From NCBI GenBank assembly GCA_964248365.1, contig CAXTYC010000005.1, forward strand, positions 96,001 through 160,000: 64,000 bases of DNA. The letters run 5' to 3'. The notes below the pieces were generated by a model, which did no database searches, was not told the DNA's origin, and saw only the letters and a list, made by a program, of their open reading frames with translations. Positions within the stretch are counted from its first letter, which is position 1. Each line of letters starts with the position of its first letter. Made by a program: the position numbers and the translations under genes. This DNA comes from an uncultured Chroococcidiopsis sp. (GTDB lineage Bacteria; Cyanobacteriota; Cyanobacteriia; Cyanobacteriales; Chroococcidiopsidaceae). Positions 1 to 64,000 of this stretch are shown here, in pieces.

Positions 1-2
1 AG

Positions 3-848
3 TTTATGCAAAAAGGGCAGATGTTGTTTACCTACTTGCATTTGGCGGCTGACCGAGGTTTGACCGAGCATTTGATTGATTGTGGTGCAGTGGCGATCGC
101 CTACGAAACCGTTGAACAGCCAGGTAGCAACAAACTACCTCTGCTTACCCCCATGAGTATCATCGCAGGTCGTCTAGCAGTGCAATTTGGGGCAAGGTTT
201 CTAGAGCGTCAACAAGGAGGTCGGGGTGTCCTCTTGGGCGGCGTTCCTGGGGTTAGACCAGGCAAAGTTGTAATTTTAGGTGGTGGTGTGGTTGGTACAG
301 AAGCTGCCCGAATTGCTGTAGGCATGGGTGCATCTGTACAAATTTTAGATGTAAATGTGGATCGTTTAGCCTATCTAGAAACACTCTTTGGCTCTAGAGT
401 AGAACTGCTCTACAGTAACTCGGCTCAAATTGACGCTGTTGTCCCCGAAGCCGACTTACTAATCGGTGCAGTTTTAATCCCAGGTCGCAAAGCACCGATC
501 CTTGTTTCTCGCAACCTGGTAAAACAAATGCGCCCTGGTTCTGTAATTGTCGATGTCGCCGTCGATCAAGGCGGTTGTGTGGAAACCTTGCATCCCACAT
601 CCCACACCCATCCTGTCTATGTGGATGAAGGCGTAGTACATTATGGAGTTCCCAATATGCCAGGGGCTGTACCTTGGAGTGCAACCCAGGCGCTAAATAA
701 TAGTACCCTGCCTTACGTGTTGCAATTGGCTAATTTGGGCATGAAGGCATTGGAAATTAACTCAGCTTTAGCCAGTGGTGTGAATGTACAAAACCATCGC
801 TTGGTGCATCCCGCTGTAAAAGAGGTGTTTCCAGATTTAGTAGATTAG
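3..848 (+). CDS. ald: Alanine dehydrogenase, 5'-truncated by the window edge
   Basis: [20 protein letters not shown], Rossmann [15 protein letters not shown] and VPNMPGAVP motifs; frame open to the window start. Confidence 0.95.
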
Positions 849-939
849 TATCAGCACAATGCTGAATGTAGAATTCATCTGAATGCTACTCGGATATAAA
901 TTTAATATATAGCAATCCTCAATGATTAGTTTGCCACCC

Positions 940-981
940 ATGCCCACCAATACTAGATAAGGTGGGCAATGCCCACCCTAC
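940..981. repeat. REP-like palindrome, GTAGGGTGGGCA(T/A)TGCCCACC family
   Basis: ATGCCCACC...GGTGGGCAATGCCCACCCTAC between convergent genes; full doublet at 53544-53597, fragments near 9126, 44054 and 56370. Confidence 0.75.
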
Positions 982-1048
982 GCTAACTCCAGTTGAATTA
1001 ATCCGAGTCCAACGATTAGATAACTTGGAAATTCTCAGTATGTCATTA

Positions 1049-1981
1049 CTAAAAATCTAATTCGTCTTGCAAATCTATTTCCGAGTTATTTTTAACACTT
1101 AATCGCCAACTTGTATTTATTTCTTCTTTGACATTTAGTTGCTCAACTAAATTTCCCAGTTGCTTTTGTAGCTTTTGAGTCAGCGCAATTTTAAAATCTA
1201 AATCTAATCTTTGATTTTGTGTCACTTGGGCTAGCTCTGAAAACTCTACCTTCAAAGTTTTTCGACTTGACTGGGAAAGTTTCAAATTATCTGTTTGGGC
1301 CACATTTTGAACTTGCATCGCTGTTTCTAGAAGAGTTTCAATATGATTGAATTCTGAATCAATTAGCTGTAACTGCTGCTTCAGTTCCAAATAGCGTTGA
1401 GCCAGCGCTGCCACGTCCTCAGAAGCTGGATTGGGATTACTTAACTGCTTTAGCTGCAACAGCTTTTGATGTACCATAGCTAAATAAACTGGGTCCATCT
1501 TGGCGTAGTTTAGCTGTTGTTGACTCAAAGGTCGTTGTCCCCAATCACTACTTTGCTGACTTTTATCTACTTGTGGAACATGACAAAGTGTTTCTGCCAA
1601 AGTTTTGAGCGATAAGTCAGGTATTTGCAGCATATAGTAGGGAATGGTTTTTGCCATTTCCAAAGTACAGGTGACATTCTTGGCTTGACTCTTACCCAAA
1701 AACTTTAGATCATATTTAGCATTGTGAAACACCTTTTCAATTTTCGGATTGAGCATAATTTCTGTAATAAATAAATCTGCTATTTGCGGCTGTTCTAAAA
1801 CATCTAAAACTGAAACTTTTTCTCCTGTTGTATCTTGAGGATTATCTATTAGCTGAATCAACGACAGCCTGGGTTTGCGAGTTGAAAAATCTGCAATTTC
1901 TGTATCAATCCACAGTATTGCTGCTTGAGCATATTTTGTAACTAGCTCAGTTATGCCGTTAGCGTCTTTTAAATAAAGCAT
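1049..1981 (-). CDS. RNase D-like DEDDy 3'-5' exonuclease with C-terminal extension
   Basis: ExoI WIDTE, ExoII FHNAKYD, SDWGQRPLS..QLNYAKMD (ExoIII). Confidence 0.85.
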   Translation of the reverse strand: MLYLKDANGITELVTKYAQAAILWIDTEIADFSTRKPRLSLIQLIDNPQDTTGEKVSVLDVLEQPQIADLFITEIMLNPKIEKVFHNAKYDLKFLGKSQAKNVTCTLEMAKTIPYYMLQIPDLSLKTLAETLCHVPQVDKSQQSSDWGQRPLSQQQLNYAKMDPVYLAMVHQKLLQLKQLSNPNPASEDVAALAQRYLELKQQLQLIDSEFNHIETLLETAMQVQNVAQTDNLKLSQSSRKTLKVEFSELAQVTQNQRLDLDFKIALTQKLQKQLGNLVEQLNVKEEINTSWRLSVKNNSEIDLQDELDF

Positions 1982-2071
1982 CAGAAAAATTAACTAAAAA
2001 CATTTCTAACAATAACCCTGGCTTCTTACTCTCGTTCCAGGTTGAGCCTGGAAATTAGGACTTACGAATTA

Positions 2072-2956
2072 TTAACGCTGGGATGTGAGGCTAATTAAAT
2101 CCTCAATATTGAGTTTCATTGTATTACAGATTGCATCTAGGGGTAAGTCATTCGCATCATACCCAAAAGGATTTTCTATTTCAATGCCAATTTCTTCAAT
2201 TCCAAATAAAGTAAAACTAATTAAAGCAACAATTGCCCCCGTCCAAAAACCTAAATTTTGCACTAGTTGGAAAGGCAATAACAAACAATATATTAATAAT
2301 AACTGTTTCAGATGAATAGCATAAGCCAGCGGCATAGGTGTTTTTAAAATACGTTCGCAGCCTCCCAAAGTATCGACCATACTATTTAGTAAATCTTGCA
2401 TAGCAGTAAGTTGATAGGTATTAAGGCAATCACGACAGTATTGTTGTTGTAAATAATCTCCAATCCAAAAAGCTACTTCTAGAGGTGGATTATTCATACC
2501 TTTAAGTTTAAAATATCGGTTAGAAGACATTAGTTCGGTTAACTCACTGTTTACAGGTTCTGATCTAAGATGTAATTTAGTTGCTACTGCAAAAGCAACT
2601 AACAGCCGTAATGCTGAAATTTTTTCCTCTCGATCCTCTGGTTGCTCTTCAATCACGGAAACCCAAATTTGACGAGCGAGGTTACGAATATTGTTGACTA
2701 AAGTACCCCAGCACTTTCGACCTTCCCAAAACCTCTCATTAGCAGTATTAGTACGGAAAACTAGTAATAAACCTAAAACAATACTAGGAATAACATTACC
2801 GAATATAGGATAATAAACAGGTAGTTTAAAATAGTTAAATATAGAGATTAAAACGCCAAAAACTCCACAGAATATAACTCTGGACAAAATTCCTGGAATC
2901 ACAGAGCCTTTTAGCTGGAAAGCTATTTTAAACCAGTGAAATTTTTCAAAGTTCAT
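2072..2956 (-). CDS. Bestrophin-family (RFP-TM) ion channel
   Basis: LLVFRTNTANERFWEGR, CERILKTP and IENPFG-D-NDLP motifs. Confidence 0.92.
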   Translation of the reverse strand: MNFEKFHWFKIAFQLKGSVIPGILSRVIFCGVFGVLISIFNYFKLPVYYPIFGNVIPSIVLGLLLVFRTNTANERFWEGRKCWGTLVNNIRNLARQIWVSVIEEQPEDREEKISALRLLVAFAVATKLHLRSEPVNSELTELMSSNRYFKLKGMNNPPLEVAFWIGDYLQQQYCRDCLNTYQLTAMQDLLNSMVDTLGGCERILKTPMPLAYAIHLKQLLLIYCLLLPFQLVQNLGFWTGAIVALISFTLFGIEEIGIEIENPFGYDANDLPLDAICNTMKLNIEDLISLTSQR

Positions 2957-3201
2957 AAGTATAATTATTCTTTCAAACTATTTACAGATTTAGTAGCACA
3001 GAACTTATAAGGGGCATGGCAATGCCCGTACTAAAAGGGGATGTTATTTTTATACTAAAGAGTAGGTTAATATATTTATACATTAAATGGATAATTTATA
3101 ACTAACTTGCCAACTTTATAACAAATAAAAAAGGAAAACATTTAAATTTAATATTTTAGTTAGAATAATCCAAAATCCAAAATATAAAATTTGAAATCTT
3201 T

Positions 3202-6200
3202 ATGGGCTGGCAATTTTGGATTGATCGTGGGGGGACGTTTACTGATATCGTGGCACAACGTCCAGATGGACAACTGGTGATTCATAAGCTGCTATCGGAG
3301 AATCCCGATCGCTATACTGATGCAGCAATTCAAGGAATTAGAGAAATTTTAGGTGTTCCATCGGATGCACCGATGCCATCACAACAAATTGCTCAAGTGA
3401 AAATGGGAACGACGGTAGCGACGAATGCATTGCTGGAAAGGAAAGGCGATCGCACTGTCCTAGTCATTACCAAAGGCTTTCGAGACGCACTACGCATCGG
3501 CTACCAAAATCGCCCAAATATCTTTGCGCGTCAGATTGTGCTGCCAGAAATGCTGTATGAGCGGGTAATTGAGGTAGAAGAACGCTACCGCGCCCAAGGT
3601 GAAGAATTAATCCCTGTAAATACGCAATATATTTCGTCTTTACAAGCAGCCTATAACGACGGTATACGGTCTTGTGCCATTGTATTGATGCACGGCTATC
3701 GTTATCCCGAACATGAAACTCAAATAGCTACCATAGCCCAGGAGATTGGATTTACTCAAATATCAGTATCTCATAAAGTCAGCCCTTTGATGAAACTAGT
3801 AAGCCGAGGCGACACCACAGTAGTTGATGCCTACTTGTCCCCTATCCTGCGACGCTACGTGGATCAAGTAGCAAGTCAGTTGGGATCTGAGGGAGCTGAG
3901 GGAGCTGAGGGAGAAAATTCAATCCAAAATTCAAAATCCAAAATCCAAAATTCCCTAACCCCTGCGCCTTTGCCCCAAGCCTCCAGCCCCTCCTTAATGT
4001 TCATGCAATCAAATGGCGGCTTGACTGATGCCCTGACGTTTCAAGGGAAAGACAGTATCCTATCGGGACCTGCTGGGGGTATTGTGGGGGCTGTGCAAAC
4101 AAGCTTGATGGCAGGGTTTAACAAGATTATCACCTTTGACATGGGTGGAACTTCTACCGATGTGGCGCATTACAACGGCGAGTATGAAAGAACATTTGAA
4201 ACAGAAGTGGCTGGGGTGCGACTACGTACACCGATGATGGCAATTCATACCGTAGCGGCTGGTGGTGGTTCAATTGTGCAATTTGATGGCGCACGTTATC
4301 GAGTAGGACCCCAGTCAGCAGGGGCAAACCCTGGACCTGCTTCGTACTCGAAGGGGGGACCGCTAACGATAACTGATTGTAATGTGATGGTGGGCAAGTT
4401 GCAGCCCCAGTTCTTTCCTCATGTGTTTGGAGCGAATGGAGATTTACCGCTGGATGCAGATGTAGTGCGGCGCAAGTTTGACGAACTAGCAGCAGAAATT
4501 GGCAACACTTCGCCTGAACAGGTAGCAACTGGATTTTTGGCGATCGCTGTGGAAAAAATGGCGAGTGCGATTAAGAAAATCTCTCTGCAACGTGGTTATG
4601 ATGTTTCGGAATATACTTTGTGCTGCTTTGGTGGTGCAGGTGGACAACACGCTTGTTTAATTGCTGATGCGTTGGGGATGAAGCAGGTGTTTATTCATCC
4701 TTATGCTGGGGTGTTGTCGGCTTATGGGATGGGTTTGGCAGATATGCGATCGCTGCGAGAACGGGCGGTGGAGAGTGTTTTAAGTGAGTCAGGAGTGGCG
4801 CGGTTGGAGGAGGTGTTGAACCAGTTGGAGGTGGAGGGGAGAAAGGAAACGAACCGCCAAGACGCAGAGGGCGCAGAGGAGAGAGGGGAGGTTGAGGTTT
4901 TAAGGAGGGTTCATTTGAGGTATGAGGGGACTGATGCGGCGTTGGTTGTGGGTTTTGGTGATGCGGTGGGGATGAGGGAGAAGTTTGAGCAGGTACATCG
5001 TCAGCAGTATGGGTTTATTGCACCTGATAAGCGGTTGATTGTCCAGTCTGTTTCGGTTGAGGTGGTGCGAAAGACTGAGGTTTTAGATGAGCCTGTTGTT
5101 GTGCGTCGTACGGATGCACTACCTACGCCCCTTGCGATGGTGCAAATGTATACAAACCGTGCTTGGCATGAAACATCTGTGTATAAGCGGGAGGATTTGC
5201 AACCAGGTGATTGTATTAGTGCGCCTGCGATTATTGTGGAAGCAACTGGGACAAATGTGATTGAGATCGGTTGGGAAGCACAAGTAAGCGATCGCAATCA
5301 TCTCATTTTAAGGAGACAGGAGTCAGAAGTCAGGAATCACAAGTCAGCCTCTAGCCTCTCACCTCTAGCCTCTAGCCTCTCCCCCGATCCTGTGATGTTG
5401 GAAATTTTCAACAATCTGTATATGGCGATCGCCGAGCAAATGGGGATTACTCTACAAAATACTAGTTCCTCGGTCAATATCAAGGAAAGGCTGGATTTTT
5501 CTTGTGCCATATTTGACTCTCAAGGGCAGCTAGTTGCAAATGCACCCCATATTCCTGTTCATTTGGGTTCGATGAGTGAAAGTGTAAAAGCACTGATTAC
5601 CGCCAAAGGTGATATACTCAAGTCTGGGGATGTATATGTATCAAATAATCCCTACAACGGGGGTACTCACCTCCCAGATATCACCGTCATCACCCCAGTA
5701 TTTGATAAATCTTCCCCCTCACCCCTCTTTTACCTCGCCTCACGCGGACACCATGCCGATATTGGCGGTATTACTCCTGGTTCTATGCCCCCAAATAGCA
5801 CCAGGCTAGAGCAAGAGGGAGTATTAATTGATAATTTCCAGCTAGTATCTCAAGGTCATTTTCGGGAACCAGAATTGCTGGAACTATTATCATCTGGTGC
5901 GTATCCAGCCCGTAATTTAGCTCAAAATCTTGCTGATTTAAAGGCGCAAATCGCTGCGAATGAGCGTGGTGTGCAAGAACTCCATAAGATGGTAGAACAC
6001 TACGGACTAGAGACGGTACAGGCTTATATGAGTCATGTGCAAGACAATGCTGAAGAATCTGTCCGGCGGGTAATTTCAGTACTCAATGATGGACACTTCA
6101 CCTATGCTCTTGATAATGGCAGTGTGATTAAAGTGGCTATTTCGATTGATAAATCTACTCGCAGCGCCCGTATTGATTTTACTGGTACTTCTCCCCAACT

Positions 6201-6921
6201 TGATAGTAATTTCAATGCCCCAGCTGCTATATGTCAAGCAGCAGTTTTGTATGTTTTCCGTACTTTGGTAGATGACGAGATACCCTTGAATGCTGGATGT
6301 CTCAAGCCTCTAGAAATTATTATTCCCTCTGGTTGTATGTTGAATCCTCATTATCCTGCTGCGGTTGTGGCAGGAAATGTAGAGACTTCCCAAGCAATTA
6401 CAGATGCATTGTATGGTGCTTTGGAAGTGATGGCGGCTGCACAGGGAACGATGAATAATTTTACTTTTGGTAATGGGCGCTATCAATATTATGAAACTAT
6501 CTGCGGTGGTTCTGGTGCTGGTGCAGATTTCGACGGTACAGATGCAGTTCATACTCACATGACTAATTCCCGTCTCACAGATCCAGAGGTCTTAGAATGG
6601 CGATTTCCCATCTTGCTAGAAAGTTTTGCTATTCGTCCTCATAGTGGTGGTAAAGGACAGCATCACGGCGGTAATGGGGTAATTCGTCGTTTGCGTTTTC
6701 TAGAACCGATGACAGCTGCAATTCTTTCAAATCACCGCGTTATTTCTCCCTTTGGCTTGCAAGGTGGGGAAGCGGGTGCAGTGGGAAGAAATTTGGTTGA
6801 ACGTAGTGATGGAACGGTGGAAGATTTAGGCAGTACAGCTACTGTCGAGATGCATACAGGGGATACGTTTGTGATTGAAACTCCAGGGGGTGGAGGATAT
6901 GGAGATGTCAGCCAGGAGTGA
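3202..6921 (+). CDS. oplA: ATP-dependent 5-oxoprolinase / hydantoinase A+B fusion
   Basis: IDRGGTFTD, MGTTVATNALLER, DMGGTSTD, NIKERLDFSCA and ETPGGGGYG motifs; low-complexity in-frame inserts. Confidence 0.92.
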   Translation: MGWQFWIDRGGTFTDIVAQRPDGQLVIHKLLSENPDRYTDAAIQGIREILGVPSDAPMPSQQIAQVKMGTTVATNALLERKGDRTVLVITKGFRDALRIGYQNRPNIFARQIVLPEMLYERVIEVEERYRAQGEELIPVNTQYISSLQAAYNDGIRSCAIVLMHGYRYPEHETQIATIAQEIGFTQISVSHKVSPLMKLVSRGDTTVVDAYLSPILRRYVDQVASQLGSEGAEGAEGENSIQNSKSKIQNSLTPAPLPQASSPSLMFMQSNGGLTDALTFQGKDSILSGPAGGIVGAVQTSLMAGFNKIITFDMGGTSTDVAHYNGEYERTFETEVAGVRLRTPMMAIHTVAAGGGSIVQFDGARYRVGPQSAGANPGPASYSKGGPLTITDCNVMVGKLQPQFFPHVFGANGDLPLDADVVRRKFDELAAEIGNTSPEQVATGFLAIAVEKMASAIKKISLQRGYDVSEYTLCCFGGAGGQHACLIADALGMKQVFIHPYAGVLSAYGMGLADMRSLRERAVESVLSESGVARLEEVLNQLEVEGRKETNRQDAEGAEERGEVEVLRRVHLRYEGTDAALVVGFGDAVGMREKFEQVHRQQYGFIAPDKRLIVQSVSVEVVRKTEVLDEPVVVRRTDALPTPLAMVQMYTNRAWHETSVYKREDLQPGDCISAPAIIVEATGTNVIEIGWEAQVSDRNHLILRRQESEVRNHKSASSLSPLASSLSPDPVMLEIFNNLYMAIAEQMGITLQNTSSSVNIKERLDFSCAIFDSQGQLVANAPHIPVHLGSMSESVKALITAKGDILKSGDVYVSNNPYNGGTHLPDITVITPVFDKSSPSPLFYLASRGHHADIGGITPGSMPPNSTRLEQEGVLIDNFQLVSQGHFREPELLELLSSGAYPARNLAQNLADLKAQIAANERGVQELHKMVEHYGLETVQAYMSHVQDNAEESVRRVISVLNDGHFTYALDNGSVIKVAISIDKSTRSARIDFTGTSPQLDSNFNAPAAICQAAVLYVFRTLVDDEIPLNAGCLKPLEIIIPSGCMLNPHYPAAVVAGNVETSQAITDALYGALEVMAAAQGTMNNFTFGNGRYQYYETICGGSGAGADFDGTDAVHTHMTNSRLTDPEVLEWRFPILLESFAIRPHSGGKGQHHGGNGVIRRLRFLEPMTAAILSNHRVISPFGLQGGEAGAVGRNLVERSDGTVEDLGSTATVEMHTGDTFVIETPGGGGYGDVSQE

Positions 6922-6993
6922 TATAAATAGGAGAAAATTGGGCATAAGTAAATATTTATACTCAAGTATCCTAGTAATTTATCAGGAGCAAGT

Positions 6994-7173
6994 ATTCTTC
7001 CAACAGCAGAACAAGGGTTAATCTGTATTATCCTATGTCAGTACTTAACGAATTTTTACCGCTCAATTGAGATATTACGTTTCGACGAACGCGATGGCAC
7101 AATATTCATCTTTGCAGGAGAAGAACTTCAAATTCAAATTAGTCGTGACGGTACGTGGAGATTTCTTACATGA
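6994..7173 (+). CDS. Small protein resembling the cyanobacterial DUF6888 family; probable ATT start; absent from the ORF track
   Basis: Manual translation (I)LPTAEQGLICIILCQYLTNFYRSIEILRFDERDGTIFIFAGEELQIQISRDGTWRFLT*; AGGAG at 6984-6988; stop overlaps the next ATG (ATGA). Confidence 0.75.
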   Translation: MLPTAEQGLICIILCQYLTNFYRSIEILRFDERDGTIFIFAGEELQIQISRDGTWRFLT

Positions 7174-7385
7174 AAGCAGATTTTAATTCTATGAGCAAGG
7201 CTGAATTACGAGCTTATGTACTTGCTCACCGAAATGACGATGAAGCCTTTTACACGCTAGTTGACCGCTATAAGGCTGACTCCAAAGATCAAGTATGGCA
7301 TCCCTGTCCAAAAACTCCAGAAGATTGGGCAAAGGTATCACAATTAGTTAAGGAACAGATCGAAAAGCAAGAAAAAGGTTCGTAG
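7170..7385 (+). CDS. Small protein resembling the DUF6887 family
   Basis: MKADFNSMSKAELRAYVLAHRNDDEAF N-terminus; ATGA coupling to the upstream ORF. Confidence 0.8.
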   Translation: MKADFNSMSKAELRAYVLAHRNDDEAFYTLVDRYKADSKDQVWHPCPKTPEDWAKVSQLVKEQIEKQEKGS

Positions 7386-7690
7386 GAAAAAGCGATCGCA
7401 CTTCTTGTCCCCCTTTGCAGTTGTAATCTATTGAATCTCTGACTGGGGCGGTACAATTTGATATTTCTTGTGTTTCGACGTTGGCTCTCAACTTGAGAAA
7501 TTCTATTAACATTCGCTTCCTCCCATGAACTAGTTATAACTCCAAGCAGCCGTAGGATATACGATCAAGATGCGCGGCTTCGGGTAAATTCATTGTCATC
7601 CCCGCAAGGCAAAAATCCCCCTGCTTACAGGTTTGGGAACTGGCAAACAGTATTATTGTTACTATTGGATTTTTGATTGAGATACGAATA

Positions 7691-8323
7691 ATGGCAAAAC
7701 CCACTGTTTACGGAACTCCCCGAAGTACTTATGTCCGTACCGTCCGATTGCTGCTTGAGGAAGCAGGTGCAGACTATGACCTCAAAGATGTTGATATTTT
7801 CAGCGGTGAAAACAAGTCGCCAGAGTACCTAGCCAAGAATCCATTTGGTAAAGTACCGACTCTTGAAGTTGATGGGGAACTGCTTTATGAAACAACTGCC
7901 ATTACCGATTACCTTAACACTGTTTTAGCAGGTAACAAATTCAGCCCGTCTAATCCGATGCACCAGGCTCGGATGCGCCAGATTATGGCAATTATTGATA
8001 ATCACCTCTATCCAGCTGCAATTCTGTCAATTGTGATACAGCGCCTAATTGTGCCAACTCAGGGCGGCGAAACAGATGAAGACAAGGTGAAAAATGCTGT
8101 CGCGCCTGCAAAAACAGCAGTAGAGGCGATCGAGTCGCTAACCGTTGGTAGCCCGTATCTGCTAGGTAGCGAAGTGAGCATTGCCGATTTCTACCTGATT
8201 CCAGTCTTTACCTACCTGTCGCTGACTCCAGAGTTTGATTCAATTACCGCTCAAGCTCCTAAACTCAGAACCTGGTGGGATGAGGTGAACAAGCTTCCCA
8301 GCGTGAAAAAAGTGTGCGCGTAA
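7691..8323 (+). CDS. Glutathione S-transferase
   Basis: NPFGKVPTL, LYETTAI and SIADF motifs; ATG at 7691 preferred over TTG at 7673. Confidence 0.92.
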   Translation: MAKPTVYGTPRSTYVRTVRLLLEEAGADYDLKDVDIFSGENKSPEYLAKNPFGKVPTLEVDGELLYETTAITDYLNTVLAGNKFSPSNPMHQARMRQIMAIIDNHLYPAAILSIVIQRLIVPTQGGETDEDKVKNAVAPAKTAVEAIESLTVGSPYLLGSEVSIADFYLIPVFTYLSLTPEFDSITAQAPKLRTWWDEVNKLPSVKKVCA

Positions 8324-8774
8324 CGCGCTCTGGTTGTAAGGTATTTTACCACAGATTGGCGATCGCTGATCTGTGGTCATTACTACATAGTGCAACTATT
8401 TTGTAGCTCATGCTCTAACTCGTTATGAGCAGCGAGTTCACCTTTACAGAACAGGAACCGAACCCCTTTTGTCATTTCAACTTCAGCCGGATAAAAATGA
8501 AATCAAAATTACTCATGCGGGTTGCACAGTTTCGGAAAAATGTGGAGATATTCTATCAAATGTTACTTGACCAAACTGATGAGAAAAAGATAAATATCCA
8601 CTTTCTTAATCTCGCTTTTTTATAATATGTTCTGAAAAAAAGCAACGTACAAAAGTGGGATTTTGAATGAAAAAATCACAATCGTTAATCTGTAGCTGGG
8701 CTGATGGTAGCTTGTTTAACCTGAAAGATAATATAAACTTTATTAGGTAAAAAAGTCAAAAAGGAACACTTCTT

Positions 8775-8990
8775 ATGGCTGAAGAATTTAAAAAAGGTGA
8801 CAAAGTTGAGTGGAAAACAGCAGGCGGTAAGACAACTGGGGAAGTGATAGAAAAGCTTACCTCACCTACAGATATTAAAGGACATCACGTAGCCGCTTCA
8901 GAAGACAACCCCGAATACCTAGTTAAGAGCGACAAAACAGGAAAAGAAGCTGCTCATAAACCTGATGCACTCAAAAAGGTGGAGGAATAA
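8775..8990 (+). CDS. DUF2945 (Tudor/Hva1-like) small protein
   Basis: FKKGDKVEW...ASEDNPEYLVKSDKTGKEAAHKP pattern. Confidence 0.88.
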   Translation: MAEEFKKGDKVEWKTAGGKTTGEVIEKLTSPTDIKGHHVAASEDNPEYLVKSDKTGKEAAHKPDALKKVEE

Positions 8991-8998
8991 AGCAAACT

Positions 8999-9074
8999 AT
9001 GAGTAAAGATGATACAGTAATTGACGAGGTTTCACCAAGTTGTCAATATGACTGCAGAAGAACTTGAGTTTTAA
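8999..9074 (+). pseudogene. 5' remnant of a DUF3140-like gene (frameshifted and truncated)
   Basis: MSKDDTVIDE, one extra G, then FHQVVNMTAEELEF*; recalled as the N-terminus of the usual DUF2945 neighbour. Confidence 0.7.
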
Positions 9075-9378
9075 CCTTAGCTCTCGTCAACAGAGCTAGG
9101 GATGTAGAAATATGAAAGCGCGTATGCCACCCATACCCACCTACATTATATATTGTTCACGGATTATTTAGGAGCGCTATATATAGATAGAATTAATAAA
9201 TTTCTTGCAATAATATGTGCGTAGAGGTAGATTTAACTCAGATATTTGTTGTAAACAATAATTTTCATAAAACCTGCCCCTACTATAAAAAAGGTCAATT
9301 AAAATAATTCAAAATATCTACGGATTTCTCAAACTATCTTTAAATAATACCCTACGAATAAATCTTGTAGGTGACAGC

Positions 9379-9822
9379 ATGGAAGATATTTACAACTATC
9401 TTAAAATCTCAGACTCCATTGCTACTTCAGGACAACCGACAAAAGAGCAGCTTTCGGCTATTAAAGACTCAGGATACCAAATTGTTGTAAATCTTGCCCT
9501 GCCAACATCGACCAACGCCTTACCCGATGAAAGACAAGCGGTTGAAAATTTGGATATGCAGTATGTTCACATTCCAGTAGTTTGGGAAAATCCCAAAATT
9601 GAGGATGTAGAACAGTTTTTCAATGTAATGACTGTGAATAATGATAAAAAAAGATTTGTTCACTGTGCAGCTAATATGAGAGTTTCAGCTTTTATGTATC
9701 TTTATCGCCGTTTGCATGAAGGTATGAGTGATGAAGATGCAAAGAAAGATTTATATCAAATTTGGGTTCCGAATGAAGTCTGGCAGAAATTCATCGAGCA
9801 GGTAATTGAGCGTTATAAATAA
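9379..9822 (+). CDS. Cys-based phosphatase / DUF442 (BLH-like) family protein
   Basis: TSGQPT, YVHIPV and HCAANMR (CX5R) loop. Confidence 0.85.
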   Translation: MEDIYNYLKISDSIATSGQPTKEQLSAIKDSGYQIVVNLALPTSTNALPDERQAVENLDMQYVHIPVVWENPKIEDVEQFFNVMTVNNDKKRFVHCAANMRVSAFMYLYRRLHEGMSDEDAKKDLYQIWVPNEVWQKFIEQVIERYK

Positions 9823-9874
9823 TTGGTAGATTGATAGTAGCAGTGCTACGTCTGTACAGGTAATTGGTAGTTGT

Positions 9875-10631
9875 ATGAATACTCTTACTGCTTGGTTCTA
9901 CAATGATTTGCAACAGGTTGGTGTTGATTTTGAGGATGCTGCACAAGTTGCAGTTTTTGACCGCAATCAGACATCGTCAAGTCAAGCAGCTGAGCGATCG
10001 CTAATTAAATATCTTGGCATTTCGACACGACATACTATAATCGACTTTGGTGCAGGTACTGGTACGTTTGCCATCGAAGCAGCACTTGCAGGCGCTCATG
10101 TGTATGCTGTTGATGTGTCAAAGGCTATGCTAGCATTGGCTCAAAAAAAAGCCGACGATGCAAATGCAGTCAATATCGAGTTTCATCACGCTGGCTTTCT
10201 AACCTACGAACACAAAGCCGAACCAGTTGATTTTGTGGTGACAAAAGCGGAAAAATTGGGGTGTGGCTTCGCCTCCCCCAATATTTTCCAAGACAGCTGC
10301 ACTTCACCATCTCCCCGATTTTTGGAAAATGGTTGCATTTTTACGGATGGCTGCCATGCTTAAGGATGGAGGTGTTCTCTATCTAAGAGACGTGATTTTT
10401 TCTTTTCCTCCTGGTGAGTATCAATCTCATATCGATGCTTGGATTAAAAAGGCGGCAAAGCCTGCTGGCGAAGGCTTCACAACTAGTGACTTTGAAATGC
10501 ACGTCCGAGAAGAACACAGCACTTTCGCTTGGATTATTGAAGGTATGCTGATTAAGGCAGGGTTTAAAATTGAAACAGCGGATTATCCTTCACCTGTATT
10601 TGCTCAATATATTTGTAGGAAGGGTAGATAA
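9875..10631 (+). pseudogene. Class I SAM-dependent methyltransferase split by a 49-bp hairpin insertion
   Basis: DFGAGTG motif I in ORF 9875-10363; ALHHLPDFWK in ORF 10263-10631; removing 10247-10295 restores DFVVTKAALHHL. Confidence 0.85.
10247..10295. mobile_element. Small hairpin insertion (SDR/MITE-like)
   Basis: GGAAAAATTGGGG...CCCCCAATATTTTCC stem; GC repeated at both junctions. Confidence 0.7.
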
Positions 10632-10635
10632 GCAC

Positions 10636-11220
10636 CTAGGCCGCCAACACTTGCTCTGCGGTTAAGTTTAGTTGCGAGAAAGTCCGAGATACAATCGAAT
10701 CTGTTCGTTTAAACTCTGTTGACTCGTAGCATCCATCAACCAGTAGCAAAACAATCACCTTGGCTTGTTGTAAATCTACAATCCAATACTCAGGAATCCC
10801 GATTGTCCGATACTCTTGTTCTTTAGCTTGATAGTCTGTCTTCTTCGAGCTTGGGCTAACTATTTCCACAACCCGCAATGGTGCAGTTCTCATAACAGCG
10901 GCTTTCGACTTCTGGGCTTTCACTACAGCCCATTGCTCTGTCGTCATTATGCACAAGTCTGGAGTGCGAGAGCGATCTTTGCCACTATTAGGATTAATAC
11001 CTACATACACGCCCACATCCCGCTTGACTATCCAAGTTTGTTGCTGCTTGCTAATTTCGGCTTTAAAAACATCAGATAATAGATTGATCGCATCTGAATG
11101 CTCACCTGTTGGTAGTGGAACCATTACTAGCTCACCATCCACCAACTCATAGCGATTATCCGTACCGTCATCGTAAGTCAAATATTCCTCAAAAGTAAGC
11201 TTTAAGGGTGTCTGAGTCAT
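10636..11220 (-). CDS. Uma2 / DUF820 family PD-(D/E)XK protein
   Basis: LTFEEYL, RYELVDGEL, RTPD, VEIVSPS and GIPEYWIVD motifs. Confidence 0.92.
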   Translation of the reverse strand: MTQTPLKLTFEEYLTYDDGTDNRYELVDGELVMVPLPTGEHSDAINLLSDVFKAEISKQQQTWIVKRDVGVYVGINPNSGKDRSRTPDLCIMTTEQWAVVKAQKSKAAVMRTAPLRVVEIVSPSSKKTDYQAKEQEYRTIGIPEYWIVDLQQAKVIVLLLVDGCYESTEFKRTDSIVSRTFSQLNLTAEQVLAA

Positions 11221-11266
11221 GACAGCATCTCTAATTCAATGCGCTCAATAATATGAAGCATGATTA

Positions 11267-11659
11267 CTAAATCTTGCTCGATGCACGAAAAAAGTGCTGT
11301 TTTAGCACATCCAGGCGCGAACAATTCCAGTAATCAACGTGGGAAGCAATCAACCCCTCAGAATTGAGTTTTAATTCACTCCAACCAGGAACAGCAATTC
11401 GGGGTTTCCAGGGAAGGGGAGTATTCCAACTCAATGTCCACTCCATAGTAATCGTATCACCCTCACCCCGTATGTCGTGTAAATCCATTTTGGTAGCAAT
11501 GAAGAAAGTTTTGATAAAGCCAAACATTATTTTATAAAGCCAAAGCCCACGAAAGCGGCTGAGTGGATCTTGAAAGTAGATATCTTTGGCGTAGATACTG
11601 TATGTTTGATCGACAGGGAATTTTGCGTAGTCTTGTTTGAGAATTTGAATAATGTCCAT
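11267..11659 (-). CDS. DUF2358 (NTF2/SnoaL-like) protein
   Basis: QTYSIYAKDIYFQDP, PLPWKPRI and HVDYW motifs. Confidence 0.85.
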   Translation of the reverse strand: MDIIQILKQDYAKFPVDQTYSIYAKDIYFQDPLSRFRGLWLYKIMFGFIKTFFIATKMDLHDIRGEGDTITMEWTLSWNTPLPWKPRIAVPGWSELKLNSEGLIASHVDYWNCSRLDVLKQHFFRASSKI

Positions 11660-11677
11660 TGTTTTAATGCTCCTACA

Positions 11678-11706
11678 GTAGAGATGCTCGCGCGTCGCAT
11701 CTCTAC
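11678..11706. repeat. REP-like hairpin, GTAGAGA...TCTCTAC family
   Basis: GTAGAGATGC-TCGCGCGTC-GCATCTCTAC; related copies at 9837-9857, 38371-38395 and 51892-51919. Confidence 0.7.
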
Positions 11707-11711
11707 AAATT

Positions 11712-12302
11712 TTATGGTTCTACTTCTGACCAAAGTTTTTCTAGCCGACGCTTCCATGCTGCTATTACTAGTTCGCGGGATTGTTTACCCTGTTCTAAAT
11801 CACCTAATAATCCCTCTTCGTAGAAACGTTCTATATTTTGCAGGGTGGCTTCTAGGGATTGTCCCTGCTGCTTTTGTGCTTTGATAATTTGGCTAATCCG
11901 ATTTTCAACTAACTGATTAAACGCATCAGATAAACCTACTTGATTTAGCTCGATCAGTCTGGCGATCGCATCAGTAAAATCTCCTATTGCCAAATTTACC
12001 AAATTATGCTGAAATACCCCCCATACTACTCCTTGGTGCAAGGCATAGCGAACTTCCTGGGTGTCATCAAAGTTCGCTTCTAGCAACTGTTGCATAAATG
12101 GTTGTGCTGCCCCTGCTGAAGTAATCGGAAGTAGCACTCGCAGCCAAGATTCATCTTCCGAGAGCAGTACCAAAAGACGAAAATCAGGAGTTTCTATCTG
12201 CCAAGATCCTGGCGTGTTAGCAACGCTATCCCCAGCAATCGCTTGCACAGATGCTGAACTAAATAAATCTGTAAGTTTACTAGCAATTTCTTCAGGTTTC
12301 AT
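11712..12302 (-). CDS. Conserved cyanobacterial protein, CesT/YbjN-like chaperone fold
   Basis: LLEANFDDTQEVRYAL segment typical of this fold. Confidence 0.65.
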   Translation of the reverse strand: MKPEEIASKLTDLFSSASVQAIAGDSVANTPGSWQIETPDFRLLVLLSEDESWLRVLLPITSAGAAQPFMQQLLEANFDDTQEVRYALHQGVVWGVFQHNLVNLAIGDFTDAIARLIELNQVGLSDAFNQLVENRISQIIKAQKQQGQSLEATLQNIERFYEEGLLGDLEQGKQSRELVIAAWKRRLEKLWSEVEP

Positions 12303-12404
12303 ATACTATCCTGCCCAAACCAAGAAGGTGTCTATTACTAGTAGACTCCTTTTGCGCTCTGCTCGAATCAGCCTGATGGTAGTAACAATATAAGGAAAGC
12401 AAGA

Positions 12405-13964
12405 TTATACAGCTTGTACTCGTCCAGTCGGATTAGTAACCAAACCAAGTCTTTTAGCAATTTCGTCTGGAACAAAGCTAGGTATGCCAACTGATACTTG
12501 CAAAGCTAAGCTGCAATCAAGTACTGTCAAAAGAAAACCTCTAATTGCTTGCTTGTTCGGTATGGTATCTACCTGCGCTAAAAACTTACGCCAATTCACC
12601 TCATTATTGCCACAAAGATCTACCAGGTATAAGCTAGCAAGATATTCTGCCAAAAGATCGTAGGTAAAGCAAATTGAGTCTTGAGCCTTACCAACTGTTT
12701 GGATCATACCAAGGTGTTTTTCTAGATACTGGAGGTATGCTTGGGCTGCATTACGTCCATTTAGTGCAGTAATTGCAGCTAACACATGAGCGCGCTTAAC
12801 CGCGATTGGTTGATAGGTTTGCTTAACACATTCCCAGGCGATCGCTTTTGCATACTTTTGGACAGTTTTATGCTCGAATGCTATATTCCCAACACTAAAA
12901 TTAGAAGGTAAGCTAATTTCTTTTTTTTCGGTTTTTTGTTGTCTTAAAGTAATTTGTGTATTAATCCAAGCATCCAAAACTCTGGGGTGATGCTCTAAAA
13001 AGCTGACAAAAAGCAAAGAGCGAACTGGTAATTCATACTTGCCCAGTGAACCAGGCAAACTAATGCGTGTGTATTTTTTCAAAATATTGTTTATATTTAA
13101 TAACCATACAGGACGAAGCCACAGCATGAGCGACCATAATGATATTAGTGATAGCAAGTATATCAGGGCGCTCGCTATCAATTTGTGCTGAAACACCCAC
13201 CTATATGTTCGTTCTAAAATTCGCCCATCTTGCTCAGCTTTGAGCAATTTCAAAGACTGATTTAAAAGCGCTATTTCTGTATTTGAATTAGTTTTATTTT
13301 CTATTGCTTTAGACGCTGTTTCCAGTTGGGAAATAATTTTTTCCAATTCTGAACTTGATAATGACTGGGCATGATACTGAAAATCTACCGCAATTCTACC
13401 TAAAGCATAGGCAGCAGCTGAACTGGTTGACCGATCATTATCCTGCAAAACTGAGGTGAGAGCAGGGATTGCTGGTTGCGCTTCCTGACCCATACTACCT
13501 AAAGCCGTTGCTACAATAGAGCGAACTGACTTGTCATCGTCCTGTAATGCAACAGTAAGAGCAGGAAGTGCTATTTTAGCTCTAGCGCCCATGCTTCCTA
13601 AAGCCGTTGCCGCACTGGAGCGTACAATCGGACTTGTATCTTTTAGTGCTATGGCAAGAGCTGGAGTAGCTGACTGGGCTCCTATACCCATGCTGGCTAA
13701 AGCTGATGCCGCATTGATCTTCACTTTTTCATCGTGATGCCGCAAATTGCTTGCAAGAGTCTCAACAGCTGGCGAACCACATTTTCTTAAAGCCGCAATA
13801 GTAAAAATCCACTCCGCCGTATTGTTTAATTTTTTTATATGGCTGTTAATGTCTGCCTGGGAGCATTCTTTTGCCCAAACATTATTGTTCGGTAGATAAC
13901 AAAAGAGGCAAAATAAAGTAATTTGTAACCCTATAATTATTTTTTCTTTTTTGTTCTTATTCAT
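12405..13964 (-). CDS. Membrane-anchored HEAT/PBS-lyase repeat protein with a cytoplasmic helical domain
   Basis: Signal-like N-terminus, about four 33-aa repeats (VRSSAATALGSMG), a TM near aa 262-283, then PRVLDAW and AIAWEC motifs. Confidence 0.8.
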   Translation of the reverse strand: MNKNKKEKIIIGLQITLFCLFCYLPNNNVWAKECSQADINSHIKKLNNTAEWIFTIAALRKCGSPAVETLASNLRHHDEKVKINAASALASMGIGAQSATPALAIALKDTSPIVRSSAATALGSMGARAKIALPALTVALQDDDKSVRSIVATALGSMGQEAQPAIPALTSVLQDNDRSTSSAAAYALGRIAVDFQYHAQSLSSSELEKIISQLETASKAIENKTNSNTEIALLNQSLKLLKAEQDGRILERTYRWVFQHKLIASALIYLLSLISLWSLMLWLRPVWLLNINNILKKYTRISLPGSLGKYELPVRSLLFVSFLEHHPRVLDAWINTQITLRQQKTEKKEISLPSNFSVGNIAFEHKTVQKYAKAIAWECVKQTYQPIAVKRAHVLAAITALNGRNAAQAYLQYLEKHLGMIQTVGKAQDSICFTYDLLAEYLASLYLVDLCGNNEVNWRKFLAQVDTIPNKQAIRGFLLTVLDCSLALQVSVGIPSFVPDEIAKRLGLVTNPTGRVQAV

Positions 13965-14731
13965 ACGTTATTTTGCACTTTAACCTAAGCTCAATTGCCA
14001 TCATCAACATCTAACGTGCTAAGAGAAATATTAATGTTGTAAATAATTAGTAGTAGTTAATTTGTATATATTACTAATTTTATTGTCAATTCAAGCATAA
14101 ATAAAATGCATTTGTTAAGTGTAAACAGCTAAAAGTCAAAATCACCTTTTGTACTAAACTAAACAAAAGTGTTACTATTAAAAAAATTACCAAAATGGCA
14201 CTAAAATTTTTTGTATAAAAACAACAAAATGTCTAGTTAAAATTGTCAGATGTGTACATTATCATCGGAAAAGTATGTTATATATTATACATTAAATTGA
14301 TTCAACCACAACTATTATATTTAGTAAATACTTCGCTAGAAGCAATATTTAAGGTGTTGTACACAATCTGATGATAATGTCACACATAGAGGCTGTTTGG
14401 GCGGCTTCAAGGCAGCTTCGACGCGCTCGTCGCAAAGGCAATAAGAAGAAATCATCACAAGTTTTGTGCCGCTATATCTAATTAAACAGATTACTCAAAT
14501 AGAGTAAGCTTGAAGCCGCAAATACCTTTCGCTGCTAAACCAGTATTCACCTCAATTCACAATTAGGGTTAAAAACTGAATTGTGAATTGTGAATTATAA
14601 ATTACCTTCTGACAGATAAAGAATAAATACACATAGCTAGATGAGAATTGCTTTTAACAAGAGTTAGAGCAAGCAAAACAAGAGCTATAAAATTTTGCCT
14701 TTATAACTATCTAATACTTGGGATTAGCTCA

Positions 14732-16147
14732 TCAATTATCTTTCTGCTGTTTGGTAGGAAAATGGAATGTGCTGTCAGCCACTGCACGTACTTGGGATTT
14801 GAGTGCTGGTGGTGCTACTTTTTCTGCCTGCTCAAACAAAGCAGTTGCACTTTTGGTATCCCCATTAACTTTACGCAGAACTGCTTTACCAACCAAAGCT
14901 TTGAGGTGATTGTTGTCCTGAGCTAGAATTTGGTCATAGACATTTTCTGCATCAGCCGCTTTGCCCATAATTTCATACAACTGTGCTAGCTTTAAGCGCA
15001 AATCAATACGCTGAGGCTCTCGTTGAATAATTTGCTCAAGCTGCTTTGTGGCTTGTTCAAACTGCCCAGTTCGTTGTAGAGCATCGATATTTTCTATAGC
15101 ATTGTTATTATTAAACTGAGGTTGAAAAAATCGCTGGGAGCCTATGAGCAATATCAAAAGCATTGTGACTGAGCCAAGAGTTATATATAGTAATGACCTA
15201 CGTTTTAATACGTTATTACCAGGCGAAAGTAAACTACTAGCACTTTTTACTTGTACTTGGCTATCTGAACTGAAAAGATTTTGCGCTGCTGAGGAAGGCA
15301 ATTCTTGCTGTGACTGATACTTGTTTGGTAATGTACGGTTGAGCAAATTGAGGATTTGATGCTCTAAACCGGGATTATGAACTTTATTTAACTCCCAAAC
15401 TACCCAAAGCAGTGAAACAGCTGCACCTTTAGCTTCGAGCCTTGCCACATTATTATTCTGAATCAGCGGAACAAATGAATGGAAGATTTGATATTTAGCT
15501 TTTACAGCATTAAGATGTGCGGTTAATGGTTGTAGTTTTTTTGTAATTATTTGTTGGCTGACAGAGCTAGGTTCTAGTAAATCTGATTTAGTAAGTATCA
15601 ATGCTAAAGGATACTCTAAACCATTCAAATAAACTAGACTAGTGAGTGCCATTACTTGTTCAAAAATATCATCCAATACTTGAACATAAGCATCACTATG
15701 TCTTAGAGCATAGGCATCAATAAACACACAGCAACCATGAGAATTAAATACCATGTTGCGAAATTCCAGATTATGAATGTCGCAAATTTCACCAGGAATG
15801 TCATTCCAACTGAAGTTGCATAGTGTTTGTTCACCCCACAAACTTTGTTTTTTCAAGCTGAACTTAAAGTTCACAATTTTCATTGTGGGTGGCGGATATT
15901 GATTAGTCTGAACAATATAGTTAATAATTTTTTCAATATTTTCCTGTACTTGATCAGTTTGGCAATCAAACCACAATTTTTGCGGGTGTGCTGTTAGGTG
16001 ATTAGCTTGTAGTTCTACGTAGCTACCCACGATAAAAACCGTTTTACCTACACCTCTTTGACCAATGCTCAGTAAGTTAAATGTTTTTGTTTGTGCCAAA
16101 TTTTTAGAGAATACATTTATCTTTTTCTTTCCGACTCTTGCAGTCAT
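14732..16147 (-). CDS. TRAFAC-like GTPase domain + TM + TPR repeats
   Basis: G1 GQRGVGKT, G2-like YPPPT, G3 DIPGE, G4-like TKSD; TM LLYITLGSVTMLLILLIG; TPR-like C-terminus. Confidence 0.78.
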   Translation of the reverse strand: MTARVGKKKINVFSKNLAQTKTFNLLSIGQRGVGKTVFIVGSYVELQANHLTAHPQKLWFDCQTDQVQENIEKIINYIVQTNQYPPPTMKIVNFKFSLKKQSLWGEQTLCNFSWNDIPGEICDIHNLEFRNMVFNSHGCCVFIDAYALRHSDAYVQVLDDIFEQVMALTSLVYLNGLEYPLALILTKSDLLEPSSVSQQIITKKLQPLTAHLNAVKAKYQIFHSFVPLIQNNNVARLEAKGAAVSLLWVVWELNKVHNPGLEHQILNLLNRTLPNKYQSQQELPSSAAQNLFSSDSQVQVKSASSLLSPGNNVLKRRSLLYITLGSVTMLLILLIGSQRFFQPQFNNNNAIENIDALQRTGQFEQATKQLEQIIQREPQRIDLRLKLAQLYEIMGKAADAENVYDQILAQDNNHLKALVGKAVLRKVNGDTKSATALFEQAEKVAPPALKSQVRAVADSTFHFPTKQQKDN

Positions 16148-16433
16148 ACTGATTTCTTCCTGTCTACGCTATATAAGGTTAAGTTATAAAAATTTTTCGC
16201 AATTAGCAGCAGCATATCATTCAGTCATCAGCAAAAAAAGTTAAATTTATTACAAGGATATTCTGTAATTATACATAAATAGTCTCTACTGAGTAATAAA
16301 TATTGCTATAAACTACACAACTACTGAAAAACGCCTGAGAAATCTAATCCCTACTACTTGGTACTAATAAAAGTATAAAGCGAAAGTATATTGGACAACT
16401 CCTACATACAATAAGGCAATTAAGCAACAACTA

Positions 16434-18404
16434 CTAGCGCAGGGGTACAAAACCAGCCTGTTTGATCATTTGTTGTCCTTCTGAGGAAAATAGCAAATTA
16501 GCGTAGGCTATACCAGCCTGTTCATCAACACCGCCCTTTTGCCTAATAACGATAAATAAGCGTCTAGTTAGGGGATAAGAACCATTGGCAAAGGCAGTTA
16601 TATTCACACGATTTTTATTATTTATATCAAAAGGATATACAAAATACTGGTTATCTATAGTAGATAAGGGCAAAGGATTGATAGTAGCTAAGGACACAGA
16701 ATCTACAGATTTTTGCCCAATCACCTCACTGGCTGTAGCATAGCCAATTCCTCCAGGAGTTTTAGCAACGGAACGAATAGAGTCTGTTGTAGTTTCTACT
16801 TGTCGTACATTTTGGGTGAATTCGTGTCCTGCCAAGACTTTTTCTTTTATAAAATCCGCAGTTCCGCTAAATTGCGGGTTACGGGTAAAAGGAGTAATTG
16901 GCAGGTCAGAACCACCTACTTGTTTCCAGTTAGTAATTTTCCCAGTAAAAATATCTCTAATTTGATTTAAGCTTAAACCAGGAATAAGTATCTGGCGATT
17001 GACATAGAAGGCAATTCCATCGATCCCAATCGGTATCTGTTCTAAAGTAAAGCCAAGTTTTTGGGCTTGTAGGAATTCAGATTCTTTTATAGGTCGAGAA
17101 GATTGGGCAAAACTTAATTGACCTGCAAGCAACATTTTAATTCCAATTGTCGACCCATGTTTGTGTGGAATTGGGTCGGTATAAATTAATTTAAATTGCG
17201 GGTGAGCTTGCGCGATCGCTTTTACTATAGACAAAGATCGCAGTGGTGCAAAGCTAGTAGAACCTCCGTATTTAAAACTTCCCTGCGGTACATTGGGTAC
17301 ATCGGCTAATGTTTTGTAGACAACTGAATTTCTTGCCCAAGAAATTGAATCACGATAGTTTGAATTAGAAACACTCGCTAGCCGCAAACCATAAATACCA
17401 AAAGCCAAAGCTAAAACACTAGCAACAATGCCTATTAAGAGTAACAGTTGAGTTTTTTGGTGTGCCAACACAAAATCATGATTAGCACTTTTATTTAAAG
17501 TTTGACTTAAATATTCTGTGTTAGAAATATTCTTCTGGTTAGTTTTTTTTGCCCTAGATGTATAAACATCTGCTGTATTGTCTGCTACTGTTTGTCGATT
17601 AAGCCAGGTTTTAATAGGTTCCTTAGTTTTATCTTTAACAACTAAACTGCGAGTGTTAACCTTTGCCAGGTACGAGGGCTGATTTTTTTTACCTAAAACT
17701 TGTTTATAGGACTGCAATTGTTGCTTGTAGCTCTGATAAACTTGTATAGCAGTAGTTTCATCAGGTGTAGGCTTTTGGGCATCTAGATCTGTTGTATCTA
17801 GGTTCAAACCATAAATGACATAACTGGTGTATATTGAAAGAGTTGCTATTTGCTGCTCGTAGGTTCGCCCATTTAGATCGATTACCGTTTCCTGTTCATA
17901 TACGGGGACAAACATTTCTAGCAATTCCCCTTGTCGCAAGGCAAAAAAGCTGCGCTGTCGAACAGCCAGCCCAATTGCTACCCCAGCTCGAGCTGGTTGG
18001 TAACTCCACAAGTTTGGTATCACTTTAGTCTTTAAGCAGGTTGATGGGTTGTGTCGATCTATCAGTGCTACTGGACCTTTTTCCAAACAAGTAAAAATAT
18101 TAGCAAGTTGAAACTCAAACAATGGCTCTGTTAGGTAATAGCAGACGAATAATGGTACATCACTACGACCTATGTCATCTGCTCCATCGTTGTATAACCA
18201 GCCAAACAAGGTTTGCTCTGGTGATACTTGATACAAGTAAACAGCACGATATCCAGGCGGAGGGGGATTGTAAGAATCCCAATACTGAGATACACGTTGC
18301 ATGAAGGCTTGCTGTATCTCTAGAGGCACAGAGGTACTAGCAAGGGTTCTAAATCCCCTAAGTGCAAAGCTGGTGTAAACAAGTTGACCGAGAAATAAGT
18401 ACAT
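16434..18404 (-). CDS. GAP1-N2-like N-terminal domain + TM + PstS-like (PBP_like_2) binding domain
   Basis: N-terminal GQLVYTSF..GFR and DDIGR; TM LLLLIGIVASVLALAFGIYGL; C-terminal YGGSTSFAP, GS..GI, QSSRP, DGIAFYVN, SGTADF, YPLTRRLF. Confidence 0.75.
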   Translation of the reverse strand: MYLFLGQLVYTSFALRGFRTLASTSVPLEIQQAFMQRVSQYWDSYNPPPPGYRAVYLYQVSPEQTLFGWLYNDGADDIGRSDVPLFVCYYLTEPLFEFQLANIFTCLEKGPVALIDRHNPSTCLKTKVIPNLWSYQPARAGVAIGLAVRQRSFFALRQGELLEMFVPVYEQETVIDLNGRTYEQQIATLSIYTSYVIYGLNLDTTDLDAQKPTPDETTAIQVYQSYKQQLQSYKQVLGKKNQPSYLAKVNTRSLVVKDKTKEPIKTWLNRQTVADNTADVYTSRAKKTNQKNISNTEYLSQTLNKSANHDFVLAHQKTQLLLLIGIVASVLALAFGIYGLRLASVSNSNYRDSISWARNSVVYKTLADVPNVPQGSFKYGGSTSFAPLRSLSIVKAIAQAHPQFKLIYTDPIPHKHGSTIGIKMLLAGQLSFAQSSRPIKESEFLQAQKLGFTLEQIPIGIDGIAFYVNRQILIPGLSLNQIRDIFTGKITNWKQVGGSDLPITPFTRNPQFSGTADFIKEKVLAGHEFTQNVRQVETTTDSIRSVAKTPGGIGYATASEVIGQKSVDSVSLATINPLPLSTIDNQYFVYPFDINNKNRVNITAFANGSYPLTRRLFIVIRQKGGVDEQAGIAYANLLFSSEGQQMIKQAGFVPLR

Positions 18405-18533
18405 GATATTGGGTCTGGAATACGTGTTTATGTTGAAATATGTTGCAAAAAAAGAGGGATGACATCAAGATTTTAATTGTGTCAGATGTATTTAGGTAGC
18501 AATTACAGAAGTATTTAGCCAAGTGAAAGCAAA

Positions 18534-20192
18534 ATGAGTCAGATTCCTAATCCTGCCAACTGGGCTACTACTAATCGTAGTAGCAGTAACTATCCTGGTA
18601 TTAAAATTAATCGTCGTGTCAGTACATTGGTGCAAGGTTCTTTGATTTATGCCTCACAATTGATGAAGCATCAGAGATATTCTCGTCGTCGCTCTCAAGG
18701 AATCACCTTCAAGGCTAAAGCATTAGCTTTAGTAATTGCTCTAGGCGCACTGCCAATATTAGCTAGCCGCGCAAGTGCTAGCTACTTTACTAACCAATCA
18801 TTTCCAAATCCTGAAATTCAAGCTCAACAAGCTCGTATTGATAATTCAGACGATATTGTATCAGGGTCGCCCAGCGGGCTACCGTTAACCCTGGTGATTG
18901 AGACTATCGTAGCCTCATTACTGTTGGTTGGTTTACTCACCGCTTTTTTTGCCAATCGTAGTATGCGTCCAATCAAAGGAGCTAGTGAACAAGAGAAGAA
19001 ACCAAATGTAGAACCAGATGAATTTTCATCACAATTGGTAACTAGAGATAATTCTACTCTTCTGGAGACAATAAAGGTTGCACAGGACGGGGCAGACGTA
19101 GCTGAGCAGTCAAAGCTAGTGACAGAAATATCTTTGCGTATTCGTCAGGCTCAGTACTTGGAAGATTTACTCAAAACTACGGTTAAAGAATTGCGCCGCG
19201 CAATTAAAGCTGAGCGAGTATTTATCTATCGCTTCAACCCTGACTGGAGCGGGTTTGTTGTAGCAGAATCTGTGCTGCCTGGTTTGCCTTCATGCTTGAA
19301 AATAAAAGTAACTGATACTTATTTCGCTGGGTCTAATTCTGGGATAGAAGAGTATAAAAATGGTCGTATTTGTGTTAACGACGACATTTATGCAGCAAAC
19401 CTGAATGATTGTCACATTAAGTTGCTAGAGCAATTTGTCATCAAGGCACAGATGATTGCACCAATTGTAAAAAATCATGAGCTTTTCGGTTTAATAATTG
19501 CTAATCAATGCTCAGAACCCCGTGCTTGGCAGCAGCACGAAATCGATTTATTCGTGGAGTTGGCAAAGCAAGTTGGGTTTGCAATCGAGCAAGTAACTTT
19601 CCTAGAAAAACAAGAAGATTTAGCAGAAAAAGCTAATTTATTGACTGAAATTACTCTCCGCATTCGCCAAGCACAATTTTTGGAAAATTTGCTTAATACT
19701 ACGGTTAAAGAAGTGCGACGCGCATTGAAAACAGACCGAGTGTTGATCTATGGGCTTGATTCTAGTAACTGGGATGGAATTGTGGTAGCAGAATCTGTTG
19801 CTCCTGGCTGGCCCCAAACCTTGCGAGTAAGATTAAATGACCCGTGTTTCAGAAACCAGTATGTAGAAAAGTACAAAAATGGTCAGATTACAGCTATCAA
19901 TAATATTTATCGCTCCTCAGTAGAGGATTGTTACCGCAAAATGCTAGAACAATTTGCAGTGAAAGCAAATTTGGTAGCACCAATTCTTAAAAATAACGAG
20001 TTACTCGGTTTGCTAATTGCTCATCAGTGCAGTGAACCGCGAGATTGGCAACAGGATGAAATTGATTTATTTGCACAGTTGGCTATTCAGGTAGGTTTTG
20101 CCATTGATCAAGTAAGTCTGACCGCACAAATGGAAGAACAAACAGGAATTGAAAAACTTCAAGAACAATTTGAAGTTAATGAGCTTCATTAA
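18534..20192 (+). CDS. PixJ-like membrane protein with two cyanobacteriochrome GAF domains and no output domain
   Basis: Two N-terminal hydrophobic segments; GAF1 DTYF...DCH; GAF2 DPCF...DCY; stop about 25 aa after GAF2. Confidence 0.85.
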   Translation: MSQIPNPANWATTNRSSSNYPGIKINRRVSTLVQGSLIYASQLMKHQRYSRRRSQGITFKAKALALVIALGALPILASRASASYFTNQSFPNPEIQAQQARIDNSDDIVSGSPSGLPLTLVIETIVASLLLVGLLTAFFANRSMRPIKGASEQEKKPNVEPDEFSSQLVTRDNSTLLETIKVAQDGADVAEQSKLVTEISLRIRQAQYLEDLLKTTVKELRRAIKAERVFIYRFNPDWSGFVVAESVLPGLPSCLKIKVTDTYFAGSNSGIEEYKNGRICVNDDIYAANLNDCHIKLLEQFVIKAQMIAPIVKNHELFGLIIANQCSEPRAWQQHEIDLFVELAKQVGFAIEQVTFLEKQEDLAEKANLLTEITLRIRQAQFLENLLNTTVKEVRRALKTDRVLIYGLDSSNWDGIVVAESVAPGWPQTLRVRLNDPCFRNQYVEKYKNGQITAINNIYRSSVEDCYRKMLEQFAVKANLVAPILKNNELLGLLIAHQCSEPRDWQQDEIDLFAQLAIQVGFAIDQVSLTAQMEEQTGIEKLQEQFEVNELH

Positions 20193-20219
20193 CTTCATTT
20201 AGTTAGAGCCTCCTAGAAG

Positions 20220-20246
20220 TCGTACCCAGGCTCAGCCTGGGTACGA
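20220..20246. terminator. Perfect hairpin between convergent genes (repeat-derived, possibly bidirectional terminator)
   Basis: TCGTACCCAGG-CTCAG-CCTGGGTACGA; degenerate relatives near 2031-2052 and 42699-42719. Confidence 0.6.
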
Positions 20247-20257
20247 AAGGGGACTAA

Positions 20258-20902
20258 TTACGAATTCTCTTGTATTCCTTTGATAATGTCTATCAGTTCC
20301 TTTGGTTGATGAATCAAAAAGTCTGGGTTCTGCTGTGCTAATATTTCTTTTGAATTAAATCCCCAACTTACAGCGATCGCTTTGACTTGGCTTCTTTTTG
20401 CAGCAACTATATCTCTCGTTTCGTCTCCTACATAAATAAGTTCTTCTGGCTTGAGTTTTGATTGTTTTAAAATTTTATTTATCACCTTACTTTTACTAAA
20501 GATTGCCGCTTCTGTATAAATAAAATCAAATTTGTTTTGTAAATTATTTGCTGCAAAAAATTTCAAAATATTATCTTTGGAATTAGAACTAAGAATTCCT
20601 ATGTCAACTTGATTTATTAATTCAATTAAAACTGCTTCAATTTCTGGAAAAGGTTTTATATTTTGGATTTCATTGTTTAATTCAGATTTGACTTTTGCTA
20701 ATAGTAAGGGGAACTTTAAAATTGAAATACCTGAGTATTTAATAATTTCCCTAGAACTTAAATTTTTGATATAAGAAAGTTCTTCTTGATCAATGGTCTT
20801 ATATCCAAACTCGACGGCTAAACGATTAGTAATATTAAGCAGCACATTGAGAGTATCTGCAATTGTGCCATCAAAATCAAATAAAACTACTTTTATAGTC
20901 AT
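20258..20902 (-). CDS. HAD-superfamily hydrolase (phosphoglycolate phosphatase-like)
   Basis: FDFDGTIADT, LSSN and YVGDETRD motifs. Confidence 0.9.
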   Translation of the reverse strand: MTIKVVLFDFDGTIADTLNVLLNITNRLAVEFGYKTIDQEELSYIKNLSSREIIKYSGISILKFPLLLAKVKSELNNEIQNIKPFPEIEAVLIELINQVDIGILSSNSKDNILKFFAANNLQNKFDFIYTEAAIFSKSKVINKILKQSKLKPEELIYVGDETRDIVAAKRSQVKAIAVSWGFNSKEILAQQNPDFLIHQPKELIDIIKGIQENS

Positions 20903-20931
20903 TTTGTAAAATTACGAACAACTGCAACAAA

Positions 20932-21861
20932 TTATCCCAGATTAGCACGGGCATTGCGTCGCAACATTTCTGGTTTAATCCGCCGCAAAGCTGAGGCTGG
21001 AAAGCGTTGATCCCAATCTTCCTCTGAAATTTCAGCTAATTCTGTTAAAAAAGGTGATATATTCTGGGGGTAAGGCTGAAACTCTGCTACATCAGTTTCT
21101 TTGGCAAAACGTTGGTTCCAAGGACAAACATCTTGGCAGATGTCGCATCCAGCAACCCAGCCTTGCAGATGATTTGCGATCGCTTGTGGTAACTCCTCAC
21201 CCCGATTTTCAATTGTATGATAAGCAATGCACCGATTTGCATCTACTACAAACGGTTGGGTAATTGCATCGGTAGGACACGCCTCAATACAACGAGTACA
21301 GCTACCACAATGTTGAGTATGGGGTTGATCTGGAGTCAAATCTAAGTTTGTTAGCACTTCGCCCAAAAACACCCAAGAACCATATTCTCGCGTAATTACA
21401 TTACCATTTTTCGCAATCCAACCAATTCCAGCTTGCTGCGCCCAAACTTTATCCTGAAGGGGACCAGTATCAGCATAGTAACGTGCTTGCACACCGTCTG
21501 CTTGGGCTTGTAGCCAATTACTCAAAGCTTTCAACTTTTTATGCAAAACCTTATGGTAGTCTCGTCCCCAACCGTAACGTGAAATTTTGGCATACTCATT
21601 GCCTGGGGGACGTTGAGCGGGTGTGTAATAGTTTAATGCTACACAAATGAGCGATCGCACATCTGGCATTACCTGATAAATATCCCCACGCTTGGGCGAA
21701 GCCATCCATGCCATATCCGCATGATATCCCAACTCAAGCCATGCTTGCAAACGTTGCTGTTGGGTTTGATTATCTCTGTTTGCTGTCGCAATTCCAACCT
21801 TATGGAAACCCAACTCTAAAGCTTTTTGCTTCACCCCAGTGCTACTAAGTGTTTGGCTCAT
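20932..21861 (-). CDS. queG: Epoxyqueuosine reductase
   Basis: ISRYGWGRDYH, DTGP, CGSCTRCIEACPT and GCDICQDVCPWN motifs. Confidence 0.95.
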   Translation of the reverse strand: MSQTLSSTGVKQKALELGFHKVGIATANRDNQTQQQRLQAWLELGYHADMAWMASPKRGDIYQVMPDVRSLICVALNYYTPAQRPPGNEYAKISRYGWGRDYHKVLHKKLKALSNWLQAQADGVQARYYADTGPLQDKVWAQQAGIGWIAKNGNVITREYGSWVFLGEVLTNLDLTPDQPHTQHCGSCTRCIEACPTDAITQPFVVDANRCIAYHTIENRGEELPQAIANHLQGWVAGCDICQDVCPWNQRFAKETDVAEFQPYPQNISPFLTELAEISEEDWDQRFPASALRRIKPEMLRRNARANLG

Positions 21862-22047
21862 GCTCGTTAATAAATCACTAAGCTTGCTATCCCATCTTAG
21901 CGACACTACATTCTCTCCTTTAATATTTCAAAACTCTCTCATTTGTAAATTTTATTTGCAATTTGTAAAAATCTGTTGGATTATTAATTCAAGGAGGAGA
22001 GATTCCTGCATCAAACCCTTTAATTGTCAAGAATCTCAAGTGTAGAC

Positions 22048-22569
22048 ATGACGTATACTACAGAGTCAGCTTTTACTGTTTCTTCTAACCGCTTCAACTT
22101 CAATAACCAGCTAGCTGATGCCGTGCCTGCCGCCATTGCTCAAATCAAACGCCTTAGCGTAGATGACCAACTGGCACTATTCTGGTATGTATACACAGAA
22201 ATGGGTCGTTCCATCACACCTGCTGCGCCTGGTGCTGCCCGCCTACAGTTAGCAGAAGGGTTGCTAAACTCTTTCAAGCAGATGTCTAGGGCTGAGCAAT
22301 TACAAGCGATGCGCGACTTGATTACCAACGCAAACACATCTATTAGCCGCGCCTATGGTATTCTGAGCAACAATACCAAGTTAGCTCTGTGGTATGAATT
22401 ATCAGAATTGATGGTTCAAGGCTTTGTAGTGCCAATGCCCCCTGGATACAAGCCCAATAGTGATGTAGTCGAAGTTCTAGAAGCAATCAAGCAGCTTGAT
22501 TTTGGTCAGCAAATCACTGTCCTGCGTAATTTTGTTGCCGATATGGGTGTAGATCCCTTGGCTGATTAA
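22048..22569 (+). CDS. Helical carotenoid protein (OCP N-terminal domain homologue, HCP4-like)
   Basis: DDQLALFWYVYTEMGRSITPAAPGAA, KLALWY and QQITVLRN motifs. Confidence 0.92.
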   Translation: MTYTTESAFTVSSNRFNFNNQLADAVPAAIAQIKRLSVDDQLALFWYVYTEMGRSITPAAPGAARLQLAEGLLNSFKQMSRAEQLQAMRDLITNANTSISRAYGILSNNTKLALWYELSELMVQGFVVPMPPGYKPNSDVVEVLEAIKQLDFGQQITVLRNFVADMGVDPLAD

Positions 22570-22787
22570 TCGCCTACGTGAACAAAAATAAAAGCCTGTG
22601 CGGGTTTTTATCGGATATTTGGCAGCATCAAATAACCTTAGTTAAACCCGCACAAAACACCAGTTCTACAAGGTAATTTTTCCGCTCAGACAAATCAGAA
22701 TCCCTCCACAGGATCAGGATTTGACCTGCTTTTGTGTCTATTTTAGTTGTGTCCCAGTCTGGGAGACGTTCACTAGAGGGAATAAAG

Positions 22788-23231
22788 ATGAAAGCCGCTG
22801 AATCTATGCCAGAAATCCCGTCATCTGTTGGTAGCGATACGGACGTTCAATTCACAATTGAAGGTATTGCAGAACCGACAATTCTACGTTATTTTCAAAC
22901 ATTGAACGCTGGGGAGTTTGAGGCTTGTGCAGCATTGTTTGCAGCCCATGGAGTTATGTACCCCCCATTTGAGACTGGTATAGAGGGATCTGAGGCGATC
23001 GTTGCCTATCTTCAGCAAGAAGCCCAAGGCATGAAACTCGAACCTCGTGAAGGAATTACCAAAAGCCTGGAAAATGATGATCTAGAAGTGCAAGTAGCAG
23101 GGAAAGTACAAACTTCCTGGTGTGGTGTTAACGTCTCCTGGTTGTTTGTACTCAATCAACAGCGTGAAATTTTCTCCGCTAAGATCAAGCTTTTAGCTTC
23201 TCCCCAAGAATTAATTAATCTACGACGGTAG
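22788..23231 (+). CDS. OCP C-terminal domain homologue (CTDH, NTF2-like carotenoid carrier)
   Basis: YFQTLNAGEF, PPFE, GKVQTSWCGVNVSW and KLLASPQEL motifs; directly follows the HCP gene. Confidence 0.9.
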   Translation: MKAAESMPEIPSSVGSDTDVQFTIEGIAEPTILRYFQTLNAGEFEACAALFAAHGVMYPPFETGIEGSEAIVAYLQQEAQGMKLEPREGITKSLENDDLEVQVAGKVQTSWCGVNVSWLFVLNQQREIFSAKIKLLASPQELINLRR

Positions 23232-23317
23232 AGACAAGGGGACAGGAGACAGGAGACAGAAGACAGAAGGCAGAATATTTAATTCTTTCATCTCCCCCTC
23301 TAGCCTCTAGCCCCTAA

Positions 23318-23746
23318 TTAAGCAACTAGTCGAGCTAATGAGCGTGTTAGTAGGTTTCTACCCAGTTCAATATCTTTATTGGCACATCGCCAGTCTGGAT
23401 GGGCACTCATCAACAAGCTTTCGAGTGTCTCTCGATCAAACAAATGCCAAACAGTAGCTTGATTGACTTCAGCTTCTATGGCATAACAGTTAGAAGTGAC
23501 ACAGTGAATTGTGCAATCACTAGCTATCCGCATCAATTTCATTTGCTCTGTGGGCTTGAGTGAGCGAAATTGGCAAATTGCCTGCTTAAATTCACTCAAT
23601 CCGTCCACTGTTAACCCAGGAATTGCTACCTGTGTCTTGCTATCTCCATTCACACTAATCCAATAATGACGGCTAGGATCAATTCCCTCCAGCCAAGGCA
23701 ACTCATCATCAAGGCGGTAGCGTGGTGATAAAGCAAATAATGTCAT
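23318..23746 (-). CDS. Conserved cyanobacterial hypothetical protein
   Basis: 142-aa ATG-started ORF; PWLEGIDP..YW and WHLFD..LESLL..AHPDW look conserved. Confidence 0.7.
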   Translation of the reverse strand: MTLFALSPRYRLDDELPWLEGIDPSRHYWISVNGDSKTQVAIPGLTVDGLSEFKQAICQFRSLKPTEQMKLMRIASDCTIHCVTSNCYAIEAEVNQATVWHLFDRETLESLLMSAHPDWRCANKDIELGRNLLTRSLARLVA

Positions 23747-23949
23747 GAGAATTATTTAAACTGTAAATCTTATGGCTAAGAAAATTTAACTGCACAGCAC
23801 ACAGAAAGCTATTTGAGCAAGAGCATACCCAATGGTTTCCTGCCCTGGTGTGCAATAAATTACATTACTTTACTTTTAAATAATTTCTCAGTATTTATAA
23901 ACCCTATTTAACAAAACTTATAACAAAACTTATATTAAAGCAAGGAGCC

Positions 23950-24125
23950 TTAGAGACAAGGGGAAAGGGAAAAGGGTAGAGAGGTATTGCGGTTAAAGGA
24001 TAAAGGGTAAAGGTTGAAGGTTGAAGGATAAAGATTGAAATTTCACACTTCTAACTTCATACTTCACACTTCACACGAGTTTCTCCCCTTTGCTCCCCTT
24101 TGCTTCCCTTTGCTCCCTCTGCCCT
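23950..24125. repeat. Composite heptamer (STRR) element
   Basis: (AAAGGGT/GAAGGTT)n, core GATAAAGATTGAAATTTCACACTTC, then (ACTTCAT)n. Confidence 0.75.
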
Positions 24126-24128
24126 CTT

Positions 24129-24860
24129 CTACCCGACTAGCCCAGAACGCAGGGCGCGAACAGCGGCTTGAGTACGGTCATCAGCACAGAGTTTATTTAA
24201 AATATTACGCACATGAGTTTTAACCGTTCCCACGGTAATATATAATTTTTCAGCAATGACCGCGTTACTACAACCTTCAACAATTAGTTGCAGCACTTCT
24301 AATTCTCGTTCTGTGAGTGGGTAGGCAGCTAGCATTTGGTCATACTCTGCATCAGCTGCATTAATAGCAACAGTTTTCAGATCTTTGGGAATCTCAACTG
24401 CTGCTTCGGGATCGTCTGAAGTTGGTTGCACTTGTTGCAGCACTATCCGCGCGATCGCAGGATCTATCCAAGCGTTCCCACTGTGAGTTACACGTAATGC
24501 TTCTAGCAAGTTATCGAAGCTGATATCCTTCATGCAGTATGAGTCTGCCCCAGCCGCAAAAGCTGCTAGTACAGCCTCTTTATTATCCCTCAGCGTCAAA
24601 ATCAGCACCTTGGTATTTGGTCCTTCTCCAGCTTCTTGAGATGCCTTGATCTGCCTTGTCAGCTCGATACCATCTTTGTCGGGTAGACCGATATCGACGA
24701 TCGCAATATCTGGGTGAAGTTTCTCCAACAGTTGCAATCCTTCATTGGCATTAGCAGCTTCGCCCACCACTTCAATTTCTTGCCGCTGTTGCAGTGCTGT
24801 TCTAATACCCACACGGGTTAGGTCATGATCTTCTATCAGAGCAACGCGAATTCTATCCAT
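24129..24860 (-). CDS. NarL/LuxR-family response regulator
   Basis: REC (IEDH, VDIGLP) and LuxR HTH LTERELEVL...TVKTHVRNILNKL. Confidence 0.95.
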   Translation of the reverse strand: MDRIRVALIEDHDLTRVGIRTALQQRQEIEVVGEAANANEGLQLLEKLHPDIAIVDIGLPDKDGIELTRQIKASQEAGEGPNTKVLILTLRDNKEAVLAAFAAGADSYCMKDISFDNLLEALRVTHSGNAWIDPAIARIVLQQVQPTSDDPEAAVEIPKDLKTVAINAADAEYDQMLAAYPLTERELEVLQLIVEGCSNAVIAEKLYITVGTVKTHVRNILNKLCADDRTQAAVRALRSGLVG

Positions 24861-25410
24861 TTTTACATCCGCTTTAACAATTTCTTACCTTAGAATCAAT
24901 TTTGCTTAAATGCTAGTTCTAGCTAATTCTTGAATCCCGATCTACAGAAGTAGGGATTTTTACCCTATCTTTCATTCAATCTTAGTATTTTTGGGCATAA
25001 GCTACTAGTTACTAGCTTAAACTATCTCTGGAAATTAGCATTTCCTCTTATAAACTTAAATACCTTTATATTTTACGCCCCTTAAAGCATTTATTTTTAT
25101 CTAAGCATCTATCTTTAGATATAATTTTACTATCAACTTTGGTTATGTAAAGTTATGCCAAAGTAGGAATATTAGCTTTTATTCAATTATAAGTTAAGCT
25201 TATAGATATCGCTTTAATGTGTTGTAAATTTAACCAAGAGCTGCTAATTCGATTTGGCAAGTATGATTTAGAATCCTAAAAACCTGAATCAATGTTAGCA
25301 ATAATACTAAAAAGCATAGAAAGAGTAAATGAACAGTTGAAATTATAGGATATTTGTCACTAAAAAAGTAGTTGTGTAGTTTGAATTGCCAATTATTTTA
25401 ACGAAAGATT

Positions 25411-28128
25411 TTGATGAATTCTGATTTTAAGTTAAGTGAACAAGAAACAATGAGTTGGGGATTCCTCAAAGCGATTCATCCCGAAGAGCGCGATCGCTAC
25501 CTTAGCCAACAACAAGCCCTAGCGCAAGGACAACCTTACGAAATTGCCTTCCGAATGTTGGGATCAGACGGAAAATATCACTGGTGGCTAGAGCAAGGTA
25601 CACCTGTGCGCTTAGAAGATGGCACAGTGCAAGAGCTGATTGTTACCTGCACTCCTCAAAGCGAGGCAGATCACCAAAGTGGGCTGAAAAAGCCCTCCCA
25701 GAAAGAATTAATGCGTACTCAGCCAAATGGACAGCAGCACTGGGCGGATGAGTCGAGATTTCGAGAACAAAAACTGGCGCTTCATGTGCAGCAAACTCCC
25801 CTAGCTGTAATTGAATGGAACGTTAATTTTGAAGTGATTCAATGGAACCGAGCAGCAGAAAAAATTTTTGGTTACAGCAATCACGAAGCAATTGGTCGCC
25901 ATGCTGCCGGACTTATCATATCAGAAACTGCTAAAGAGTTTGTAAACGAAGTATGGAATCAGCTATTACAAAACAAAGACGGTAATCGCACCATCAATGA
26001 AAACATAACTAAAGATGGTAAGACTATCATTTGCGAGTGGTATAACACTCCATTAGTTGCTGATAACGGAGAAGTCATGGGTGTAGTATCCCTAGCTCAG
26101 GATATCACCGAAAGAAAAGCGGCACAAAAGGCGCTTAAACAGAGCGAACAGCGTGTGCGTCTGTTTGTCGAACATACACCAGCTGCTGTTGCTATGTTAG
26201 ACCGTGAGATGCGTTATATATTGGCTAGTCGTCGTTGGCTAACAGATTACCAACTGGGTGAACAAGAAATTATCGGTCGTAGCCATTATGAGATATTTCC
26301 TGAAAATTGCGATCGCCAGAAGGAAATTCACCAGCGCTGTTTAGCAGGAGCAGTAGAAAAATGCGAAGAAGATCCCTTTGTGCGTACTGATGGCGAACCC
26401 ATGTGGCTGCGTTGGGAAATTCATCCTTGGCACGACAGTAGCGGGGAAATTGGTGGCATTATCATGTTTACCGAAGTGATTACGCAAAAGAAAGCAGCCC
26501 AGGCAGAAATTCTGAGAATGAATGCCGAACTAGAGCAAAGAGTAATTGAACGGACGCAACAGCTAGAAAGTGCTAATCAACTCAAGGATGAATTACTATT
26601 GCGCGAACAGCTAGCAAGGGTTCAGGCTGAAACAGCACAGCAACGCTTCAGCGAACTGGTGAATGGACTAGTTGATGTGATCTTTTGGGAAGGCGATCCT
26701 GTCACCTTCGAGTTTTCCTTTGTGTGTCAAAGTGCACAAAAGATTTTAGGTTATCCGCTTGAGCGGTGGATAACACCTGGTTTTTGGGTTGAAATCATCC
26801 ATCCTGACGATCGCGCGAGGGTAGTAAATTTCTGTCAAGCCCAAATTTGTCAAGGTCGAGATTATGAGTTGGAGTATCGCTGTATTGCCTCAGATGGTCG
26901 AACGGTGTGGCTACGCGATCGCACTTATATTGTACGCGACCAGCAAGGACAAATTCAAAAAACCAGGGGGTTGATGATTGATATTACCCAATCCAAGCAA
27001 AAAGAAGAAGAATTACGGGAAAGTGAAGCCCGATTTCGCACTATGGCAGACACCGCTCCAGTGCTAATTTGGGTAGCTGGAACAGATACACTATGTAATT
27101 GGGTCAACAAGCCTTGGCTTGAATTCACCGGACGCACGATGGAACAGGAACTAGGCAATGGCTGGGCAGAACTCGTGCATCCAGAAGATTTTCAACATTG
27201 CTTAGATATTTATATAACAGCATTTAACGCTCGTCAACCCTTTCAAATGGACTACCGCCTTCGCCGAGCTGATGGGGAGTATCGTTGGCTTTTAAATAAC
27301 GGTGTACCTCGGTTTACACCTAATGGGGAGTTTGCTGGATATATCGGCTCTTGTATTGATATTACTGAGCGCAGAGCTATAGAGTCAGCACTAAAAGCCC
27401 GTGCCAATGAATTAACTTATTTGACAACAGTGCTGGCACAAACCAACACTGTCTTAGAAAAACGTAACTTTGAACTCGATCAATTTGCTTACGTTACGTC
27501 CCATGATTTAAAAGCACCACTGCGAGCGATCGCAAACCTTTCCGAATGGATAGAAGAAGACCTTGCCGACGTGCTAACCGCAGATACTCGCCATCAAATG
27601 AACTTGCTGCGGGGGCGCGTTAACCGCATGGAAGCCCTAATTAACGGCTTATTACAATATTCCCGTGTCGGTCGCCTTGAAACTCCCACATCATTGGTAT
27701 CGGTAGCTGACTTGCTAGCCGAGGTGATTGACTCTCTCGCACCTGCTGATACTTTCACGATTGAAATAGCCCCGGATATGCCGACATTTGTCACCGAACG
27801 ATTGCCTTTGCAGCAAGTTTTTACTAATCTCATCAGCAACGCGATTAAACATCACCCCAGGATAGATGGCAAAGTAAAAATTTTACTCCAAAATCTAGAG
27901 TCATTTTATGAATTTAGCGTCACTGATGACGGAGCTGGAATTGCTTCTCAGTACCATGAAAAAGTGTTTGGGATTTTCCAGACATTAGAAGATCGTGACA
28001 AGAGTGAAAACACTGGTATTGGACTTGCTATTGTCAAAAAAATTGTTGAACGTCAAGGAGGAACTATCTATTTGGAGTCCCAGGAAGGTCAAGGAGCAAC
28101 ATTTCGCTTTACCTGGCGCTCTTGCTAG
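25411..28128 (+). CDS. Multi-PAS histidine kinase (phytochrome-type HisKA/HATPase)
   Basis: About five PAS/PAC domains (first incomplete); SHDLKAPL, NLISNAIK, DDGAGI and GIGLAIVKKI motifs. Confidence 0.92.
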   Translation: MMNSDFKLSEQETMSWGFLKAIHPEERDRYLSQQQALAQGQPYEIAFRMLGSDGKYHWWLEQGTPVRLEDGTVQELIVTCTPQSEADHQSGLKKPSQKELMRTQPNGQQHWADESRFREQKLALHVQQTPLAVIEWNVNFEVIQWNRAAEKIFGYSNHEAIGRHAAGLIISETAKEFVNEVWNQLLQNKDGNRTINENITKDGKTIICEWYNTPLVADNGEVMGVVSLAQDITERKAAQKALKQSEQRVRLFVEHTPAAVAMLDREMRYILASRRWLTDYQLGEQEIIGRSHYEIFPENCDRQKEIHQRCLAGAVEKCEEDPFVRTDGEPMWLRWEIHPWHDSSGEIGGIIMFTEVITQKKAAQAEILRMNAELEQRVIERTQQLESANQLKDELLLREQLARVQAETAQQRFSELVNGLVDVIFWEGDPVTFEFSFVCQSAQKILGYPLERWITPGFWVEIIHPDDRARVVNFCQAQICQGRDYELEYRCIASDGRTVWLRDRTYIVRDQQGQIQKTRGLMIDITQSKQKEEELRESEARFRTMADTAPVLIWVAGTDTLCNWVNKPWLEFTGRTMEQELGNGWAELVHPEDFQHCLDIYITAFNARQPFQMDYRLRRADGEYRWLLNNGVPRFTPNGEFAGYIGSCIDITERRAIESALKARANELTYLTTVLAQTNTVLEKRNFELDQFAYVTSHDLKAPLRAIANLSEWIEEDLADVLTADTRHQMNLLRGRVNRMEALINGLLQYSRVGRLETPTSLVSVADLLAEVIDSLAPADTFTIEIAPDMPTFVTERLPLQQVFTNLISNAIKHHPRIDGKVKILLQNLESFYEFSVTDDGAGIASQYHEKVFGIFQTLEDRDKSENTGIGLAIVKKIVERQGGTIYLESQEGQGATFRFTWRSC

Positions 28129-28348
28129 GGGCTAGGGGCTAGGGGCTGGGGGCTAGGGAAAGGATGAAGTGGGAAGGATGAAGTGGGAAGGATGAAGTGG
28201 GAAGTGGGAAGTGGGAAGGATGAAGTGGGAAGTATGAAGTTTGAAATTTCAACATGATCCTCTTTAGCCTTTTCCCTTTCCCCTTGTCCCTTGTCCCCTT
28301 GTCCCCTTGTCTTCCCCTAGCCCCTAGCCCCTAGCCCCTAGCCCCTAG
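28125..28348. repeat. Composite STRR element with inverted (GGGGCTA)n/(TAGCCCC)n arms
   Basis: Tandem heptamers form long inverted arms around (GAAGTGG/GAAGGAT)n and the core shared with 24027 and 58255. Confidence 0.85.
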
Positions 28349-28459
28349 CTAAAGGAATAGGTAATAAGGATTAAGTACTTATCCTCGATAAGAGAAATAC
28401 TGCAAATGATTGATGTTAATAGCGACACAAATCATAAATCATAGGTAGTAGAACAATAA

Positions 28460-28888
28460 ATGTTAGCAAATAACATGATCAACATCCTGCTTGTCGAAGA
28501 TGGCGAAGTGGATGTCATGAACGTAAAAAGAGCGTTTAAAAAAAATAACATCAATAATCCACTTTATATAGCCCCTAATGGGTTAGAAGCATTAGACATA
28601 CTACGCGGGGAGGGAAAATCATATATACCAAAAGAGCGAAGATTAATTCTACTTGATTTAAATATGCCCAAAATGAATGGAATTGAATTTTTGCGTGAAT
28701 TGCGGGCAGATCCAGAAATCAAGCATATTCCCGTAGTTGTATTAACTACATCAAATGAAGACAAAGATAAAGTCGAAGCTTACAACTTAAATGTAGCTGG
28801 GTATATTCTCAAACCAGTAACATTTTCCAACTTCATTGAAGCAATGGCAACTCTAGATAAGTATTGGACTTTAAGCGAAATGCCCTAG
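28460..28888 (+). CDS. Single-domain response regulator (Rcp1-like)
   Basis: LLVED, LLDLNMPKMNG, VLTTS and YILKP motifs. Confidence 0.93.
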   Translation: MLANNMINILLVEDGEVDVMNVKRAFKKNNINNPLYIAPNGLEALDILRGEGKSYIPKERRLILLDLNMPKMNGIEFLRELRADPEIKHIPVVVLTTSNEDKDKVEAYNLNVAGYILKPVTFSNFIEAMATLDKYWTLSEMP

Positions 28889-29042
28889 TTTAGGGGCTAG
28901 AGGCTAGAGGCTAGGGGCTAGAGAAACAATTATCAATTATCAATTGATAATTGATAATTGCTCCCCCCTCTCCCACTCTCCACCTCTTTCTCTCCTCTTT
29001 CCCTAGTCCCAAGCCGCCAGCCCCAAGCCCCTCTTTTGAGCT

Positions 29043-32000
29043 ATGGAAGAAACAGTTACGATTCTGATGATTGATGATGATGAAGTAGACCGCATGGCAG
29101 TACGGCGGGCGCTAAATGCTGCTGGCATCAAAATGAATTGGTCAGAATCCCATGACTGTGTCGGGGCGATCGCTACTTTACAGCAGCAGGAGTTTGATTG
29201 TGTCTTCCTAGATTATCGTCTGCCTGATGGCGACGGTTTGAGTTTAGTGCAGCAAATACGTGGTTTGGGAATTACTACTCCTTTGGTAGTTTTGACTGGA
29301 CAGGGAGATGAACAAATAGCTGTCCAGCTAATGAAAGCAGGGGCTTGCGACTATCTATCCAAAGACAAAATATCACCGCAGGCTCTATACCAAATCCTAC
29401 GTCAGACACTTCGCGTTCATCGGGCAGAAATGTCGGCAGCATCAGCGAATATGAAGCTCAAAGAAAGCGAAGAACGCTATCGCTTGGTACTAGAAGCGGC
29501 AAATGACGGCATTTGGGACTGGTTTTGTACTACAGACGAAGTTTACTGTAACGACCGACTGCTAGAAATTATTGGTGTATCACGCACGGCATTTAGCTTC
29601 ACTCCCGCCGCCTTTACCTCGCTGATGCACCCAGAAGATTTACCGAGAATTAAAGCAGCAATTTCTGCCCATATGACTATGGGCGAGAAATGTGAAGTAG
29701 AGTTTCGGATGCGTCATGCTTCTGGAGAATACCTTTATTGTCTTGCTAGAGGAAAAGCTCAACGCGATCGCAACGGTTGTCCTGATCGGATGTCGGGAGT
29801 ACTAAGCGATATTACCCAACGCAAGCACTCAGAGGCAGAAATTGTCAAACTAAATCGGGATTTGGAACGGCGGATAGATGAACTAGAAAAGTTGCTCGAT
29901 GTGATTCCAATTGGAATAGCGATCGCCCAAGATCCAGAATGTCGGCATATCCGAGTTAACCCAGCTTTAACCAAGCTGCTGCAACTGCCTACCAATGCTA
30001 ATGCTTCCAAAAGCGCTCCGGCATCCGAACAATTATTATATAAAGTGTATAGGGAAGGCAAAGAATTATCTGCCGCCGAGCTACCCATGCAGTATGCTGC
30101 TGCTAACGGCAAGGAAGTCTTGAATACCGAACTCGATGTAATTGTCGATCACAAACAACCAGCGGTTAAATTGCTCAGTAACGCTGTCCCATTATTTGAT
30201 GAACAAGGCGAATGTAGAGGCAGCATTGGAGCATTTTTAGATATTACCCAACGCAAGCAAATCGAAGAACAAGACCGATTCTTGGCTGAAGCTAGTGTTA
30301 TCCTAGCGGCTTCCCTAGACTACCAAACCATTCTGAAAAATCTATCTGGGCTAGTAGTCCCCCAATGGGCTGACTGGTGTAGTATTCATGTTGTCGAAGA
30401 AAACGGCTTGTTATCTCAAGTAACAGTTGCCCACCGTGATCCCTTGAAAGTACAGTGGGCAAAAGAGCTAGTGCGCCGCTATCCAGAAAATCCAAACGGT
30501 TACTTTGGCGCTCCCCAAGTGATACGCACTGGGGAATCAGCTTTATACTCAGAGGTTCCCGACTCGGTTCTAGAAAGAATCGCTCGTGATGCAATACATC
30601 TTGAGAGCTTGCGTCAAATAGGTATAAAGTCGTTAATTTGTGTACCAATGCAAGCTCGTGGGCGGATATTAGGCGCGATCAGCTTTGTATGGGCTGAGTC
30701 TGGTCGGATTTATACGACCGCCGATTTAGCCTTAGCAGAAGACTTGGGGCGGCGGACTGGTTTGGCAGTTGACAACGCTCGTCTTTACCAAGAAGCAAAT
30801 GAGATTGGCGAAAACCTGCGTCAGGCAATAATGATTCTCGGTGAACAGCAACAGCAACTGCGAGTGTTGCAGCGAATTACCAACCTCTTGAACCAGCGCC
30901 TGACGGACTTACCCAATTTACTACAAATCATTGTAGGAGCAATTTGTGATGGCATTGCCGGAGCCGATTTTGCTGTAATTGCTATCCCAAATCCCCAAAC
31001 CAACCACTTAGAATTAACAGCTACAGCAGGATTGGGCAGGGAAAGATTACTCTTAAGTGACTTATTCGATGCGGATGAAGGTTTGCTAAAGCAAGTATTT
31101 ATCACTGGGAAATCCAATTTGATTCGTCACGAAGCCCACGAGACAACCCGCCCTAGGGGATCTGGGGGAGATGAGGAAACTGGGGAAGCCCCGCGAGAGT
31201 TCTTAATCCAAAATCCAATCCCCCCAACCCCCCTTATTAAGGGGGGCGCTAAAATCCAAAATCCCCTAGCCTCTAGTCCCCAGCCCCTAGCCCCTCGATC
31301 CATCTACGCCGTTGCGATCGCCTCAGACGGGGCAAAAAGCCTGGGAGTGCTGGCGGTGGGAAATTGGCAAAATCCTGATGCTTTTGATCCCGAAGATCAG
31401 AATTTATTAGAGGCTGTAGGTGAACAAGCAGCGATCGCAATCAACAACGCCCGTCTAATCAGCACGTTGGAAGAACGGGAAGAACGCTTAGCTGCCCAAA
31501 ATCTTACCCTAGCACAACAAAACCGCGAACTAGAATTAACCAGGCAACGCATCGAACAACAGAACTTACAACTAATACAAGCGGCACAACTGAAATCTCA
31601 GTTTCTCGCCACTATGTCCCATGAATTGCGTACTCCCATGAATGCCGTTATCGGCTTTGCCCAAGTGTTATTGCGTCAACGCAAAGCCAAGCTGTCCGAT
31701 TCTCAAGCTGACATGGTAGAACGCATTCTCAATAATGGTAAAAACCTATTGGCGTTGATTAATGACATTCTGGATCTTTCCAAAATCGAAGCTGGTCACT
31801 TGGAACTGGAACTAAAAGAACTCAATCTTAGCAAGCTAATTTGGTCAACAGTTTCTGAACTCAAACCTTTAGCCGATCAAAAGCAACTGCCATTAAAGGT
31901 ATATGCCGAACTGGAAAACCCCATTATTATTAATGACAGTACCCGACTGCGCCAGGTTTTAATCAATCTGCTCTCGAATGCGATCAAGTTCACAGAAACG

Positions 32001-32276
32001 GGTAGTGTAGAAGTAAGGGTAAGCGAATCACCCACACAATTGTTTTTCAGTATCAAAGATACTGGTATTGGCATTGCCGAATCTGAACTTGAGCATATTT
32101 TTGAAGAATTCCGGCAAGTCGATCAAACTACCACCCGCAGGCATGGCGGTACAGGTTTAGGATTAGCGATTACCAAGTCGCTGGTTAATATGATGCAAGG
32201 TAAAATTACAGTAGAAAGCAAGCTCGGTGAAGGTTCAACATTTTGCGTCGAGTTACCACGCCATGTGAGGGAATAG
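29043..32276 (+). CDS. Hybrid histidine kinase REC-PAS-PAS-GAF-GAF-HisKA-HATPase
   Basis: N-terminal REC (IDDD, LDYRLPD); SHELRTPMN, NLLSNAIKFT and GGTGLGL; in-frame repeat insert about 31141-31296. Confidence 0.92.
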   Translation: MEETVTILMIDDDEVDRMAVRRALNAAGIKMNWSESHDCVGAIATLQQQEFDCVFLDYRLPDGDGLSLVQQIRGLGITTPLVVLTGQGDEQIAVQLMKAGACDYLSKDKISPQALYQILRQTLRVHRAEMSAASANMKLKESEERYRLVLEAANDGIWDWFCTTDEVYCNDRLLEIIGVSRTAFSFTPAAFTSLMHPEDLPRIKAAISAHMTMGEKCEVEFRMRHASGEYLYCLARGKAQRDRNGCPDRMSGVLSDITQRKHSEAEIVKLNRDLERRIDELEKLLDVIPIGIAIAQDPECRHIRVNPALTKLLQLPTNANASKSAPASEQLLYKVYREGKELSAAELPMQYAAANGKEVLNTELDVIVDHKQPAVKLLSNAVPLFDEQGECRGSIGAFLDITQRKQIEEQDRFLAEASVILAASLDYQTILKNLSGLVVPQWADWCSIHVVEENGLLSQVTVAHRDPLKVQWAKELVRRYPENPNGYFGAPQVIRTGESALYSEVPDSVLERIARDAIHLESLRQIGIKSLICVPMQARGRILGAISFVWAESGRIYTTADLALAEDLGRRTGLAVDNARLYQEANEIGENLRQAIMILGEQQQQLRVLQRITNLLNQRLTDLPNLLQIIVGAICDGIAGADFAVIAIPNPQTNHLELTATAGLGRERLLLSDLFDADEGLLKQVFITGKSNLIRHEAHETTRPRGSGGDEETGEAPREFLIQNPIPPTPLIKGGAKIQNPLASSPQPLAPRSIYAVAIASDGAKSLGVLAVGNWQNPDAFDPEDQNLLEAVGEQAAIAINNARLISTLEEREERLAAQNLTLAQQNRELELTRQRIEQQNLQLIQAAQLKSQFLATMSHELRTPMNAVIGFAQVLLRQRKAKLSDSQADMVERILNNGKNLLALINDILDLSKIEAGHLELELKELNLSKLIWSTVSELKPLADQKQLPLKVYAELENPIIINDSTRLRQVLINLLSNAIKFTETGSVEVRVSESPTQLFFSIKDTGIGIAESELEHIFEEFRQVDQTTTRRHGGTGLGLAITKSLVNMMQGKITVESKLGEGSTFCVELPRHVRE

Positions 32277-32456
32277 GGAGAGGGGAAACTCGATCTTCCC
32301 CTCTGGGGATAGGGGGCAAGGGGGAGAGGGGGAAATGGGGAGATGAAGAATTAAATATTCACAACTCCTCACCTCCTCACCTCCTGTCTTCTATTTAAAA
32401 AGCACTTTTTTTAAAATTTGACAACAATTCATTAATATGCTAATAGGAAAATATTA

Positions 32457-34208
32457 ATGCTCGGACACCAGATTATTGTGGTTGGAGCTTCCGCAGGTGG
32501 AGTGGAAGCATTGACGAATTTGGTACGTGATATACCGCCAGAACTACCAGCAGCAATCTTTGTTGTTCTTCACATTCCATCTCAAGGTTCTAGTCTTCTG
32601 CCCAAAATTATTAATCGCGTTATCAAAAAACAGCATAAAGGGGCATCTTCTCTGAGAGCAATCCACCCGCAAGATGGCGAAGCAATTCAAAACGGGGTGA
32701 TTTATGTAGCACCACCTGATCGCCATTTACTGATTAAGGACGGATACATTCATCTAGCTCGTGGTCCTAAAGAGAATGGTCATCGACCCGCGATCGATCC
32801 TTTGTTTCGCACAGCAGCAAGAACTTACGGACGGCACGTTGTTGGCATCGTGCTATCGGGAACTCTTGACGATGGTACGGCGGGTCTGGCGGCTGTAAAA
32901 CAACGCGGCGGCATAGCGATTGTTCAAGACCCAGAGGAGGCTCTCTATGCGGGAATGCCGCGCAGCGCGATTGAGAATGTCGAAGTTGATTATATCTTAG
33001 GTGTGTCTAAAATTACACAGTTGTTGGTCGAGTTAGCCGATCAGCCTGTAGAAGAAGGAGTAGATGCCGTGCCTGATGATATGGATATGGAAGCTGACAT
33101 GGCAGAACTAGAAGTGGGGGCAATGAACAATCCTGAGCGCCCTGGAACCCCTTCGCCGTTCGCCTGTCCAGACTGTGGAGGAGTTTTGTGGGAACTGGAT
33201 GAAGGAAAGCTAATCCGCTTTCGTTGTCGCACTGGTCACGCTTACTCGACGGGTAGCTTGATGGCTTCACAGTCTCACGCACTCGAAGAAGCGCTGTGGA
33301 ACGCGCTTAGAGCATTGGAGGAAAAAGCCGCCCTGGCGCAGCGGATGGAAGTCAGAGCGCGCGATCACAATCATATTATTTCAGCTAAACGCTTTGGGCA
33401 GCAGGCAGAGGATGCCCAGCAGCAGGCAATCCTTGTCCGAGAAATGTTGTTGCAAGGCGACGGCAATGGTAAATTGTTACAGCCCAGTCAACTGGTAGAT
33501 GCAAAAGGCCTTCTACCAGAGGAAAAGACAAGAGGACTTGGGGACAACGGCGACTTGGAGAAAATAGCTCCCCCAGCTCCACGCCAGTTTGCTCAAGTCG
33601 GGGAACCCGCCCACCTTGCTGGCTCCCCACCTCCCCCTATCCCTGTAGTAGCAATCTGTGCCTCGAAGGGGGGACTGAATGCTTTAAGCTTGGTGCTGTC
33701 AGCATTACCCGCGAATTTTCCAGGGGCAATTATTGTATTACAGCACTCGTCGGGCGATTCGAGTATGCTGCTAGACACATCCCGCCGCCGCATAGCCTTG
33801 CCAGTCAAGCAGGCTGAGGCGGGAGATTTGTTAAGTTTGGGGAGGATATACATTACCCCAAACGATCAGCACTTACTGGTTAACTCAGATGGTACTGTGT
33901 GCCTGTCCCGTTCAGAATTAGTTCACTTTGCCCGTCCGTCGGCTGATTTGCTATTTGAGTCGGTGGCAGCTTGTTTTAAACAGCAGGCGATCGCTGTTGT
34001 TCTTACTGGTACAGGCTCTGACGGTGCTATAGGAGTACAGGCGATTAAACAGATGGGTGGGATTGCGATCGCTCAAGATCGAGCTACTTCTGAATTTTTT
34101 GCCATGCCTGAAGCTGCAATTAACACTGGGGCTGTAGATTGGGTTGTGCCACTTAATGAAATCGCTGATACTCTAGTGAGACTGGTAACAGTTAAAGATC
34201 AAGTATAA
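32457..34208 (+). CDS. cheB: Tandem CheB methylesterase: CheB, Zn-ribbon-like domain, linker, CheB
   Basis: Domain 1 GASAGG/LHI/DDG; CPDCGG...CRTGH; domain 2 CASKGG/QHS/GSDG; no REC domain. Confidence 0.9.
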   Translation: MLGHQIIVVGASAGGVEALTNLVRDIPPELPAAIFVVLHIPSQGSSLLPKIINRVIKKQHKGASSLRAIHPQDGEAIQNGVIYVAPPDRHLLIKDGYIHLARGPKENGHRPAIDPLFRTAARTYGRHVVGIVLSGTLDDGTAGLAAVKQRGGIAIVQDPEEALYAGMPRSAIENVEVDYILGVSKITQLLVELADQPVEEGVDAVPDDMDMEADMAELEVGAMNNPERPGTPSPFACPDCGGVLWELDEGKLIRFRCRTGHAYSTGSLMASQSHALEEALWNALRALEEKAALAQRMEVRARDHNHIISAKRFGQQAEDAQQQAILVREMLLQGDGNGKLLQPSQLVDAKGLLPEEKTRGLGDNGDLEKIAPPAPRQFAQVGEPAHLAGSPPPPIPVVAICASKGGLNALSLVLSALPANFPGAIIVLQHSSGDSSMLLDTSRRRIALPVKQAEAGDLLSLGRIYITPNDQHLLVNSDGTVCLSRSELVHFARPSADLLFESVAACFKQQAIAVVLTGTGSDGAIGVQAIKQMGGIAIAQDRATSEFFAMPEAAINTGAVDWVVPLNEIADTLVRLVTVKDQV

Positions 34209-34766
34209 AGGTTCAACACTAAGTTTTAAAACAAGTTTTAAATTTTTTATTTTTACCTTTTGACACAAATTGCCAGATTAGGTATGAGTTGATTTTGCTT
34301 ATTTCAAAAAACTCTTTAGCGAGTGCGATCGCAATATCTGATTTAACCAACAATCTGTATCAGTAAATTTTTTCTCCAACTGCTAAATCTCGACTTTTTG
34401 CAAGTGTGGTTTACTATACAACTTATATTACTACTAATTTCCATTACAATAAAACATTGTAACCAGACATACAAAAATATACAAATACTTCTATTGTCTC
34501 ATGTTGTGGGGACAGCAACATTTGGGGGTTAAGATTACAGTTTTTGGTGTTGAAATACTAAGAAGATGTTTGAAAAATATTGTTTTGAACTTGTAGACTC
34601 TCTAGATCCCCCTTTATCCCCCAATTCATCGAGGAACTTTAACGCCCCTTGGCAAGGAGGGAGAGGGGGATCTATCAGGACTTAATGTATTACGCGAGAT
34701 CCAAACATCCTCTAAAAATTTAGGCAAAGCAAAAAGTCTGAGTGTGCGTAATGGCAAAAGGTTTAA

Positions 34767-36626
34767 ATGAATACTAGCGAACAGAATCCCGAATTTGAAT
34801 TGCTCGTTAACTACCTCAAACGCAATCGAGGATTTGATTTTACAGGTTACAAGCGCCCTAGCTTGATCCGCCGAGTACGCAAACGGATGCACGATATTAA
34901 TGTTGAGAGCTTTAGTGAATATATAGACCACTTAGAGGTAGATCCACAAGAATATGTTTATTTATTTAACACAATCTTAATTAATGTCACCTCCTTCTTC
35001 CGCGACGAGTCAGCCTGGGAGTACATTGGAAGTGAAATTATTCCCCAGATTGCCGCCAGAAGAAAACCTACAGAACCAATTCGTGTCTGGAGTCCTGGAT
35101 GTGCTACAGGACAAGAAGCTTACACCTTGGCGATAGTCATGGCTGAAGCTTTGGGGATAGAACAATTCAAATCACGGGTGAAAATTTATGCTACTGATAT
35201 AGACGATGAAGCTCTCAGCCAAGCCCGCTACGGAACTTACAGCGCCAAAGAGGTGTCTTCAGTTCCCCCAGAACTGTTGGAGCGGTACTTTGATCGCACT
35301 GATAGCCACTACACTTTTCGCAAAGATCTGCGGCGAGCGGTAATCTTTGGTCGCCATGATTTAATTCAAGATGCGCCAATTTCCCGCATTGACTTGCTCA
35401 GTTGTCGCAACTGCTTGATGTATTTCAATGCGGAAGCCCAAGCCAGAATTATTGCTCGCTTTCACTTCGCCCTGAATGAAGGTGGCTTTCTGTTTTTAGG
35501 CAAGGCAGAAATGTTGCTTTCTCACAGCAACAGCTTTACACCTATAGATTTGAAGCGGCGTATCTTCACAAAAGTATCAAAAGGAAATTTACGCGATCGC
35601 TCGCTACTTATCGGTAAAAATAGCAATGAAGACGACTTTAGCTATTTAACTAACCATGTAAGAATTCGGGATGCTGCTTTTGACGCTAATCCAGTAGCGC
35701 AGTTAGTCATCGATCTCAACGGCTTGATTGCTTTAGCTAATGAACGAATCAGGCAGCTTTTTGGTCTTACCCCTAAAGATTTGGGTCGCCCACTACAAGA
35801 TTCAGAAATTTCCTACCGACCAATCGAATTGCGCTCCTGCATCGAGCAAGTTCACGCCAATCTTCGCACAATTACCCATGAGGAAGTTGAATGGACAACT
35901 AATTCTGGCGATATTGTATATTTTGATGTCCTGGTTGCACCACTGTTAGACCATAACAGTAGGCTGCTGGCCACAAGCATTACTTTCAAGGATGTCACCC
36001 AGTTTAAACAGTTGCAAGGTGAACTCGAACACTCCAACCAAGAGTTGGAAATGGCGTATGAGGAATTGCAATCTACCAATGAAGAGCTAGAGACAACCAA
36101 CGAAGAACTGCAATCCTCCAACGAGGAATTGGAGACAACTAACGAAGAACTACAGTCAACCAACGAAGAACTGGAAACCATGAACGAAGAACTGCAATCC
36201 TCAAATGAAGAATTGCAGGCGATGAACGAAGAACTTCGCCTGCGTAGCGAAGAACTTAACTCGGTCAATGCCTTTTTAGAGTCGATTTTGATCAGTTTGC
36301 GTGGCGGTGTTGTAGTGTTGAACCGCGAAATGCAAGTCCAAGTTTGGAACCATAGGGCAGAAAATCTTTGGGGATTACGGGCAGAGGAAGTTCAGGGACA
36401 ACACTTTTTGAACTTGGATATTGGTCTGCCAGTAGATCAGCTAAAACAGTCAATCCGCAACTGCTTAACGGGTGAACCTAGCTACTTGGAAATAATGCTG
36501 AAGGCAACTAATCGCCGAGGTAAATTAATCCAATGTAAAGTTACCTGTACCTCACTGGTTGGTCTAGCTAATGAAATTCGCGGCGTGATTATCGTGATGG
36601 AGAGCTTGGAGGATAATGGGTCGTAG
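34767..36626 (+). CDS. cheR: CheR methyltransferase + PAS + heptad coiled coil + PAS
   Basis: INVTSFFRD, WSPGCATGQEAY, YATDID and CRNCLMYF motifs; (EELQS(T/S)N/EELETTN)n. Confidence 0.92.
   Translation: MNTSEQNPEFELLVNYLKRNRGFDFTGYKRPSLIRRVRKRMHDINVESFSEYIDHLEVDPQEYVYLFNTILINVTSFFRDESAWEYIGSEIIPQIAARRKPTEPIRVWSPGCATGQEAYTLAIVMAEALGIEQFKSRVKIYATDIDDEALSQARYGTYSAKEVSSVPPELLERYFDRTDSHYTFRKDLRRAVIFGRHDLIQDAPISRIDLLSCRNCLMYFNAEAQARIIARFHFALNEGGFLFLGKAEMLLSHSNSFTPIDLKRRIFTKVSKGNLRDRSLLIGKNSNEDDFSYLTNHVRIRDAAFDANPVAQLVIDLNGLIALANERIRQLFGLTPKDLGRPLQDSEISYRPIELRSCIEQVHANLRTITHEEVEWTTNSGDIVYFDVLVAPLLDHNSRLLATSITFKDVTQFKQLQGELEHSNQELEMAYEELQSTNEELETTNEELQSSNEELETTNEELQSTNEELETMNEELQSSNEELQAMNEELRLRSEELNSVNAFLESILISLRGGVVVLNREMQVQVWNHRAENLWGLRAEEVQGQHFLNLDIGLPVDQLKQSIRNCLTGEPSYLEIMLKATNRRGKLIQCKVTCTSLVGLANEIRGVIIVMESLEDNGS
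36059..36238 (+). repeat. 21-nt coding tandem repeat (EELQSTN/EELETTN heptads)
   Basis: About eight heptads in the translation. Confidence 0.85.
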
Positions 36627-36974
36627 GGAGTAGGTAGGGGCGCTCTTTAAACGAGTTATCTGGAGGTTTACAAGTATATCTAATACACCCTTAGTACGGG
36701 AGTGGGGGGCAGGGGTGAAAAGAAAAATTACGAATTACGAATTACGAATTACGAATTACCCTGTTGCTTTCAGCCTTAGAGGGGATATAAAAATACAAAT
36801 AAACTGCCATCTTAGTAGTTAAAGACGGCTTACAATCTTATATAAACACTCACGGCTACAAATTCTACAAATTAAAAATATTTATTAGATCCAGTGTGTT
36901 TATTTTAACATAGGTTTTTGGTTAATGTTTGAATTTTGCAATTAGAGCATTTGACAAAAGGATTGTTAAGTTAG

Positions 36975-38360
36975 ATGAAACCCTTATTAAATACTAATTT
37001 TAGCAAAGATATGGATGAGTTTGTCCAGAAGGTGGAGAGTGTACAGCAACACGCAGAAATTTTACAACGCCGTGTGAACCTATCAAATTCACACGAATCA
37101 GAAGAAATCATGTTGTCAGCCTTGGAGGAACTTCAAACTTCCTTGGAAGAACTGGGTGTGGCAGAAGAGGAGCTAAAACAGCAACATGAAGAACTGGCGA
37201 TCGCTCGTGCTACTGTCGAAGCAGAACGTCAGCGATATCATGACTTATTTGAATTTGCCCCCGATGGCTACATAGTAACCGATGATGTTGGCATCATCAG
37301 GGAAGCCAACCGCGCCGCTATTAATCTGCTCAACGTCTCCCACGAGTATTTAATTCGCAAACCGCTGATTAACTTTATTCCTTATGAGGAACGGCGAAAT
37401 TTTCGCGCCAAACTGAGCCAACTACTTCAAACTGAGCGGATGGAGGAGTGGGAACTACGCATTAAACCAAAAGTAAGTGAAACCTTTGACGCTGCGGTAA
37501 CAGTATCTACAGTCCGAGATTGGCAAGGTAAGTCTTCTGGCTGGCGTTGGCTGATACGCGATATCACCGCCCGTAAGCAAACCGAGGAAAAAATTCGCTC
37601 GATTCAATTACAAAACCTACAACTTCAAGAAGCGTCAAGGCTGAAATCTCATTTTTTGGCAATCATGTCTCATGAATTGCGTAGCCCCATGAACGCGATT
37701 ATCGGGTTTTCCCAAGTGCTACTGCGTCAGAAGATTAACCAGGGGTTGTCTAATAATCAACAAAACATGGTTGAGCGCATTTTCAACAGTGGCAAACACT
37801 TACTAACATTAATAGATGACATCCTTGATTTCTCAAAGCTAGAGGTTGGTTGCCTGAAACTTCAACCACAAGAATTAAACTTAGCCCAATTAGTAACAGC
37901 AACGGTTGAAGAAATGCGATCCTTGGCTGACCAGAAGAACTTGGATTTGCAGGCTAATATAAATTTGCAAAATACCAATATTGTTAATGATAGCACCCGC
38001 TTGCGACAGATATTAGTCAATTTACTATCTAATGCAATCAAATTCACTGATGCTGGTAATATACAAGTAGATGTATGGGAATTGCCTTCAAATAAAATAG
38101 CGCTCCAAGTTAAAGATACCGGAATTGGTATTGCCTCTTCTGATATTGAGCATATTTTTCAAGAATTCCGTCAGTTAAATCAAACCCTAACTCGTGAACA
38201 TGGCGGTACAGGTTTAGGATTGGCAATTACAGACCGATTAGTACGTATGATGCAAGGAAAGATTGCAGTTGACAGCGAGTTGGGTCTCGGTTCAAGTTTT
38301 TGTGTTGAATTACCAAGGCAAATCCAAATCAATGATCAATTATCAATTATCAATGATTAA
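36975..38360 (+). CDS. PAS histidine kinase with an N-terminal EEL-rich coiled coil
   Basis: ALEELQTSLEELGVAEEEL, PAS (FEFAPDGY), SHELRSPMN and GGTGLGL motifs. Confidence 0.92.
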   Translation: MKPLLNTNFSKDMDEFVQKVESVQQHAEILQRRVNLSNSHESEEIMLSALEELQTSLEELGVAEEELKQQHEELAIARATVEAERQRYHDLFEFAPDGYIVTDDVGIIREANRAAINLLNVSHEYLIRKPLINFIPYEERRNFRAKLSQLLQTERMEEWELRIKPKVSETFDAAVTVSTVRDWQGKSSGWRWLIRDITARKQTEEKIRSIQLQNLQLQEASRLKSHFLAIMSHELRSPMNAIIGFSQVLLRQKINQGLSNNQQNMVERIFNSGKHLLTLIDDILDFSKLEVGCLKLQPQELNLAQLVTATVEEMRSLADQKNLDLQANINLQNTNIVNDSTRLRQILVNLLSNAIKFTDAGNIQVDVWELPSNKIALQVKDTGIGIASSDIEHIFQEFRQLNQTLTREHGGTGLGLAITDRLVRMMQGKIAVDSELGLGSSFCVELPRQIQINDQLSIIND

Positions 38361-38398
38361 TTACCAGGAAAGATGTAGCACTGCTACGTCTCTACCAA

Positions 38399-38767
38399 CT
38401 ACCAATTAAGTTGATCTTGCAATTGTTTTTGTAGCGTTTTCACTTGCTCCTGTGAGATCTCCAACTGCTCTGTTAATTTATACTTTTCATCTTGCAACTG
38501 TTGATATAATTTCTCTGAGTTATCTGTTTCATTTTGTAACTGATTTTGTAGATTATTGAATTTTTCTTGTAAATTATACAATTGTTCTTGATCTGACAAA
38601 GTTTTTGTCCTAATGTGTTGCTTCATGTACTCTTCACGCTTGCGAGTATTGGCAACTAGTTCATTAATTGTTTTACCTATATCAGATTGCTGTTTTAGCC
38701 ATGCCACAGTTTCTGGCAACAACCTTAGATACTTATTGTAAATAATAGAATCAGAGACAATAGACAT
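38399..38767 (-). CDS. Hypothetical coiled-coil protein
   Basis: 122-aa AT-rich ORF with Q/E/L heptads. Confidence 0.6.
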   Translation of the reverse strand: MSIVSDSIIYNKYLRLLPETVAWLKQQSDIGKTINELVANTRKREEYMKQHIRTKTLSDQEQLYNLQEKFNNLQNQLQNETDNSEKLYQQLQDEKYKLTEQLEISQEQVKTLQKQLQDQLNW

Positions 38768-38885
38768 ATTTCAAGCCTCGTGCGTAATAGAGGCACAAAT
38801 AACCTGTTAAGAAGATAATCTTCGTCTCTATTTTATCTAACTCTAGTGCCTAAACAAATAAAATAATTATGCATATAGATATAGA

Positions 38886-39800
38886 TCACATTATCCGTTC
38901 TGCTATTCGGAGCTTAGCAGAACGAGAGCGGGTATTTTGCTCTATTTCGTCTGCTTGTGGTATAATGGGTTTTTTTGTTAATACCTGCAATATTGGTGAA
39001 GAGCGGAGAGCATTTTTAACTAGTCGATCTTCTAAACTGTGAAAACTGATAATAGCAATTCTGCCGCCTGGTTTTAACCAGTTGGGGGCGCGGTTGAGGA
39101 AGGTTTCGAGCGTAGATAATTCATCATTAACTACGATTCTCAAGGCTTGAAACACGCGAGTAGCGGGGTGAATGGATTTCTGGCGCGCTTTAGAGCGCGA
39201 CTTACCATATCTGTATTGCCGAGGTACAGCTGATGCGATCGCATCGGCTAAATCGGTAGTTGTTTGAAATGGACGACGCTCAACAATCCGCCGTGCTATG
39301 CGGCGTGAAAGTCTTTCCTCACCATATTGAAAGAAAATATCTGCCAGTTGGCGTTCATCCCAGGAGTTTATCACATCAGCGGCAGTGATCTTTCGCCCTC
39401 TATCCATTCGCATATCCAAACTTGCCGTGTGACGAAAACTAAAACCTCGTTCAGCCACATCAAACTGGTAAGAACTAACACCTAAATCTGCGATAATACC
39501 ATCAAATGTTAGATTATTAGGCTCATAAGAGGCAAAATTACTTTGAATAAATTGTACCCTCGTGCCATAGTCAGCTAGCAGGATTTTAGCAGCTGCGATC
39601 GCCTCCTCATCCTGGTCAACAGCAGTCACCCTAACATCTGAGCCAGCCTGCAAAATTAACCGACTGTGACCACCACCCCCTACAGTAGCATCTAGATAAT
39701 GCCCACCCGAACGCACCGCCAACCCATCAATCAATTCCCGACTCAACACAGGCACATGAACAAACCTTTGTGCCTCGCTCCCAGCTATCTCCGACTCCAT
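38886..39800 (-). CDS. rsmH: 16S rRNA m4C1402 methyltransferase
   Basis: [46 protein letters not shown] and RSRSAKLR motifs. Confidence 0.96.
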
Positions 39801-39959
39801 ATAATTAAAGAAGTGAAAAATGAAACAACAAGTCAAATCCCACATGCCGTCCCCTCCAACTTAACTTAACTCTATCGCCCCTTTTTGGCGTTCTTGGCGT
39901 TCTTGGCGTTCTTAGCGGTTCGATTCTAAATACTTACTACTTTAAAAATCACTTAACCT

Positions 39960-41144
39960 ATGGCACAGATAGAAACCAGAACAGAACCCATGGTGCTTAA
40001 CATGGGACCGCATCACCCCTCCATGCATGGAGTAATGCGGCTGATTGTCACCCTGGACGGCGAAGATGTGGTCGATTGTGAACCAGTCATCGGCTACCTG
40101 CACCGGGGCATGGAGAAAATTGCCGAGAATCGTACCAACATCATGTATGTCCCCTACGTTAGTCGTTGGGACTACGCAGCAGGGATGTTTAACGAAGCCG
40201 TCACTGTCAATGCCCCAGAAAGACTAGCAGATATTACTGTCCCCAAACGCGCCAGCTACATTCGCGTCATCATGCTGGAACTCAACCGCATAGCTAATCA
40301 CCTGCTGTGGTTAGGACCATTCATGGCTGACGTTGGCGCTCAAACTCCCTTCTTCTACATCTTCCGAGAACGGGAAATGATTTATGACCTGTGGGAAGCT
40401 GCTACAGGTTATCGGATGGTAAATAACAACTACTTCCGCATTGGTGGTGTCGCCGTTGATTTACCCTACGGTTGGGTGGATAAGTGCTACGACTTCTGCG
40501 ACTACTTCATCCCCAAAGTAGACGAATACGAGCGCTTGATTACCGACAACCCAATCTTTCGCCGCCGAGTCGAAGGTGTAGGCACGATTAGCCGCGAAGA
40601 AGCAATTAACTGGGGGCTTTCCGGTCCCATGCTGCGGGCGAGTGGCGTGAAATGGGATTTACGCAAAGTTGACCACTACGAGTGCTACGACGACTTAGAC
40701 TGGGATGTACACTGGGAAACCGCAGGTGATTGCTTTGCCAGATACGTAGTGCGAATTCGGGAAATGCGTGAATCAGTCAAAATTCTTCGCCAAGCCCTCA
40801 AAGCACTTCCAGGCGGTCCCTATGAAAACCTAGAAGCCAAGCGGATGCAAGCAGGAGCAAAGTCAGAATGGAATGGCTTTGATTACCAGTACATCGGTAA
40901 GAAAATTTCCCCCACCTTTAAGATTCCCAAGGGTGAATACTACGCCAGGGTTGAAAGCGGTAAAGGTGAACTGGGAATTTATCTAATTGGAGAGGATAAC
41001 GTTTTCCCCTGGCGGTGGAAGATTCGCCCAGCAGACTACAATAACCTGCAAATTCTCCCCGAAATCCTCAGAGGTGTAAAAGTCGCTGACATTGTGACGA
41101 TTTTGGGTAGTGTTGACATCATTATGGGATCTGTAGACCGTTAA
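39960..41144 (+). CDS. ndhH: NDH-1 subunit H
   Basis: [20 protein letters not shown] and DIIMGSVDR motifs. Confidence 0.98.
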
Positions 41145-41308
41145 TTATGAGGGGCTTGGGGCTTGGGGCTGGGGGCTAGAGGAAAGCTGAGGGGGAATCA
41201 GGGCAGAGTGGGAGAGGGGGAGAATCATTAATTACGAATTACCTTTACCCTTTACCCTTTCCCCTTTACCCTTTCCCTAGCCTCTAGCCTAAGCGCCCCC
41301 ATTTTTTT

Positions 41309-42655
41309 ATGAATCGACCATTAGTTGATGATTCTAATTTGGTGTTGTGCGATGAGATTTGTCGTCGTATTGCTTCAAGTACTGGGCATCGGATTACTTT
41401 TGCCGAGTATATGGACATGGTGCTGTATCATCCTAAGCAGGGCTACTATGTCACCAATGCTGTCAACATTGGTTCACAAGGCGATTTTTTTACTTCTCCC
41501 CATTTAGGTGCTGACTTTGGCGAATTGCTGGCTGTTGCATTTGTCGAAATGTGGGAGATTTTGGGGAAACCAGCACCTTTTTCTTTGGTAGAAATGGGAG
41601 CTGGGCAAGGTATCCTAGCAGCAGATATCCTCAAGTATATTGGGCAGCACTATCGAGATTTTTTTACCGCCTTAGAGTACATTATTGTTGAAAAATCCCC
41701 AGCTTTAAAGCAAGAACAACAGCAACGCTTGCAACACATTTCGTCCAGTCATGATTTAGAAGCGGAAATCCCCCCAACAGGGGTTGACAAGGGGGACTAT
41801 GTTTCCCCCTTTGTAAGGGGGACTAAGGGGGATCAAGCCATACCCGAACAGTGTTTGAGTCTACCCATACGCTGGTGCAATCTGGAGGAGATAACAAGTA
41901 ACTCAATTACTGGCTGCTTTTTTTCCAATGAATTAGTGGATGCAATGCCCGTGCATCAGTTCATTGTAGAATCGGGGCGTTTGCAGGAAGTTTATGTGAC
42001 AACAGCAGGCGAGAGGAAAGTGGGGCAAGGCATTGCCCTTACAGGAATTGCAAGCAAGTTTACAGAGGTGATGGGTGAACCATCTACACCCCAATTGGCT
42101 GAATATTTTGATTTGGTAGGTATCAAATTGCCCTCTAGCGCTTACCCAAATGGTTATCGCAGCGAGGTGAACTTAGCTGCACTAGACTGGCTGAAAATGG
42201 TAGCAGATAAATTACATTGTGGGTATTTGTTAACAATTGATTATGGCTACCTGGCAAGTCGTTACTACAGTCCGACGCGATCGCAAGGGACGCTCCAGTG
42301 CTACTATCAGCATCGATACCATGACAACCCATATATTAATATTGGGCGGCAAGATATTACAGCTCATGTTGACTTTACTGCTTTAGAAAGATCCGGTGAG
42401 CAGTGTGGGTTTGATAAAGTTGGTTTTACTCAACAGGGATTGTTTTTGATGGCTTTGGGAATAGGTGATCGCATAGCTACTCTTTCCACTACTACCACGC
42501 AATCTATCCAACAATTGCTAAGAAGACGGGATGCATTACATCAGCTAATAGATCCCCACGGATTGGGCGGTTTTGGCATTTTAGTGCAAAGCAAAGGATT
42601 AACAGCAGCCCAAGCCGCACACAATTTGAAAGGTTTTAATTTACCTGCTATTTAA
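41309..42655 (+). CDS. MidA/NDUFAF7-family SAM-dependent methyltransferase
   Basis: ITFAEYM, GYY, GDFFTSP, VEMGAGQG, SNELVDAMP, IDYG and QDITAHVDF motifs. Confidence 0.92.
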   Translation: MNRPLVDDSNLVLCDEICRRIASSTGHRITFAEYMDMVLYHPKQGYYVTNAVNIGSQGDFFTSPHLGADFGELLAVAFVEMWEILGKPAPFSLVEMGAGQGILAADILKYIGQHYRDFFTALEYIIVEKSPALKQEQQQRLQHISSSHDLEAEIPPTGVDKGDYVSPFVRGTKGDQAIPEQCLSLPIRWCNLEEITSNSITGCFFSNELVDAMPVHQFIVESGRLQEVYVTTAGERKVGQGIALTGIASKFTEVMGEPSTPQLAEYFDLVGIKLPSSAYPNGYRSEVNLAALDWLKMVADKLHCGYLLTIDYGYLASRYYSPTRSQGTLQCYYQHRYHDNPYINIGRQDITAHVDFTALERSGEQCGFDKVGFTQQGLFLMALGIGDRIATLSTTTTQSIQQLLRRRDALHQLIDPHGLGGFGILVQSKGLTAAQAAHNLKGFNLPAI

Positions 42656-42774
42656 AATGTATCATAGTGCGTTATTAACGCATCTTACAGCTAAGATACT
42701 GGTTCCCAGACTAAGCCTGTAATTACCAATTACTATTAACTGTAATCTTCCAGCATTCTCAAGCGCGCCTTCAG

Positions 42775-42892
42775 CCACCTTGAAATTAATTTCAAGGTTC
42801 ATAGCACTCGTCTACAAATGTAGACTATGTATAAGTCTTAACCCATTTTAATGGGTTTTAGCTATTAGCTGTGAAAATTAATTTTCGGGCGG
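42775..42892. repeat. Multi-palindrome REP/MITE-like element
   Basis: CCTTGAAATTAATTTCAAGG, GTCTAC-AAAT-GTAGAC, AACCCATT-TT-AATGGGTT and GAAAATTAATTTTC in a symmetric arrangement. Confidence 0.7.
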
Positions 42893-43161
42893 TTGTTGCA
42901 ACAGGTGCAAGATCCCAGATTAAATAATTCATTGTATAGGAATATCTATAATATAGCCTTTTTTACATCAAATAAAAATACTTTTTTGTCAAGGAATAAC
43001 TAAATAAATAACATTTATTATCCAATAGATAATGACCAGCTGTAGGATAGTAAATATTAACGAAGCTGCCCAAAACTTAAAACTGTGTTAATCATTCGAG
43101 AGTGTGAACCACTTTTCGCTCAAATTGATTAAAGTGAAAAGTAAAACGGCAGAGCAAAATT

Positions 43162-43257
43162 ATGAACACACACGATCTAATAATGTTGGTGGCGCTACTT
43201 GTTCCTGGTATATTACTCTCAATTGTAATTTTGGTTACATTTGCTGCAGGTGGCTAA
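43162..43257 (+). CDS. Putative 31-aa single-TM microprotein; absent from the ORF track
   Basis: MNTHDLIMLVALLVPGILLSIVILVTFAAGG*. Confidence 0.6.
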   Translation: MNTHDLIMLVALLVPGILLSIVILVTFAAGG

Positions 43258-43531
43258 CTAGGAAAGGAATCAAGGCTGTCTCACTCATGACTTAACTAAA
43301 GTGAAGCCCCGCTGGTTCCACTAAATTAAGTTAGCCAAAAACTTTGGTAACTGGTAACTGGTAACTGATAACTGTTATCTCTACCCTGGAGTCGATAAGC
43401 CATTGTGAAGGGTCAAGTATAGTTAAAAGATAGCCTGTACCTTATTTTACTTCCAAAACAGGCGAAAATAGGCATCAATTCGCAATTTCAACTATATTCA
43501 AGTTGTCATTCCCAATCAACAAGGCAAAAAT

Positions 43532-43975
43532 ATGGAATCTCAACTGCCACAAACAGAGTACGCAAATACGACCTCTCCAGAAGGTATGACGGTAACAGAG
43601 CCAGCACCCTTGGCAAAACTTCCACCTGCTCCTCAAACAGATGAGCAATGGCGTAAAGTTGGTACACAAGTTTCTTCCTTTTTGGCAGAACTACCTGATT
43701 ACATAGGAAGGATTTTTAACGAGTACAAGCAGCCAATTATCGTTGTCTCTCTAATTTTGGCAGCGATTATTACACTTAGAGTAGTCCTGGCGGTACTGGA
43801 TGCCCTCAATGGTATTCCTCTACTTTCCCCAACTTTTGAGTTAATTGGTATTGGCTACTCCGCTTGGTTCGTTAATCGCTACTTACTCAGAGCGTCAAAA
43901 CGGCAAGAATTAGCTCAAGTAATTCAAGGGCTTAAACAACAAGTTGTTGGTAGCCAACAACTGCCGGAAGCGTAA
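43532..43975 (+). CDS. CAAD-domain (CurT-like) membrane protein
   Basis: LDALNGIPLLSPTFELIGIGYSAWFVNRYLL..KRQEL. Confidence 0.9.
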   Translation: MESQLPQTEYANTTSPEGMTVTEPAPLAKLPPAPQTDEQWRKVGTQVSSFLAELPDYIGRIFNEYKQPIIVVSLILAAIITLRVVLAVLDALNGIPLLSPTFELIGIGYSAWFVNRYLLRASKRQELAQVIQGLKQQVVGSQQLPEA

Positions 43976-44014
43976 AATTAAATTACTCATTACCTTGCAC
44001 AACAGCTAAAAAAC

Positions 44015-44051
44015 TAAAGGGGCGATCTGGCTTCGTCAGATCGCCCCTTTA
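44015..44051. terminator. Strong hairpin between convergent genes
   Basis: TAAAGGGGCGATCTGGC-TTC-GTCAGATCGCCCCTTTA. Confidence 0.7.
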
Positions 44052-44143
44052 TGGTAGGGTGGGCGCCCACCCGAATAGTGGGTAATGTAGACTTTTGCAA
44101 GAGATCTAATGTGTAGGCATTACCCACCATAAATAAAAAAACT

Positions 44144-45142
44144 TCATTGCCCCCTTTGCACTTGGGCAATGTAGGGAGATTGAATCTGTGGGAGCCTTCC
44201 ATCTCGCACCAAAGCCTGATGAATCATACCAGCTACCTCAGCCCTCGTAGCATTTTGATTTGGATTAAGCAATTTGGCATTAGGGTAATTAACCACCAGC
44301 CCAGCTGTGCTAGCGGCTGCTACCTTCTCGATCGCATATTTAGGAATTTGGTCAGCATCCTGGTAAAAAGACTGTAAAACTTGCCCTGGGAAGGATGGCG
44401 GCGCTAAGTTCAAACCACTAGCAAGAGCAACCAGAGCTTGCACTTTGGGAATTTCTTGCTGTGGTTGAAAAGTATTATCGGGATACCCTCTTAAAAATCC
44501 CGTCTGAATTGCTCGATCAATTGCTGGCACTGCCCAAAAACCAGGGGAAACATCCCTAAATATCGCTACGTTACGTCTACCTGGGTTTTGAGCAAAAGCT
44601 GCTTGCAACAGTGCTGCAAATTCAGCCCTCGTTACAGGATCAGTAGGTTTAAAATAGCCGCCTGGAAAACCATTGACAATACCTCGTTGGGCAAGAGTTG
44701 TGATAAAAGGATATGCCCAAAAATCCTGCCCTACATCTAAAAAATTAACTCTTTGAGCTGGGGCTGGAGTTGATGGGGCGGTAGCTTGTGGTATTGGTGC
44801 TGGTAAGGGAATAATCGCAGGAAATGGAGTTTGCCGCCTAATTGTATTTTCAGGCGGTACTGGTGTTAATACCTCTGGTGTTGGTGTGGGGATAATCGTT
44901 GGTAAAATTAATGCATTGGGAGCCGGACTTTGTGTTGCTTGGGGAGTTGGATTCACAGTTGATGGCGCTGTGGTAGAAGGAGATTGCGACACAAGACTAG
45001 GTATTTGCCAGCCTTCGCCTTGGCGAGAAAGTGACCAAAACAGAATAGCGCCGATCGCCCCCAAAGCAATGAAGACACCAACAAAATCATCAAACCCTAA
45101 AGGAGTTCTGGAAGATGATCGTGGATCAGGCGAATTTGTCAT
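44144..45142 (-). CDS. S-layer homology (SLH) domain protein with N-terminal TM and Pro-rich linker
   Basis: FLDV..DFWA, GFPGGYFKP..VTRAEFA and ATRAEVA SLH repeats. Confidence 0.9.
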   Translation of the reverse strand: MTNSPDPRSSSRTPLGFDDFVGVFIALGAIGAILFWSLSRQGEGWQIPSLVSQSPSTTAPSTVNPTPQATQSPAPNALILPTIIPTPTPEVLTPVPPENTIRRQTPFPAIIPLPAPIPQATAPSTPAPAQRVNFLDVGQDFWAYPFITTLAQRGIVNGFPGGYFKPTDPVTRAEFAALLQAAFAQNPGRRNVAIFRDVSPGFWAVPAIDRAIQTGFLRGYPDNTFQPQQEIPKVQALVALASGLNLAPPSFPGQVLQSFYQDADQIPKYAIEKVAAASTAGLVVNYPNAKLLNPNQNATRAEVAGMIHQALVRDGRLPQIQSPYIAQVQRGQ

Positions 45143-45255
45143 TTATATCACCCACATAGCAGCAAGTTTAAATTAAAACAATTAACTCATAATTAACAAC
45201 TTTGGATACTTCCTTAAGGAGCAATTTTCGCAAATAATCAATAAATTTAGACAAT

Positions 45256-45786
45256 ATGACACAACGAATAAACGTAATCCAAGCCGATATTACCCAGCTA
45301 CAGGTAGATGCAATTGTCAATGCTGCCAACAATTCTCTACTGGGTGGCGGTGGTGTTGATGGGGCAATTCACCGTGCAGCGGGACCGCAACTTTTGGCAC
45401 AATGTCGGCAGCTAGGGGGTTGTGAAACTGGCGAGGCAAAAATTACTAAAGGATACAACTTGCCAGCTTTATGGGTGATTCATACTGTAGGTCCAGTTTG
45501 GGAGGGTGGCGATCGCAACGAGGATGAATTATTAGCTAGTTGTTACCGTAACTCCTTAGCACTAGCAGAGCAATACCAAATTAAAACTATAGCTTTCCCC
45601 GCCATCAGTACAGGCGTGTATCGATTTCCAGTAGAACGGGCTGCACAAATAGCCGTCACCACCATACTCGCTTTCTTGAAAACTAATAATTGGGTTGAAC
45701 AGGTAATCCTCGTCTGTTTTAGCCCTCGTGCATACGAATGCTTTCTAACAGCAGTTAAACAAATCGGTGAAACACAGCTAGATTAG
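45256..45786 (+). CDS. Macrodomain protein (YmdB / O-acetyl-ADP-ribose deacetylase-like)
   Basis: [24 protein letters not shown] and FPAISTGVY motifs. Confidence 0.93.
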
Positions 45787-45825
45787 ATCGGCGTATCTAC
45801 TAATCATTCTTGATTGGAGTGAAAA

Positions 45826-47001
45826 ATGTCAAAACTGCCCAGCAATAAAATCAACCCCGTTCCGATGCCAACCCAAATTAGCGTAGTTGATTTAATTGAT
45901 AATTACTTCACCGCCTACAACTCGGCACGACTACGGGAGATCTGCCAGTTGCTCAGTCGGGAAGTATTACAATCGGGTGTGACAGTTGGAGTTAGCTTAT
46001 CGGGTGCGATGACACCTGCTGGATTTGGAGTTTCAGCCCTTGCACCCCTAATTCGTCATGGCTTGATTGACTGGATGATTAGCACTGGGGCTAATCTTTA
46101 CCATGATATGCATTATGGGCTGGGTTTTGAACTGTACAAAGGCAATCCGTTTTTAGACGATGTGAAGCTGCGTCAAGAAAGCACAATTCGTATTTATGAC
46201 ATTATTTTTGGCTATGATGTGCTGTTGGAAACTGATGCTTTCATTCGCAAAATTTTACAGGCTGAACCGTTTCAAAAGCGCATGGGATCAGCAGAGTTTC
46301 ACTACCTATTAGGTAAATATGTTCGGGAAGTAGAAAAACAAGTTGGAGTTGAGCATTCTTGTCTTTTAGCTACAGCTTATGAATGCGGTGTTCCTATATA
46401 TACATCCTCCCCAGGAGATAGTTCGATTGGGATGAATGTAGCAGCATTAGCCCTAGAGGGATCTTCGTTAGTGTTAGATCCATCGATTGACGTGAATGAA
46501 ACAGCTGCGATCGCTTATTTAGCACGAGAAGCAGAAGGCAAAAGCGCTGCGGTAATTTTCGGCGGCGGTAGCCCCAAAAACTTCCTGTTGCAAACCCAAC
46601 CCCAAATTCATGAAGTACTAGGCTTAGAAGAACGCGGACACGATTACTTTATTCAATTTACTGATGCTCGTCCAGATACTGGGGGTTTATCTGGTGCAAC
46701 ACCTAGCGAAGCCGTTAGTTGGGGCAAAATCGATCCCGAAGAGTTACCTAGTACAGTTGTTTGTTATACCGATAGCACGATCGCCTTACCACTTGTAACA
46801 GCATACGTACTCAATCAATGCCCACCCCGTCAGCTCAAACGACTATACGATCGCAAAGAAGAAATGCTAGAAAAACTCAAAGCTGATTATCTCGCCGCCA
46901 AGACGCAGCCAACCGAGAAAATACCCGCTGCTATGGCTGAAAGTGCCGAGCAACCTGCGGCAACTTATCCCTGTGGTAGACTGATTCCCCATAGTTCTTA
47001 G
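45826..47001 (+). CDS. speY: Deoxyhypusine-synthase-like homospermidine synthase
   Basis: [25 protein letters not shown] and [16 protein letters not shown] motifs. Confidence 0.85.
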
Positions 47002-47017
47002 TAGTTTTTATCATTAC

Positions 47018-47052
47018 TCCTCCTGGCTGATTACTCAACCAGGAGGATTTTT
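47018..47052 (+). terminator. Rho-independent terminator
   Basis: TCCTCCTGGCTGA-TTAC-TCAACCAGGAGGA followed by TTTTT. Confidence 0.75.
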
Positions 47053-47267
47053 ATTGCTATACAATTACTAACGCAATACTTCTTAATATTTTCTTTTTGT
47101 CTTTACTTACACTTAACTGTGTAATTACTGAAATCACTTTTTTTTAAATAAAAAAGCCAGAAATATCTCAGTTAAATTACGGTTGAGTAAATAGGAAAAC
47201 AGATAGTAAAACTATATATATTGATTGTATAACTTAGATTCCTGTATTCTTCAAACTCGTAACAGCA

Positions 47268-47870
47268 ATGATGCATCCAGACACAGAACTAGGCTTTGTC
47301 AATGAAACAATTGGCTATGGGGTCTTTGCAACTAAATTTATTCCCAAAGGCACGATTACTTGGGCATTAGATGAATTAGATCAAACATTTAATGAAACTT
47401 ACGTAAATTCCTTAAACAAAATTCAACGACAAAATTTACTTAAATATTGTTATCGAGATAATCAAGGGAAATACATATTATGTTGGGATATTGCTAAATT
47501 TGTCAATCATAGCTTTAATGCAAATTGTATATCTACAGCCTATGAATTTGAAATTGCCATCAAGGATATTTACCCAGGAGAACAGTTAACGGATGATTAT
47601 GGGTACTTGAATGTAGACGAACCGTTTAATTGTGTTCAAGAACCAAATAGTTCTAGGACAAAAGTAATGCCTGATGATATTTTGTATTTTTATCAGGAGT
47701 GGGATGAAAAAGTAGCTGAAGCAATGAAGTATTTTAATAATGTTGAACAGCCGCTGAGAAGTTTTATAAAAAGTAACTTTGTTAACAAAGTTAATGCAGT
47801 TGCCTTGGCGGAAAAACCACTAGACTCTATTAAAACTTGTTACTATGACCGTAAATTAGTGTTAGTATAA
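47268..47870 (+). CDS. SET-domain protein
   Basis: GYGVFA, FVNHSFNAN and DIYPGEQLTDDYG motifs. Confidence 0.9.
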   Translation: MMHPDTELGFVNETIGYGVFATKFIPKGTITWALDELDQTFNETYVNSLNKIQRQNLLKYCYRDNQGKYILCWDIAKFVNHSFNANCISTAYEFEIAIKDIYPGEQLTDDYGYLNVDEPFNCVQEPNSSRTKVMPDDILYFYQEWDEKVAEAMKYFNNVEQPLRSFIKSNFVNKVNAVALAEKPLDSIKTCYYDRKLVLV

Positions 47871-47974
47871 AATTCAAACTTGATTTTCAGTAATCTCTAG
47901 TAATCAGCTAGGGATTTAACTATTTTTAACTCATTTCATCAACTCATACGCCTTCAGCTATTTAATTTGATAGT

Positions 47975-48523
47975 ATGTTGAATAAACAGCTAAAAATTCT
48001 GCTTTATGGTAGTAACATCTGGTATTTAGGTGAAGGGATGTTTGCTCCTATTTTTGGAGTATTTACGCAAAAAATTGGCGGTAATATACTAGATATTACT
48101 AGTATTTGGGCAGCTTATCTAATAGCTACAGGAATTTTTACTGTATTTGTAGGTAAAATTTCCGACAAAAAACTGAGAAAAGAAAAGCTCCTGGTAACTG
48201 GATATGGATTAAATGCAATATTTACGTTTTGTTATTTGTTTGCTTCATCACATCTTAGTTTATTTATAGTTCAAGTAGGATTAGGGGTTGCTTCAGCTTT
48301 AGCAAATCCTACATGGAACGCTTTATATGCACAATATGAAAATAAAAAACAAGCTGGATTTATTTGGGGTATTGCTGATGGACAATCAAAGATTTTTACT
48401 GGAATTGCTGTAGTAGTAGGAGGATTTATTACTAATTATTTTTCCTTTAATACTTTATTCATAACAATGGGAATAATTCAAGTTTTAGCGACTTTTTATT
48501 CTGCTCAACTGCTGAAAAAATAA
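47975..48523 (+). CDS. Half-size (about 6 TM) MFS-like membrane protein
   Basis: GKISDK motif-A-like loop, six hydrophobic helices, 182 aa. Confidence 0.75.
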   Translation: MLNKQLKILLYGSNIWYLGEGMFAPIFGVFTQKIGGNILDITSIWAAYLIATGIFTVFVGKISDKKLRKEKLLVTGYGLNAIFTFCYLFASSHLSLFIVQVGLGVASALANPTWNALYAQYENKKQAGFIWGIADGQSKIFTGIAVVVGGFITNYFSFNTLFITMGIIQVLATFYSAQLLKK

Positions 48524-48564
48524 AAATTAATTCAAATTAGCTGTTAGCTGTTAACAGCTAACAG

Positions 48565-49206
48565 CTAATTGCTAACATTTTGTAGCTGACAAATGGCTTT
48601 CAGAACTTGTAACAACTGGATTGAACGCTCAGTATCCAGCAAATATAGTTCTGGCATTAGCTGATAAGTTAAAGTTCCCTGACTAAGATGCACGAACAGA
48701 TATTGCAGTCCATTCGTTGCTAGTCCCCACACTGATGATTGCCCATCTAAACTTTTAAAGGCATATGTTAACAACTGAGGTAAACCTTGACGAACCTCAA
48801 TCGCACTGTTTTTAGCTTCAATTACCAAGAGCCAGAAAGGTATATTAGTTGTTATTAGTTCACTGTTAATAGCTAATATATCTAATCTTCCTGAAATTGT
48901 TGTATTCTCGTCTTCAACTATAATATTAATGCTATCTTCCACTGATAGTTTAATAAGGTAACTATAAAAGCCAGCTAATTTCATTAATGGAGCAACTGTT
49001 AGGAATTTAATCAATCCTTCAGAAACCTTTGCCTCTGTTAGATAGTTACGAAAGTCATTGCGAATTTGCAGTAGTTCTTGGGTTTCAAATTCTGTTAAAG
49101 AATCTAAAGTTAATAATGTGGAGAATGAGCCATTTAACTGCTCTTCCAAGTGAAGAAGGCGATGAACATCTTTTAGAGATAATTTGCTAACGTCTAGAGT
49201 AGGCAT
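48565..49206 (-). CDS. Type I restriction-endonuclease-like (HsdR_N / PD-(D/E)XK) protein
   Basis: GRLDIL, VIEAK, GLPQLLTY and GLATNG motifs. Confidence 0.8.
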   Translation of the reverse strand: MPTLDVSKLSLKDVHRLLHLEEQLNGSFSTLLTLDSLTEFETQELLQIRNDFRNYLTEAKVSEGLIKFLTVAPLMKLAGFYSYLIKLSVEDSINIIVEDENTTISGRLDILAINSELITTNIPFWLLVIEAKNSAIEVRQGLPQLLTYAFKSLDGQSSVWGLATNGLQYLFVHLSQGTLTYQLMPELYLLDTERSIQLLQVLKAICQLQNVSN

Positions 49207-49316
49207 AGGTTTTTTTATCAGTTATTATCTATTAGACTTATTTACTACTTTTAATCTTAACGACAACAGCGATCGCCCTATACTTTCTATTCAACTAATT
49301 AGTGCGATCGCTCTTT

Positions 49317-51881
49317 CTAAAACTTGCTCAATACTCCATAAATTGCCCAAATAGCCATCGCCCGTAGGTAATAACTAGCTCGGAAAGTGCCGACAGCAGT
49401 AATAGCTTCTGGTGTGCGGAATTGCAAACCATTATCATAAATTTGCCTTACTACCGCTTTGGTTAGCTCAAACGCCTCATCCTTCATTCCCATCTGCACC
49501 AAAAAAGCTGCTAGCCCAAAATTAATCCCCGTCCATACTTCCAGAGGATGAGTAGCATCAGGATTTTCTGGAGAACCGTCAGGCTTCAGCCCATTAGCAG
49601 CACCCAGCTTCCCGTTATGGAATTTCAAAAAGCAAGCATCATATACAGTTCTTAGTGCCTTCAAAGCACAATCATTTGGCACAATATCAGGTAATCTCAA
49701 CAGACGAGCATAAAACTGACCACATAGCTGATCCGCCATCACCACATCTGAACCACTTTCACTATCAAGGCGGTAATACTTTCCATTCCAAAGCTTATCC
49801 TGATACACAGGTCGAGACTGTTCCAACCAACCCTCATAAATCGATTTTTGAACCGCCAAGTCGCCAAGTACGCTAAGGTTTTCCTTCGTGTTTCCCTGGG
49901 GTTTAAACCCCAGGCTAGCGTCTTTGCGGTTCGTTAACAAAACATTACAAATAGCGATCGCCGCCTCTAAAGCAGCCAACCACAACCCCCCACAATAAGC
50001 ACTAACACCCTGCAACCGCCAATCATCAAAAGTTTGGTCAGGCGCGCCAGAATTTTCTGGAATACCATCTCCATCTAAATCAAAAGTTTTGAGATAGCTA
50101 AGGGTTTGCACAACAGCATCCCAACACCCAGCCAAAAATTCCACATCGGTAGCACCTGTCAGCAAAAAGTCCCGATATACCTGCAAGACAAAATCACAAG
50201 ATAAATCTTTCCACAGGTTGCAATCTTGGTAGCTAGTGTAATTCGTCTTTTCCCAAGGATGCTCATTCGGTGCGCCCAAGTCGTGAGGTGTAGCACCTGC
50301 AACTTTTCGGACTGCGGTCGGACTTTCCGCCCCAATGGTATAATAGTAGCCAATTACACGGGTATTATCGTCACTTGCGGGGATTGCCCGTGCAAAGGCA
50401 CGAATTACTGACTTTTCTAGTTCAGACCACAGCATCAACAGAGCAAAGGAACCATACAGCCGCACATCTAAGCTTTCATACCAGCGATAATCAATACACT
50501 CTACAACGGCAAATTGACCTACGGGATCTTGTTCTGATTTCGCACTCCAGAGAGTAACGCCGCAAGTCAAGTCGTAAAGCTCATTAAATAAAGCCATGAG
50601 GAACTCTTCGGGCAATGCTTGCTCTAGAATTGGCTGTTGCCAGGATTCGATCTGCTGCTGCCAAGATTGGTATTGTTGTAAAGCAGTTAGTGCGATCGCC
50701 TGGGCATTCTTCCCCGTTCGCCCAAAAAAATCAGTGTAGCGACGGTAATACTTGACATCTGTGGCAAATTCTGTTATGGGGAAATCCCAAGCAAGAACGA
50801 ACTCAATTGTACGAGTTTCACCAGCTTGTAGAGTAAAACGGACAGCTAATGCTGCGGCTATTTGTTCTCCCTCAGCGGCTGGTGTTTCATCAACCTGATT
50901 GGGTAACGAACCGTATTGTGCAAATTCCGATATATCTTCACCTGTGCCGCTTGGGTTCCAGCGTGTGTGATATGTTACCTCAACTTCGGGATGCTTCCGA
51001 GTAGCAATGCACCACTGTCCCTCACCTTCCTCTAAATTTTCATTGCTACTAACTCTTCCTAACACGCACCCGATATAATCTTTATCCTCCACCAGTTGAT
51101 TAAAATTCCCCTGACTATCTCCCAATTTTGGCTGATATTCATAAACTGGACTACCATCATCCCGTAACTGCACTTGTGGAGATTTAACAGCATTGGTAAA
51201 CCAGCCGACCATATTTTGCCAGGTCAGCATAATACTGATAGTTATTGGTGCATCAGTCGGGTTGTGTGCAGTCCACTCAAAGATGGCTACGGGATAGCTA
51301 GTTTCCTGGTAATTTTCAGGCAAAATCGGTGAAAACTGCTCACAAGTCAGCCCAGTTTGAAATACGTTCTCATACACAAACCAACTGCGAGGATAAAGAG
51401 CGTGATAAGTTCCCGTGTAAAGTTGTTGATTGATGGGGTGATGGGGTGATGGGGTGATGGGGTGTGATGGTGAACTTCTCCCACTCTCCCACTCTCCCCA
51501 CCTCCTCATCTCCCTATCTAGCAAAGCGGGATACCACTGCCAAGCCTGCAAACTTTCATCATTTGCTGGTTCTGTACACAAGGCGTAAGCCTGCAATGTT
51601 GAGTTAGCTGGCTGTTCAAAAACGCTAAATTGACAAGCTGGGATGCTCTTATATATATGTTCGCCGCCGTCAATTTGCCAAACGTTAAAATCTCCCCGTG
51701 AGGAACGACCGATACAACCAGCACCGAAGCCACCTAAAGGCATACCGTGCCAGGGACCATCATCAAGATTACTAGCAGTACGAACAGTATAGGGCTTGTC
51801 CCAGCCAAGACCGATGGGACGCTGCCAGGTACAGGGGGGAATTTTGGAAGTTAGATGCTGCTGCTGCTGCTGATTTTGCAT
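49317..51881 (-). CDS. GH116 beta-glucosidase / non-lysosomal glucosylceramidase family
   Basis: GMPLGGFGAG, ECIDYRWYESLDV, PHDLG, WKDL, PDQTFDDW, EVWTG and FRTPEA motifs. Confidence 0.93.
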   Translation of the reverse strand: MQNQQQQQHLTSKIPPCTWQRPIGLGWDKPYTVRTASNLDDGPWHGMPLGGFGAGCIGRSSRGDFNVWQIDGGEHIYKSIPACQFSVFEQPANSTLQAYALCTEPANDESLQAWQWYPALLDREMRRWGEWESGRSSPSHPITPSPHHPINQQLYTGTYHALYPRSWFVYENVFQTGLTCEQFSPILPENYQETSYPVAIFEWTAHNPTDAPITISIMLTWQNMVGWFTNAVKSPQVQLRDDGSPVYEYQPKLGDSQGNFNQLVEDKDYIGCVLGRVSSNENLEEGEGQWCIATRKHPEVEVTYHTRWNPSGTGEDISEFAQYGSLPNQVDETPAAEGEQIAAALAVRFTLQAGETRTIEFVLAWDFPITEFATDVKYYRRYTDFFGRTGKNAQAIALTALQQYQSWQQQIESWQQPILEQALPEEFLMALFNELYDLTCGVTLWSAKSEQDPVGQFAVVECIDYRWYESLDVRLYGSFALLMLWSELEKSVIRAFARAIPASDDNTRVIGYYYTIGAESPTAVRKVAGATPHDLGAPNEHPWEKTNYTSYQDCNLWKDLSCDFVLQVYRDFLLTGATDVEFLAGCWDAVVQTLSYLKTFDLDGDGIPENSGAPDQTFDDWRLQGVSAYCGGLWLAALEAAIAICNVLLTNRKDASLGFKPQGNTKENLSVLGDLAVQKSIYEGWLEQSRPVYQDKLWNGKYYRLDSESGSDVVMADQLCGQFYARLLRLPDIVPNDCALKALRTVYDACFLKFHNGKLGAANGLKPDGSPENPDATHPLEVWTGINFGLAAFLVQMGMKDEAFELTKAVVRQIYDNGLQFRTPEAITAVGTFRASYYLRAMAIWAIYGVLSKF

Positions 51882-52004
51882 CTCATGATTTTACAGACGT
51901 AGCAGTGCTGCGTCTGTACTGTAATTGTTAATTTTTTCAAAGCTATTACCTTTTACCGATTAGCAAAAAGCGCAGACTATAAACACAGTTAAAAAAATTT
52001 GTTT

Positions 52005-52730
52005 TTATAATCCAGCAAACCACTCATAACCCTGGTCTTCCCAATAGCCTTTAGCAGGTAACAAATTATTAACTAGGATAATGCGCGTTACCCACTTACT
52101 TTGTTTGTAACCGAGTTTAATTGGCGAGGCTAAACGTAAAGGCGCACCGTTGTCAATGGGTAAGGGTTGCCCATTTTTCTGATAAGCCAATAATGTCTGA
52201 GGGTGTAAAGCTGAAGCAATATCCCAACTTTCGTAGTAACCATCAGCCGATTTGAAATAAACATAGCCGACATTTCCTTTAGGTTGGGCAAGGGCAATTA
52301 TATCCCGTAGTCGTACTCCTCCCCATTGTACGATCGCCGCCCATCCCTCAACACAAACATGGCGAATTGTCATGGTACTGGGAGACATTTGCTGGATATC
52401 TTTCATACTCAAACTGAGCGGATTATTTACTTCTCCTTCAACTGTTAGACGAAAATTATCAATGTCTATCTGTGGTGTAAAGTTAAATGAATTGACTAGT
52501 AAAGCCTCTGGCTCAATTGCGCTTACAGGAAATTCCGGTACAGGCTTTTGTGGATTTAATAATAAAGCTTCAACATTTTGATTTAGAGGTTCAAAAGCTT
52601 TGCCTACCACACCTTCAAAAAGGGTCAAAGCACACCCATTTAAAAGTAAACCCATGCTGGAAAGTCCCGATAATTGCAAAAATTGGCGGCGTAGCAAGCG
52701 GCGGCGAACAACTTGAATTTGATTATCCAT
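52005..52730 (-). CDS. Molybdopterin oxidoreductase (MsrP / sulfite-oxidase family), Tat-exported
   Basis: RRQFL twin-arginine, LLLNGC lipobox-like, HVCVEGW, GAPLRL, GYKQSKW and GYWEDQGY motifs. Confidence 0.88.
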   Translation of the reverse strand: MDNQIQVVRRRLLRRQFLQLSGLSSMGLLLNGCALTLFEGVVGKAFEPLNQNVEALLLNPQKPVPEFPVSAIEPEALLVNSFNFTPQIDIDNFRLTVEGEVNNPLSLSMKDIQQMSPSTMTIRHVCVEGWAAIVQWGGVRLRDIIALAQPKGNVGYVYFKSADGYYESWDIASALHPQTLLAYQKNGQPLPIDNGAPLRLASPIKLGYKQSKWVTRIILVNNLLPAKGYWEDQGYEWFAGL

Positions 52731-52893
52731 CCTATTAAACCTTTCTCTCATATAGCCCTATTAAACAATTCATAAAATCCTTTCTCTTGTCTCTCTGCGT
52801 TCTTTGCGTTCTTTGCGGTTCGTAAAAAATATATTTCCATCAAACTAGATATCTATACATTAAAAATATTTTCACCCTCAAATTACACTTAAC

Positions 52894-53496
52894 TTACCAA
52901 AACATTGAATCTATAAGGCGCGAACCTCCAACTTTTAAGGCTAATAATGAGTGACTCAATGAAAAAACTACAAAAATTGGTACTGAGATAAAGTGAACTA
53001 TTCGTAATGCTTGCCAGCTACCAAATAAATCTACAATCCAAGGAAATTGGGCTGGTTTATACATTCCAATTCCAGATAAAATTGCTAGTAATAAGACGGG
53101 GATGATGGCTGTGTAAGCTATACGATGCCATGCATAATTTTTGCGCTGTTGGTTGTGGCTCTTTTGTAGTGCTTTAAGATCTTTGCTGCTGACATATCGA
53201 TATTTCCACCGTTGGGTAAGCAAAATATAAACGCCGTACCAAAGTAAATTTAACGAAAATAACCACATGGCTGCAAAATGCCAATGTCTACCGCCAGCTA
53301 GCCAGCCTCCTAGCAAAAATAATGGTGGGAAATGCCAGCCCTCTCGTCCACCAAAAACAGGGTTAGCGTTGTAAATTTGTAATCCACTCGTAATCATTAA
53401 TAGCAAGCTAATGATATTGACCTGGTGAAAGATTTTGGCTGGGGTAGCTTGCTTTGGTATAGGTCGAGGCTGAGATATTTTAGATGTAGCAGTCAT
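52894..53496 (-). CDS. Cytochrome b561 / Ni_hydr_CYTB membrane partner
   Basis: FHQVN, SGLQIYNA, RHWHFAAMW and RIVHF heme-His motifs. Confidence 0.85.
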   Translation of the reverse strand: MTATSKISQPRPIPKQATPAKIFHQVNIISLLLMITSGLQIYNANPVFGGREGWHFPPLFLLGGWLAGGRHWHFAAMWLFSLNLLWYGVYILLTQRWKYRYVSSKDLKALQKSHNQQRKNYAWHRIAYTAIIPVLLLAILSGIGMYKPAQFPWIVDLFGSWQALRIVHFISVPIFVVFSLSHSLLALKVGGSRLIDSMFW

Positions 53497-53543
53497 ATGC
53501 TTATCAGTTTTGTATGTATTAGTAATATCTGAGGTTAGAAAAA

Positions 53544-53597
53544 GTAGGGTGGGCATTGCCCACCAAATCAGTGAATGGTGGGCAATGCCCACCCTAC
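53544..53597. repeat. Inverted REP doublet (REPIN-like)
   Basis: GTAGGGTGGGCATTGCCCACCA-N10-TGGTGGGCAATGCCCACCCTAC, perfect arms. Confidence 0.85.
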
Positions 53598-53917
53598 TCC
53601 CAAGGGGTAAAACAGATAAATAGCACTTATTAAGGTTTATATATAAATGCTTGTTTTTATGTTAGTAGATGTGGTAAATTATATACAAATTATTTTTGTG
53701 CAAGTAAGTGGGTAGGAATAGTAAAGGTTAGCATATTCCTCTTTTGTACATTTTATAGCCAGAGTTGCTCGTGTATAAAGTTAAACATTTAATCTAAGGA
53801 AAAGAAAAGTATCAGAGGAATGTAAAAGAAAACTTGTTCTGCTGTTGCCACACACAGCAGGTGATAATGAGTAGCATAGATTTTGTAGTCAGTCAGCAAG
53901 AGAGGAACGCGATCGCT

Positions 53918-55237
53918 ATGGGGATGACCCTCACCGAAAAAATTCTAGCTAGAGCTTCTGGTCGTTCTGTGGTTGAACCCGGAGAGAATATTTGGGTGGA
54001 TGTTGACCTACTAATGACCCATGATGTATGTGGTCCAGGCACTATTGGTGTCTTCAAGCGCGAGTTTGGTGCTGATGCCAAAGTGTGGAACCCAGAAAAG
54101 ATCGTCCTCATCCCAGATCACTACATTTTCACTGCTGACGAACGGGCTAACCGCAACGTAGATATTTTACGCGATTTTGCCTCCGAGCAAGGAATAAAAT
54201 ATTTCTACGATATTACAGACAGATCGGATTTTAAAGCCAATCCAGATTACAAAGGTGTTTGTCACATCGCCCTTGCCCAAGAAGGTCATACTCGCCCTGG
54301 TGAAGTATTGTTTGGTACAGATTCTCACACTTGCAATGCAGGTGCTTTCGGGCAGTTTGCTACGGGAATTGGCAACACCGATGCAGGTTTCATTATGGGA
54401 ACTGGCAAGTTATTAATCAAAGTCCCAGCCACAATGCGTTTTGTGCTGGATGGAGAAATGCCCGATTACTTGCTAGCAAAAGATCTGATATTACAAATTA
54501 TTGGCGATATCGGTGTGGCTGGGGCAACCTATCGGACAATGGAATTTGCAGGGTCAACCGTGCAGCAACTGACGATGGAAGAACGGATGACGCTGTGCAA
54601 TATGGCGATTGAAGCTGGTGGAAAGAATGGCACGATTGCTGCTGATGACACCACATTTGAGTATGTGCGCGCTCGTACCAACAAGCCATTTGAGGCAGTA
54701 TACACTGATGCCGATGCCAAATTCTACAGCGATCGCCACTACGATGTTACCACTTTAGAGCCTGTAGTTGCTAAACCCCACTCCCCAGATAATCGAGCTT
54801 TAGCGCGAGAATGCAGCGATGTCAAAATTGACCGAGTTTACATTGGTTCTTGCACTGGTGGTAAAAGTGAAGACTTTATCAATGCTGCCCGTATTCTCAA
54901 AGGGCGACAGGTGAAAGTTCCTACTTACCTAGTTCCAGCCACGCAAAAAGTCTACGAAGACTTATTTACGACAAAGTATGATGGGCAAACCCTATCAGAG
55001 ATTTTCCTCCAAGCAGGTTGCATTGAACCTGCTGCCCCATCCTGCGCTGCTTGTTTGGGTGGTCCCAAAGATACCTTTGGGCGGATGAATGAACCAGAGG
55101 TTTGTGTATCTACTACCAACCGCAACTTTCCTGGTCGCATGGGTGACAAAACAGCGCAAATTTATCTAGCTTCTCCATACACAGCAGCAGCTTCGGCACT
55201 TACGGGGTATGTAACTGACCCCCGCGATCTCGGTTAA
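53918..55237 (+). CDS. leuC: 3-isopropylmalate dehydratase large subunit (LeuC/HacA type)
   Basis: MGMTLTEKI, PDH, GTDSHTC, IGSCTGG, CAACLGG and STTNRNFPGRMG motifs; GAGG upstream of ATG 53918. Confidence 0.92.
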   Translation: MGMTLTEKILARASGRSVVEPGENIWVDVDLLMTHDVCGPGTIGVFKREFGADAKVWNPEKIVLIPDHYIFTADERANRNVDILRDFASEQGIKYFYDITDRSDFKANPDYKGVCHIALAQEGHTRPGEVLFGTDSHTCNAGAFGQFATGIGNTDAGFIMGTGKLLIKVPATMRFVLDGEMPDYLLAKDLILQIIGDIGVAGATYRTMEFAGSTVQQLTMEERMTLCNMAIEAGGKNGTIAADDTTFEYVRARTNKPFEAVYTDADAKFYSDRHYDVTTLEPVVAKPHSPDNRALARECSDVKIDRVYIGSCTGGKSEDFINAARILKGRQVKVPTYLVPATQKVYEDLFTTKYDGQTLSEIFLQAGCIEPAAPSCAACLGGPKDTFGRMNEPEVCVSTTNRNFPGRMGDKTAQIYLASPYTAAASALTGYVTDPRDLG

Positions 55238-55391
55238 ATCTGGACTATATCACTTATCAGTTGTGGGCGATCGCTGATCGCGGTTGACCGACAACTGATA
55301 TGTTAATAGTGTCTAAACAGTTACATCTGTCAGTGCTAATTAGATATATAAGTCTTTTATCTGTAAACACAATTGCGAATTACGAATTATT

Positions 55392-56222
55392 ATGAATTTT
55401 CGTAGTTTAATGAGAACATACAACCGCCTCAGTTTACCGAAAAAGGTGGCTTGTGGTGTAGCTGCTTTTGCAGGCGTTGGGGCTTTGATTGGCATTCCTG
55501 TGCTTTCGCTCAATCCTGTCCGTCCCCCTACTGTAATAAATGAAGATGCCTATTATAAAAGTCAGATAAAGGATCAAAGCCTAGGTGGGGAAAATATTGC
55601 ACCTAGCCAGCCTGCCAATATCAACACCACCGCCCCAGCTGAGATTCCGGTAGATTCTAGCCAGTCCGCCCAGATGCCTGTAGATTCTAGCAAGCCTGCC
55701 CAGATACCTATAGATTCTAGTAAGCCTGATGATCTACCCATAGATTCTAGCAAGTCTGCAAGTATTTCAGGCTCTAATTCATCTTTGGGTAGCAATTCAT
55801 TTGGACCTGACACTTCCGACATACCCAGCAACATCGGGGAGAATTCACCACGATTATCAAGGATAGGTACTGCTGGCAATACCAACAACCCTTACAGCAA
55901 GTCCATGTCCAGTTCCTACACTCCTTCTGGTAGCTTATCAGCAAACCCCTATAATGCTTCTACCACTGTTTCTAGCCCTGGTAATACTACTTTAAATACT
56001 CGTTACAGCCTGCCCATCCCCGCCTCTGCTAATTCCTACAGCCTCCAACCTAGTCAAGGCAACGTGTATACTAAGCCCAACAGCGGGGCAGATTCTGACA
56101 GTCAGAAAAATTCTCTCCCAGCTGCTGGTACGTTGTCAAGCACCACCAGCGGTGCTAGCGAAGATTCCAATCAGCCACTGCCAACTACTTCTGCTGGTAG
56201 TTCTAAGGGTGGGAATAGGTAA
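55392..56222 (+). CDS. Ser/Pro/Asn-rich membrane-anchored hypothetical protein
   Basis: N-terminal TM; four 10-aa repeats P(V/I)DSS(K/Q) (30-nt units, 55635-55754). Confidence 0.7.
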   Translation: MNFRSLMRTYNRLSLPKKVACGVAAFAGVGALIGIPVLSLNPVRPPTVINEDAYYKSQIKDQSLGGENIAPSQPANINTTAPAEIPVDSSQSAQMPVDSSKPAQIPIDSSKPDDLPIDSSKSASISGSNSSLGSNSFGPDTSDIPSNIGENSPRLSRIGTAGNTNNPYSKSMSSSYTPSGSLSANPYNASTTVSSPGNTTLNTRYSLPIPASANSYSLQPSQGNVYTKPNSGADSDSQKNSLPAAGTLSSTTSGASEDSNQPLPTTSAGSSKGGNR

Positions 56223-56389
56223 TCAGGAGTCTTCGGAATCTTTTTGGCGTTGTAACAAAGTAAAGATAGTGTCACGCATAGACACGCAGCGGCTTCTCGC
56301 CCAGTAGACGCGCTCGTCGCTAAGTGAAACAAAGAAGATTATTTGGAGAATTATGCAATGCCTCTTTTCGTAGGGTGGGCAATCCCTGA

Positions 56390-58117
56390 TTAAAAGCCTA
56401 AATCGGCTTTGGCTAATTCAGCAGCGGCGAAGACTTCGGCATCAGGTTTTTCTTCCCAGGCAACATCCCCAATTTCAGCATAGAATTGTTCGTCATAGGG
56501 TCGCGTCCGTACTACAACTGGCATAGGGACAGCGTGACCTAAAATTAGAGCTTGTTGTTTAGAATCAAGTTTAGCTAGGACTGAGCGTAGACTTTGCCCC
56601 CCAGATACTCCTGTAAAGATTGCTTCAATGTCTTTTTCGTCATTGAGTAAGGCTGTGATGCGAGTACCAATCTGGGACATGACTTCATTATCAATGCCGG
56701 AGGGACGCTGGTCTACTACTAAGAGTGTGACGAAGTATTTTCGCATCTCACGGGCGATTGTGCCAAAGATTGTTTGCCTGACTGTGGCAGTGTCAAGGAA
56801 GCGATGGGCTTCTTCAATTGTAATTACTAATGGCAGGGGGCGATCGCTCGGATTTTTCGACTGCAAAAATTTCTCTGCTTTATGGACATAATGCTTGTGA
56901 ATTCGGCGGGAAATCAAATTCGTTGCCAGCATATACGACAACATATTAGATTGAGAACCAAATTCAATTACTACGTGTTTACCTGCACTCAAAGATTCCA
57001 AAATTTGATTGATGTAATTACGTGGGCATACAGGGCGCATATAATTTAGTTCACTCAAGCGATTGAGTTTGCGCTGCAATGCCATGATTGATGACTTGTT
57101 ACCTCGCTTCTCTTCACAGAACATCTGAATTTCTTCATTAGTCATGCTTAATAACTGACTAATCCAAGCATCACCAAATTCACTGCGAAGGATAATGGCA
57201 TTTTCTAAGCTGGCTTCCGAGAGATTTAACTCATCTCGTGCCAGCATGATATCTTCGACATCAATTTGGTCGTAGCTAAGGTAAAGTTCTTGGGCATCCC
57301 GCACTCCCCGCCGCTTAGTGGATGCCGGATCAAGGGTATACATTTGCACTTGACCTGGAAACAACTGGCGTAAACCTTTCACAGTGCTAAATTGTTTTCC
57401 CTCACGCACAGCTTCCCAGCCATACTCTGAGTGCATATCAAAAATTAGGTTAACCGCTGCTTGTTTGCGAATAATGCCACACAGCAACAGGCGGGTGAGA
57501 AAAGATTTGCCTGTACCAGATTTACCAAAAACGCCGTTACTGCGTTCAACAAAACGGTCTAAGTCTATGCATATCGGTACATCCATGTCAAGTGGTTGAC
57601 CGATCGCAAAGTTGCGGCGATGAGGATCATCTTCCCAACCGAAGACAGCACGAAAATCCCGTTCACTAGCGTCATAAACCTGACTAAAGTGGCTGGGAAT
57701 TGTCTTGACTGGCATCAATTCCATACTGGTGCTGCTTTGTGCTTGAAATGATGCTAAGGAAGAGGAGGTTGGGGAAGATTTTTGAGCTAGCTTCCAGTCA
57801 CTCGCCTCTAGCCCCTCGTCTTCAGGCGTGAACATCAACATCGGGGTGAGGTTGATAGTGCCATACGTTCCACTACCCGCCAGAACTTCCCGCATAAAAT
57901 CATCATTGGGGCTAGGCGGGTTGGCGACGATGCGGTTGCTAGATGTTCCGAGTGCTACGTCAGTAAGCATACAGAAGAAACGCGATCGCACTCCTTCCAC
58001 GACCAAAAATTTTCCTACCCGCATATCTTCGACCGAGACATCTGGGTGTAGACGCACCTCTAATCCTTGACTGAGAGAGCCTTGTGTAACTGAGCCTAAG
58101 GGTTGCTCTAAATTCAT
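56390..58117 (-). CDS. HerA/FtsK-like ATPase (DUF87) with an N-terminal HAS-barrel-like domain
   Basis: GKSGTGKS, IFDMHSEY, IEEAHRF, IAREMRK and VDQRPS motifs. Confidence 0.88.
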   Translation of the reverse strand: MNLEQPLGSVTQGSLSQGLEVRLHPDVSVEDMRVGKFLVVEGVRSRFFCMLTDVALGTSSNRIVANPPSPNDDFMREVLAGSGTYGTINLTPMLMFTPEDEGLEASDWKLAQKSSPTSSSLASFQAQSSTSMELMPVKTIPSHFSQVYDASERDFRAVFGWEDDPHRRNFAIGQPLDMDVPICIDLDRFVERSNGVFGKSGTGKSFLTRLLLCGIIRKQAAVNLIFDMHSEYGWEAVREGKQFSTVKGLRQLFPGQVQMYTLDPASTKRRGVRDAQELYLSYDQIDVEDIMLARDELNLSEASLENAIILRSEFGDAWISQLLSMTNEEIQMFCEEKRGNKSSIMALQRKLNRLSELNYMRPVCPRNYINQILESLSAGKHVVIEFGSQSNMLSYMLATNLISRRIHKHYVHKAEKFLQSKNPSDRPLPLVITIEEAHRFLDTATVRQTIFGTIAREMRKYFVTLLVVDQRPSGIDNEVMSQIGTRITALLNDEKDIEAIFTGVSGGQSLRSVLAKLDSKQQALILGHAVPMPVVVRTRPYDEQFYAEIGDVAWEEKPDAEVFAAAELAKADLGF

Positions 58118-58163
58118 AGTACTTGCGATCGCGTTATCCCTGGGCTTATCTTATAGTGCCTAG

Positions 58164-58345
58164 TGGCTGGTGGCTAGTGGTTAGCTAGGGGCTAGGGGCT
58201 AGAGAAAGCGGGAAAAAGGGAAAAGGCGCGCATACTAAAGGCTAAAGGGAAAACGATAAAGATTAAAATTTCACACTTCATCCTTCATCCTTTATACTTC
58301 ATAGTTCCCTAGCCCCCAGATCCCAGCCTCTAGCCCCTCGCCTCT
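58164..58345. repeat. Composite STRR element (third copy of the shared core)
   Basis: (GGGGCTA)n...GATAAAGATTAAAATTTCACACTTC...(TAGCCCC)n. Confidence 0.75.
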
Positions 58346-59135
58346 AGTCAATATTGATTGAAGTGGGTGCCGTCCTTGGTGTAGTGTATCCGGTTATTGG
58401 CTTACGATATTGGGCATAAAGGCGATCGCGCCAACTGAAAAACGGTTCATAAATCACACTATCAGCTAATCCTGGTATTCCCTTATCTCTTAGGGTTGCT
58501 GGTAGCTCCAGATATGGTCCATCGGGGAACTTAATCAGCATGGATAAACCAGCCACTGCCAAATCTGCCAATGTCGGTTGATCTGAGATTAAAAAGGGAC
58601 GTTCTGACAGCAGCAAACATAATGCTTCTAGGTCTTGCTTCAAGTCAGTTATGGCTGATTTTACAACATCTGGAGTATATCCCACCCCAAAACCGAGAAC
58701 CTTGAGCAAATCACTTGGAATAACTTCGACTAAATTCTTGAGGATATCAGGTGTCGTAGTGGGTAATAGAGACTTACGCAAATTTTGATCCTGACTAATT
58801 GCTCCAAACAGCGCCTTGCGACTTTTTATCCCAATCGATTCATCTGCCCACTCTTCCATCAGTAAACAAAGTCCTCGTTGTAGTGGATCTGTCGGAATTA
58901 TAGGACGTTCAGGATACTGACGGTCTAGATACTTAGCAATTTCAGTTGAATCTGCCACTATCTGATTACCATCTTTTAGTACAGGTACTTGCCTTTGACC
59001 TGTCATTCGGAATAGTTCTACCTGTCCTATGCCTGGGGTTACTTCAATTTTGCGGTATGTTAATCCTTTGTAGTCTAGTATTAAACGTACTTTTTCTGAG
59101 TACTGTGATAACTCAAATTGGTACAACTCCAGCAT
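58344..59135 (-). CDS. Glutathione S-transferase family protein
   Basis: SQYSEKVRL, GQRQVPVL, DSTEI and PTLADL motifs. Confidence 0.9.
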   Translation of the reverse strand: MLELYQFELSQYSEKVRLILDYKGLTYRKIEVTPGIGQVELFRMTGQRQVPVLKDGNQIVADSTEIAKYLDRQYPERPIIPTDPLQRGLCLLMEEWADESIGIKSRKALFGAISQDQNLRKSLLPTTTPDILKNLVEVIPSDLLKVLGFGVGYTPDVVKSAITDLKQDLEALCLLLSERPFLISDQPTLADLAVAGLSMLIKFPDGPYLELPATLRDKGIPGLADSVIYEPFFSWRDRLYAQYRKPITGYTTPRTAPTSINID

Positions 59136-59448
59136 TTTGTCTCTCCTTTGACTAGTTTTTGATCATTTTCAAAAGTTAGATTGACCCAGCTGCTAGCAAT
59201 ACTATGAATCTTGACAGAAATTCTTTGTACACGCAAAAAAAGCCAGTATAGACACAATTCTACATACTAAACTCTACCCATGTGGGTACTAAGGGTTGAA
59301 TCAGGTTATTTGTCGTCTTCACGTTCATCTGTTTAAAGAGCTTGCTACCTACTAACTGATAATTGCTTTTTCCAGTAAAACAATACTCCCCCAGTGTTGC
59401 TTCTGGGGGAGAGAAAATCAATATTTACAAATCGGCTATTATTATCTC

Positions 59449-59730
59449 TTAGGCTGTGCGACGGGTAATTAATCCCCAGATGAAAAGTAGGATAATTGCG
59501 CCAAGTACTGCAAAGATAATACTACCAATGCTGAATGCTCCTGCTGCTGCTCCTGCTGCTCCCGCACTATACGGGAATATAGCCTGACCTAGCCAACCTC
59601 CAACTAAAGCACCCAAAATACCTAGAATAATTGTTGCTAAAATTCCGCCACCTTGATGACCTGGATAAATAGCTTTGGCAATAGCTCCAGCAATTAGTCC
59701 TAAAACAATCCAAGCTAGTAGATTCAACAT
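59449..59730 (-). CDS. GlsB/YeaQ/YmgE stress membrane protein
   Basis: WIVLGLIAGAIAK, LGILGALVGG and AVLGAIILL motifs. Confidence 0.92.
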   Translation of the reverse strand: MLNLLAWIVLGLIAGAIAKAIYPGHQGGGILATIILGILGALVGGWLGQAIFPYSAGAAGAAAGAFSIGSIIFAVLGAIILLFIWGLITRRTA

Positions 59731-60332
59731 AATTCTTACTCCTTAATTTCAAATTGAAATTTGTTTGTTTTGTTATGTATAACCTATCACTACACTTTTT
59801 CCTTTTCTATCTACCGCAGGTAGGAATCTAAACAAATATAAATCAATAACTGGGTTGACTCGGAAATTTGTGTAATCATTCTAAATTTATCGCTGTGTAG
59901 TTTAATTGTGTTCTGCCAATAGCAATAGAAAATCCAAAGATTAAAAAGATTATTTGCCAATCAAAATACTTATTTCGATAGAGTTAATAAACGTGCCACA
60001 AATATCAACTGCTGCTGCGAAGATATAACTTTTGGACTATTCACATTTAACTTTAGCTAGTAAAAATTTAACCCAACAGTAAAGATAATGGCGTAGACGC
60101 TTGGGAAACCTGTTTATCAAACATCGCACTGTCTGGGAACTAGCCCTCTATCCTCTCGTCACCTCAACAGACAAGTAATATCATCAACAATAGCGATCAA
60201 TGAACCCCACCAGTGAACAGTAAACAGTAAACCTCTACCTGAAATTGATAAGTGATAACTGATAACTGGTAACTGGTAACTGATCAATGTTATAAAACTT
60301 AAAACTCAAAGGAAAAATAGAGGAAAGTAAAA

Positions 60333-61025
60333 GTGAGGAAAGTACAAAGTTACAATAGATTGCTCAAGCTATTGGTTAGCCTGGTAGGAATGGTAAATGC
60401 TAGCATCCTCGTCAGCTTGCCAGCCGGAGCGCAGCAGTCAGGCGGGGCAGTCAATCCTCGACCAAGTATTTTTAACGAACCTCCATATAATCGTTCTCGT
60501 ACACCTGCACCAGCGCCAGCTTCCCCTACTACGCCCTCACCTGCACCAGCGCCAGCTGCCCCTACTACGCCTGCACCTGCCCCAGAGGGAGCAACTCAAC
60601 CCTCAAATCAGAATGTAGTAGCTCTCGCCGCATCGAATGATTCTTTCAAAACTCTTACAGCAGCTTTGAAAGCAGCAGGATTGACAGAAACACTATCAGG
60701 AAAAGGTCCTTTTACAATTTTCGCACCGACAGATGCAGCATTTGCCGCTCTACCCCAGGATGCGCTGCAAGAGTTGTTAAAGCCAGAAAATAAGGACATC
60801 TTAATCAAGATTTTGAGTTACCACGTAGTTCCTGGTAATGTCACATCAGGAGATCTCAAACCAGGTGAAGTCAAAACTGTTGAAGGCGGTGCAGTTAACG
60901 TTAAAGTTGATCCGGCTAAGAAGAGTGTGACCGTAAATGACGCTAACGTCGTTCAACCAGATCTTAAAGCCAGTAATGGTGTTATTCATGCAATTGATAA
61001 GGTGATATTGCCACCTGACCTATAG
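60333..61025 (+). CDS. Secreted fasciclin-domain protein
   Basis: Signal peptide, Pro-rich 36-nt repeat (60502-60580), FTIFAPTDAAF, YHVV and NGVIHAIDKV motifs. Confidence 0.92.
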   Translation: MRKVQSYNRLLKLLVSLVGMVNASILVSLPAGAQQSGGAVNPRPSIFNEPPYNRSRTPAPAPASPTTPSPAPAPAAPTTPAPAPEGATQPSNQNVVALAASNDSFKTLTAALKAAGLTETLSGKGPFTIFAPTDAAFAALPQDALQELLKPENKDILIKILSYHVVPGNVTSGDLKPGEVKTVEGGAVNVKVDPAKKSVTVNDANVVQPDLKASNGVIHAIDKVILPPDL

Positions 61026-61065
61026 CCTATAGATAGATAGGTTTGAATAATGGTTGAATAAGATA

Positions 61066-61101
61066 AATCCCGCTCAAATGTAGATTTGGGCGGGGCTTTT
61101 T
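61066..61101 (+). terminator. Probable terminator after the fasciclin gene
   Basis: CCCGCTCAAAT...ATTTGGGCGGG followed by a T-run. Confidence 0.6.
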
Positions 61102-61470
61102 CTACTCATTCGTAGATTTCTTGCACGAATATATTGTAGGGGCGCTCCTGACTCAAAATATTTCAAGAGTTAGGCAGTTGGAGTGAGCAAGTAGCGATCT
61201 TGAGCTAGATATGCGCGTACAGCTAATGCCTGTACTTAAACATTGATTTAGTAAATGGCAGGTAGTAGCAAGTAGGTGAGTTTGATAAATAAATAACCAG
61301 ATTCTTCAAGAGTAAAAGCCAATTTTTTAAAAGAGTAAAAGTATCTAGATAAAGCAGGCGTTGCGATCGCCCAAACCTAAAGCAGTATTCTAAATGACAC
61401 AATCAGATGCCAAATTGATATATTAAAGTTTTACAAGCTAAATGTCTTTTAATGGCATTGCGATCGCCCA

Positions 61471-61605
61471 TTTGGAGCAGGCATTACTATACTGACTGGA
61501 CGCAGCATTTTCTATTCTGGAACTCGTCAGGTAATCTTTGGTTTCACAGCAGCAGGAATAACTTTTGCCATTGGGCGATTAATTGGAGTTGCCGTGGGTA
61601 GCTGA
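61471..61605 (+). pseudogene. 3' remnant of a VIT1/CCC1-like transporter gene
   Basis: FGAGITILTGRSIFYSGTRQVIFGFTAAGITFAIGRLIGVAVGS*; no in-frame start (TAA at 61450). Confidence 0.7.
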
Positions 61606-61800
61606 AGCTAGCTTTCTGTAGCTAGCCTCGATTTGAACGCCTATACATTAAATTCGCGCGTCTGCGCAGATGTCCAACTCCTTTTGGTTTCTCCAACTTT
61701 ATGCTTTTAATAATAAGATCCTGGCAGCAAATGCTTAACTTCATTGCCGAGTATTCTTACCTTTATTTTTACCAAAAGTATGATTTTTAATTTTCTTATA

Positions 61801-62442
61801 CTATTTACTGTTGGTCCCTGTCGAACCGGAAGTGCTGCCACTGGGGAGTCCCTGAGCAAGTTGCAAATGCTGCTGCTGTACTGGTAAGGTTTGAGCTATA
61901 AAGGACTGAATATCTGGGTCCTTGATTGAACTTGAAGCACGCTGTAAATCTTGGACATCACTTTGATTGGCTTGTGCTGTTTCCTGCGTGTACTGGCGAT
62001 CGAACTGGCTACCTTGCAGTCGCATTAACCGCCTGAGCTTAGAGCTACCTTCTTTATCGAGAGTAACTGGTAATTCCACTTGTTTCTGACGAGCTAGCTG
62101 CATCAATTGCTTATTGTACTGGGCGTGGTCATCCATCAGGCGCAAGGCGTACTGTACCACTTGAGGATTTTGTGCTTTCTGTACGGCTAGTTGGGCGGAT
62201 GCATACTCCAAAAGGCTATCTTGGGCAGATTTTCTCAAAAATTCCTTGTCTGAGGAACTCAGTGCAGACATCCCGCTTTGGTTTGGCTGCTGCCCAGACT
62301 GGGTTGGCACTTGCTGTTGTGTGGGCATTTGCTGCATACTACCACCTTGTCCTTGGCTTTGCTGTGCGATGGCAGCTCCTGTTCCCAGTGCTAAAAAGAC
62401 ACCAGTAGCTATTAGGGTAGTGAATTTGTTAAGTCTCATCAT
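61801..62442 (-). CDS. DUF4142 exported ferritin-like protein
   Basis: Signal peptide; LSSSDKEFL, YALRLMDDH, FDRQY and TLPVQQQHL motifs. Confidence 0.88.
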   Translation of the reverse strand: MMRLNKFTTLIATGVFLALGTGAAIAQQSQGQGGSMQQMPTQQQVPTQSGQQPNQSGMSALSSSDKEFLRKSAQDSLLEYASAQLAVQKAQNPQVVQYALRLMDDHAQYNKQLMQLARQKQVELPVTLDKEGSSKLRRLMRLQGSQFDRQYTQETAQANQSDVQDLQRASSSIKDPDIQSFIAQTLPVQQQHLQLAQGLPSGSTSGSTGTNSK

Positions 62443-63075
62443 TTAATTTCGGATTCAGATTTAAGGTTTGCCATTGTTTTCCATTTTTGTCCAAAAAAAT
62501 TGCACATACCTCCGCTCAAAGTTTGAGATTTTATCCTCTTATAGCTAGATAATTTAAAAAAAACACAAAAGTTTCTCCAACCACAGCAAGGCAGCACCAA
62601 TTTCAAAAGCTCAGTTATTCTAGCACTTAGTCAATAAATTGCTTAAGCAAATTTACGCATAAATTTATATTTATACGTAAAAATTAACAAGCTCGATAGA
62701 CAGATTGCTAGAATGTAGTTCTAACAACACAATAATACAAAGAAATTATAAGAATTGGCGATATTTTGGCTGAACACGATCTGTCAGTCTGCTTTGGTAT
62801 GGAGAAAATGTTATGGTTAGCGATCGCGTCAGAAAAATCGCAGACTTCCCAACCGAGTATTGCGATCGCTTCAAACTTGAACCACTAGCACCTTAGTGTA
62901 AGGTGGATCTTACTTTTGAGGGTTTAGCTAGCTCTTGCCGACTGGCAATCTCTCGATGCAAGATCTGAGATAGTAAAGGATCTATGCTAATTTCAGTTGA
63001 TAAATCAACCTGTTGGCTGGGTGTCTAATTGCCCCCATGCTGAGGAACGATTAAAGGTTACAAAGTTAAAGGGAA

Positions 63076-63537
63076 TCAGAAACAATACACACTCTTCCAT
63101 ACTTTTTTTAGCATCGGTGTAATCGCTTCTACTACGCTAACGCTGCTACTATGTGTCCACCAAAGGGTATGGGCGCGTTGTGTGAGAAAAGAACTAGCAG
63201 TAATAAAAGTGACAGCACTGATAGATCCATAAGTTGCGGCGATCGCCTCAGCATTATATGCATCAAGTTTTATTTTCAGAACAAAGAATGAGTACATAAG
63301 TACAACACAAGCCATAAATGTAGCACCGATGAGTGTAAGTATAATTTCTGGATTGATTTCACTTTCTTGCAGTTCATTTCCTCCCTTAAAACCAATCAAA
63401 AGTAACAGATAAAGTGAAAAAATTTTTGGCATTTGAGGAATTTGTAAATCATATTTTAGCAAAATAGCCAGCCTTCCCAAAAAGAAAAACAGCACTGGCA
63501 AATTCAATATATTAGACAGGAGCAGGCTTATGTTCAT
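63076..63537 (-). pseudogene. Truncated and frameshifted SbtA-like sodium-dependent bicarbonate permease
   Basis: PVLFFFLG, SLYLL..IGFKGG and AIAATYGSISAVTF; the IPFGGHIVAALA continuation is in another frame and stops; C-terminal half absent. Confidence 0.8.
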
Positions 63538-64000
63538 CTCTAATATTTCTATTGTTTGGATTGCTCAGAACTCAAATAATTCTAATTTTAATATAAGGAA
63601 ATTGGGAAGTAAAATCAAGTATTAATAATTTTATTTAAATGTATTCTATAACTATGATAATGGTGAAATAATTATGTGCCAGTTTTGTGTCATCAGCATA
63701 AAAAATTATCTCGAAAACAAAGCTTATACTTTAAATATGGCGGTTTTAAACTGATTTACTATTTCAACAATTAGAGCAAAGCAAGGCATACAAACATTAC
63801 TTTCCAATGTGAATGAAAGGGTAAAAAGGTATTGCGGTAAAGGGTAAAGGGAAATGTACACTATGGCAAGCAGGGTAAGAGTGAGGCGGCTTTCGCTGCT
63901 GTACGATCAAATAATTTAACTCCTTTTAGATTGAATCAAAAGAAGTTAATACAAAATAGAAATATGTAACCAACATTGACGGGGTAATATGAAACTAAGT

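Follow-up and report, generated by a model that had tools for sequence, protein, structure and literature searches.

DO-GTPase/GAP1 systems (Pfam PF19993, PF20012, and PF20013) were catalogued computationally by Kaur, Burroughs, Iyer, and Aravind in 2020 (PMC7159879). In its available sections, that account gives no biochemical role for GAP1, presents a role in conflict with invaders as a prediction, includes caspase, beta-propeller, pentapeptide, and cell-division modules among the effector types, and describes membrane anchoring and extracellular ligand-binding fusions for GAP1-N2 systems. The eukaryotic GAP longins have a GP motif, act as longin heterodimers, and, according to the accessible parts of the literature, work through an arginine finger (PMC8213707, PMC12290439), a mechanism described for FLCN, NPRL2, and SMCR8, with Asgard longins inferred to share it. 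Here we analyze a cyanobacterial gene pair that we propose, with a probability of about 0.5, to be a membrane-bound small-GTPase signaling switch from a cyanobacterial branch of the DO-GTPase/GAP1 systems, in which the N-terminal domain (N1) of one protein docks on the GTPase via a loop containing Arg80.

The two genes are co-oriented on the minus strand of the window (the whole 64,000-nucleotide stretch of DNA analyzed), with 286 bp between their ORFs, and both encode membrane proteins, as a preliminary description of the DNA had reported. A promoter/terminator scan was at chance level (15 vs 16.1; 4 vs 3.1). Like the DO-GTPase/GAP1 systems, the pair combines a TRAFAC GTPase bearing a Walker B Glu with a partner gene that usually lies directly downstream, and the partner has the N-terminal fold class of GAP1-N1, variable C-terminal modules, and the membrane anchoring and extracellular ligand-binding fusions of GAP1-N2 systems. 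Unlike them, it has one GTPase per locus, lacks a zinc ribbon, GAP1-M/C, GASH, and FNIII, carries a C-terminal TM helix with optional TPRs, and has an N1 domain unmatched by GAP1-N HMMs; the gene order of the source locus is reversed, and its synteny is stable rather than that of a variable island.

Gene B (14732..16147) encodes a 471-aa protein with a DO-GTPase2-like GTPase domain (aa 22–258; 15374..16084), a linker, a TM helix predicted from hydropathy (about aa 318–337; 15137..15196) with KRR just before it, and a TPR region (about aa 350–447; 14807..15100) in which TPR_19/TPR_14 scored above the Pfam cut-off; many relatives are without TPRs. All G motifs are intact, including the three recognized previously (G1 GQRGVGKT, G2 Thr88 in YPPPT, G3 DIPGE, and G4 TKSD). 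Across the family, G1 K/T and G3 P-G-E are kept in 76/76 sequences, G2 Thr in 74/76, and G4 Asp in 75/76. The suggested kinship with DO-GTPases held: the domain matched DO-GTPase2 (PF19993) at 28.5 bits against a cut-off of 27, its top clusters in an ESM language-model comparison were DO-GTPase2 (0.96), and the Walker B Glu that is the hallmark of DO-GTPases is found as G-E in 76/76 sequences. Solved structures searched with the GTPase profile gave no significant match. The source genome encodes three GTPases of this kind and one N1 domain; the two paralogues that have no N1 partner are on C12 and C14.

Gene A (16434..18404) encodes a 656-aa protein that consists of N1 (aa 1–172; 17889..18404), a variable linker (29–56% identity between genus-mates), a single TM helix (about aa 320–340; 17385..17447; Kyte-Doolittle hydropathy 2.63), and a PstS-like periplasmic-binding domain (aa 375–642; 16479..17282). 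The motifs GQLVYTSF..GFR and DDIGR, the one hydrophobic segment, and the binding-protein domain are thus as first described. The N terminus is probably cytoplasmic: the protein does not start with a hydrophobic segment, and in 56 PBP-type members Lys/Arg residues are modestly enriched ahead of the TM helix (2.05) relative to behind it (1.21).

N1 forms a discrete cyanobacterial family that falls into 184 clusters at 50% identity. Neither Pfam nor NCBIfam had a match for N1, and none of 32 N1 members matched a Pfam GAP1-N model. Profile-profile comparisons, which used shallow profiles (Neff about 4–5), gave a probability of 0.4% in hhalign against 95 GAP1-N1 sequences, within shuffled controls, and nothing above shuffled or reversed controls against a GAP1-like Calothrix plasmid family; solved structures searched with the N1 profile likewise gave no significant match. 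In the language-model comparison, the top hit of N1 was a GAP1-N cluster (0.91, 168 shared features). The AlphaFold2 model (pLDDT 89) runs in the order two strands, helix, three strands, helix. Structural comparison of this model gave TagF as the best match (PDB 9T0N, 6IZ8; Z 8.9, rmsd 3.6, 159 aligned, 11% identity), followed by a Lokiarchaeal longin (Z 7.4), C9orf72-SMCR8 (Z 6.6), Mon1-Ccz1 (6.1), Lst4 (6.0), and FLCN-FNIP2 (5.7), with TRAPP and DENND1A also present; among these fold matches, only TagF lies above the caution line of Z 8. Foldseek of the model against the PDB and viral models gave nothing at E ≤ 0.001. As a control, we modeled the single PF20012 match found in 251 genomes, taken as GAP1-N1; its model agrees with that of N1 in strand-helix order and in the two top structural matches, and its invariant Arg76 lies in the loop equivalent to that of N1 Arg80. 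For the earlier label "GAP1-N2-like", these models support a GAP1-N-type fold class, and membership of GAP1-N2 proper could not be shown from sequence. PF20013 matched neither the protein nor anything in its genome or in 201 cyanobacterial genomes, and we rejected filing N1 under GAP1-N2.

Arg80 (codon 18165..18167, minus strand) lies in the strand 4–5 loop of N1, within DDxGR. It is kept in all 60 N1 domains whose locus includes a GTPase, lost in 9/12 N1 domains from genomes without an intact GTPase (a set that includes two incomplete genomes, at 73% and 84%), and lost in 1/6 of those whose GTPase lies elsewhere in the genome. A frameshifted locus (L021) was excluded from the alignments and from this count. 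Within the GTPase-less group, G17, W42, F67-G68-W69, P84, F86, G110, and G141 are kept in 12/12 domains, and other residues are eroded (Y45 8/12, V38 7/12, G79 6/12). The losses of Arg80 amount to only four independent events, accompanying three of five GTPase losses, and a sign test cannot reach significance with so few independent pairs. In two genomes (G133 and G137), a stop-containing GTPase remnant sits beside N1 and Arg80 is replaced by Pro or Ser; the sister loci keep both GTPase and Arg80. Because the residue is kept with the GTPase and lost in most N1 domains without an intact one, the pattern suggests that Arg80 contacts the GTPase, perhaps in the way of the arginine finger of longin GAPs. 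The likeness to that finger depends on its position in the strand 4–5 loop, which we take to be the position in longin GAPs. The link between Arg80 and GTPase presence is, we believe, described here for the first time.

We envisage the following mechanism. Gene B would anchor an active TRAFAC GTPase on the inner side of the membrane, and gene A would be a receptor-like single-pass protein whose cytoplasmic longin/TagF-like N1 docks on the GTPase through the Arg80 loop, where it would most likely stimulate GTP hydrolysis with Arg80 as arginine finger. The outer domain of gene A, here PstS-like, would be a replaceable unit for binding a small anion or surface ligand; it and the TPRs on the outer side of gene B would jointly set when the two proteins meet. 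Physical binding of N1 to the GTPase is the step we regard as reasonably probable; that N1 acts as a GAP rather than as a GEF or effector is more tentative and falls somewhat short of even odds. The comparison with FLCN-FNIP, NPRL2-NPRL3 (GATOR1), and SMCR8-C9orf72 cuts both ways: N1 shares with them a predicted longin-like fold (Z 5.2–6.6 and rmsd 4.0–4.3 to the FLCN, NPRL2, and SMCR8 chains, below Z 8), a probable small-GTPase partner, and a strongly conserved loop arginine, and it differs in the absence of sequence similarity, in its single-pass receptor architecture, in the absence of DENN (no match in the pair), and at the GP motif site before strand 2, where the invariant Gly17 is followed by Phe rather than Pro. 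Of note, this GF, the heterodimeric action of the eukaryotic GAP longins, and the use of loop arginines away from any GTPase by TagF, the best fold match, count against the GAP reading.

N1 could instead partner the GTPase as an exchange factor, effector, or docking scaffold, in the manner of DENN, Mon1-Ccz1, TRAPP, or TagF, with Arg80 serving binding and not catalysis; we consider this rather unlikely. Mon1-Ccz1, TRAPP, and DENND1A are indeed among the fold matches, and longins are more often GEFs than GAPs in the available parts of the sources (PMC13408092, PMC12290439). TagF resembles N1 in having conserved residues in two surface loops, with arginines near 84–86 among them, and its essential arginines R84/R86, in a conserved beta loop, serve inhibition of T6SS assembly; TagF binds Hcp, and the accessible descriptions of it mention neither a GTPase partner nor a GTPase role. 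Hydrolysis could also be served without N1, either by the Roadblock domains of 41/289 N1 proteins, which could themselves be GAPs, or in cis by the invariant Glu after the G3 Gly of the GTPase. An arginine that is invariant in 60 GTPase-linked N1 domains and in the GAP1-N1 control is, however, what an arginine finger predicts. As regards TagF, no T6SS family occurs among the neighbors scanned.

A GTPase partner for N1 is further indicated by the distribution of the two genes. The preliminary description had named their co-occurrence beforehand as a test, and in the genomes sampled the GTPase never occurs without N1. Of 401 cyanobacterial genomes, 17 have N1 and 12 have the GTPase, each of these 12 being N1-positive; of 41 relatives, 22 have N1 and 14 have the GTPase, again all N1-positive. 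The GTPase is present in 12/13 assembled-genome N1 loci and directly upstream in 10. In metagenomes, N1 lies within 5 kb in 35/69 GTPase loci (27/38 of those with enough flank) and was not seen in 34/69. The N1 gene is downstream of the GTPase gene in 10/13 genome loci and 22/35 metagenome loci; the source locus reverses this order. Beyond co-occurrence, the pairwise identities of the N1 and GTPase domains correlate (Spearman 0.82, 34 pairs), although shared ancestry alone could explain this co-divergence. Gene order is identical in 5/5 genus-mates examined, and dN/dS, where computable, was 0.11–0.19 for N1, 0.08–0.19 for the PBP domain, and 0.06–0.07 for the GTPase. Six near-complete genomes retain N1-TM-PBP without such a GTPase, and there it remains under purifying selection (dN/dS 0.18–0.32); thus, N1 has a GTPase-independent use, which counts against our favored reading.

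The PstS-like domain matched PBP_like_2 at 118.8 bits (cut-off 27) and the PstS model TIGR02136 at 140, below its cut-off of 206.6. Aligned to the S-type PstS proteins C. perfringens PBP-1 (4Q8R) and Synechocystis Sll0540 (9L8J), it keeps the phosphate-site motifs GSTS, GST, SSR, DGI, and R..SGT; it differs from them in being the C-terminal part of a fusion with a cytoplasmic domain and TM helix, unlinked to pstCAB. None of nine pstC-type matches in the source genome is on the contig of the pair (C5), and they fall on contigs C2, C3, and C9, in agreement with the initial observation that no pstCAB lies nearby. We rejected a plain transporter on this lack of linkage and on the absence of an N-terminal export signal, the first hydrophobic segment being at aa 320. 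It is very improbable that gene A encodes a tethered phosphate binder working for a distant Pst transporter, with the GTPase gene incidental. The intact phosphate-site motifs, the comparable match to the orphan PstS Sll0540, a weak phosphate binder, and the survival of N1-TM-PBP in the six GTPase-less genomes speak for it; against it, the pstC loci on C2 and C3 each already adjoin their own PstS-type gene, and N1 stays linked to the GTPase when the C-terminal domain is WD40, Roadblock, or of another type.

The PstS-like domain, found in 10/150 representative proteins, takes turns in a swappable C-terminal slot for which at least nine kinds of occupant were identified. Across 289 distinct N1 domains, the slot holds PBP in 69, WD40 in 45, Roadblock in 41, caspase with WD40 in 12, caspase in 10, phosphonate-binding, SepF, and LivJ-type domains in 3 each, and GAF and pentapeptide in 2 each; for 99, no occupant was identified. 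Among the PBP fusions, the binding motifs are partly eroded (SGT Ser 50/63, Gly 49/63, Thr 57/63), and the PBP is split in one genus-mate (L168). The arrangement recalls the cyanobacterial receptor-like Ser/Thr kinases (Zhang et al. 2007, PMC2176072), which likewise join a constant N-terminal signaling domain to shuffled C-terminal WD40, ANF, GAF, and pentapeptide domains and have one unnamed tail domain in common with the N1 proteins (48% identity to the tail of a source-genome kinase); in the N1 proteins, a longin-like domain and proposed GTPase partner takes the constant position that the kinase holds there. Because this repertoire is interchangeable and overlaps that of the receptor kinases, phosphate sensing is not the core of the system, and we rejected it as the defining function. 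The proposal that the pair was rewired around phosphate or anion binding does not generalize, given the swappable slot and the six GTPase-less genomes, and phosphate as the input of gene A is doubtful.

The pair is a reduced system, as proposed at the outset, with one GTPase, no GAP1-M or GAP1-C (no Pfam match in the pair), and no GASH or FNIII-repeat protein among the nine flanking window genes scanned. The GAP1-N1 control likewise had no GAP1-M/C match, so those models may be narrow. A reduced GTPase-centered conflict system sensu Kaur et al. 2020, directed against phages or other invaders, with a captured effector or decoy in the slot, seems to us quite unlikely. Such a system would accord with the DO-GTPase membership of gene B, the patchy range (GTPase in 12/401 genomes), the resemblance of slot modules to effector types in the available sections of that account (PMC7159879), and the absence of the catalytic His, by motif scan, from several fused caspase domains. 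However, GASH accompanies two DO-GTPases and GAP1-N1 in the control locus (L065), whereas the pair and its scanned flanks have none of GASH, FNIII, or GAP1-M/C. PADLOC gave no match for either protein, N1 relatives were not found on viral contigs, and only one GTPase relative, a distant one, is on plasmids. The slot types cluster in clades instead of varying between sister genomes (36 changes across a 289-row tree, with unlabeled rows uncounted and looser labels that over-call caspase). Because the locus is syntenic, among housekeeping genes, under purifying selection, and without GAP1-M/C, GASH, or FNIII, signaling fits better than defense.

Head-to-head with gene A, on the plus strand, lies a two-GAF gene (18534..20192) in which no output domain was detected and which may be an accessory. 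Its homologues occur in 17/122 N1 loci and stay beside N1 where the GTPase is missing; N1-GAF fusions (P0150, P0245), Roadblock fusions of N1, and CheY-CheW-MCP-CheA clusters adjoining N1 genes in two loci (L010, L060) are also found. These observations would suit an accessory switch for polarity or taxis like MglA/MglB, fed by the two-GAF protein or a chemosensory cluster, and MglA/MglB does pair a small GTPase with a partner of profilin-like fold; gene B differs in being DO-GTPase2-like and membrane-anchored, and the source locus has no Roadblock domain. We judge this improbable: the 17 GAF loci are mostly close kin, CheA is in only 2/122 loci, the GTPase is in only 12/401 genomes, and other recurrent neighbors, an ammonium transporter (10/122) and a peptide exporter (7/122), point elsewhere.

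For the GTPase switch that we favor, the minimal two-gene pair offers small soluble domains (172 and 240 residues) for the GAP1-N question, and Arg80, a single named residue with natural loss-of-function variants such as the N1 domains of loci L058 and L059, makes directly testable whether GAP1-N domains are GAPs. A broader and speculative possibility, to which we give limited credence, is that N1, and by the same token GAP1-N, represents a bacterial form of longin-type GAP equipped with an arginine finger and that cyanobacteria use single-pass "GAP receptors" whose nutrient-binding outer domains gate a membrane GTPase. If true, longin-GTPase regulation with an arginine finger would extend beyond eukaryotes and Asgard archaea, bacteria would have a receptor class that signals via a GTPase rather than a kinase, and the scheme would be a bacterial parallel of Rag/GATOR1/FLCN nutrient sensing. 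The nutrient-type outer domains seen in the family are phosphate-, phosphonate-, and amino-acid-binding, and ammonium transporters are frequent neighbors.

Both genes named in the preliminary description are present as it described them, on the reverse strand. Gene A (16434-18404, 656 aa) encodes an unannotated N-terminal domain (N1, aa 1-172), a linker, a single transmembrane segment (TM) near aa 320, and a PstS-like domain (PBP_like_2, aa 375-642), while gene B (14732-16147, 471 aa) encodes a GTPase that matches DO-GTPase2 (28.5 bits against a cut-off of 27), followed by a TM near aa 318 and by TPRs. The statement that no pstCAB lies nearby holds: all nine pstC-model matches of the genome are on other contigs. 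So does the proposed link to double-GTPase families: Kaur et al. 2020 (PMC7159879) take a Walker B Glu as the defining mark of DO-GTPases, and this GTPase carries it. Gly-x-Arg-Gly-x-Gly-Lys-Thr of G1 and Pro-Gly-Glu of G3 are invariant among 76 aligned GTPase relatives, of which 74 retain G2 Thr, 75 retain G4 Asp, and 21 have Gln in place of G4 Lys; in the ESM Atlas the GTPase groups with DO-GTPase2 clusters (0.96, 215 shared features). The genome holds two further paralogues (52-56% identity; G000:C12:12123-13508 and G000:C14:97599-98870), neither adjoined by N1. One has a TM and TPRs; the other adjoins genes that, judging from their sequences, are tatC-like and lytic transglycosylase-like.

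The GTPase is present in 12 of 13 N1 loci of genome contigs, directly upstream of N1 in 10. Single-protein queries of 401 cyanobacterial genomes detected N1 in 17; the GTPase turned up in 12, each of them one of these 17. Alignment queries of 41 relatives' genomes gave 22 and 14, again nested. Co-occurrence across cyanobacteria is thus confirmed in that every sampled genome with the GTPase also has N1 (12/12 and 14/14). Of 69 metagenome GTPase loci, 35 have an N1 within 5 kb (directly downstream in 22); among the 38 whose flanks reach 2.5 kb or more upstream and 1 kb or more downstream, 27 do. Sequence identities of one domain rise with those of the other (0.82 over 34 pairs), as common descent could also yield. 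Six near-complete genomes of two genera, in which N1-TM-PBP is kept without such a GTPase and under purifying selection, count against an obligate pair.

N1 forms a closed family of 184 clusters at 50% identity (179 at E ≤ 1e-10), has no match in a Pfam scan, and is cyanobacterial in all members with organism names. Its AlphaFold2 model (pLDDT 89) runs two strands, helix, three strands, helix, then a helix and a strand. Among 48,161 chains compared, the best structural match was TagF (Z 8.9, rmsd 3.6, 159 aligned), followed by a Lokiarchaeal longin (Z 7.4), C9orf72-SMCR8 (6.6), Mon1-Ccz1 (6.1), Lst4 (6.0), TRAPP (5.8), and FLCN-FNIP2 (5.7); Foldseek with this model gave no significant match. 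In the ESM comparison, N1 lies nearest to clusters of GAP1-N (top 0.91; 168 features, slightly short of the tool's guide of 170). As a control we used the canonical GAP1-N1 protein of L065, a locus with GASH, two DO-GTPases, and a GAP1-N1-PNPase. Its fold has the same order of elements and the same two top structural matches at lower Z (5.8, 5.5), and comparing the profiles of N1 and GAP1-N1 gave no significant match. From the fold, the ESM neighbours, and this control, we conclude that N1 probably works like GAP1-N and shares its descent. Of the earlier term "GAP1-N2-like", a fold of the GAP1-N kind is supported; with no Pfam match and a null profile result, obtained against GAP1-N1 sequences, we would not file N1 as GAP1-N2.

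One residue of N1, Arg80 in the strand 4-5 loop (DDxGR), tends to be kept or lost with the GTPase. Among 78 distinct N1 domains from loci, it is kept in 60/60 where the locus has the GTPase. Loss is seen in 9 of 12 domains from genomes without an intact GTPase (two of these genomes are incomplete) and in one of the six whose GTPase sits elsewhere. Core residues are kept in 12/12 of the group without an intact GTPase, in which Y45, V38, and G79 likewise erode. In two genomes, the GTPase directly upstream of an intact N1-Roadblock gene is a stop-containing remnant (G133:C1:141211-141446 and G137:C42:12582-12773) and Arg80 has become Pro or Ser; their sister loci retain both. The losses are four independent events and match three of five GTPase losses, numbers that permit no valid sign test. 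In the GAP1-N1 control from L065, Arg76 of the same loop is invariant. TagF requires R84/R86 of its β loop (bioRxiv 10.64898/2025.12.08.692957), and longin arginine fingers occur in SMCR8 (Arg147), NPRL2 (Arg78), and FLCN (PMC8213707, PMC12290439, bioRxiv 10.1101/2020.04.15.042515). The GP motif of these three longin GAPs is GF in N1. Their fingers presumably sit in the strand 4-5 loop.

The C-terminal part of N1 proteins is an exchangeable slot. In a census of 289 distinct N1 domains, biased toward the query's kin and with labels backed by Pfam checks, it held a PBP (periplasmic-binding) domain in 69, WD40 in 45, Roadblock in 41, caspase plus WD40 in 12, and caspase in 10; phosphonate-binding, SepF, and LivJ-type domains (3 each) and GAF and pentapeptide (2 each) were rarer, and in 99 nothing was identified. 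Only 10 of the best 150 representative N1 proteins have a PBP. The PBP tree suggests that these domains were captured on three or more separate occasions; two of the captures fall next to free-standing PBPs of the window's genome. Domains added to cyanobacterial Ser/Thr kinases include WD40, ANF, GAF, and pentapeptide (PMC2176072), and an N1 tail with no domain name shares 48% identity with that of a kinase in the window's genome. In gene A, the PstS-like domain retains the phosphate-site motifs seen in 4Q8R and in Sll0540, described as an orphan, low-affinity binder (PMC13614923), and free PBP genes adjoin N1 or the GTPase in L053, L097, L115, and L180. Given these motifs, anion binding is plausible for the PstS-like variant, but given the varied occupants it does not define the N1-GTPase system as a whole; as a general account, the earlier picture of a GTPase switch controlled by a PstS domain is not supported. 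In one genus-mate (L168, G403:C1) the PstS-like domain of gene A is broken up into two frames of 536 and 125 aa. A 748-aa protein of the window's genome (L186:1229-3475, G000:C39) ends in PBP_like_2 after an N-terminal part that looks kinase-like by eye, with no Pfam match.

Our best reading of the pair is a portable signalling switch, at a probability of about one half. The genes queG, HAD, two-GAF, A, B, and HEAT follow one another in the same order in 5/5 genus-mates compared, and dN/dS among them is 0.06-0.26 for folded domains, where computable. The locus had been called a reduced version of a GTPase-centred conflict system. Reduced it is: a domain scan of the pair and flanking window genes found no GAP1-M/C, GASH, or FNIII. 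A defence system is unlikely and ranks below signalling, given the absence of these components, the stable synteny, the purifying selection, and the lack of a PADLOC match for either gene; no N1 relatives were found in viral contigs, and plasmids yielded a single distant relative of the GTPase. Neighbours over 122 loci (redundancy included) were the two-GAF gene (17), an ammonium transporter (10), a peptide exporter (7), and CheA (2). The evidence together favours a signalling switch over N1 acting as a GEF or scaffold for the GTPase, which we hold to be doubtful, over a service in taxis, which seems improbable, and over one in transport, which seems highly improbable.

A search of freely available full texts, not extending to the source data behind Kaur et al., returned no description of the N1-GTPase module; a 2026 preprint (10.64898/2026.10.19.760177) refers to unpublished observations in which profilin-longin-like domains accompany TRAFAC GTPases in other candidate anti-selfish-element systems. 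The window locus contributes a PstS-type variant, a census of the slot, and the lead on Arg80. On Calothrix sp. PCC 6303 plasmid pCAL6303.02 (L066:103-5773), three DO-GTPase-like genes alternate with two unannotated ones. By eye, the N-termini of the latter resemble N1 in their motifs, among them an Arg preceding the fifth predicted strand. These two have 25 homologues, no Pfam match, and no significant profile match to N1, and are possibly another uncatalogued GAP1-N-like system.

Several neighbours have features of their own. The two-GAF gene (18534-20192, +) stands head-to-head with gene A across a 129 bp gap, with no output domain detected in its product; the second GAF carries a DPCF motif, and in each of the two a Cys follows further on, both being features of cyanobacteriochromes. 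Its homologues remain beside N1 genes even without the GTPase, and N1-GAF fusions occur (P0150, P0245). The HEAT gene (12405-13964, -), syntenic in the genus-mates compared, encodes HEAT repeats, a TM, and a NACHT C-terminal helical domain (NCH4), with no NACHT match. At L017, L048, L049, L093 (duplicates L082, L095), and L070, HlyD and C39-peptidase ABC exporter genes, accompanied by small peptide-like ORFs, lie directly upstream of the GTPase and N1-WD40. An ammonium transporter gene lies near the GTPase-TPR gene, mostly divergently, at L062, L063, L081, L083, L101, L102, L107, L109, L115, and L011. At 22024-23231 (+) in the window, an orange-carotenoid-protein N-terminal-domain gene adjoins an NTF2-like gene, a pair of helical carotenoid protein and C-terminal-domain homologue.
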